Positions 1 to 64,000 of a DNA stretch of 64,000 bases are shown here, piece by piece; the stretch's first letter is position 1; each line of letters begins with the position of its first letter. The stretch is from the human T2T-CHM13v2.0 reference genome, Homo sapiens. Made by a program: the position numbers and the translations under genes. The stretch is from NCBI RefSeq assembly GCF_009914755.1, contig NC_060947.1; one strand, written 5' to 3'. The notes under the pieces were generated by a model. It had not been told where the DNA came from. It searched no databases and saw only the letters and a list, made by a program, of their open reading frames with translations.

Positions 1-704
1 TCCATGGCATTTCTGTCCATGCCCTACCTCTTCCCATCTTAACACTATTGCCCTGCTGTTCCCTCACTATCAAAGCCGCCTCCTGAAGTCTTCTCCCATC
101 TCCCCAAGCAGTAGTCTCCCGCTCCTGAATGGCTCACTCTTGCTAGAGCTGTCTTATGGCCCATGCCACATGCTTCCTTTTGTTATAATCTTTTGTGTCC
201 CTTATTTCCTCTAGATTGCAAACTCTTTGCCTGTGGGAAGTATGTCTTACACATTTGTATATCCTCACAACACACAGCCTCATGTAGCAGACATCTAATA
301 CTTGTTTAAAAATGAAGTTTAGGGACAGCTTAGGAGATCTCGCTGTCTGCTAGGTGAGTCCCAAGTCCGTGTGGTTGTACCTACCCAAGATGAAGGTAAG
401 AACACCCAAGCCTGCCTCCTGCTCAACCTGCTGCCCTAAGAAAACCTCTGCATGTCCCCTGTCTAAAACTGTCTATGCACTTCGCTCTGAGAATGCACTG
501 TCTTCCATCTCCTACCCTAGCAATCAGGTTCTATGCATCTCAGTGCAAACAGCCGTTAACGTTTCAGGATAGACAAATATGCTAAAAGGACAAAAGGAAA
601 AATTCTTGACACCATTTTGATTTACACCTCCTCTTCATTCCAGCCTCCTGGCGCTTTGTATGGTGGCTGGAAGTGCTTGACAAATCATAGCACCATCAAA
701 TTTA

Positions 705-1404
<700 letters not shown>

Positions 1405-1465
1405 CTATGTTAAGGGAAGTGATGACAAGAAAGCCTTCCCTGCGATTAAGAAATTATAATAATAT

Positions 1466-1629
1466 ATGCTTAACTGGCAGGGGAGATACCATGATCACAA
1501 AGGTGGTTTTCCCAGGGCGAGGCTTATCCATTGCCCTCTGGATGTGCTGACCCCTGCGATTTCCCCAAATGTGGGAAACTCGACTGCACAATTTGTGGTA
1601 GTGGGGGACTGTGTTCGCGCTTTCCCTTG
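1466..1629 (+). pseudogene. U1 snRNA processed pseudogene, full length (164 nt)
   Basis: Colinear with U1 (ATGCTTAACTGGCAGGGGAGATACCATGATCAC...TTCGCGCTTTCCCTTG), followed by poly(A); 18-bp TSD AAGAAATTATAATAATAT at 1448-1465 and 1954-1971. Confidence 0.96.
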
Positions 1630-1656
1630 AGAAAAAAAAAAAAGAAAGAAATTATA

Positions 1657-1959
<303 letters not shown>

Positions 1960-2394
1960 TTATAATAATATAATAATAACTACCACTTATTGGTCACTTA
2001 ATGTATACAAGGCAGTTTATTATCCCATTTAACTGTCTTTATTGACCCTATGAAATAAGTACTCTTAGTACTCCTATTTTATAGATGAGGAAACAAGGCA
2101 CAAGGTGTAAGTCACTTACCCAACCATCACATAGCTAGTAAGTAAGTGGCGAAGCTGGGACTTGAACCTATGTCTCTCCTTCCTCAGGCCCTTTTTTTAT
2201 TCACCAAGAGTACAGGAGCCTAATCCTGTAGGCAAGGGAACTGGATCATTTTGACTTTAGTTCCCTTGCCCCAGGTGTGGGACTAGAGGATGAGGGAGCG
2301 GGAAAGCAAACCTTGATATTGGGAGTCCACAGCCTCAGTGCAAGAGTTGAGAAAATCAATACTTTGCAAGCTCAGAAACTGAGAGGCCATAGCT

Positions 2395-2741
2395 TGTCTT
2401 AATCCGTTCAGGCTGCAATAACAAAATATCATAAACTAGATGGCTTATAAACAACCAAAATGTATTTCTCACCGTTCTGGAGACTGAGAAGTCCAAGGTC
2501 AAGGCAGATTTGATACCTGGCGAAGGCCAGCTTCCTAGAGCCTTCTTGCTTTGCCCTCACATGGTGGAAGGGGGAGCTAGCTTTCTTCCATCTCTTTTAA
2601 AAGGACCCGAATCCCATTCATGAGAGCTTTGCCTTCATGGCCTAATCACCTCCCAAAGGCCCTGCCTCCTAAAACCATCACCCTAGGAGTCAGGATTTCA
2701 ACAGATGAATTTTGGGAGGACACAAACACTCAGAGCATAAC
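2395..2741. mobile_element. MaLR solo LTR (MLT1/MST family)
   Basis: TGTCTTAATCCGTTCAGGCTGCAATAACAAAATATCATAAACT...GAATTTTGGGAGGACACAAACA pattern typical of MaLR LTRs. Confidence 0.7.
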
Positions 2742-4265
2742 GAGCCTGGCTTTGGCCAGGGAATGGTTAACTCAAGTTAGAGAGAGGAAAAAAAAAAATC
2801 TTTGGAAAACTGGGCTGTCCTGGGGTCTGCTTTAGTCCCTGGCAGTCTGGCAATGGAAAGCCCTACTTGTTGCTTTGACTTGAGAAGCCGTAATGAGCAG
2901 TGAGCCACAGGCATAGACCATTCAGTAGACACAGGTCTTTGGCCAGCCTTGAACAACAACTGCTCAGAGGGACTGGGAAGAAAGCCCGCCTACCACAGGG
3001 GGCAGGGCTGGGAGCAGAAGCAAAGCCCCAGGATGGGAGAGTAAATTGTTATAACTATACCTGCGAGGAAGTGCTAACAAAGTTCCAGGTTTTCTGCCTA
3101 CTTCAATATTTCCCGGTTGGCATAGCATCTACTCTTAGTAGGAACAGAGTTCTATTTGCCTAACAGAGTCAAATTACCTGTCCAGAGGTACAAACACTGC
3201 TAGGTTCTAAGCCTTCAGGGTAGTGGGAGAGGAGTGGAGCCTTACCTTTAGTTTGTTGTATTTTCAACTCTCTGCTGTCATCTTACTTTTAGGTCTGGCC
3301 CCTTTGTGAACCAAATTCTTCTAACTGAGTAGCATTGCGTTAGCAGTCAGAAAAAAAAAAAAAAAAAAGATGCTTTTCAAATATAGGTAGATGTCTGGAC
3401 ATCCCTTAGGCAAGGTGGCTCTGTATGAGCGTCACTATTAAAGTGAAAGGAAAGGAAAAGTCTCCCCACCCTTGTTTTTTTTTCAAAAGGTATAGAGTGC
3501 CCGAAATACTTTAGGGATGGCAGCTGTTGAGCATGGAAACAAGACTTGTCCCTAGAGGGAAGGCAAGGAAGGCATGGGGAAGAGCCTTCCTAACTCCACT
3601 TAGTGTAAAATCACTCTGTCCTCTTCCCCTGACCTGAGCTGGCTTATTCCTTGGAAGAGATAAAGATCTGGGAGTCAAAATGACCACCCTGTGCTGAGCA
3701 GGCTTCTTTGAACTCCAGCTAAACGGTAACAGCACCTAAGATAGGATGTTCCCACCCTCACTCCCCACCTCAAAGTGGAGGTGAAGAGGGAGATAAGGGA
3801 AAGGGAGAGAAAGGTCCCAGGAAAGGTCTGCTGTCAAGAGGGAGGACCCGCAGCTGGCTGGGAGCATTCACAGGAAGTACCAATTTTCACCTCCTTTTTT
3901 CCACAGAGCTGTTGCTTATTTGCCTACGACGGCTGTGTTCCTCTTGAGGCTGTAATGGGCAGACTAGCTCAGTGGGTAACAGTGTGAGCTTTGGATCCCA
4001 GCCTTGCCACTTACTCCCGCGTGAACTTGTGTACACCACATAACCCATCTGAGCCTCATCTTCCTCATCTGTTTTGAGGGTAAGAATGGTGCCTACCTCA
4101 TCTACTTGCAGCAAAGACTAAATTCGTTTAGTGCAAATGCAGAGCCAGGCCCATAATAAGTACTCTCAATAATGCTAAGATGCCATGTTTATTGTTCTTG
4201 AAGCATCACTTCAGAATCTGTGCACAGCATGGAAGGCCTGATTAGAACCATAAAAACCAGTCCAA

Positions 4266-4556
4266 GGCCGGGCGCGGCGACTCACGCCTGTAATCCCAGC
4301 ACTTTGGGAGGCCGAGGTGGGTGGATCACTTGAGGCCAGGAGTTCCAGACCAGCCTGGCCAACACGACGAAACCCCGTCTCTAATAAAAATTAAAAAATT
4401 AGCTGGGCATGGTGGCGCGCGCCCGTAGTCCCAGCTACTCAATAGGCTGAGGCATGATAATCACTTGAACCAAGGAGGCAGAGGTTACAGTGAGCCGAGA
4501 TTGCACCACTCCAGCCTGGGCGACAGAGTGAAACTCTATTTAAAAAAAAAAAAAAA
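4266..4556 (+). mobile_element. Alu (AluS-like)
   Basis: Dimeric Alu with poly(A); TSD-like CCAGTCCA on both sides. Confidence 0.95.
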
Positions 4557-5898
4557 GCCAGTCCAGATGTGTTTCCATGTTTCCTATGATTACTATAAAC
4601 ACACAAATGAGCTGGGCTCACAGAACCTCAATAGACCTTGGATATGTATAGCTAATGATGAGCAGCGACAGGAATCGAGAGTTCGTACAGAATTTTTTGG
4701 TTTGGTTAGCGTAACAACAGGCTTTACAGACAGGCTCCATGTGCAAGCACTGCACACCTCTGTATGTTCTCAGCCTTCTGAGAACTGTCACTGCCAAATC
4801 TTTTCCTTCACCCTCCCCACCCTATCTCACCCCCAGGCAAGGTGACACTTTCAAAGTTGGCACGGCAGGCAGCACATGCCAGGCCTGTGACCCAGGCCTC
4901 AGCAGCTCTGCTCACTTGCATGGCAATTGCTTTCTACAGTCAGGCCCAGCTGCACTTTGGGTCTCCCCAACCCCCACCCCCAATCACCACACAGGAACTG
5001 GCTGTTTCTCTTTTCTTCGTCCAAGCTGAATACTAACCTACTGTGGTTTGCTTGCTTCCCCCATTGTGATCGCAGGCTTTCTGAGCAGCTAGTCAACCCT
5101 CTAGCCTGCCACTGAATCGGAAGGCATTCACACTGGAGGGGATCAAGGGGAGCTTGTAGGCTTGCCTTGCTGGCGGGCAGCTGCCTACACCCACTCGTAC
5201 CAATGTCCCCGCTGCAGAGCCCGGGTGCTTCCCAGCTGTACAAGGACAACTATTTGGGTCCCGGCTATGCCAAGAGAAACATGGGTCATGTGGTTCACAG
5301 GACAGAAAGGTTCATTTACTCCAATATGACTGGCATTTTTTTTTGTTTGATTATTGGATATTTGCCAAAAGACTGAAGCCTCCTGCCACAACCACCTCCC
5401 CCACATATATGTCCTCAGATGGTTTGGGAATTGGACAGCTTAGTCATCAGGTCCTGTCCTCCACATCCACAGAAGATACAAGTTGTTTCCAGATAACATG
5501 CAGAAGGTTCTGAGCTCCTTCCTGTGTGCTCCAGCTCGAAGACTCTTTTCTTTTCCCTATGAATTTTTTTTCCTTTTCTTTCTCTGGTCTTTCCTTTTTA
5601 ATGCCCTTTTAAAATTAAGTATTCTATCTTTTGAGTGGGTAACACATACACATGATACAAAATCCAAAAGGTGCAACGAGTATATGCTGAAAAGTAAACC
5701 TCTCTAACCTTTGTCCTTAGCCATTCAGCTCTCCTGTGAGTCAGTACTGTTGTTAGCAGTTTACCTGTATCTTTCCAAAGATGGTCTATGCAAAGATCCA
5801 CATAAACTTGTACATTTATGTTCTGTTTTTAGGTCAGCAGCAGCACACTACATACACTCTTCTGTGCCCTGTTTTTTTTCCACCTGAAAATGTATCTC

Positions 5899-6242
<344 letters not shown>

Positions 6243-6411
6243 TCATTTATGACATAGTATTCAACGGTATGATATACTATTTATTTAACTAGTCCCTGAT
6301 TGGTGGACATTTAGATTATTTCCAGTCTTCTGCTAGTACTAACAATGCTGTAACAAATCTCCTTGTTACATACATTTTTCACGCACATGCAAATAGATCT
6401 GTAGGATAAAA

Positions 6412-7075
<664 letters not shown>

Positions 7076-8316
7076 GTGTTTTACATCTTTATAAATATTG
7101 TTCAGTTATTTCAGTACTCATGGAAAGACTGAACAACCAAAACGTTGCCTCTGTTGGAAGACCTCTGAGGAATTTATCACAGGAATAATCAAGTGCTTTG
7201 CTTTTAAGTCTTTGTTCTTTATTTGTATCTACTGCAAGTTTGTTATTTCTTTCCTTCAATATGTATTAAACACCTCTACCATGCACCAGGTAAGCTTTGA
7301 GGCCAAAACCATAAACACAACAAATGTGGTTGCTGCCCCCACAGTATTTACAGTCTAGGAGATGGAGCAGTTGGGGGCAGGAGTACACATGAACGAAATA
7401 ATTATACACTGAGTCATTACAAACTGTGTTAAGTGCCATGAAGGAGAAGCACAGGGTGACTGAAAGTGTTCAGTAGGCTCCTGACTTCGTGTGGAGGTCT
7501 CAGAAGATTTCCCTGGGGAAATGATGTTTATTCTGATCAATAAGACAGACTTAGTGAGGCCGAGGAAATGGCAGGTTTGAAGTCCTAGAGGAAGGCAGGA
7601 GCAAGGATTCTGGCCAGCAGCATGGATTACAGGATCTGGAAAGGGTCTTCAAGGACATTTTGTTTCAGTCTCCTCATTTGACATGTGAGAAAACTAAAGT
7701 TTAGGGAGCTAAATGACTTGACCAGGGTTATACAGATAGTAACAAAGTCAGGCTGCAGAATCCAGTGTGCTCATCCTGGGAGCTGTGGGTCTGAACTAGA
7801 CAGCTATGGGATAGTTGCCTGGGTTTGTGTAGAAGGACTTAAGTTCAGGTTCTTGTGACAAGCTGCGTGACATGTTTCATTTCTCTTTACTAGTAAGATA
7901 CAGTTTGGATGAATGGCCATTCCAATCTAGCGGGTTGGTTTGTTCTTCAGCATACTTGTCTTTCTTACAAGTTTAAATAATAATAACAATGGTGGTTAAT
8001 TCTTTAGCGCTTGCTCTATGTCAAATACAGTTCTAAGCAACTTACATGTATTAAATCATTTCATTTTGACAGCAGTTCTTAAAGTTGGTGTTATTATTAT
8101 TACCCCATTTTACAGATGAGGAAATTGAAGCTCCAGAAGGTAAAGGCACTTGCCAACCATCACAGAGCTAGTGAGTGGCAAAGCAGGGGGACCGAGTCCA
8201 AACAGTCTGGCTTCAGGGCCCATGTGCTTTGTCTCCCAGGCACTCTCAGTGTCAGCAGCAGGCTGATGGACTCAGGTTTGAGCCCAGAGCTGCCTTGTGC
8301 CATGGAAGGTCCAATC

Positions 8317-8495
8317 AGTGGCTCTCAACCCTGGCTGCACATCAGAATCAGCTGGGGAGCTTGTAAAAAGTGCTAATGTCCAGGCCTCGCCCCCGTTCAG
8401 TTAAATTGCAATCTCTAGGGGTGGATCCCAGTCACTGAGGGTTTTTAAAAGCTTCCGTGGTCAGCCTAATGCAGCTAACGGTTGAGATGTACTGG
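8317..8495. mobile_element. MER5-like hAT DNA transposon remnant
   Basis: CAGTGGCTCTCAACCCTGGCTGCACATCAGAATCA start typical of MER5A/B. Confidence 0.65.
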
Positions 8496-8955
8496 GATCT
8501 AGGCTTGCCATTGCTTTGCCCTTTGGGAGCAACCAGCACCCCATACTTGCCTTTGTGTTCTGGACACCCACTTAGTAGGACACTTGTAGAGGCACTTATT
8601 CATACCACAGCACAGGCTCCTGTCTCAGCCTAAAGAACTCATTCAGTGTACATGCTTTGGCAGCCACATCCACCAGTGATGTGCGGTAACAAGTCTGTAA
8701 AGGGCTAAGAGAATATTTTCAGTCCTGAGCGTCAGAAGACAGTGGAGCTTAGTGGAGTGGAGCTTGGCTCTGAGTCAAACAGACCCAGATTCAAGTTGAT
8801 GCTTTGTGTCATGGTCTGTGATTTTAGAGACTGGCGTTTATCCTCTCACCAACTCCATTTTGTCATCCATATAATCAAGCTAATACGATAATACTACCTC
8901 TTTCATGAGGCTTTTGTGAGGATTAAATGAGATAGTATATAGAAAGCAATCAGTG

Positions 8956-9300
<345 letters not shown>

Positions 9301-9543
9301 TCAGTGCTAGGCCATGTCTTTATTTCATGACTATCCACGTAGCTTATGTGAGTAAACAGCTATATTTGGGAAAAGCTACTAGTGACACTGATATTGACAG
9401 GAATTTGATTTGACATTTAATAAGTGCCTGGTATGTACAATGAAGAGTGAAAGATCCTGAAGAGCTTGGATGACTAGGAAGGCCCCGTGCCTGCTGACTG
9501 GCTTGCTGGCTGGGAGGGAGCATAAAGACACCCAGATAACTCA

Positions 9544-9846
<303 letters not shown>

Positions 9847-10220
9847 GCTAAGGGAGCACAAGATATGGAGAGAGAAAGCCCCAATTCAAACAGAAGCTGG
9901 AAAACAATTATAAAATAACCAAGGAAATATGAATACTAACTGAACTCAATATGTGATGATATTAAGGAATTATAAATTTTTAGGTGTGATAACGGTATTA
10001 TACATATATTTTTGAGGAGCAATTATAGTTTAGATAAACATAATTCTAATTAATAATATGTAAGTCAGATGAATTGAAATGATGTCTCGTGGGGGTAGAG
10101 ATGAAAGAAGATTGGCCACGTATAGCTAATTGTTGAAGTTGGGTGATGGAACTTTGTGTTCATTTTACTGGCCTCTCTACTTTTATATATGGTTGAGATT
10201 TTTCACAATAAAAAGTTTTA

Positions 10221-10897
<677 letters not shown>

Positions 10898-10949
10898 TCA
10901 GGATGAGGTGGCATCTGACTTGGGCATGGGTGACTAGGGAGAGTTGATG

Positions 10950-11210
10950 TCGCAGTTTAAATCTGAAGGGAGTCTGCTGGCAGAATCTCCTCTTCCTTGA
11001 GGGGCTTCAGTCTTTTTTCTTTTAAGGCCCTCACTGATTGGAGGAGGCCCACTCACATTATGGACAGGAATTTGTTTTACTCAAAGTCTACTGATTTAAA
11101 TGTCAAACTCATCTTAAACATGCCTTTACAGCAACATCTAGACTAGTGTTTTTCCCAAATAGCTGGGTACTGTGGCCTAACCAAGTTGACATATGAAATT
11201 AATCATCACA
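10950..11210. mobile_element. ERVL LTR remnant (MLT2-like)
   Basis: Ends CCAAGTTGACATATGAAATTAATCATCACA, characteristic of the MLT2 terminus. Confidence 0.65.
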
Positions 11211-12235
11211 GGGTGGCAGTGGGAAATGATACTAGGAAAACCGGTAGGGGCCAAATTGTAAAGGGTTTTGAATTCTGTTAAAATTGTCTTTAGTAAACTT
11301 CTTTGGAAAATTTTTCTTCTCAAAATGTTTTCTTTAGAAAATTGGGAATTGTTGAAGGCTTCTGAGCAAAGCAATGGTAACATCTGATGAGTTTGGAAGG
11401 GTACTTGGCTGCAATGTGGAGGATGAGTTGGAGAGGGCAGAGACTGAAGGTCAAACGATGGGTAAGGAAACTGACCCTTGCTTAAGAGAGATGATGTGAG
11501 GTACTGGGAGTAGAGCTGAAAAGTATCCAAAGCATAGAATATAATGCAGGTAGCAGCAAGAGATCAGGCTGAGCAGTAGGCAGAGGCCAGGTCATGGAGC
11601 ACCTGGTAAGCCAGATTAAAGAGCCTGGAGTTTATCCTGATGATAATGGGGGACCCACTGAAGAGTTGAAGTCAAGGGAGTAACCTGATTAAATCGCTCT
11701 GACTGCTAGATGGGGAATAAGGGCAGGTAGACCAGCTAGTAACAGTTGTAGTAGTGTGGGCAAAAGATGATGGTGGCTTGGACTAGGGTGAGAGTGGAAA
11801 GAAAGAAAAGTAAACAAATTTGGGACATGTTTGGAGCCACTGGAACTTGGTTAGTGATGGATTAGATCAGAGAAAGGTGAGAGACAGAGAAAACTTAAAG
11901 GTGACTCAGGTTTTGGGCCTGAGCAAGTAGGTTGATGACAGTGCCATTTGCTGACATGAGGAAAACTAGAGGACAGTCAGGATTGGAGTGGAGCAAAATC
12001 AAGAGTTCTGATTAGGACATATAAAGTTTCAGATGTTCAGTAGACTTCTGAGTAGCAATGTCAAGTAGCTAGTTGATTACATGATCCTGTGGCTCAGAGG
12101 AGAGATACAGATAGAAATTTGGAAATCATCAAGCAGAGGAGAACAGAAAGAAGGCCAGTGCAGTTGAAGGGTTTTGTGACCCTTTATCTTGGGTCACAAA
12201 AGAGTGACCCAAGATAAAGTTGAAAAGGTGGGAGG

Positions 12236-12556
12236 GTCAGGCATGGTGGTGCATGCCTGTGGTCCCAGCTACTAGGAAGGCTGAGGAAGGAGGATCACTT
12301 GAGCCCAAGAGTTCTGGACTGTAGAGCACTAAGCTAATCAGATGTCCACATTAAGTTCAGCATCACTATGGTGACCTCTCGGGAGCGGGGGACCACCAGG
12401 TTGCCAAAGGAGGGGTGAACCGGCCCAGGTTGGAAACAGCAGATCAAAACTCCTGTGCTGATCAGTAGTGGGATTCCACCTGTGAATAGCCTGTGTTGCC
12501 CACTCCAGCTTGGGCAACATAGTGACACCACATCTCTGTTAAAAAAAAAAAAAAAA
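12236..12556 (+). pseudogene. 7SL (SRP RNA) processed pseudogene, full length
   Basis: Alu-domain 5' end plus the S domain absent from Alus (GGGAGCGGGGGACCACCAGGTTGCC...GCTGATCAGTAGTGGGAT), then poly(A). Confidence 0.93.
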
Positions 12557-12855
12557 TTTTGAGACAGAGTCCGCTGCGACGTCCAGGTTGGAGTGGAATG
12601 GCGTGATCTCGGCTCACTTCTTCCTGGGTTCAAGCCATCTCTGCTTCCTGGGTTCAAGCCATTCTCGTGCTTCAGCCTCCCGAGTAGCTGGGACTACAGG
12701 CATGCGCCACCACGCCTGGCTAATTTTTGTATTTTTAGTAGAAATGGGGTTTCACCATATTGGCCAGGCTGGTCTCAAACTCCCAACCTCAAGTTATCTG
12801 CCCACCTCGGCCTCCCAAAATGCTGGGATTACAGGCGTGAGCCACTGCACCCAAC
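12557..12855 (-). mobile_element. Alu inserted antisense into the 7SL poly(A) tail
   Basis: Reverse-complement Alu; internal duplication of CTTCCTGGGTTCAAGCCAT at 12620-12638 and 12644-12662. Confidence 0.9.
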
Positions 12856-12924
12856 TTAAAAAATATTTTTTAAAAAAAAGAAAAAAAACGGTGGGCAGAG
12901 CAGATCATATAGGACCTTGTAGCC

Positions 12925-13135
12925 TACGAGCATGCTGGAACCACTTCCTACTGGCTCAGGAGAACTGACTGTTAAATTTCAGGAAATTTGGGAGCTGGTC
13001 GACTTCGCATTTGGCAGCCTGAAATCAGCCATAGTGGGAGTACTGATGCTGTTGAAATTGGTAAATGCTACAATTCAGCCCTTTTTTATTTTCCCCCAGA
13101 GAACCAGTTGTTAAACTTTGCCACCATATTAGTAC
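12925..13135. mobile_element. MER63-like hAT DNA transposon remnant
   Basis: TGCTGGAACC...GAGAACTGACTGTTAAATTTCAGGAAATTTGGGAGC...CCAGTTGTTAAA resembles MER63. Confidence 0.5.
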
Positions 13136-13396
13136 TATGGCTTGTAGGCTCCAGTAAGAAATTTAGATTTTATTCTTTTTTTTTTTTTTTTTTTATACTC
13201 TAAGTTTTAGGGTACATGTGCACATTGTGCAGGTTAGTTACATATGTATACATGTGCCATGCTGGTGCGCTGCACCCACCAATGTGTCATCTAGCATTAG
13301 GTATATCTCCCAATGCTATCCCTCCCCCCTCCCCCGACCCCACCACAGTCCCCAGAGTGTGATATTCCCCTTCCTGTGTCCATGTGATCTCATTGT

Positions 13397-18299
<4,903 letters not shown>

Positions 18300-19202
18300 C
18301 TTTGTGGTTTCATCTACTTTTGGTCTTTGATGATGGTGATGTACAGATGGGTTTTCGGTGTAGATGTCCTTTCTGGTTGTTAGTTTTCCTTCTAACAGAC
18401 AGGACCCTCAGCTGCAGGTCTGTTGGAATACCCTGCCGTGTGAGGTGTCAGTGTGCCCCTGCTGGGGGGTGCCTCCCAGTTAGGCTGCTCGGGGGTCAGG
18501 AGTCAGGGACCCACTTGAGGAGGCAGTCTGCCCGTTCTCAGATCTCCAGCTGCGTGCTGGGAGAACCACTGCTCTCTTCAAAGCTGTCAGACAGGGACAC
18601 TTAAGTCTGCAGAGGTTACTGCTGTCTTTTTGTTTGTCTGTGCCCTGCCCCCAGAGGTGGAGCCTACAGAGGCAGGCAGGCCTCCTTGAGCTGTGGTGGG
18701 CTCCACCGAGTTCGAGCTTCCCGGCTGCTTTGTTTACCTAAGCAAGCCTGGGCAATGGTGGGCGCCCCTCCCCCAGCCTCGTTGCCGCCTTGCAGTTTGA
18801 TCTCAGACTGCTGTGCTAGCAATCAGCGAGATTCCGTGGGCGTAGGACCCTCCGAGCCAGGTGTGGGATATAGTCTCGTGGTGCGCCGTTTCTTAAGCCG
18901 GTCTGAAAAGCGCAATATTCGGGTGGGAGTGACCCGATTTTCCAGGTGCGTCCGTCACCCCTTTCTTTGACTCGGAAAGGGAACTCCCTGACCCCTTGCG
19001 CTTCCCAGGTGAGGCAATGACTCGCCCTGCTTCGGCTCGCGCACGGTGCGCACACACACTGGCCTGCGCCCACTGTCTGGCACTCCCTAGTGAGATGAAC
19101 CCGGTACCTCAGATGGAAATGCAGAAATCACCGTCTTCTGCGTCGCTCACGCTGGGAGCTGTAGACCGGAGCTGTTCCTATTCGGCCATCTTGGCTCCTC
19201 CC
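18300..19202 (-). promoter_or_regulatory. L1 5' UTR: internal sense promoter with YY1 site, and antisense promoter firing on the + strand
   Basis: CpG-rich 5' UTR; YY1 motif AAGATGGC intact (19185-19192). Confidence 0.85.
18755..18970 (+). CDS. L1 ORF0 (antisense, 71 aa), intact
   Basis: MVGAPPPASLPPCSLISDCCASNQRDS...RCVRHPFL*; splice donors CAG|GTGTGG (18860/61) and CAG|GTGCGT (18945/46). Confidence 0.85.
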   Translation: MVGAPPPASLPPCSLISDCCASNQRDSVGVGPSEPGVGYSLVVRRFLSRSEKRNIRVGVTRFSRCVRHPFL

Positions 19203-19420
19203 GCTTTGTTTTCTTTTTCATCTCAGTTTTTGAGGATAAGAATGCTTTGTTTTAAAAGGGATCATCTGTGTCTTTTTAAAAGCTTACTGAATTTTCCTGG
19301 TGTGAATTATTTGCACGTACTCATTTTTGTGGTTGATTTGGATTTTACAGTGATTAAGATTTTACAGTACCTGCTCCACCGGGCCCAGATCCTGCTTCCC
19401 AGATCTTCCTGGGAAGCACC
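19203..19420 (-). other. 218-bp 5' transduced segment carried by the L1
   Basis: Non-L1 sequence between the L1 5' end and the TSD AAGAAATTTAGATTTTATTCT (13156-13176 and 19421-19441). Confidence 0.88.
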
Positions 19421-19516
19421 AAGAAATTTAGATTTTATTCTAAGTGTGATGTAAAGTCATTAAAATGTTTTAAGCAGGTGAGTAAAAGGATCTGATTTTT
19501 AAAAATCACTGTACGT

Positions 19517-19863
<347 letters not shown>

Positions 19864-20412
19864 CTAAGGAAACTGCTGCAACAATCCACATGCGCAGTGG
19901 TGCCTTGGCAGTGCAGGTAAGAGTTCAGTCAAGAAATTTGGAAGATTGTTAACATCCTAAGACTGGATATAGATGGACCTTGATTTATCACAAGTTGATT
20001 ATAATTGACCTGTTATGTAATTCGTGTTACTTAGTGTCTTTTTGTTTTAGTTGTGGGGAGCACCAGATTACAGAATGATTACCTTGACTCATGACCCAGG
20101 GCTCTTTACAATTCTTACCAGAAACTGGCAGATGATAAATCAGTCATCTTATTTGGTAGCAAAATAAGGAGGTTACTTTCCTGCATGAACATAAATTTCC
20201 TCTTTTCAATATTTCAGTCTTACATTAGCAGGAGGAACTTGAAGTCTTGTGATTAGGCAGATTCTTTGTAAGGGAAAAGGCAGCTTACTATCCTTTTGGT
20301 AACAGTTCTTTACTGATAGGGTAAGAAGGAAAGGAGGTTGAGTCCGAACAATGCTAAAGGAAACACTTTAAAGTAAGACATCCACTGAAGACCCCTAGCC
20401 ATTTTGCCTACT

Positions 20413-21784
<1,372 letters not shown>

Positions 21785-22091
21785 TAGAATATTGATTCTT
21801 TGAGCTGGATTAATGAGGAAAGATATAACAATCATTAATATAAAATAAAGAATTGTGAAACCTCATTAATTTGCATGCCACTAACCTAAAATTGTAATAA
21901 CCCAGGGCTTAGTAAGCAAATTAGTCATATAAACAGCATAACTATAGGGATATTTAAACTGTTTACCAAAAGAAGCTGCTTTTAAAGCCTGCTGAAGTAC
22001 TTATTTATTACTAATAATGTCTAATATTATTGACACTTATAATGTTGCTGGCACTCTTCATTGTCTTATTTAATTTCCATAGCAACTCTAA

Positions 22092-22784
<693 letters not shown>

Positions 22785-23590
22785 TTAAGATCAAAAATAG
22801 CTAATGAGTAGAAGAGACAAGGGTTCCAATCCAGGTCTGTGTGATGCTGAAGCCCACAGGCAGAAGATTCGCACTCTACCTAGGCTTCCACAGATCACTC
22901 AACCATGCATGAAAGTAAGGCCTGAAAAGTGTCTCTACTAGGTTGCCCTTCATTAATCTAGTTCCAGTCATGTATAATAAAATGGAGTGTCTTTCCAAAA
23001 TTTCATAATTTAGATTTCACTCATTTAGGCTGACTTCCCCCCTATACATACCCACTAGTTGGAATTAGTTGCCTTTTACTATATGCTGTATTGAATGTCC
23101 TTATAGTTGGGGGTCATGAGAAAAGCTAAAGTCTAACTTGGACAAGATGACGACTGGCATTGCCAGGGTTGTGCAGCAACAGTAGTGGGGTGGGGTGTCC
23201 TGCAAGGACATGAGTTAGGTGGCTGTTAGGGGCAGCATAAGTTGTAGTGTAAAGCCTTGGAGCCTAGATGCCAAGGTCGCAGAGTCACCAGGAGGCAGGA
23301 TCCTGGAGTACAGATTGCAGTGGCCCAGTAGGCACAGCATCTGGCCTCTAGGTCTGCCTCTGCTATGCACCAGCTGGGGGCTTTGGTTAAGTTGCTCTGC
23401 TTCTCCAGGTCATAGGTTTTTGTTTGTGAAACGAATAATTGGAAGGGAAGATCTTAGGGTCCATTTCAGATTGGGGTCTCTGGTTTAGGGATCTGCGTTA
23501 TCAGAGTCTAAAGTAATCAAGTCCTTGGAGATCTAGTAATCAGAAGGAGAGCAAGAAAGAGCCAGCTTTCATTGTCAGGGGCAACAAAGA

Positions 23591-23887
23591 GGTGGCTCAT
23601 GCCCATAATCCCAGCACTTTGGGAGGCCGAGGCAGGAGGATCACCTGAGGTCAAGAGTTTGAGGCCAGCCTGGCCAACATGGTGAAACCCCACCTCTACT
23701 AAAAGTACAAAAATTAGCTGGGTGTGGTGGCATGCACCTGCAATCCCAGCTACTCGGGAGGCTGAGGCAGGAGAATTGCTTGAATCTGGGAGGCAGAGGT
23801 TGCAGTGAGCCGAGATCAACCACTGCTCTCTAGCCTGAGTGACAGAGTGGGACTCCATCTCAAAAAAAAAAAAAAAAAAAAAAAAAA
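23591..23887 (+). mobile_element. Alu, slightly 5' truncated
   Basis: Begins GGTGGCTCATGCC; long poly(A). Confidence 0.9.
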
Positions 23888-24268
23888 GAAAGTCCAGAAA
23901 GCCTGGTTTGAATCAGTAAAATCGAGTTTTCACACTGCTTCACTGATTGTAATTCATTCTTCTACAGATTTTTAAGGAGGGTGGAAGAGAGAAAAGCTAA
24001 GTAAAATGTGGTCCTAGCCATCACAGGTCTCATAGTATCCTGAGGGAAAGAGACAGGAAACAACTAACTGGAATATAAAACAGAATAAAATGTGTTCATT
24101 ACCTGCTGTATGACCTTGGTCAAATCACTTAACCTGTCCCTGAGCCTCAGTTTCCTCAACTTTAACAGACACATAAGCAGTCAATAAATGTCAGCAGCTA
24201 TGCATCAGTAGTGGCAATAGTAATATGGACTACATGTGTAATATTTTGTACTATGCCATTACATCTTA

Positions 24269-24971
<703 letters not shown>

Positions 24972-25014
24972 CTTGAGTCCATTCCAGTCAGACTTTTGCT
25001 CCACCATCCAATAA

Positions 25015-26617
<1,603 letters not shown>

Positions 26618-26758
26618 GTCTTTAGAGGAGATAATGGGAGTATAAAAAAGAGCTAAGGAGTGCAGTCAGTATGATTGGGGTGAGTGATGCTTTTCATGTT
26701 GGAAAAGTTGTCATGAAGGGCCTTACATGTCATTCTAAGGAGCTTAGATTTTATCCTA

Positions 26759-27517
<759 letters not shown>

Positions 27518-28591
27518 CTACAGTAATGCACACATGAGATGGTGGTAGCCTGAATTATGGGAGTGCCAGTGGGGATGGAAAGGAGGATTGCTTGGATAGG
27601 GCAGTAAGGGTGGGCGAAATGAAGGAATTCCAGGTTTCTGGCTTGGGGTAGCTTGTTAAAGACTTGGGCCATTCATCACTGAGATAAGAAATACAGAAGA
27701 AAGAATAAATCTGACACTGTCAAGAAGAAAGGCAACGATAGATTCTAGGTGTGTCGAGTTTTGAGTACTTGTGTACTATCCAGGTAGAGCTGCCCAGTAG
27801 GCAGTTAGGTGCTTGGTTTTGGAGGTCAGTGGGAGGTCAGAGCCAAAGATAAAGATTTGGGAGCCATCTGCCTGTAGGAGGTGTTTAAAGCAAAAGCTAT
27901 GGTAGAATTTCCTAGAAAAGGTATATAAATTGAGGAGGACCAAAAGAGTTCCTGGTTATCAGTGCCAAATATTGCCCCCTAAGAAATCCAGTAATAATAT
28001 AGCCAAAAAGAGCCACTGGATTTGGAAACCAGGAGGTCGACAATGGAATACATTTCATTTATTCAAATGTTTATTAAATATCTACTATGTGTTAAGAATA
28101 CTAAGGATACAGAAGTCAATAAAACAGATCAAAAAATCCCTCCTTACATGTAGCTGAAATTCTAGTTGCAGAGAAGGAGCAGATAAATAAAGGAAATAAA
28201 TAAGAAAATTATTCCAAATATTAAAAGGCAGTGAATGCTCTGAAGGTTAGATAAGCTGCCTAGGGTCGCAGGGCCAAGTAAGTGAAGAAACTAGGACTAG
28301 AAACGAACCTGCTCAACTCCAGAGTTGTGCTCTTCTTACTGTTGTACCACACCTCCTCTCCCACATCGATAATCTTGGTTCCATTGCCACAGAATGCCAT
28401 ATAGCCCCAACTAAACATTTCAGAAACAAACCAAAGTATGTGTATAGCTTAATCTAAACTCAACACCATTTCTGAAAGCCAGCTCTGAGGGGACATCCCC
28501 TTCACAGTGGACAGGTAGTACCAGTTTTATATGTAGATGGTATATTGAAAAGTCATTTCATCTGATCGTAAAATTATTTTTCTAAGAGGAT

Positions 28592-29076
<485 letters not shown>

Positions 29077-29719
29077 CTAAGATGACGGCGAGGCTAGGAG
29101 AGGGTGAGCCACCAGGTATCACAGTCTTCAATGAACGTGGAAGAGTGGCCAGATTAGTAGATAATAGCAGGCCAAGGAGTATGGTTCAGTGACATCAGCC
29201 CCAGCTAAGTGCTTCTGTCGTGAGAGTGAAGGAGGAAGGGTTTGGGAACAGCAACAGAGAGCGAGAAGAATGCCACCATCACAATGCTCCCTACCCTGTC
29301 ACATCTGTGAGGTGGAGAAATGAACAGCCTCCGCTTGGGAGCTTCACAGGGGAAGGACCAGTAAAGACAAGGAAACAGAATACTTTAAAAAGGCTAAGGG
29401 CATGGGATTATGTTTATCATGTCCAGAAGGCACAGGTTGGGAGGGAATGTAAGTATGAAATTGAATCTGTCCCAAATGTCTGCTTCCTTCCAGGCAAAAT
29501 AAACGACAAATATATGGACAGGGTATCATGATTGTATTGCACGTTAATATCTGTTCTAAGCCCACAGAACAAGAAGAACCCCACAGCAGCCATTCTTTGC
29601 CATCATCTTGGCCAGGAACCCAGCATCCAGAATGTAGACTTGAGACCCTGGCTCCTTCCACTAGGACATTTATTTCCTAATGTTTCAATCACCTCATCCC
29701 AGCTTCTGTTTCCTGTCAG

Positions 29720-29854
29720 GCTCAGAGCCCCTACCTCCCACACAGTGGAGGAGTAGATGTCCATTTCTCAGGAGCAGTGGACTGCTTCCGGCAGATAGTG
29801 AAGGCCCAGGGGGTCCTGGGGCTCTGGAATGGATTGACAGCCAATTTACTGAAG
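29720..29854 (+). CDS. SLC25A43: Solute carrier family 25 member 43, penultimate coding exon (135 bp)
   Basis: Acceptor TTTCCTGTCAG, donor AAG|GTGAGA; encodes AQSPYLPHSGGVDVHFSGAVDCFRQIVKAQGVLGLWNGLTANLLK, a mitochondrial carrier repeat; position upstream of SLC25A5. Confidence 0.9.
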
Positions 29855-30575
29855 GTGAGAAGAGCCACCAGCCTCCGCTGCTCCCCTGCCTCTTCCAATT
29901 CTACCCTCTTCCTTTGTCACCCCCAACCCCTACTACAGTTTGCTTGGAAAACCCCCTCTAGCACTAATGGGTAGCACAAGGCCCATGAATGCACACTGTC
30001 TGTCAGCCCCGTAGAGAGGGGAACCTGTGCAGTGGTGGAGTATCTTATACCCCATTCCAGAGGAGCTGAGCATTTAGTGCAGAGATACTTAATGTGGAGG
30101 TTCATGGGCCCCTAAGGGGAACCTAACCCCTCATCCTAAAATTCTATGCAAAAATGTATGTGTATATGCATATGTGCATCATATTCCCAAAGAACTCCAT
30201 GACAAAAAAAAAAAAAAACAAAAACAAAAAACGTTAAGCACTCTGGACTAACCTTGCACTAGCTGGCATGTAAATGATTCCAGTCAAGGCCAGCATATAG
30301 TGACAGGTAGTATCAGATAGTCTGCGTGCATATGACCCAGATCTAGTGCCTCCCAGGCAGGTCATGCCCTTCAATCACTGTCATTCCTCTCCCAACCCAC
30401 ACTGAGCCAGCTTTCCTTTTGCCATCTTTCCTGATTCCAAAAAGAGTTACCATTTGTATTGCCACCGCCATTATCTCACTTTACAAGATAATTTACCCTG
30501 ATCCAAGTTGACTGCAGACACATTGATGTTTTCTTTTTAAGAACTTAACTTGATTTTCATTTTTGGTTTTAACAG

Positions 30576-30776
30576 ATAGTTCCATATTTTGGAATTATGT
30601 TTAGCACCTTTGAGTTCTGCAAGAGAATCTGTCTTTATCAAAATGGTTACATTCTGTCTCCACTGAGCTATAAATTGACCCCAGGAGTCGATCAGAGTTT
30701 GCAGCCCCAGGAATTACGAGAATTAAAGAAGTTCTTCAAAACGAGAAAACTGAAGCCTAAAAAACCAACTCTATAA
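30576..30776 (+). CDS. SLC25A43: SLC25A43 last coding exon (66 aa + TAA)
   Basis: Acceptor TTTTAACAG; in phase with the previous exon; IVPYFGIMFSTFEFCKRICLYQNG...KPKKPTL*. Confidence 0.88.
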   Translation: MVPYFGIMFSTFEFCKRICLYQNGYILSPLSYKLTPGVDQSLQPQELRELKKFFKTRKLKPKKPTL

Positions 30777-31245
30777 AATGGAATGGAACTAGAAGTGCAC
30801 TGACTGACAGCATGTTGCAATCACAGATAAATGTAGCCTCATAACTGTGCACCTGAGGAGGGATGAGAAGCTACTGCTATCTGCTGCTCTGGGAAATGAG
30901 ATGGTTTGGCCATGCACCACCTCAGATCTCCAAACTGATGTCCCTGTGAACACCTGCACTATGAGAAGGTTTCCCAACAAGAGTGTATCATGATGGCATT
31001 CCACGAGATTTTATAACCAGAGTCTAGCAGTGATAAAATGTACAATTTACGCTCTGAATAGAAACATGGCACCAAAGAAAGGGCATTGCCATGACATCTC
31101 AAAGCAACAGGTAATTGAAGTGGCTGAGTGGATACCACGTTGTGAGGTCAGCCACTGGGTCACTTGTAGTCAATGCAAAGCTTGCACAAACCAACGTCAG
31201 CCTAGTTTCACTCAGTTTGACCTGAGACTTTCCAATACAATCTGT

Positions 31246-31532
31246 TGTTTTGTTTTGTTTTTAGAGACAGGGTCTTGCTCTGTCACCCAGACTGGAGTAC
31301 AATGACACAATCATAGCTCACTGCAGCCTTTAACTACTGGGCTCAAGACATCCTCCTGCTTCAGCCTCCAGAGAGTTGGGACCATAGGTGCACACCACCA
31401 CACCTAGCTAATTTTTGGGGGAGGTCTTGCTATGTTGCCCAGGCTGGTCTTGAACTCCTGGGCTCATGCAATCCTCCTGCCTTGGCCTCCCAAAGCGCTA
31501 GGATTAGAGGTGTGAGCCGCTGCACCCTGCCC
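31246..31532 (-). mobile_element. AluJ-like element in the SLC25A43 3' UTR
   Basis: Reverse-complement Alu; TSD CA(A/G)TACAATCT. Confidence 0.88.
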
Positions 31533-32163
31533 CAGTACAATCTTTTTTGAACTCAAATTTTTGCTGACATCTGAGTGCACACACCACAGTGTAAATTATG
31601 CCTTATCAGAATCTAAATGAAAATAGCGAACATTTAAAAGCTATCACCATTGTAGTAGAATCATCCTTCTTTTTTGAAATTTGAAGCATCCCAGGCTTAA
31701 AATCTTGTGTTTCAGAAAGACAGTTTATACCATGACTGCTTAATTATCCCCCCAAAGACCTTCTGATTGAAGTCATGTACAGTTCAGTGGCCTAAATTCT
31801 CTGCCTTTTTAACTTGCTTTGCAAGCCTACTCTGAAAATAAGTTATTTAGTCAAGTTATTCTCAAAGATGTCCCAGTTGCCTAGAAAGGATCAAATGGAA
31901 CATTTGACACACATACTCAAAAAAATGTAACTGACTATAAACACTTTAACCTAATCATCTGTATCAAACTTTCTAAAAATCAAATCTCAGGATTGTTCCA
32001 CTTTAGAGATTCTATGTAAAGTTTATATAACTATACTTGTCAAATAGCACCTATCTATGCATTTAAAAATGCATTAATATCTAACATAAAATTGTTAATT
32101 TATACACACACATACACTTATACATAGAGAGAGATTTTCGGTATGTTGCAAGTATTTTTTCCG

Positions 32164-32169
32164 ATTAAA
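32164..32169 (+). terminator. SLC25A43: Candidate SLC25A43 polyadenylation signal ATTAAA
   Basis: ATTAAA followed by GT-rich GATGTGTTGGTC about 25 nt downstream. Confidence 0.5.
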
Positions 32170-32556
32170 TTTATTTTCCAAAGAAAAAATGATGTGTTGG
32201 TCATTTATTGCTAGTCTGAGTTATAAAACTATGGTTAAATACATATTGGCCAAATCTGTAAACTCTCAAAGCCTTATCCTATTTAAGTATACCAAAATAA
32301 TTCACTTTTCCAACTGCTGCGGCATTCTGTTTTATGGAGAATGGCAGTTAACACACACACACATGGAAATCTCATCTGTAGCTCAATCTGTTAGAGTTTG
32401 GAGGGTGGCAGATTCTTTACCCAAAGTGAATAGTTCATGTTTATTACTCTTTATTTTCCTTGAAACAGACAACTTTTCAAACAGTTCTGAAAGCTGCAAA
32501 AATATTTTTTACTTTTTTTAACTATAAAATCCTAACCTCACATTATTTCATGATAA

Positions 32557-32886
<330 letters not shown>

Positions 32887-33392
32887 TAAATAGATAGCTA
32901 AACTCTTGCAGTTGTCATGCACAGAAATGTTTTCTGAGCTGCAGTTTTGATTTTTTCTTCATTAAATTAAGTGGGGAAAATAATACGCCTGATTTTTCTA
33001 ATTTCAGAAGAACTCTAAAACTCTTGTTCTGTTTCTAAAATAAACTTCCAGCTAATTTCATTTTCTTTGGATTATGAAGAGAGAGTTCTGCCTTTCTGCT
33101 TTATGGCTGACAGTGAGCACCACACTGGACTAAGTACTTGAGAAGGATTATAAAGATGTGTGATGCAATGTTGACTCAGGAGGAATTTATGGTCTTGAGG
33201 AACAAATCATACCTACATATATGAAATGACTATGATTACAAAGCAAATACAAGCAAAGGCATGATAATGTAGTATGAACTGTTCATAAGATTGCCAAGAA
33301 GCTCTATACAAACTTAGTGAATAAAAAACTAAAGGGATCATCACATGGGAGAGAGACTAGTGATCAACAGGGATTTGGGGAGGTTGTGAGTC

Positions 33393-33696
33393 TTTTTTTT
33401 TTTTTTTTTTTTTGAAACAGAGTCTCGTTCTGTTGCCCAGCCTGGAGTGCAGAGATGCAATCTTGGCTTACTGCAACCTCCACCTCCTGGTTCAAGTGAT
33501 TCTCGTGCCTCAGCCTCCTGAGTGGCTGGGACTACAGGCGCCTGCCACCATGCCCAGCTAATGTTTGTATTTTCTTGGTAGAGACGGGGTTTCACCATGT
33601 TGGCCAGGCTGGTCTTGAACTCGTGACCTCAGGTGATCCACCTGCCTCAGCCTCCCAAAGTGCTGGGATTACAGGCATGACCCACCGCACCCAGCC
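33393..33696 (-). mobile_element. Alu
   Basis: Reverse-complement Alu; TSD TGAGTCTT. Confidence 0.92.
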
Positions 33697-34270
33697 ATGA
33701 GTCTTGAACTAAGTTTTGAAAGAAGTTAAGGGATATGTATTGGTCACGAATAGGAAGGCATTGCAGGTTAAAGGCAGGGCATTGCAGCATCACAGAGATG
33801 GAAGCAAGCAAAAGTGGGTCAGAGCAAGAAAAGTGGCTTTGTGCATTTATTCAATAACTGCTAGGCACTACAGACACAGTGGCACAAAAGGCAGATAAGG
33901 TCCTTGCCTTCAAGGAGCTTACACTCTAGTGAGAGTGGCAGTCAATAAACAAGTAAACTAATAAATAATTTAGGTAATCATGGACTGTGATGTTATGAAG
34001 GTGCTTATATACAGGGTGCTTTATTAGAGAATTATGTGGAGGTAAGGGGAATATTTTATTTTTGGTTTTTGTTTTGAGACAAGGTCTCGCTCTGTCGCCT
34101 AGGCTGGAGTGCAGTGGCGCGATTTCAGCTTACTGCAACCTCTGTCTCCCCGGCTGAAGTCACAGGGGAATATTTTAAATCAGGGAGCCAGAGAAGGCCA
34201 CTCTGACAGGTGACATTTGAGATGAGACCAGAAGGATGAGAATGAGCCAACTATGCAAAGAACCAGGGAG

Positions 34271-34369
34271 GGCTGGTCAAAGTGCAGTGGTGTTTACAAG
34301 TAATTGACCACAATCAGCTACAGATTTCTTTGTTCCTTCCCACTCCCACTGCTTCACTTGACTTGCCCT
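34271..34369 (+). pseudogene. Y3 RNA (hY3) processed pseudogene, full length
   Basis: GGCTGGTCAAAGTGCAGTGGTGTTTACAA...CCACTGCTTCACTTGACTTGCC matches hY3; poly(A); TSD AAAGAAC(C/G)AGGGAG at 34257-34270 and 34915-34928. Confidence 0.92.
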
Positions 34370-34392
34370 AAAAAAAAAAAGAAAAAAAGAAG

Positions 34393-35158
<766 letters not shown>

Positions 35159-35472
35159 TTATTCTAAATGCTGTGGGGAGGCATTGAAGGTTTTTAAGCA
35201 GAAAAGCGATATAATCTGACTTTGATTTTTATAAGATTACTCAGTTGCTGTGTGGAGAATGGATTGGAGGGAAGCAAGGCTGTGAGTGAGAAGACCAGTT
35301 AAGAAGCGATTTCGGAAGTCCAAGCAAGAAAGGATGGCTTGGACTAGAATGGTGGCAATAAAGATGGAGAGGAATGAATGAGTTCAAGATGTATTTTGAA
35401 GGTGGACTCAGCATGATTTGCTGAAGGATTGAATATAGGGAGTTAAAGAAAGGAGTCAAGGGTGGCACCTAG

Positions 35473-35786
35473 GTTTTTGGTTTTTGTTTTTCTGAGACAG
35501 GATATCACTCTGCTCCCCCAGGCTGGAGTGCAGTGGCGCAGTGGCGCAATCTCGGCTCACTGCAACTTCCGCCTCCCAGGTTCAAGCAATCCTCCCACCT
35601 CAGCCTCCCAAGTAGCTGGGATTATAGGCATGCACCACCACGCCCAGCTAATTTTTGTATTTTTTGTGGACATGGGATTTCACCATGTTGCCCAGGCTGG
35701 TCTCGAACTCCTGAGCTCAAGTGATCAAGGCCTGCCTCGGCCTCCCAAAGTGCTGGGATTACAGATGTGAGCCACCGAGCCTGGCT
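35473..35786 (-). mobile_element. Alu (AluJ-like) within L2
   Basis: Reverse-complement Alu; GCAGTGGC duplicated. Confidence 0.88.
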
Positions 35787-35990
35787 GGTTTTTGCCTTTT
35801 GACTTGAGAACAGGTAGATGATCTTGCCATTTGCTGATGTGAGGAAGACTGAGGAGGGACAGAGTTTTGGTGGGGAGGAATTCAAAGTTCTGTTTTGGAC
35901 ATGTTAAATTCAAAATGCCCATGAGACATGCAAGTAGAGAAGTAGACAGTGGGCTGGAGCACATGCTGTCTGTGTAATTGTCCAAACCAG

Positions 35991-36914
<924 letters not shown>

Positions 36915-37126
36915 TCAGAACTTTATTGATAATTATTTCAGGATAATAGGGACAAGTCTAGAGTGTGGGGAAGAGTGATGACTGGAGATAGGAATTTGGG
37001 TGTCATCAGCAGATAGATGGCAAGGGACTGAGTAAGAGCAGCAAAGGAGTGGATGGGAAGAAACTTCTGGGGGAGTTGGAAGCAACAAAAACTGACACTC
37101 AGGATGGTGGCCAAAGAAAGGCCTCA

Positions 37127-37504
<378 letters not shown>

Positions 37505-37776
37505 CTAATCACAGACAATGAGGAGGAAAAAAAACAAGTATAACAACAATAGGAGACTGGAGAAGGGATAGACACGGGGAAAGTCGGGGCAAGTTGGGGC
37601 AAGTCGGGAAAAGTCGTGTACTAGCAGAAAGCAAAAATAAATTCTTCAGTCATTCGTATCTCTCCCTTTTGTTGTCATTGCTAGCCAAAAATAAAAGTAA
37701 TATCCAAACTAACTGATATGATATTCAGGTCCATTTGACAGCTGTTACTTAGGAACTGTCTAAAATATTCCAATGG

Positions 37777-38095
<319 letters not shown>

Positions 38096-38693
38096 ATTAC
38101 AATAGGATGATGGAAACGAGGGGGGTGTGTTTGACATACAGCAAAGCACATACAGCTATAGTAGTCATCAGAAGATAAATACCACATATTAGATCCTGAA
38201 ATAAATATTTTTGCTCACATCTCTAAAAGGAAACTTGAAATAAAATTTCATGTACTCATTATGTTTACTTTGGAATTAGAAGTTATACATCTTTATCAAA
38301 GATGAATCTCTGCTCCATTTTCAATAAGCTCACCTGGGGATCCTGATTGTTATACCAAGCTGCCTGATTTTATATATATCAAATTACATTTAATTATATA
38401 GATGCGATATGTAATTTTTCCCATAAAGTTATTTAGTCTTACTCAGACTAAAGTTGGAGATCCATAAAGCAAAATGTATATGTGCAGGGGGTGTTTTGTG
38501 TAAATTTAGGGGTATAAGTACAATTTTGTTATATGACTACATTGCTTAGTAGGGAGGTCTCGTCTTCATATAACCATCACTTGAATAATGTACATTTTAC
38601 CCTGCACAGGTTTAGAAGCTAGTCACAGCTTATAAAATTTATTAAAATATGTCAAATATTTCTAAGTTAAATTTTTCTGAGTTAAATTATTTA

Positions 38694-38994
<301 letters not shown>

Positions 38995-39174
38995 TTATAT
39001 ACAATTGCATTTAAATGGTAACTAACCACCCCCATTGGGCAACATAGGGAGACCCTGTCTCTACAAAAAAATTTGAAAATTAGCCAGGGGTGGTGGCAGG
39101 CACCTGTGGTCCCAGCTAATCGAGAGGCTGAGGTGGGAGGGTCACTTGAGCCCAGGAGGTCAAGGTTGCAGTGC

Positions 39175-40165
<991 letters not shown>

Positions 40166-40195
40166 CAGTTACCCATGGGCTGGAATCCACCAACT

Positions 40196-40504
40196 GTTGT
40201 TTTGTTTTGTTTTGTTTTGTTTGAGACAGAGTCTCACTCTGTCACCCATGCTGTAGTGCAGCGGTGCAATCACGGCTCAATGCAACCTCCACTTCCCTGG
40301 CTCAGGTGACCCTCCTGCCTCAGACTCCTGAGTAGCTGTGACTACAGGCATGCACCACCATGCCCAGCTAATTGTTTAATTTTTTCGTAGAGATGGGGTT
40401 TCACCCTGTTGCCCTGGCTGGTCTTTCACTCTGGGCTCACGATATCCTCCTGCTTTAGCCTCCCAAAGTGCTGGGATTATAGGTGTGAGCCACTATGCCC
40501 AGCT
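40196..40504 (-). mobile_element. AluJ-like
   Basis: (TTTTG)n tail and reverse-complement Alu. Confidence 0.87.
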
Positions 40505-41863
40505 GTATTTTTCTTAAAATTAATAAAATCTAACACATATTAAATGCTGTTCTATGCACATATTATCTCATTTGCATGTGCCTACAGTCCTCTGAGGTAT
40601 AGGCACTACTATCATTCTCATTTTACACCTGAAGAAATTGCAGTTTGGAGAGGTAAAGCAATTTACCCAAGACCTGACAGCTAGCGAATGGCAGAGCCAG
40701 AATTTAAACTTAAGCAACCTGGTTGCAGGGCCCACCCTCTTAACCACTGGGCTAAATTACCTTTCTCTTCCTATTTGCTCCAGATTCCCAGACCCAGACG
40801 CTCAGATCCACTCACTCTTATAGATACAAAAGGATAGAGCCACAGAATCTTAGAATTGGAAAGGGTGTAGAACTCTCTTCCAGACCAACCCAGCGATCTC
40901 CCCCATAGCATCCCTAACAAGTGGCTATTCTGCCTCAACTTTTAGCCTTCCCAGTAACAAAAAGTTCACCCCATCGTATGGCAACCCATTCTACCTTTAA
41001 GTATCGCATATTTTACAAACTAATGTCTTTTTGAGCTGAAGTCTACCTTCATGAAACTTCTACCAGCGGGTTTAATTCCATATAGAATGTTTAATTTATG
41101 AAGACAGTTATGATGTCCTTCTTTCACCCAAAGCTCTTTCCCAGTTAAATATCTCTCATTCATTCAGCCATTTCTCATAATACATGATTTATAGACACTT
41201 CACTTTCCTGATTGCCTTGTTTGAATATGTTCCAGTTTGTTAATGTCCTCTTAAATGTAGCATCCAGAATTAAATGTAAAACTCTATGGGCTGGCCAACA
41301 GAAACCCAAGTGGAACTGAAAGTCCCTCTGATCTGGTCACTACCATTCTCTTAGTGCAACTCAAGACTCGTTAGTATTTTTTGGCATTGTCAACCCACAG
41401 TGAACTAGGACCTAGTTCTCTTTTTCACACATGCTACCATTAAGCTCTATCTCCTCATCCTTAAATGTCTTGCACTAAATAGGGCATTAAAACCCTTTAT
41501 TGCAATGCTTCCCATTTTATAAGCCTGGGTTTATTCTGGACTTTAGCCCTTATGACTCAATTCCTAGAGGTTTGTGATATTCTTTGGGCTTTGTCCTTGG
41601 AAGCATAGTCCTCCTTCTGTCATCTATACATGCACTTTTAAGATCTGAGCTCATCAGAGAATAATCTATAAGGACACTGTAGTTTATTAGAAATCTCTCC
41701 CTTTTTAATTTATCATTGGAACTTTTCCAAATTCTACAGTTCTGAATTTTCAACTGGATCCCTCTCCCTTTTAAGCTATCTTTCTCTTTTGGTGTTAGGC
41801 CAGATCATACTTATCTTTTCTCTGATCCTTTTGAAGTCTACCTTACACATACACATACATACA

Positions 41864-41864
<1 letters not shown>

Positions 41865-41903
<39 letters not shown>
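41865..41903 (+). repeat. (CA)n microsatellite
   Basis: About 19 CA units. Confidence 0.95.
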
Positions 41904-41906
<3 letters not shown>

Positions 41907-42255
41907 AATTAACCTATGTGACCATGCCCAGCAATTTTTTTTTTTTTTTTTTTAGTTTTTTTGCTTAACAGATATCCAGATGACAGGATCACTTTCCCCA
42001 AGATTCTTGTCACTTTCACTTTGCTAACCAAATCTTCCTTATTTATTATCAGGATTAAGCCCAGCTTAGCAATTTACCTCATTGCTTCTTTATTCTTTTG
42101 AGAACTGTAATTACACTGTATCAGCAAGAGAGCCAAGAATCTATCAGATGTTTTCTTAAATTTAAGATGGTCTTAAAAATAAGAAAAAAGAATGTATCAG
42201 ATATGTTGCTATCAGAATAACTTCCAGCAGATATTCAGATGTTCTATGTCTCTGA

Positions 42256-42629
<374 letters not shown>

Positions 42630-42896
42630 CCATTCATACTTTTAATCTGAGAAGTCTCTTGTATACTTCTACAACTATAATCACTTTCATTTCTCCGTTT
42701 CATTCTCACTGAATGCTTTTCACCCTCCAGCCAATGAATTACTAGTTATACCTTCTTGACATATTACTGCTCTCTTCTTCTGTATGGTATCTCTGAATCA
42801 AGTTTTCCAGATGCCAGCCAGAAGTTCCACCCTCCCAAGTCTAAACAATACCTATAAAATTGCATTTTCCTGAGTGTATTAAAATTTTACATTCCC

Positions 42897-43193
42897 GGCC
42901 AGTCGCTGCGGCTCATGCCTGTAATCCCAGCACTTTGGGAGGCCAAAGCAGGCAGATCACCTGAGGTCAGGAGTTTGAGAGCAGCCTGGCCAACATGGTA
43001 ATAACCTGTCTCTACTAAAAATACAAAAATTAGCCAGGCGTGGTGGTGGCGTGCCTGTAATCCCAGCTACTCAGGAGGCTGAGGCTGAAGAACCGCTTGA
43101 ACCTAGGAGGTGGAGGTTGCAGTGAGCGGAGATCGCGCCATTGCACTCCAGCCTGGGCGACAAGAGCAAAACTCTGTCTCAAAAAAAAAAAAA
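42897..43193 (+). mobile_element. Alu
   Basis: Dimeric Alu; TSD TTACATTCCC. Confidence 0.93.
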
Positions 43194-43403
43194 TTACATT
43201 CCCTTTATTACCCATATTCTGGGTGTTGGTACATAGATATCTGAGGCCTTAAAAGTGTCATTTCTGACTCTCTTCCTTGTTTTTCCTTGAGAATTACTAG
43301 GCATTGCCTTAGCTTTAGTTCCTCTTAATTAGACTTATATTTTACATAGCTTCCAGAAACACAATAATTACTAACACAGCACTATGTCTCAATGGAGGAA
43401 TTA

Positions 43404-43627
<224 letters not shown>

Positions 43628-46057
43628 ATTTTCTATTTTCCTGGATGCTTGCTCCTTGTTTCTTTTTCCTTCTTTTTTAAAAAGTTTTTAAACTTTCAGA
43701 CTTTTTTAAATGTTGCAAAAATAGTACAAAAATGTCCTTATATCCTTTATTCAACTTCTCTAAATCTTACATAACCACCATAACCAAGAATAGTATCGGT
43801 AATCTACAGATATTCAAACCTCACCAATATAACCAATGTCCTTTTTCTGGTACAGGAGCCGGTTGAGTGTCATATATTACATTCAGTTGTCAAGTATCTT
43901 TAGTCTCCTTTAATCTGTGACAGTTCCTTAGTCTCTTTGTCTTTCATGACCTTAACAGTTTCGAGAATATCTGACTCCTTAAAATACACGCGGTGATAGG
44001 TGACTACGGGAGCTCCAGCTCACCGTGGATTTAGCAAAATACCAAGTGATGACAAGAAGTTGCTTTTAAATGACCCATCTTGTATTTCATCGTCAATAAA
44101 ACCACACTTAGTTACCCAAAGACTGAGAAGGGAAAAATTCTATGTAATTATTTGATCATCTTTTTTTGTGGAGAGAAAAAAAACTGACAAAACAATGAGC
44201 TCTGGAATAGAATACAGTAGAGGCATCATGCTCAAAGAGAGTAGCAGATGTGGCCAGGGAAAGGTCACATGTAGAAAAGGGATACACAAGTGATGGCGAG
44301 GTGTATCGAGGAATAATTAACAGTTGAATAAAAATGCATTAATCAGAATGTCAAGAGTTCAAACTAGAAAGATTTTGAATTTTAAATGCATTATAAATAA
44401 AATCCACCTCTCTCCAAATAAAGCCCTCTGTAGAATTTTGCTTTAGCTCTTGTTTCTCTCACCAGAATAGAGAAGCGAGTATCACCTTTGGAGGATATAC
44501 TCTACCATTCTCTGAAACTGTTTTTTTGCATTCAGCTACCTCGCTATTATAATCAGCTGAGAAACACCATAGCCTTTCACTAACACAGGTCAAAGATTTC
44601 TCCCAGGATCAACAAAGCTAGATTCAAAATTGCTCCTTTGAACACATGCAATTTGTGTGCATCAGTTTCGATCGCTGGGGTTCTTGAGGAGACTAACAAA
44701 TTGCAAAGTGTACTTTCAGAGGAAGGGCCTAACCATCCTGGGGGGTCCTAGAATTGGGTCCTTTCACAGGCAGATCTGGAGAAGATAGGAGAGGGCAGGA
44801 AAGGAAAGTGAAGGATATGAACACTATGTGTTCAGTGTGCAAAGGCCTGCTGGCATTTTGCCTATGGGAATTCTGAAGTCTGGGCACATAAGGTTCAGCT
44901 GCAGTTGCAGTTTTCAACAGTCGTCCTTATTTTTATAAACATTGTTATGATTATTCAGACACGGAACTTGTGATTACACTATTTGCTCCTGTTCTGAACT
45001 TGAGGGAGTCCACTTAAGCTAACAAGTAGGTTTTTGAGGACATGTGTGGCAAATGCTTACCCAGTGAAGGGATTAAGGGGCTCAGTAAGCACTTGTCCAT
45101 TGGCACAATGGCTGCCAATCTAATTCTATTGATTCCTCTAAATGTTTCTGGAGTTCAGAAATCTATTCAATCCAAGGGCACTTTACCTGGGGTCCTGGGA
45201 GCCAAATGTCAACGTAGTTCTTAACCTTCCTAAGCCTCTTAACCTTCTGGGTACAACCTCTATATTTGTCTTCTGGCTAAAATCATTTCCCCACCCCCAG
45301 CCCAGTCCTTTGGACTCTCCCAGGCCAATTCCTGGCAAGATCTTTGTCGAACTGTATTTGCAAACCAGGGTCTGGGGCACGGTGGCAGTTCCTTCGTCTG
45401 CTGTTCCCTTAATTTCGTCTGGTTTCACTGGCTCCAGGACAGCGCACGGTCTAGAGTGGGAAGAGTGAGGCATTCACCTTGGTGAAAAACAACTCAGTAA
45501 TTAAGACAAATGATTTTTCATGTACTATTTTAAAAAAATCAGAAGCAATGCAAAAATCCATGATGAACAAATGATCAACATTTGAAATACAGACAGGATC
45601 CCAACCTGCACTTGCATGACCTTGTCTCGCTTGCCTCACCCTAAACCCAGCCTTGACACTCCAATTAAACTTTATTTACAAAACAAGGGGGCCGGCCAGT
45701 AGGATGTAGTTTGCCCATACGACTTTTTTAAAGTATCGCATTGACTACTGTTTATCTCGATGACTGAAGGGTTCTTTTGGCATCCCTGTAGCAAATGCGT
45801 CTCACCCTAGTCCTGGTCCTGCTCCAAGGGTTTTTGTCCAGGCACATCGTGACCTCACCCTTCCTCCCCTCTCCGAGGCCTCTCTCAGGGTCCAGCGTTC
45901 AAGTCCCGGGTGTTCTCTGGACCCGCCCCTTCCTCTCGCCGGGTCAGGTGCCGAGGGCGAGCACGGGCGGCGCGGAGAGCAGTCCCGGCCCGCCCTCCAC
46001 GACTCCTCCTCCTGCGAGCTGGGCCACTCAGCGGCTCTGCCGCCCAGCGCGCCGGGG

Positions 46058-46150
46058 CCCAGACCCCGCCCCGGCCCCGCCTCCGACGCCTGCCGCTCCA
46101 GCTCCGGCTCCCCCTATATAAATCGGCCATTTGCTTCGCTCCGCCCCGCA
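46058..46150 (+). promoter_or_regulatory. SLC25A5: SLC25A5 core promoter: tandem GC (Sp1) boxes, TATATAAA (46115-46122), GC box next to the TSS
   Basis: CCCCGCCCCGGCCCCGCC, TATATAAA and CTCCGCCCC motifs 70-150 bp upstream of the ATG. Confidence 0.85.
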
Positions 46151-46215
46151 GCGCCGGAGTCAAAGCCGGTTCCCGGCCCAGTCCCGTCCTGCAGCAGTCT
46201 GCCTCCTCTTTCAAC

Positions 46216-46326
46216 ATGACAGATGCCGCTGTGTCCTTCGCCAAGGACTTCCTGGCAGGTGGAGTGGCCGCAGCCATCTCCAAGACGGCGGTAGCGCCCA
46301 TCGAGCGGGTCAAGCTGCTGCTGCAG
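46216..46326 (+). CDS. SLC25A5: ADP/ATP translocase 2 (ANT2), coding exon 1
   Basis: [37 protein letters not shown]; donor CAG|GTACGT. Confidence 0.98.
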
Positions 46327-47360
46327 GTACGTCCTGGGATCCAGGAGCCCAACCAGGAAGTGGGGGGAAGGGTCGCACAGAAGGCGGGCGCCCGAGGGGT
46401 GGCGGGGAGCGAACTCTAAAGACATGGCCAGGGAAGCGGCTTAGGAGAGGCCAGAGCGGGGCGCAGAGGCAGAACAGAAGTCAAACTGGTGGGAGGCGCC
46501 TTTAGTGACCTGAAGTAGTGAGTCTAGGAAGGGGCCGGGGGCAGAGGGCAGGACCAGGCTCTCGGCATCTCCGAGGCGGCGGACTCGGATGGAGCAGTTT
46601 CTGAGTGACGGCCTCCCCGGGCCTGGGCGTCAAGGGCGAAGGCCGAAAGCCGGCGTTAGAAAGAGGAACGCCAGTTCTTACCGAAGACCTCAAGGTCGCG
46701 GCAAGGAGATAACTGCCCGGGGGAGGCCATGCGCCCGGGTCCAGCGGCCTCCCAGCCCGCGGACGCGCTCAAACCTCGCCGGGCCGGAAGCCGGCGCCGG
46801 GAAGCGCGTGTGCCTTTTACGTCCGCCCCCGCGCAGCCGCGGCCGCTGCCGCCGCGTCTCCGCCTGCCTCCCTGCGCCGCGCGCTCTCCAGTGCCGGCTC
46901 TAGAGGGCGCTCCTGGGCTAGCGTGTAGGGCTGGCGGCGGCGGCGCTCGGGTCACCTCTGGGAGCGGAGTGGGGGCGGAGCGAGACGGAAGCAGCTCAGG
47001 AGACTTGAGGCGTAGGCTGCGGTCCCCAAGGTGACCGCGCCCTATGTGGGACTCGCCCTAATGCCTCTGAACCTGGGTTTGAGGTAATGACCTTTCTCCT
47101 AGGTCTGAAGGTCACGGGTCCGCTGGAGGATGCCCCCTCTCCACTCAGAGGGGTGGAGGCTTAATGCTACTGGTGCAGATCACCTCTTCCCCTGTGACAG
47201 CCTCAGAGGGTTGGGAGGGTCCAGCCAGTATGATATACGAAGACTAGATTTGAGAGAGGGGAGCCTACCTTAAAGGGCATTGATCGAGATGGCATAAGCT
47301 CTTCTCTTTCCCTTCCCCATGGTTATAACTGTCCCTGTTGGCTTCCTTCCTGTCTGTTAG

Positions 47361-47847
47361 GTGCAGCATGCCAGCAAGCAGATCACTGCAGATAAGCAAT
47401 ACAAAGGCATTATAGACTGCGTGGTCCGTATTCCCAAGGAGCAGGGAGTTCTGTCCTTCTGGCGCGGTAACCTGGCCAATGTCATCAGATACTTCCCCAC
47501 CCAGGCTCTTAACTTCGCCTTCAAAGATAAATACAAGCAGATCTTCCTGGGTGGTGTGGACAAGAGAACCCAGTTTTGGCGCTACTTTGCAGGGAATCTG
47601 GCATCGGGTGGTGCCGCAGGGGCCACATCCCTGTGTTTTGTGTACCCTCTTGATTTTGCCCGTACCCGTCTAGCAGCTGATGTGGGTAAAGCTGGAGCTG
47701 AAAGGGAATTCCGAGGCCTCGGTGACTGCCTGGTTAAGATCTACAAATCTGATGGGATTAAGGGCCTGTACCAAGGCTTTAACGTGTCTGTGCAGGGTAT
47801 TATCATCTACCGAGCCGCCTACTTCGGTATCTATGACACTGCAAAGG
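47361..47847 (+). CDS. SLC25A5: ANT2 exon 2 (487 bp)
   Basis: TTAG|GTGCAG acceptor; [16 protein letters not shown]...YFGIYDTAK; donor G|GTAAGT. Confidence 0.98.
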
Positions 47848-48072
47848 GTAAGTTTGCTGTGGGCTTTAACGTTGTGTTCTTAGGAGACAGTTTAAAAGAG
47901 CATTGTACCAACCTAACAGTCCAAGAGCTAAAGAGTTGTTTTTTTAATTGCTAAAGGAAGCCAAGATCATCCAATGCAACCCTTGTGTACAGATGACGTG
48001 TTTAGGGGATGTGGGGAAAGGAAGTCAGTAAAACTCTGCTTTTTGGTAAAAGCATCTCTTTCCTATTCCCAG

Positions 48073-48213
48073 GAATGCTTCCGGATCCCAAGAACACTCA
48101 CATCGTCATCAGCTGGATGATCGCACAGACTGTCACTGCTGTTGCCGGGTTGACTTCCTATCCATTTGACACCGTTCGCCGCCGCATGATGATGCAGTCA
48201 GGGCGCAAAGGAA
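48073..48213 (+). CDS. SLC25A5: ANT2 exon 3 (141 bp) with the RRRMMM signature
   Basis: CCCAG acceptor; RRRMMM at 48177-48194; donor A|GTAAGT. Confidence 0.98.
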
Positions 48214-48513
48214 GTAAGTTCCACTTGAGCAGAAGATAAAGTTGTAGTCGTGGGGCAATCTGCTGCCACAAACTGGTGATACATACCTTTAAAAATGGCT
48301 GTCTGTCCAAGTCAAGGGATGGGGTTGATAGCATCTGTGTCTGTTCCACAACTGCCTTTGAGCTGGCCCTTCAGATGCCTATGAATGAGGGTGCTTAAAT
48401 GGTGTTAGAGGTTAAGACCAATGGGTAGTCTGTATTCCTGTGGTCATAGCATTAATATTTCAGTGTTGCCCATGCTAATGTGTGAATGTTGGATTTAAAG
48501 CTGACGTTCTTAG

Positions 48514-48759
<246 letters not shown>

Positions 48760-48999
48760 GTTATTTCCTAGGATTTTTCCCCCTGTGAACAGGCATGTTG
48801 TATTATATAACATATCTTGAGCATTCTTGACAGACTCCTGGCTGTCAGTTTCTCAGTGGCAACTATTTACTGGTTGAAAATGGGAAGCAATAATATTCAT
48901 CTGACCAGTTTTCTCTTAAAGCCATTTCCATGATGATGATGATGGGACTCAATTGTATTTTTTATTTCAGTCACTCCTGATAAATAACAAATTTGGAGA

Positions 49000-49115
49000 A
49001 ATAAAAATATCTAAAATAAATTTTGTCTGCAGTATATTTTCATATAAAAATGCATATTTGAGTGCTACATTCGAATAAATACTACCTTTTTAGTGAATGC
49101 TACATTTTTAATAAA
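49000..49115 (+). terminator. SLC25A5: SLC25A5 polyadenylation signal cluster
   Basis: AATAAA at 49000, 49015, 49074 and 49110. Confidence 0.8.
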
Positions 49116-49380
49116 TGCTACAGTATCTCCGGAGATGAAGAACTGTCTTTTTAAAACCAATTGTCAGCAGTCCGCTTAACAGAATAACTTGGTTGTGCCA
49201 CCCACAAACATTTCCAACACATTAGCAAAGGAATTCAGGCCCAGTGCATCCAAAAAACATTGTTCCATTGCCTATGGATGATCATAGCTGAATGAGCTTT
49301 CTCCAAGAAATACTATGAACCCACCTTCTCTAGTCCTATGGTTATTAATCATGAGCCATGAGCTGAATTATCCACTTTAA

Positions 49381-50427
<1,047 letters not shown>

Positions 50428-51348
50428 CTCAAGCCATTTTTAATTCCATTCAGAGTAGAGGATTAGAGCTGGCACAGTTACATAGTGCTGAGATTGCAGT
50501 GCTGTTAAAGATTATGAAGAGGGCCAGACATTGGCCACGACCTCAAAACTAACCTTACAAAGAGGAAATAGCATCTGCCTTTTGCTTCATGCTAATAAGC
50601 CCAGTCAATGGAGGGCATTTATGTTTATTTTCAATAAACCCTTATTTGGAATCCATGTGACAGTGTTTGGACTTTCTGTATCTCTTGATTAGGGCTCAAA
50701 TCCAGTGGATTTTGCCATGAGATTTGTACTAAGAATGCAGCATTATGTCTGTCAAGCCACAACTTTAAAAATGATAGAACGGGTGCTCCATGTGTACATG
50801 TAAAGCTCATTCTTGAGGAATATCCCACACACTGGCATGTATAAGAGCTATTCACAGAGAGGTCTGCATGGCATGGATGAATGCCCAAGGATCCCAGAGT
50901 TTATGTTTGTCCTCTGGCCAGGCACCTGAATCGTAGTATAGCTTAGTTATTAAGAATTCTGTTCTGGTATCAAAGAGGCCTGGGCTGAAGTTCTGGACTC
51001 TGATGTTCAGTTGTGTTAGGCCAAGTTACTTAATTTTTCTAAACCTTGGTTTTCCTTATCTGTAAAATGAGGCTATTAATAATGCCTGCCTCAGAGGGTT
51101 GTTGCAAAGATTAAATAATTTATGCCAAGCATCTACCATAGAACATAATAAGCATTACATAAATGGTGACTGACAGTTCTTAGGAGGCAGATTTCAGGGG
51201 CTCTAGAATCAATCAGACATACCTGGATTTTAATCCTGGCTCTGCTGATTACTGTGTGACTTTGGGCAAGTCACTTAATCCCCGGGAGCCTCAGTTTCCT
51301 CGTCTGTGAAGTGGGGATATAATAGCGCTTATATATTTCTTTCCTTCC

Positions 51349-51770
<422 letters not shown>

Positions 51771-53278
51771 TAAGCATAAGAAAGCATGTAGAGCCAGAAG
51801 TATGGTGCCTGGCATTTAGCAAGCACTCCGATGTGAACTTTCACATAATACGGCACCCAGGTTTGTTGAGTGAAGATTTGCCCAAGTACAGCACTGCTTA
51901 AGAATGAATTCAAGCTCACCTTTCTTTTTCTGCAACAGACTAGATATACTATATTGTGTAGCATTTATACAAAATAAACTTCAGGTTAGTTCTTTTTCAG
52001 TTGTAGATTTTATTCTTGAAAGGGGATAAGAGGCTCTCCAGTAAGGGCTGCATACACGATGCAAGAGGAGCTAAGCCCCCTTTATGGTTATTACAATAGA
52101 TGTGGACTCACTGAGCTGGCAGCTATTAAAATAAACCTAGGACCAGGCATTAATGATCAGAAAGCAAGAAGTGGTGCCTCCTGCAATTGGGTAGCTGACA
52201 TAGATGAGGTGGGGGTTTTTTTTTGTTGTTGTTCTTTCTATTCTTGTTCAATGATTTTTGAAATTTAATTTAAAGACAAAGTGGTTTTAATCTCTCCAAG
52301 CTGTGCAGGATAGTGCTATAGAATTCATTATGTCCATTACGCTCATGCGAACGTTGATGGTACACAATCTTAGCAACACCCTAATTTATGCCGTTGTTTT
52401 GTTACTATTCAATACATAACAGGATCCGTGAAGCCTGATTCCAGGTGAGAGAGCCAGAACACAGGTCAGCTTGTGCACAGCCGTGCTTCCTATTCCAAGG
52501 GCCCTCTGCACTCAGTGACTGGAAGCAGCGCGCTACGGGCGCTCCGGACCGCCGGAGAAAGAAACGAGGGGTGTCTTCCCAGAGCGGCAGTTTTCGTGAA
52601 TGGTAAGTCATTTAAACCGTCATTTTTTTGTATCAAAAGAGATGCAGAGATGCTAGAGAGTCTATTAATTTGAAGGCATTTTAAAAACATAAACTGCAAA
52701 GAGAGTTTTGGTATACAAGGGCCATTTCTGGCACTGCCCCCAGACTCCAATTCAGTCTCCTCTATCATTACAGATACTTTGGGAGAAAAAATTTTTAAAG
52801 TACTGCTGTACTGTATCATAGATTTTCAAGCATCCGTGTTACTGGGGTAAATTCTATTTCTCCTTTGAAGTTTGTGAACGTAGTATTTCTAATTTGCTTT
52901 TGAGGTTTTTAATAGTTAACATCTGTACATGGTAATAAAAGCCAAATAGTAAAGAAAATATGTAAAACGAAAAGTAAACATCTTCCTGTCCTGCGTTTCT
53001 CATCACTAGCCCCCTCCTCAAAAGTCACCGTTATTAGCAATTTCTTGGCTATCCATTCCCCCAAAATTAATGCATATTGCTGTAACGGCTGCTGATTTGT
53101 TTTATCGGAATCGTATTCTGACCACCTGGATTCAAAATGGCATGATTCTTTTAGAACCGAGTCATACTGTGGAGTACCAGGACTAACAGAAGCTGTCGGA
53201 GGCAGGAGGGCAGGGAAAGGGTAGCTTCCGGACTCTGAGCAAGGATTTCTAAGTGTGGCCATTTATTAAAATCCTAAC

Positions 53279-53311
<33 letters not shown>

Positions 53312-54888
53312 GCGGGGGTTGGGGGGTTAGTTTTGGTTGCTGAGTGACCTGGAGACAAGTCACTTCTAACATCAGGGTCTTAGTTTCTTATCCTTGAATG
53401 GAGAAATTTGGGGAAGAGACAAACTCTAAAGTCCCTTCTAGTTTAGACGTCCTCCAGCTCCATCATTTTTGCAGAAAGCAGAACCAGTGAAAGGACCAGG
53501 ATTAGGTGATTTAATCCTTTCAGAGAACATTTTAAAATATCTAACACAATCGTAAATGAATAGTCTCTGACTCAGAGCAGTCATTTACAGACTGTGTGGG
53601 TGGTTTGGCATTGGCAAGTAAAATTACGAATGTAAAGATTTACATTAATTTCAGGACCAAGAAGCTGAGCAACAAATTACAGCTCGGTGTTTGGGTCAGA
53701 GGTGCTCTGATTTACCTCAAAATAATTAACATCTGTCTTCTCAAAGCCTCATCTTATTATGTGTAATGTGCACTTCCGTATGCAGGTTGAGATTTATTTG
53801 AACAACAAATATTAGGCGCTGCAATTTCGGACACAAAAATGCCTTGTGTTCCACTCCAAATGTTTGGAGGAGCTTTCCTATCATTTCAGCCATTATTTGC
53901 TTTATGTGCAGGTGAACAAGGTCAGATGCATGGTGCTCTTCTTAGCCAAAGGCTTAAGAGAGCCTTTGGTATCCCGGCAACAAATATAAACAGTATTCAA
54001 GCGACAGATTGGGCAGTTGCTTTCACTAGACCCTCATCAGAGACAAAACTGAGTTAAATTAAAGGAGTCTATTAATCCTTGGCTTTTCCGTGACTATCAG
54101 GGAAGGGGACAGAGAAACGAGGGGGTTATTTTTATGGCGAGCATCCATCCTGGGATTTCATTTCCTTGGGCAACTTTCGTAACATGGGGAGGCAATTTAG
54201 CACTGTTGAGATTTTAGAGAACATGCCGAATCTGATCACATGACATGTTACACTGTCTCTAATGTTTTCAGTCCCAGAATAGAGATGGTTATGGTTGCAA
54301 GGACATAACCAGAATAAAGTATCAGTTAAATAGCTGTTGACTGGTAACTTCCGAGGGCCTCGTGTTTGGGAATGAAAAGGAAAACTCTTCTGTCTAAATG
54401 AACTCCAATACCCAGTTTGGCAAGAAGCAGAGATATCTTATGGGCAGAGGCAAAGGCAGATGTACTGTGGAGCTAGGGGTGCTTCCCCTTTGGAGCCACC
54501 CCTTGCATGGGCCCCTCCCAAGCCCTAACCATATATTCATTTGGTCATATGGTTTGGCAACATTTTCAAAAGACATATTTTGTGTTTTTAAAAAGAGGGA
54601 GCCAAATCATATAAGCTGACACTTCCACAAAACTCAGATCCATTCCTGCCCGTGGAACTGGAGTGGATGAAGGAATTTGGAGGCAGCCCTGTACATCAGG
54701 GAGAGGTCTGGGGCTTCCTCACCACCTGACCTTCCTCGGAGCACACCGCTCAGGACTCACTCATGAGAAGCTTTGAGGCTAGAGGTCTCATTTTCAAATA
54801 CCAAACTTTCTTACTTGACAACAATTCAACTTTTACTTAACTGTTTTGTGCCTTAGTTTCCCCATGTGGAATATGGGGATAACTTTAG

Positions 54889-55327
<439 letters not shown>

Positions 55328-56973
55328 TAAATTATTTTCACTTCATTCATGGGAGAATGGTTTAATGGATTTATCCTTTTCCTGCAGATTTTCTAAAACA
55401 GTCTCAAGAAAATGCTATATATACTATAGAAAGTGGATCACACACACACACACAGAGAGAGAGAGAGAAGGTTGTAAAGAAAGAAAAGGACATTTTTGGA
55501 ATGGACTGAATGAATAGAAACATGTGCTTATGGTGATAATCCTGAGCTCTAACTCAGAGCACTTATTTTACAACACTGATTATGAAAGAGACCAAAGGTC
55601 AAAGATAAATCCGTCCTGCCTCACAACCAGACTGCACTGCTCACCTGACCCAGGGGCCACTGTGTGGTCACCAGGATTCTTCTCACAGCTTCCTTTGCTC
55701 TCGTAGTATTTCAAGGAACCCATGAGGTCCCAGCCTGATTACCCAACCCTATGACTTCACTCCCTAGGGAAAGAAGCTGCAGGGAGGAGAAAATTTACTG
55801 AGACCTTTAGAAGCAAAGGATCTCCTTTCACTTTCACAACTAAGTCCAGGGTTCAGGAGTCCATTTATTACAAAAATTGAGCTTCATAATGGCTTTATCC
55901 CAGAAGTGAAGATCAGGGGGTAAGGACGCTTGGGCTTCTGGGTAAAAGCGTGCTGTTTGCCAATTAGGGTAGAAAGCTAGGAGTTTGACCACTGAAATTG
56001 TAATCCCACTTCGGCTCCATGTTTCTTTGTCTTGGGTCATATCACATCCCGTCACTAGTTAGTGGCTCAGTTTGTCTACCAGGAAACCTGGAAATCAACT
56101 TTCCTTTTTAAGCTACAATATAATTCCTCAAATCTACTGTGGGCTGTGGTTCTTTTTGGAGTTTCTAGGGCTAGATAGATTGAATTAAGTTAAGCCTGCG
56201 TCTTCAGGTTAAACAATCGATACAACCAGGTAACAGTAATTTCTCTAAAACTACAGAATCAAGATCATAGCTCATTATTTTGACATCTTATATGCCAGAT
56301 GTTGTGCTAAGCACTTTACATGGATTAACTGTCCCTATTGTCTCAACAGCCCTAAGAAGCAGGTATTATTATTCACTCCATTTCACAGCTATGAAACCGA
56401 AGCTTAGAGAGATGAGATAATGTCCTCTGAGCTATCTGACTCGGCAAAAGGTTTCAAAGAGAACTTCAAGGTGACCCTGTCCAACTATTTATTTTGGGTC
56501 ATGAACTATATTAAAATATGAAAGCCGGCTAGTTTCAATACCAACTGACAAAATCCATTTGACAAATATTAAATAGAAATTATAATAACCTCAGTTGGAT
56601 AAAAAAAGAGATAACAAAAGAAAAAATAAATTATAATAACCAAAGCACTGTTTGTAAAGTCCATTTTTAGAGTATGGGTTATTTTCTATTTTCAGCCAAT
56701 TTAAGAATTATGGTCATTAAAAACTACTTGACCCTAAAGCTCTAGAGTTAAATTTGAATTTATTCACATTTCTTTGGCTTTTCCAAGACAGATCTTCCTT
56801 TTAAATGACGGCTCTTCACAAGGAATACTGAGCCTCTCTCTAAGGTTACAAGCCTGAGGCTGGGGTCATTAGGACTTTGCGTAAGGCCCATACCAACTAA
56901 CAACCACAGGAGGAGTTGGTGTTGGCCGCACCCTTACCTCTAACCAGGGTTGGCTCTCAGAAAAATGCAGTGA

Positions 56974-57663
<690 letters not shown>

Positions 57664-58129
57664 CTATGTCATTCACTTTCATATTTCCAAGCTTGGCTGT
57701 ACTATTGTTTTTCCCAGCATGCCCTTACCTGCCCCTCTGCCAGGGCATGATCCTTCAAGACCCAGCTCAGATTGCACCACCTCTGGGAGCCTTCCCAGAC
57801 TCCACCTGCCCATACTCATTGCTCTCTCCTCTGTACTTCTAAAGTAATCTATCTCTGTCAGCTTCACAAAGGCAGATATTTTGTCTGTTTCATTCATGTG
57901 TCCCCAGTGTCTAGAACAGTGCCTGGCACATAGTAGATGTTCAAGAAATAGTTGTTAAGTGAATGAATTATAATGTTTATTTCATGGTATCACAACCAAG
58001 TATTTATTTGTCTGTCCTCATTAAGGGCTATGTCTCGTTTCTCTTTACATTCCTAAAACTGAGCATAGAACCTAACACATAGTGAATGTGTGGTAAATGT
58101 TTGCTGAAGGAGGAGATAAATGAGAAAAT

Positions 58130-58919
<790 letters not shown>

Positions 58920-60149
58920 TTACATAATAATTCAGCAAATGTCCGGGGCCTTTTGACTTGCAGCTATTGTTTTTCCAGACCCTGGGCTTACAGGGAAGAT
59001 CTGGATATTGCAGGGGTTGGGAAATCAACTGGTTCCTGTACTGCTGCTATGTTGTCCATGCTAGAGAACCAGAGAGGCGGGACCTTGGCACACACCCCTC
59101 CCCTCCTGAAATCTGTATGAAAAACAGCTGACTCCACATCCAGGGCTTCTACCATACTGTGTTCATGGGATGCTGGCCTGTGCCACACATGTGCTGGCCA
59201 TCTTGTCATGAGCCCCTAACACAGAGCCCTCCACATAGTAATTGCCTGATGGATGTCTGGTTGTGATGATGACAATATTGAACAGTGGCTGTCACACAAC
59301 ATGACTCAGGCCACTCCAAGGGGAGAGGAACAGACATGTTCCTGGGGCACCTGAGGACGCTGCCGATAGAGCTGTGCCAACTGCACGCCCATGTGACTGA
59401 TTAGGGCTGATTAGGCCAGACCTGCTCCCAGACCTGGGCCTAATGTTCCCAGCTTCTAAGACTATTTCAGCCACTAAAAGCCCATGAGAACCCTTGAGTG
59501 AATGTGGCCCTTTTTGACGTGCTCAGGAAGCAGGCAGAGTTTGTTCTCTCTCACTTGTGAGTGGGAGGCCTCCAGGAGTGCAGCAGCGGACTTGCTCAGT
59601 AGTAACATCCATTGTCATTTCTTGAGCTTTGACTATGGGCCAGGCACTCTTTTAATTGTGGATACTCATTTAATCCTTTCAGTGGCCTTATGATGCAGGT
59701 GCTAAGATTACCATTTCCCAGATGAGGAAACCGAGGCACCTGGCAAACCACGTGTAACACCTGCAGATGAAAACCCTGAAAACAAAGGGAACCCCCCCCC
59801 AACTTAGAGAGAGTCAGAAAGTAGCACTTAATGCTGCGGTGCCTGGAAAATAACCACGGAGGCCCAGAGGAAGGGAGGGGTTCAAGCTCTTTAGGGACCA
59901 TCGGCCTGCTTGGGGACCTACCCATGTGAGGAGCCCCTGGAGAGGCGCTTGGTGCAGTGGTTAAGAGCATGGTTCCGCCCCTTTCCAGCTGTGAAATGGT
60001 GAGCAAGATTCTAAGTCTCACTGCCTCACCTTGCTCAGCCGGAAAATGGGGTCAAGAACACTACTTGCCTGGCACTGTAGTGAGGATGAAATAAATTAAT
60101 ATTTGCGAGGCGCTTGGCACAAAGCCTAGCATATAATATGCGCTTAAGT

Positions 60150-60700
60150 GTTTGTTAAATAACTACGGGCTCTCTCAGAGTCGGCCCCTTCCCTTTAGGC
60201 GCCGGTTTTGTAATCTGGGAAACTTTGTAAAGAGCGCTCTCAGCGCGGTGGCTAAAACAGTCCGCTAGGACTATGCCGAGTAGCAGCAGAAGGAAATGGC
60301 CCGGCCCGCCAGGCGGGGAGCTGCAGACAACTAGGAGAGAGGAGGGCAGGGCACGCCCTGAGGGAAAAAACGCGGCTTTTGCAGGCCTAATGGCGGTTGA
60401 AAGTCGCCGAAGTGCAAGGCTGGATTGAGACAGACAGGCTGAAAAAGTCGCAGCGCAGCCGCAGCGGCAGCAGCCGATGGCCGACTCCTTCCTTTTCCAG
60501 TCCACGTGCCCAGGCGGGTCTCCGGCCGCCTCTCGCACCTGCCTGCAGAGGGCGCGCTGCTTCTCGCCTCGGCCTGGGCACCGCGGCCGACTCCGCTGGA
60601 AGAGCTGTGTCCTCCACGCAGACCGCTTTCCACCAAGCTCAGCTAAACCCACCGCCCCCAAGAAGTCTACCCTGGCCGCTCCAGCCAAGCTCTTCCTCCC
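60150..60700. promoter_or_regulatory. Orphan CpG island / putative regulatory element with CTCF, YY1 and E-box motifs
   Basis: CpG-dense non-repeat sequence; CCTGCAGAGGGCGC (60542-60555), AATGGCGG (60389-60396), CACGTG (60503-60508). Confidence 0.6.
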
Positions 60701-61021
60701 CTGAACCCCCAAAGCATCATCAGCACTGCATAATTTAGAACTTGGATATGTGCTGGCTGGTCACTGTGTCCTACGTATGGGACAAATCTTGGCTCAACAA
60801 TATCATACTTTGCATTTCTCCCCCGAGTCACACACGGCCATTGGCATACCGGCAGCCACATAGCGTGTGCCCAGCAAACACCTGGTGTACCTCTACTGGG
60901 TCTCACTGTATTGGCTCCCAAAGGAGACTCTCAGGATCCCTGATGTCGCCAAGCCCTGGGGTGGCAGAAGGGACACCTGGGAGGATGCCTGCATGGCCTC
61001 AGTTGCCACTTCGAGCCTTCA

Positions 61022-61550
<529 letters not shown>

Positions 61551-61782
61551 AGAGAGAGATTTAGAATCAGAAAATCCCCCACAGGCACTAGCTGTGTGGC
61601 CTTGGGCACACCATGTCACTTCTTTGAGTCTCAGTTTCCTCTTCTGTATCTCTGAGGGAGTCTGGAGTAGGGTAGCGGTGGTCAGATCTACAATGATAGC
61701 CAGATTTATAATGTTTTAATGTTCATGAGAACATACTTATCCATGAAGTAAGTAATTTAAATTACATTTTTAACAGTACACA

Positions 61783-62690
<908 letters not shown>

Positions 62691-63194
62691 TTATATTTTT
62701 TTAAATTGAAGCATAAAATGGAAGTGATGGTGTTTTGTGAAAACCAAATGATAAAATAGTTATGAAAGCTGTTGTAACTGAAAGAGGCACCACAAAGTTT
62801 CATTATGTTTACCACTGCTAAAATATATAGGAGGCACCCAGTTAATGTTTCTTGAGGAGAATGGAAATGTTTCCTGAGTGATAGGATCCATATATAAACA
62901 TGAGAGTTAAGAGTGCCAGAACATCTGACATGTGCCAAATGCGCTGTCCAGATGATAAGTATTTAATGGATTCTCTTAGAGAGCAATCACTGGGCGGGGT
63001 GGTCAGGGCTGCATGGTGGAGGTGAGATTTCAGTTGGGCCCTGATGATGGCGTTGATCTTTGGTGAAGAGGCATGAGGAAGACAATCCAGACAGAGGGAA
63101 GGGCATGCACTAAGGGCACAAAAGCAGGAAGGTATGAATGATCGAGAATGCCAAGTGCAGGAGGGCAGGGCCCTCTGCCTCTGCTCTAGCCTCA

Positions 63195-63873
<679 letters not shown>

Positions 63874-64000
63874 TCACACCCCTTAGGCTGAAGCAGATTT
63901 CGGAGGAGTGCTTTGCATACAGTAGGTCATCAGCTAATACAGGTTGACTGAGAGGAAGTTTGGGGCCTTGAACCTTTTATCCGTGTAGGCAATGGGGAGC

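What the first reader, a model, noticed from the sequence alone, without database searches (positions are those of the whole stretch)
19203..19441. Full-length L1HS carries a 218-bp 5' transduction: its TSD lies beyond the L1 5' end
Seen: the 21-bp sequence AAGAAATTTAGATTTTATTCT abuts the poly(A) at 13156-13176. It recurs at 19421-19441, not at the L1 5' end (19202), with an endonuclease-type TTCT/AA junction. Removing everything between the copies restores a continuous L2 remnant (CTTGTAGGCTCCAGTAAGAAATTTAGATTTTATTCTAAGTGTGATG...TTTTAAGCAG) that resembles the L2 at about 35130-35200, so the 218 bp are foreign to this site. Established: 5' transductions arise when a source L1 is transcribed from an upstream non-L1 promoter and fully reverse transcribed. 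They are much rarer than 3' transductions. I recall the 2001 human genome paper noting two cases of similar size, so this copy may already be catalogued. Inference: the A-rich AAAAAGAAAACAAAGC directly before the L1 GGG is the source element's own 5' TSD, and the segment start marks a germline-active TSS at the donor locus.
Basis: partly seen in the sequence, partly recalled or inferred. Interest (0 to 1): 0.85.

Follow-up and report, generated by a model that had tools for sequence, protein, structure and literature searches.

The report
L1 with borrowed chr6 leader
A young full-length L1 jumping gene on the X chromosome carries 217 extra bases copied from one spot on chromosome 6, a known but uncommon by-product of L1 copying; the chromosome 6 spot holds no L1 in this genome.

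Summary
An exact 21-nt target-site duplication (13156-13176 and 19421-19441) brackets poly(A), a full-length minus-strand L1 (13195-19202) and 218 non-L1 bases (19203-19420). The genome holds one other copy of those bases, chr6:114,909,048-114,909,264 of T2T-CHM13. It matches 216 of 217 positions, and the one difference is at a CpG. The 218th base is an untemplated sense-strand G, as expected from a reverse-transcribed cap.

The chr6 locus has no young L1 within 10 kb on either side in CHM13. The defining proof of a 5' transduction, a source L1 next to the donor sequence, is therefore missing.

What favours read-through from a source L1 that is absent from CHM13:
- The segment is colinear and unspliced.
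- It ends at the exact L1 5' terminus.
- On chr6 it ends in an A-rich, endonuclease-like site. Such a site occurs at 12-19% of positions locally.

My odds are about 0.65 for 5' transduction and about 0.25 for reverse transcriptase jumping onto a separate chr6 transcript. Splicing and small-RNA chimeras are excluded.

The kind is known. I found this copy in no paper or table that I could search. Interest is modest.

The parts
13156..13176 (.). Target-site duplication, copy next to the L1 poly(A) (21 nt)
   Evidence: Exact match to 19421-19441, only two copies in the window, no extension on either side.
13177..13194 (-). L1 poly(A) tail, an uninterrupted run of 18 (T on the + strand)
   Evidence: The T run starting at 13177 is 18 long; sequence read.
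13195..19202 (-). Full-length L1 (L1HS-like), about 6.0 kb, from its 5' terminus (sense GGGAGGAGCC...) to the base before the poly(A)
   Evidence: With 13196-19202 as query, 18 of the 28 other listed matches cover query 1-6007; the best scores 10748 bits against 10834 for self. The alignment to the chr13 L1 starts exactly at 19202.
13397..17224 (-). ORF2, open, 1275 codons
   Evidence: the ORF listing, table 1, ATG starts.
17232..18299 (-). ORF1, open for 355 codons. A 5-nt gap relative to other copies, near 17327-17332, shifts the frame about 31 codons before the stop and gives a different, longer C-terminus.
   Evidence: Translation. 38 of 39 other matched copies span 246 nt where this one spans 241. 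The gap was located against 4 of 4 other aligned copies, L015-L018.
18300..19202 (-). L1 5' UTR, complete to the element's 5' terminus
   Evidence: Sequence read; alignments.
19203..19419 (-). 217 nt templated from chr6:114,909,048-114,909,264 (T2T-CHM13), in the same sense as the L1: the 5' transduced or appended segment
   Evidence: This is the only other match in the genome. 216 of 217 positions are identical; the single difference is window 19366 A against chr6 G, at a CpG. The flanks beyond the segment do not match.
19420..19420 (-). One untemplated base (sense G) between the chr6-derived segment and the TSD: cap-like
   Evidence: The window has C where chr6 has A, and the base is not part of the TSD.
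19421..19441 (.). Target-site duplication, copy beyond the appended segment (21 nt). It is followed by AAGTG, so the nick site is TTCT/AA.

Best explanation
This is a classical, unspliced L1 5' transduction.

Shown:
- One target-primed reverse-transcription event inserted 6,244 nt (13177-19420) into an old dispersed repeat in an SLC25A43 intron. The insert is antisense to that gene.
- The event used a TTCT/AA nick and made a 21-nt TSD.
- The copied RNA consisted of an untemplated G, 217 nt of chr6 sequence, a complete L1 and poly(A).

Inferred:
- That RNA was made at chr6:114.909 Mb, minus strand, about 133 kb before MARCKS.
- It came from an allele that carried a full-length L1 inserted right after ...AAAAAGAAAACAAAGC.
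- RNA polymerase II started 217 nt upstream of that L1, at a G preceded by T. It read through a weak donor-like CAG|GTAC without splicing, ran through the whole L1 and used the L1 poly(A) signal.
- The L1 proteins then copied this long RNA to its capped end, which accounts for the extra G.
- The source allele is absent from CHM13. It is either polymorphic or lost.
For: - The TSD, poly(A) and nick site bracket the L1 plus 218 nt as one unit.
- The segment has a single donor in the genome. It is colinear with it for 217 nt, in L1 sense, and 216 of 217 positions are identical, the one change being at a CpG.
- The join falls at the exact L1 5' terminus.
- On chr6 the join is not at a splice donor: the next bases are AA.
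- On chr6 the 16 nt before the join hold 12 A, which 1.9% of local positions reach.
- They begin after TG, so TG/AAAA is one mismatch from the endonuclease consensus TT/AAAA at a TSD-like distance of 16 nt. Such a site is found at 12.4% of 6,314 local positions and at 187 of 1,000 positions in the first kb of the presumed transcript.
- There is an untemplated G at the segment's 5' end and a T|G start dinucleotide.
- Read-through from an upstream promoter is the textbook route to L1 5' transductions (PMC6035798, passages). Of 208 L1 progenitors in 1,019 long-read genomes, only 156 gave 3' transductions alone, and source loci without an identified element are reported (PMC12350158 and its preprint, passages).
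Against: - The defining feature is missing. CHM13 has no L1 at the chr6 junction and no young L1 within 10 kb on either side.
- No sibling exists in CHM13. The 218 nt occur nowhere else. The 761 nt downstream of the chr6 junction are single-copy, so no 3'-transduced offspring of a chr6 source is visible.
- I saw no sign of a promoter. CpG observed/expected is 0.12-0.33 over 20 kb, and the 273 nt upstream are single-copy, so not a repeat-borne promoter.
- The endonuclease-site argument is only a 5- to 8-fold enrichment.
- For 15 of 17 reference L1s with unique 5' RNA pieces, the donor gene also lacks an L1, and those authors favour RNA recombination (PMC13174262, passages).
Confidence: 0.65

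Rival explanations
1. Template jump. An ordinary L1 RNA, made from its own promoter at some other locus, was copied to its 5' end. The L1 reverse transcriptase then jumped onto a separate, capped, unspliced chr6 transcript, at its 3' end or at an internal site 217 nt from its start. It copied that RNA to the cap before the cDNA was joined to the target. Chr6 never held an L1.
For: - The chr6 locus is L1-free in CHM13, at the junction and for 10 kb on either side.
- There are no siblings and no 3'-transduced offspring of a chr6 source.
- Full-length L1s with unique RNA pieces at the 5' end whose donor genes lack an L1 are on record (15 of 17), and template switching is one of the listed mechanisms (PMC13174262 and PMC11838501).
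- The cap-like G fits this model as well as it fits read-through.
Against: - It needs a jump exactly at the L1 terminus onto an intron-like position of a rare, non-repeat RNA.
- The landing point happens to look like an L1 endonuclease target with a TSD-length A-rich stretch, which 12-19% of positions do by chance.
- There are no extra bases at the chr6/L1 join beyond the L1's own G run.
- The segment holds no poly(A) hexamer (AATAAA or ATTAAA), so nothing marks an RNA 3' end at the join. TTTT runs at +139 and +163 argue against a polymerase III product of 217 nt.
- The segment matches no known small RNA. The one Rfam hit has E 0.69 and 21.8 bits against a gathering score of 53.
Confidence: 0.25
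2. Read-through from a distant promoter with 5' truncation. A source L1 did sit at the chr6 site, inside a long transcription unit. Reverse transcription simply stopped 217 nt upstream of it. The segment start is then a truncation point and not a transcription start, and the extra G is an ordinary untemplated base.
For: - No promoter signal was seen at the segment start: no CpG island and no repeat-borne promoter.
- 5' truncation and short untemplated bases at 5' junctions are common in L1 insertions (my own knowledge).
Against: - The extra base is G, the base expected from a cap, and the start is a purine after a pyrimidine.
- A long nascent pre-mRNA is a poor template for the L1 proteins, which prefer the RNA that encoded them (established knowledge, not tested here).
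Confidence: 0.07
3. Splicing or RNA ligation joined a chr6 exon to L1 RNA, as in the 8q21.11 source element, in the mRNA/L1 chimeras or in the U6/L1 chimeras.
For: Such events are documented: 22 spliced 5' transductions from 8q21.11 (PMC12350158); six exon pieces ending at splice donors (PMC13174262); and RtcB ligation of U6 to L1 (PMC6789731, abstract in the listing).
Against: - The segment is colinear with the genome through a donor-like CAG|GTAC at about +50 and ends where chr6 continues with AA and not GT.
- The L1 part starts at its first base and not at an internal acceptor.
- A capped L1 5' end is not a ligase substrate (inference).
Confidence: 0.02

Closest known systems
L1 5' transduction by read-through from an upstream cellular promoter
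   Same: - Non-L1 sequence lies between the upstream TSD and the 5' end of a full-length L1.
- It is in the same sense as the L1 and has a unique donor elsewhere.
- All hallmarks of target-primed reverse transcription are present.
- The review PMC6035798 describes the mechanism. PMC4862182 calls such events extremely rare, with few cases, and cites Symer 2002 and Athanikar 2004. Neither of those two papers, nor the 2001 genome paper, was seen.
   Different: No source L1 is visible next to the donor sequence in this genome.
8q21.11 source L1 with 22 germline 5' transductions (PMC12350158)
   Same: An upstream start site drives a full-length L1, and the offspring carry unique 5' sequence.
   Different: - There the source element is known, the 5' piece is an exon spliced to the L1, and many offspring exist.
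- Here the piece is unspliced and colinear, the source is unseen, and CHM13 holds a single offspring.
mRNA/lncRNA-LINE-1 5' chimeras (17 in hg38; Cell Genomics 2026, PMC13174262)
   Same: - A near full-length L1 carries the first part of a transcript in sense orientation.
- A TSD encloses both parts.
- The donor locus usually lacks an L1 (15 of 17).
- One table row shows an extra G at the 5' end.
   Different: - Those 5' pieces are mostly spliced exons of annotated genes joined to older L1PA elements.
- This one is unspliced genomic sequence on a very young element.
- It is not in that paper's four held tables: no hit by estimated coordinates, by gene name, by TSD or by segment string.
U6/L1 and other small-RNA/L1 chimeric retrogenes
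   Same: Two RNAs are copied into one TSD-flanked insertion (PMC4476161 and PMC6789731, abstracts in the listing).
   Different: In those chimeras the 5' partner is a known small RNA, and the L1 part is said to be often 5'-truncated (PMC11838501, section 25). Here there is no Rfam family and the L1 is complete.
L1 3' transduction
   Same: Flanking unique DNA is carried along by L1 and can serve as a barcode for the source locus.
   Different: It affects the opposite end, arises by read-through of the L1 poly(A) signal, and is much commoner. This copy has none, because its poly(A) abuts the TSD.

Membership tests
L1 insertion by target-primed reverse transcription | Target-site duplication flanking the whole insert | tested here: met
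   Exact 21-nt repeat at 13156-13176 and 19421-19441, only two copies in the window.
L1 insertion by target-primed reverse transcription | Poly(A) tail at the 3' end, next to the TSD | tested here: met
   Uninterrupted run of 18 at 13177-13194.
L1 insertion by target-primed reverse transcription | Endonuclease-type nick site (TTTT/AA-like) | tested here: met
   TTCT/AA on the + strand at 19441/19442. The consensus itself is from established knowledge.
L1 5' transduction (read-through from a source L1) | Non-L1 sequence inside the TSD, joined to the L1 5' terminus in sense | tested here: met
   19203-19420 lies between the L1 terminus and the TSD.
L1 5' transduction (read-through from a source L1) | The segment maps to one unique donor locus and is colinear with it | tested here: met
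   One other genome match on chr6, 216 of 217 positions identical, no gaps.
L1 5' transduction (read-through from a source L1) | A full-length source L1 directly downstream of the donor sequence | tested here: inconclusive
   Absent in CHM13 at the junction and within 10 kb on either side. Other human haplotypes could not be searched.
L1 5' transduction (read-through from a source L1) | The donor junction looks like an L1 target with the source's own TSD | tested here: met
   TG/AAAA lies 16 nt before the junction. The background for such a site is 12.4% of 6,314 local positions and 18.7% of 1,000 positions in the presumed transcript. This is weak evidence.
L1 5' transduction (read-through from a source L1) | An active transcription start at the segment's 5' end | not testable with these tools
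   Only indirect signs: an untemplated G and a T|G start. No CpG island. No expression data were available.
Spliced or trans-spliced exon-L1 chimera | The 5' piece ends at a splice donor, or the L1 starts at an internal acceptor | tested here: not met
   Chr6 continues with AA after the junction, and the L1 starts at its first base.
Small-RNA/L1 chimeric retrogene (U6/L1 type) | The 5' partner is a known small RNA | tested here: not met
   Rfam scan of 19150-19480: one match, at E 0.69 and 21.8 bits against a gathering score of 53.
L1HS, Ta subfamily | Diagnostic ACA trinucleotide in the 3' UTR (recalled, not taken from a call) | tested here: inconclusive
   The sense strand of 13278-13292 reads ...GATGACACATTGG.... 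The closest full-length copies score 10748 bits against 10834 for self. No reference subfamily set was available. 'Ta-1d' was not tested.

The most novel reading that the evidence does not exclude
Chr6 never carried an L1. On this reading the X copy records a very recent, human-lineage case of the L1 reverse transcriptase running off the capped 5' end of a complete L1HS RNA. The enzyme continued on an unrelated, unspliced, capped polymerase II transcript from a gene-poor stretch of 6q and copied it to its cap. That would be an in vivo end-to-end template jump onto a non-repeat RNA. It would also mean that some 'orphan-source' 5' transductions in population catalogues are not transductions at all.
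Probability: 0.25. Interest if true: 0.55.

Novelty: new member of a known kind. Interest (0 to 1): 0.3.

Why it matters
L1 5' transductions are a known and fairly uncommon class. This one is a clean, very young example in the reference X chromosome, and its donor is now pinned to a single base on chr6.

If a chr6 L1 allele exists, the 217 nt are a ready barcode for a source element that is missing from CHM13. They also mark an upstream start site able to drive a full-length L1 past its own promoter's silencing.

If no such allele exists in any human haplotype, the copy becomes a test case for separating true transductions from RNA-level chimeras. Recent work has raised that question for older elements (PMC13174262).

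Either way it bears on one locus and not on a general principle.

Tried and rejected
**Sequence work**
- Siblings. The 218 nt occur nowhere else in CHM13. The first 761 nt downstream of the chr6 junction are single-copy. A 1,500-nt query hit only Alu copies at query positions 757-1107 (40 of 7,517 candidates scored).
- Offspring of the X copy. Its 3' flank has no high-identity copy elsewhere.
- Repeat-borne promoter on chr6. The upstream 273 nt are single-copy.
- A closer L1 relative as an alternative source. The best of 25 scored candidates, out of 12,336, reaches 10748 bits against 10834 for self, so a closer copy is not excluded.
- Chr13 L1 that shares the 5-nt ORF1 gap. It is only 98.97% identical, with 58 mismatches and 4 gap openings over 6,039 columns. 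It is therefore not the immediate source.
- The sigma-70 promoter and terminator scan (0 sites) does not apply to human DNA and is ignored.

**Literature**
- The phrase "5' transduction" cannot be searched because of the prime sign.
- 'SLC25A43' together with 'L1HS': 0 papers.
- The TSD and junction strings: 0 papers.
- Supplement of PMC12350158. The text is cut. By my estimate the chr6 insertion rows lie beyond the cut. The only chrX rows returned were in the first 1.3 Mb. No row was found at chr6 114.90-114.91 Mb or chrX 117.8 Mb.
- PCAWG supplement (PMC7058536, text cut) and MELT supplement (PMC5668948, 3 of 14 files not searched): no chr6 row at my estimated hg19 or hg38 coordinates.
- PMC13174262 tables: no hit.

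**Not held or closed**
- Not held: the 2001 genome paper, Athanikar 2004, Lavie 2004, Szak 2002 and the id I recalled for Ebert 2021.
It may list pangenome L1 sites that bear directly on the chr6 question.
- Earlier findings of this scan were not open.
- The hg19 and hg38 coordinates used in the searches are my estimates. They combine recalled gene positions with the MARCKS match in T2T, so a miss by coordinate is weak evidence.

Full report
**1. What is in the sequence**

The L1 lies on the minus strand. On the + strand, the 21-mer AAGAAATTTAGATTTTATTCT ends at 13176. A run of 18 T follows (13177-13194), then the reverse complement of an L1 3' end. The reverse complement of the L1 5' terminus ends at 19202.

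The 21-mer recurs exactly at 19421-19441 and nowhere else in the window, with no extension on either side. Directly outside the L1 5' end there is no candidate duplication. The longest word shared between the 40 nt beside the poly(A) and 19203-19262 is 6 nt. The second copy is followed by AAGTG, so the first-strand nick site reads TTCT/AA.

The insertion unit is therefore poly(A), the L1, and 218 further bases (19203-19420).

**2. The 218 bases do not belong to the X locus**

- A model of the pre-insertion site was computed inside a script only. It aligns through the junction to a paralogous repeat copy at window 35127-35223. It has 67 of 99 columns identical and scores 62, against 21.7 +/- 3.5 for shuffles, and 0 of 300 shuffles reach the observed score.
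- The flank 12860-13176 matches 39 other listed places in the genome at 70-83% identity, so it is an old dispersed repeat.
- Within the window the 218 bases have only chance-level similarities, the best at E 0.13.

**3. Where the 218 bases come from**

A search of the whole assembly gives two matches: the window itself, and chr6:114,909,048-114,909,264 on the + strand, covering query positions 1-217.

- 216 of 217 positions agree.
- The one difference is window 19366 A against chr6 G, inside a chr6 CpG.
- Base 218 (window 19420, sense G) matches neither chr6 nor the X target, so it is untemplated.
- Beyond both ends the two loci are unrelated. Chr6 is continuous unique sequence on both sides. 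Chr6 is therefore the donor.
- A Pfam MARCKS match at chr6:115,041,978 places the donor about 133 kb before that gene.

**4. State of the donor locus**

- In CHM13 the junction reads, in L1 sense...GATGAAAAAGAAAACAAAGC | AACAAAACAAAC..., with no L1.
- Within 10 kb on either side the only L1 similarity is a 351-column match at 67% identity to the L1 3' end, about 4.5 kb downstream.
- There is no CpG island: observed/expected is 0.12-0.33 in 1-kb steps, and 0.16-0.37 around the presumed start.
- The 273 nt upstream are single-copy.

**5. Reading the appended segment as RNA**

- In sense it starts with the untemplated G, followed by GTGCTTCCC.... On chr6 the base before that first templated G is a T.
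- It runs through a donor-like CAG|GTAC near +50 without splicing.
- It contains no AATAAA or ATTAAA hexamer.
- TTTT runs at +139 and +163 would stop polymerase III.
- It ends where chr6 continues with AA and not GT.
- No Rfam family matches it. The one hit has E 0.69 and lies far below its gathering score.

Splicing, trans-splicing, ligation to a small RNA and a polymerase III origin are thus excluded or unsupported. An unspliced, probably capped polymerase II transcript is the simplest source.

**6. Two ways to join that RNA to a complete L1**

(a) *Read-through, a true 5' transduction.* A source L1 sat at the chr6 junction in some haplotype.

(b) *A jump by the reverse transcriptase.* The enzyme moved from the end of an L1 RNA onto a separate chr6 RNA.

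The sequence gives one discriminating clue. The 16 nt before the chr6 junction hold 12 A, which 1.9% of local positions reach. They begin after TG, so an endonuclease-like TG/AAAA sits at a TSD-like distance of 16 nt. Sites of that quality within 7-20 nt occur at 784 of 6,314 local positions (12.4%) and at 187 of 1,000 positions in the first kb of the presumed transcript. This favours (a) about 5- to 8-fold.

Against (a):
- No source L1 is visible in CHM13.
- There are no siblings with the same 5' piece.
- There are no 3'-transduced offspring of a chr6 source.

I put (a) at about 0.65 and (b) at about 0.25. The remainder goes to a chr6 source L1 with read-through from a distant promoter plus truncation, and to the excluded splicing or ligation route.

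**7. The L1 itself**

- ORF2 is open for 1275 codons.
- ORF1 is open for 355 codons. Near 17327-17332 the copy lacks 5 nt that 38 of 39 other matched copies have. The gap was located against 4 of 4 aligned copies. The last roughly 31 codons are therefore read in another frame.
- One L1 on chr13 (75.84 Mb) shares the gap. It is only 98.97% identical over 6,039 columns, with 58 mismatches. The closest scored copies reach 10748 bits against 10834 for self (25 of 12,336 candidates scored). The shared gap lies in a short repeated motif and is probably recurrent. That is an inference.
- The exact TSDs, the pure 18-nt tail and the near-identity of the appended piece to chr6 all point to a recent insertion.
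- The 3' UTR shows the ACA that I recall as the Ta diagnostic. 'Ta-1d' was not tested.

**8. Comparison with what is known**

- Read-through from an upstream promoter is the standard explanation for L1 5' transductions (PMC6035798, passages).
- They were called extremely rare in short-read work (PMC4862182, passages).
- Long reads in 1,019 people show 208 L1 progenitors, of which 156 gave only 3' events. One source at 8q21.11 gave 22 spliced 5' transductions (PMC12350158, passages). Progenitors may go undetected when they do not co-segregate with their offspring (preprint version).
- A recent study lists 17 reference L1s with unique RNA pieces at the 5' end. In 15 of them the donor gene holds no L1, and the authors argue for RNA recombination (PMC11838501, section 25; PMC13174262, passages).

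The present copy differs from those 17. It is unspliced, colinear with intron-like DNA, and very young. It is not in that paper's four held tables, whether searched by coordinate estimate, gene name, TSD or segment string.

**9. Is this copy in print?**

I found no mention:
- 0 papers hold the TSD or junction strings.
- 0 papers hold SLC25A43 together with L1HS.

I also recall 145 and 215 bp from that paper, from memory only.

**10. Verdict**

The event is a member of a known class. The proof of the mechanism, a source L1 at chr6, is absent in this genome. It needs a pangenome look-up, which I could not run.

Noticed in passing
window 17232-18299 (-), gap near 17327-17332; L019 (chr13:75,835,000-75,844,000): ORF1 of the X-linked L1 lacks 5 nt that 38 of 39 other matched copies carry, which shifts the last ~31 codons into another frame. 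One full-length L1 on chr13 shares the gap but is only 98.97% identical overall, so the gap is probably recurrent and not inherited.
   Followed up: partly
window 19017-19454 (+): A 145-codon ATG-started open frame runs antisense out of the L1 5' UTR, through the whole appended segment and into the TSD. It runs in the direction of SLC25A43 transcription. It is most likely a chance frame.
   Followed up: no
window 19366; L002 1664: The only templated difference between the X copy and chr6 is a CpG-to-TpG-type change. It falls at position +5 of the intron side of the donor-like CAG|GTACCG in the appended segment.
   Followed up: no
window 12860-13176 and 35127-35223: The insertion site lies in an old dispersed repeat with 39 other listed matches genome-wide at 70-83% identity, plus a paralogous copy 16 kb away in the window. 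The family name was not determined.
   Followed up: partly
L020 5281-5621 (chr6:114,904,328-114,904,668): An ancient L1 3'-end fragment, 67% identical over 351 columns, lies about 4.5 kb downstream of the chr6 donor junction, in the same sense as the presumed transcript. It is far too diverged to be the source.
   Followed up: no
L002 1920-2300 and L002 400-725: Alu copies flank the chr6 donor within a few hundred bases on both sides. A (CAAA)n-like run lies about 220 nt upstream of the presumed start.
   Followed up: no
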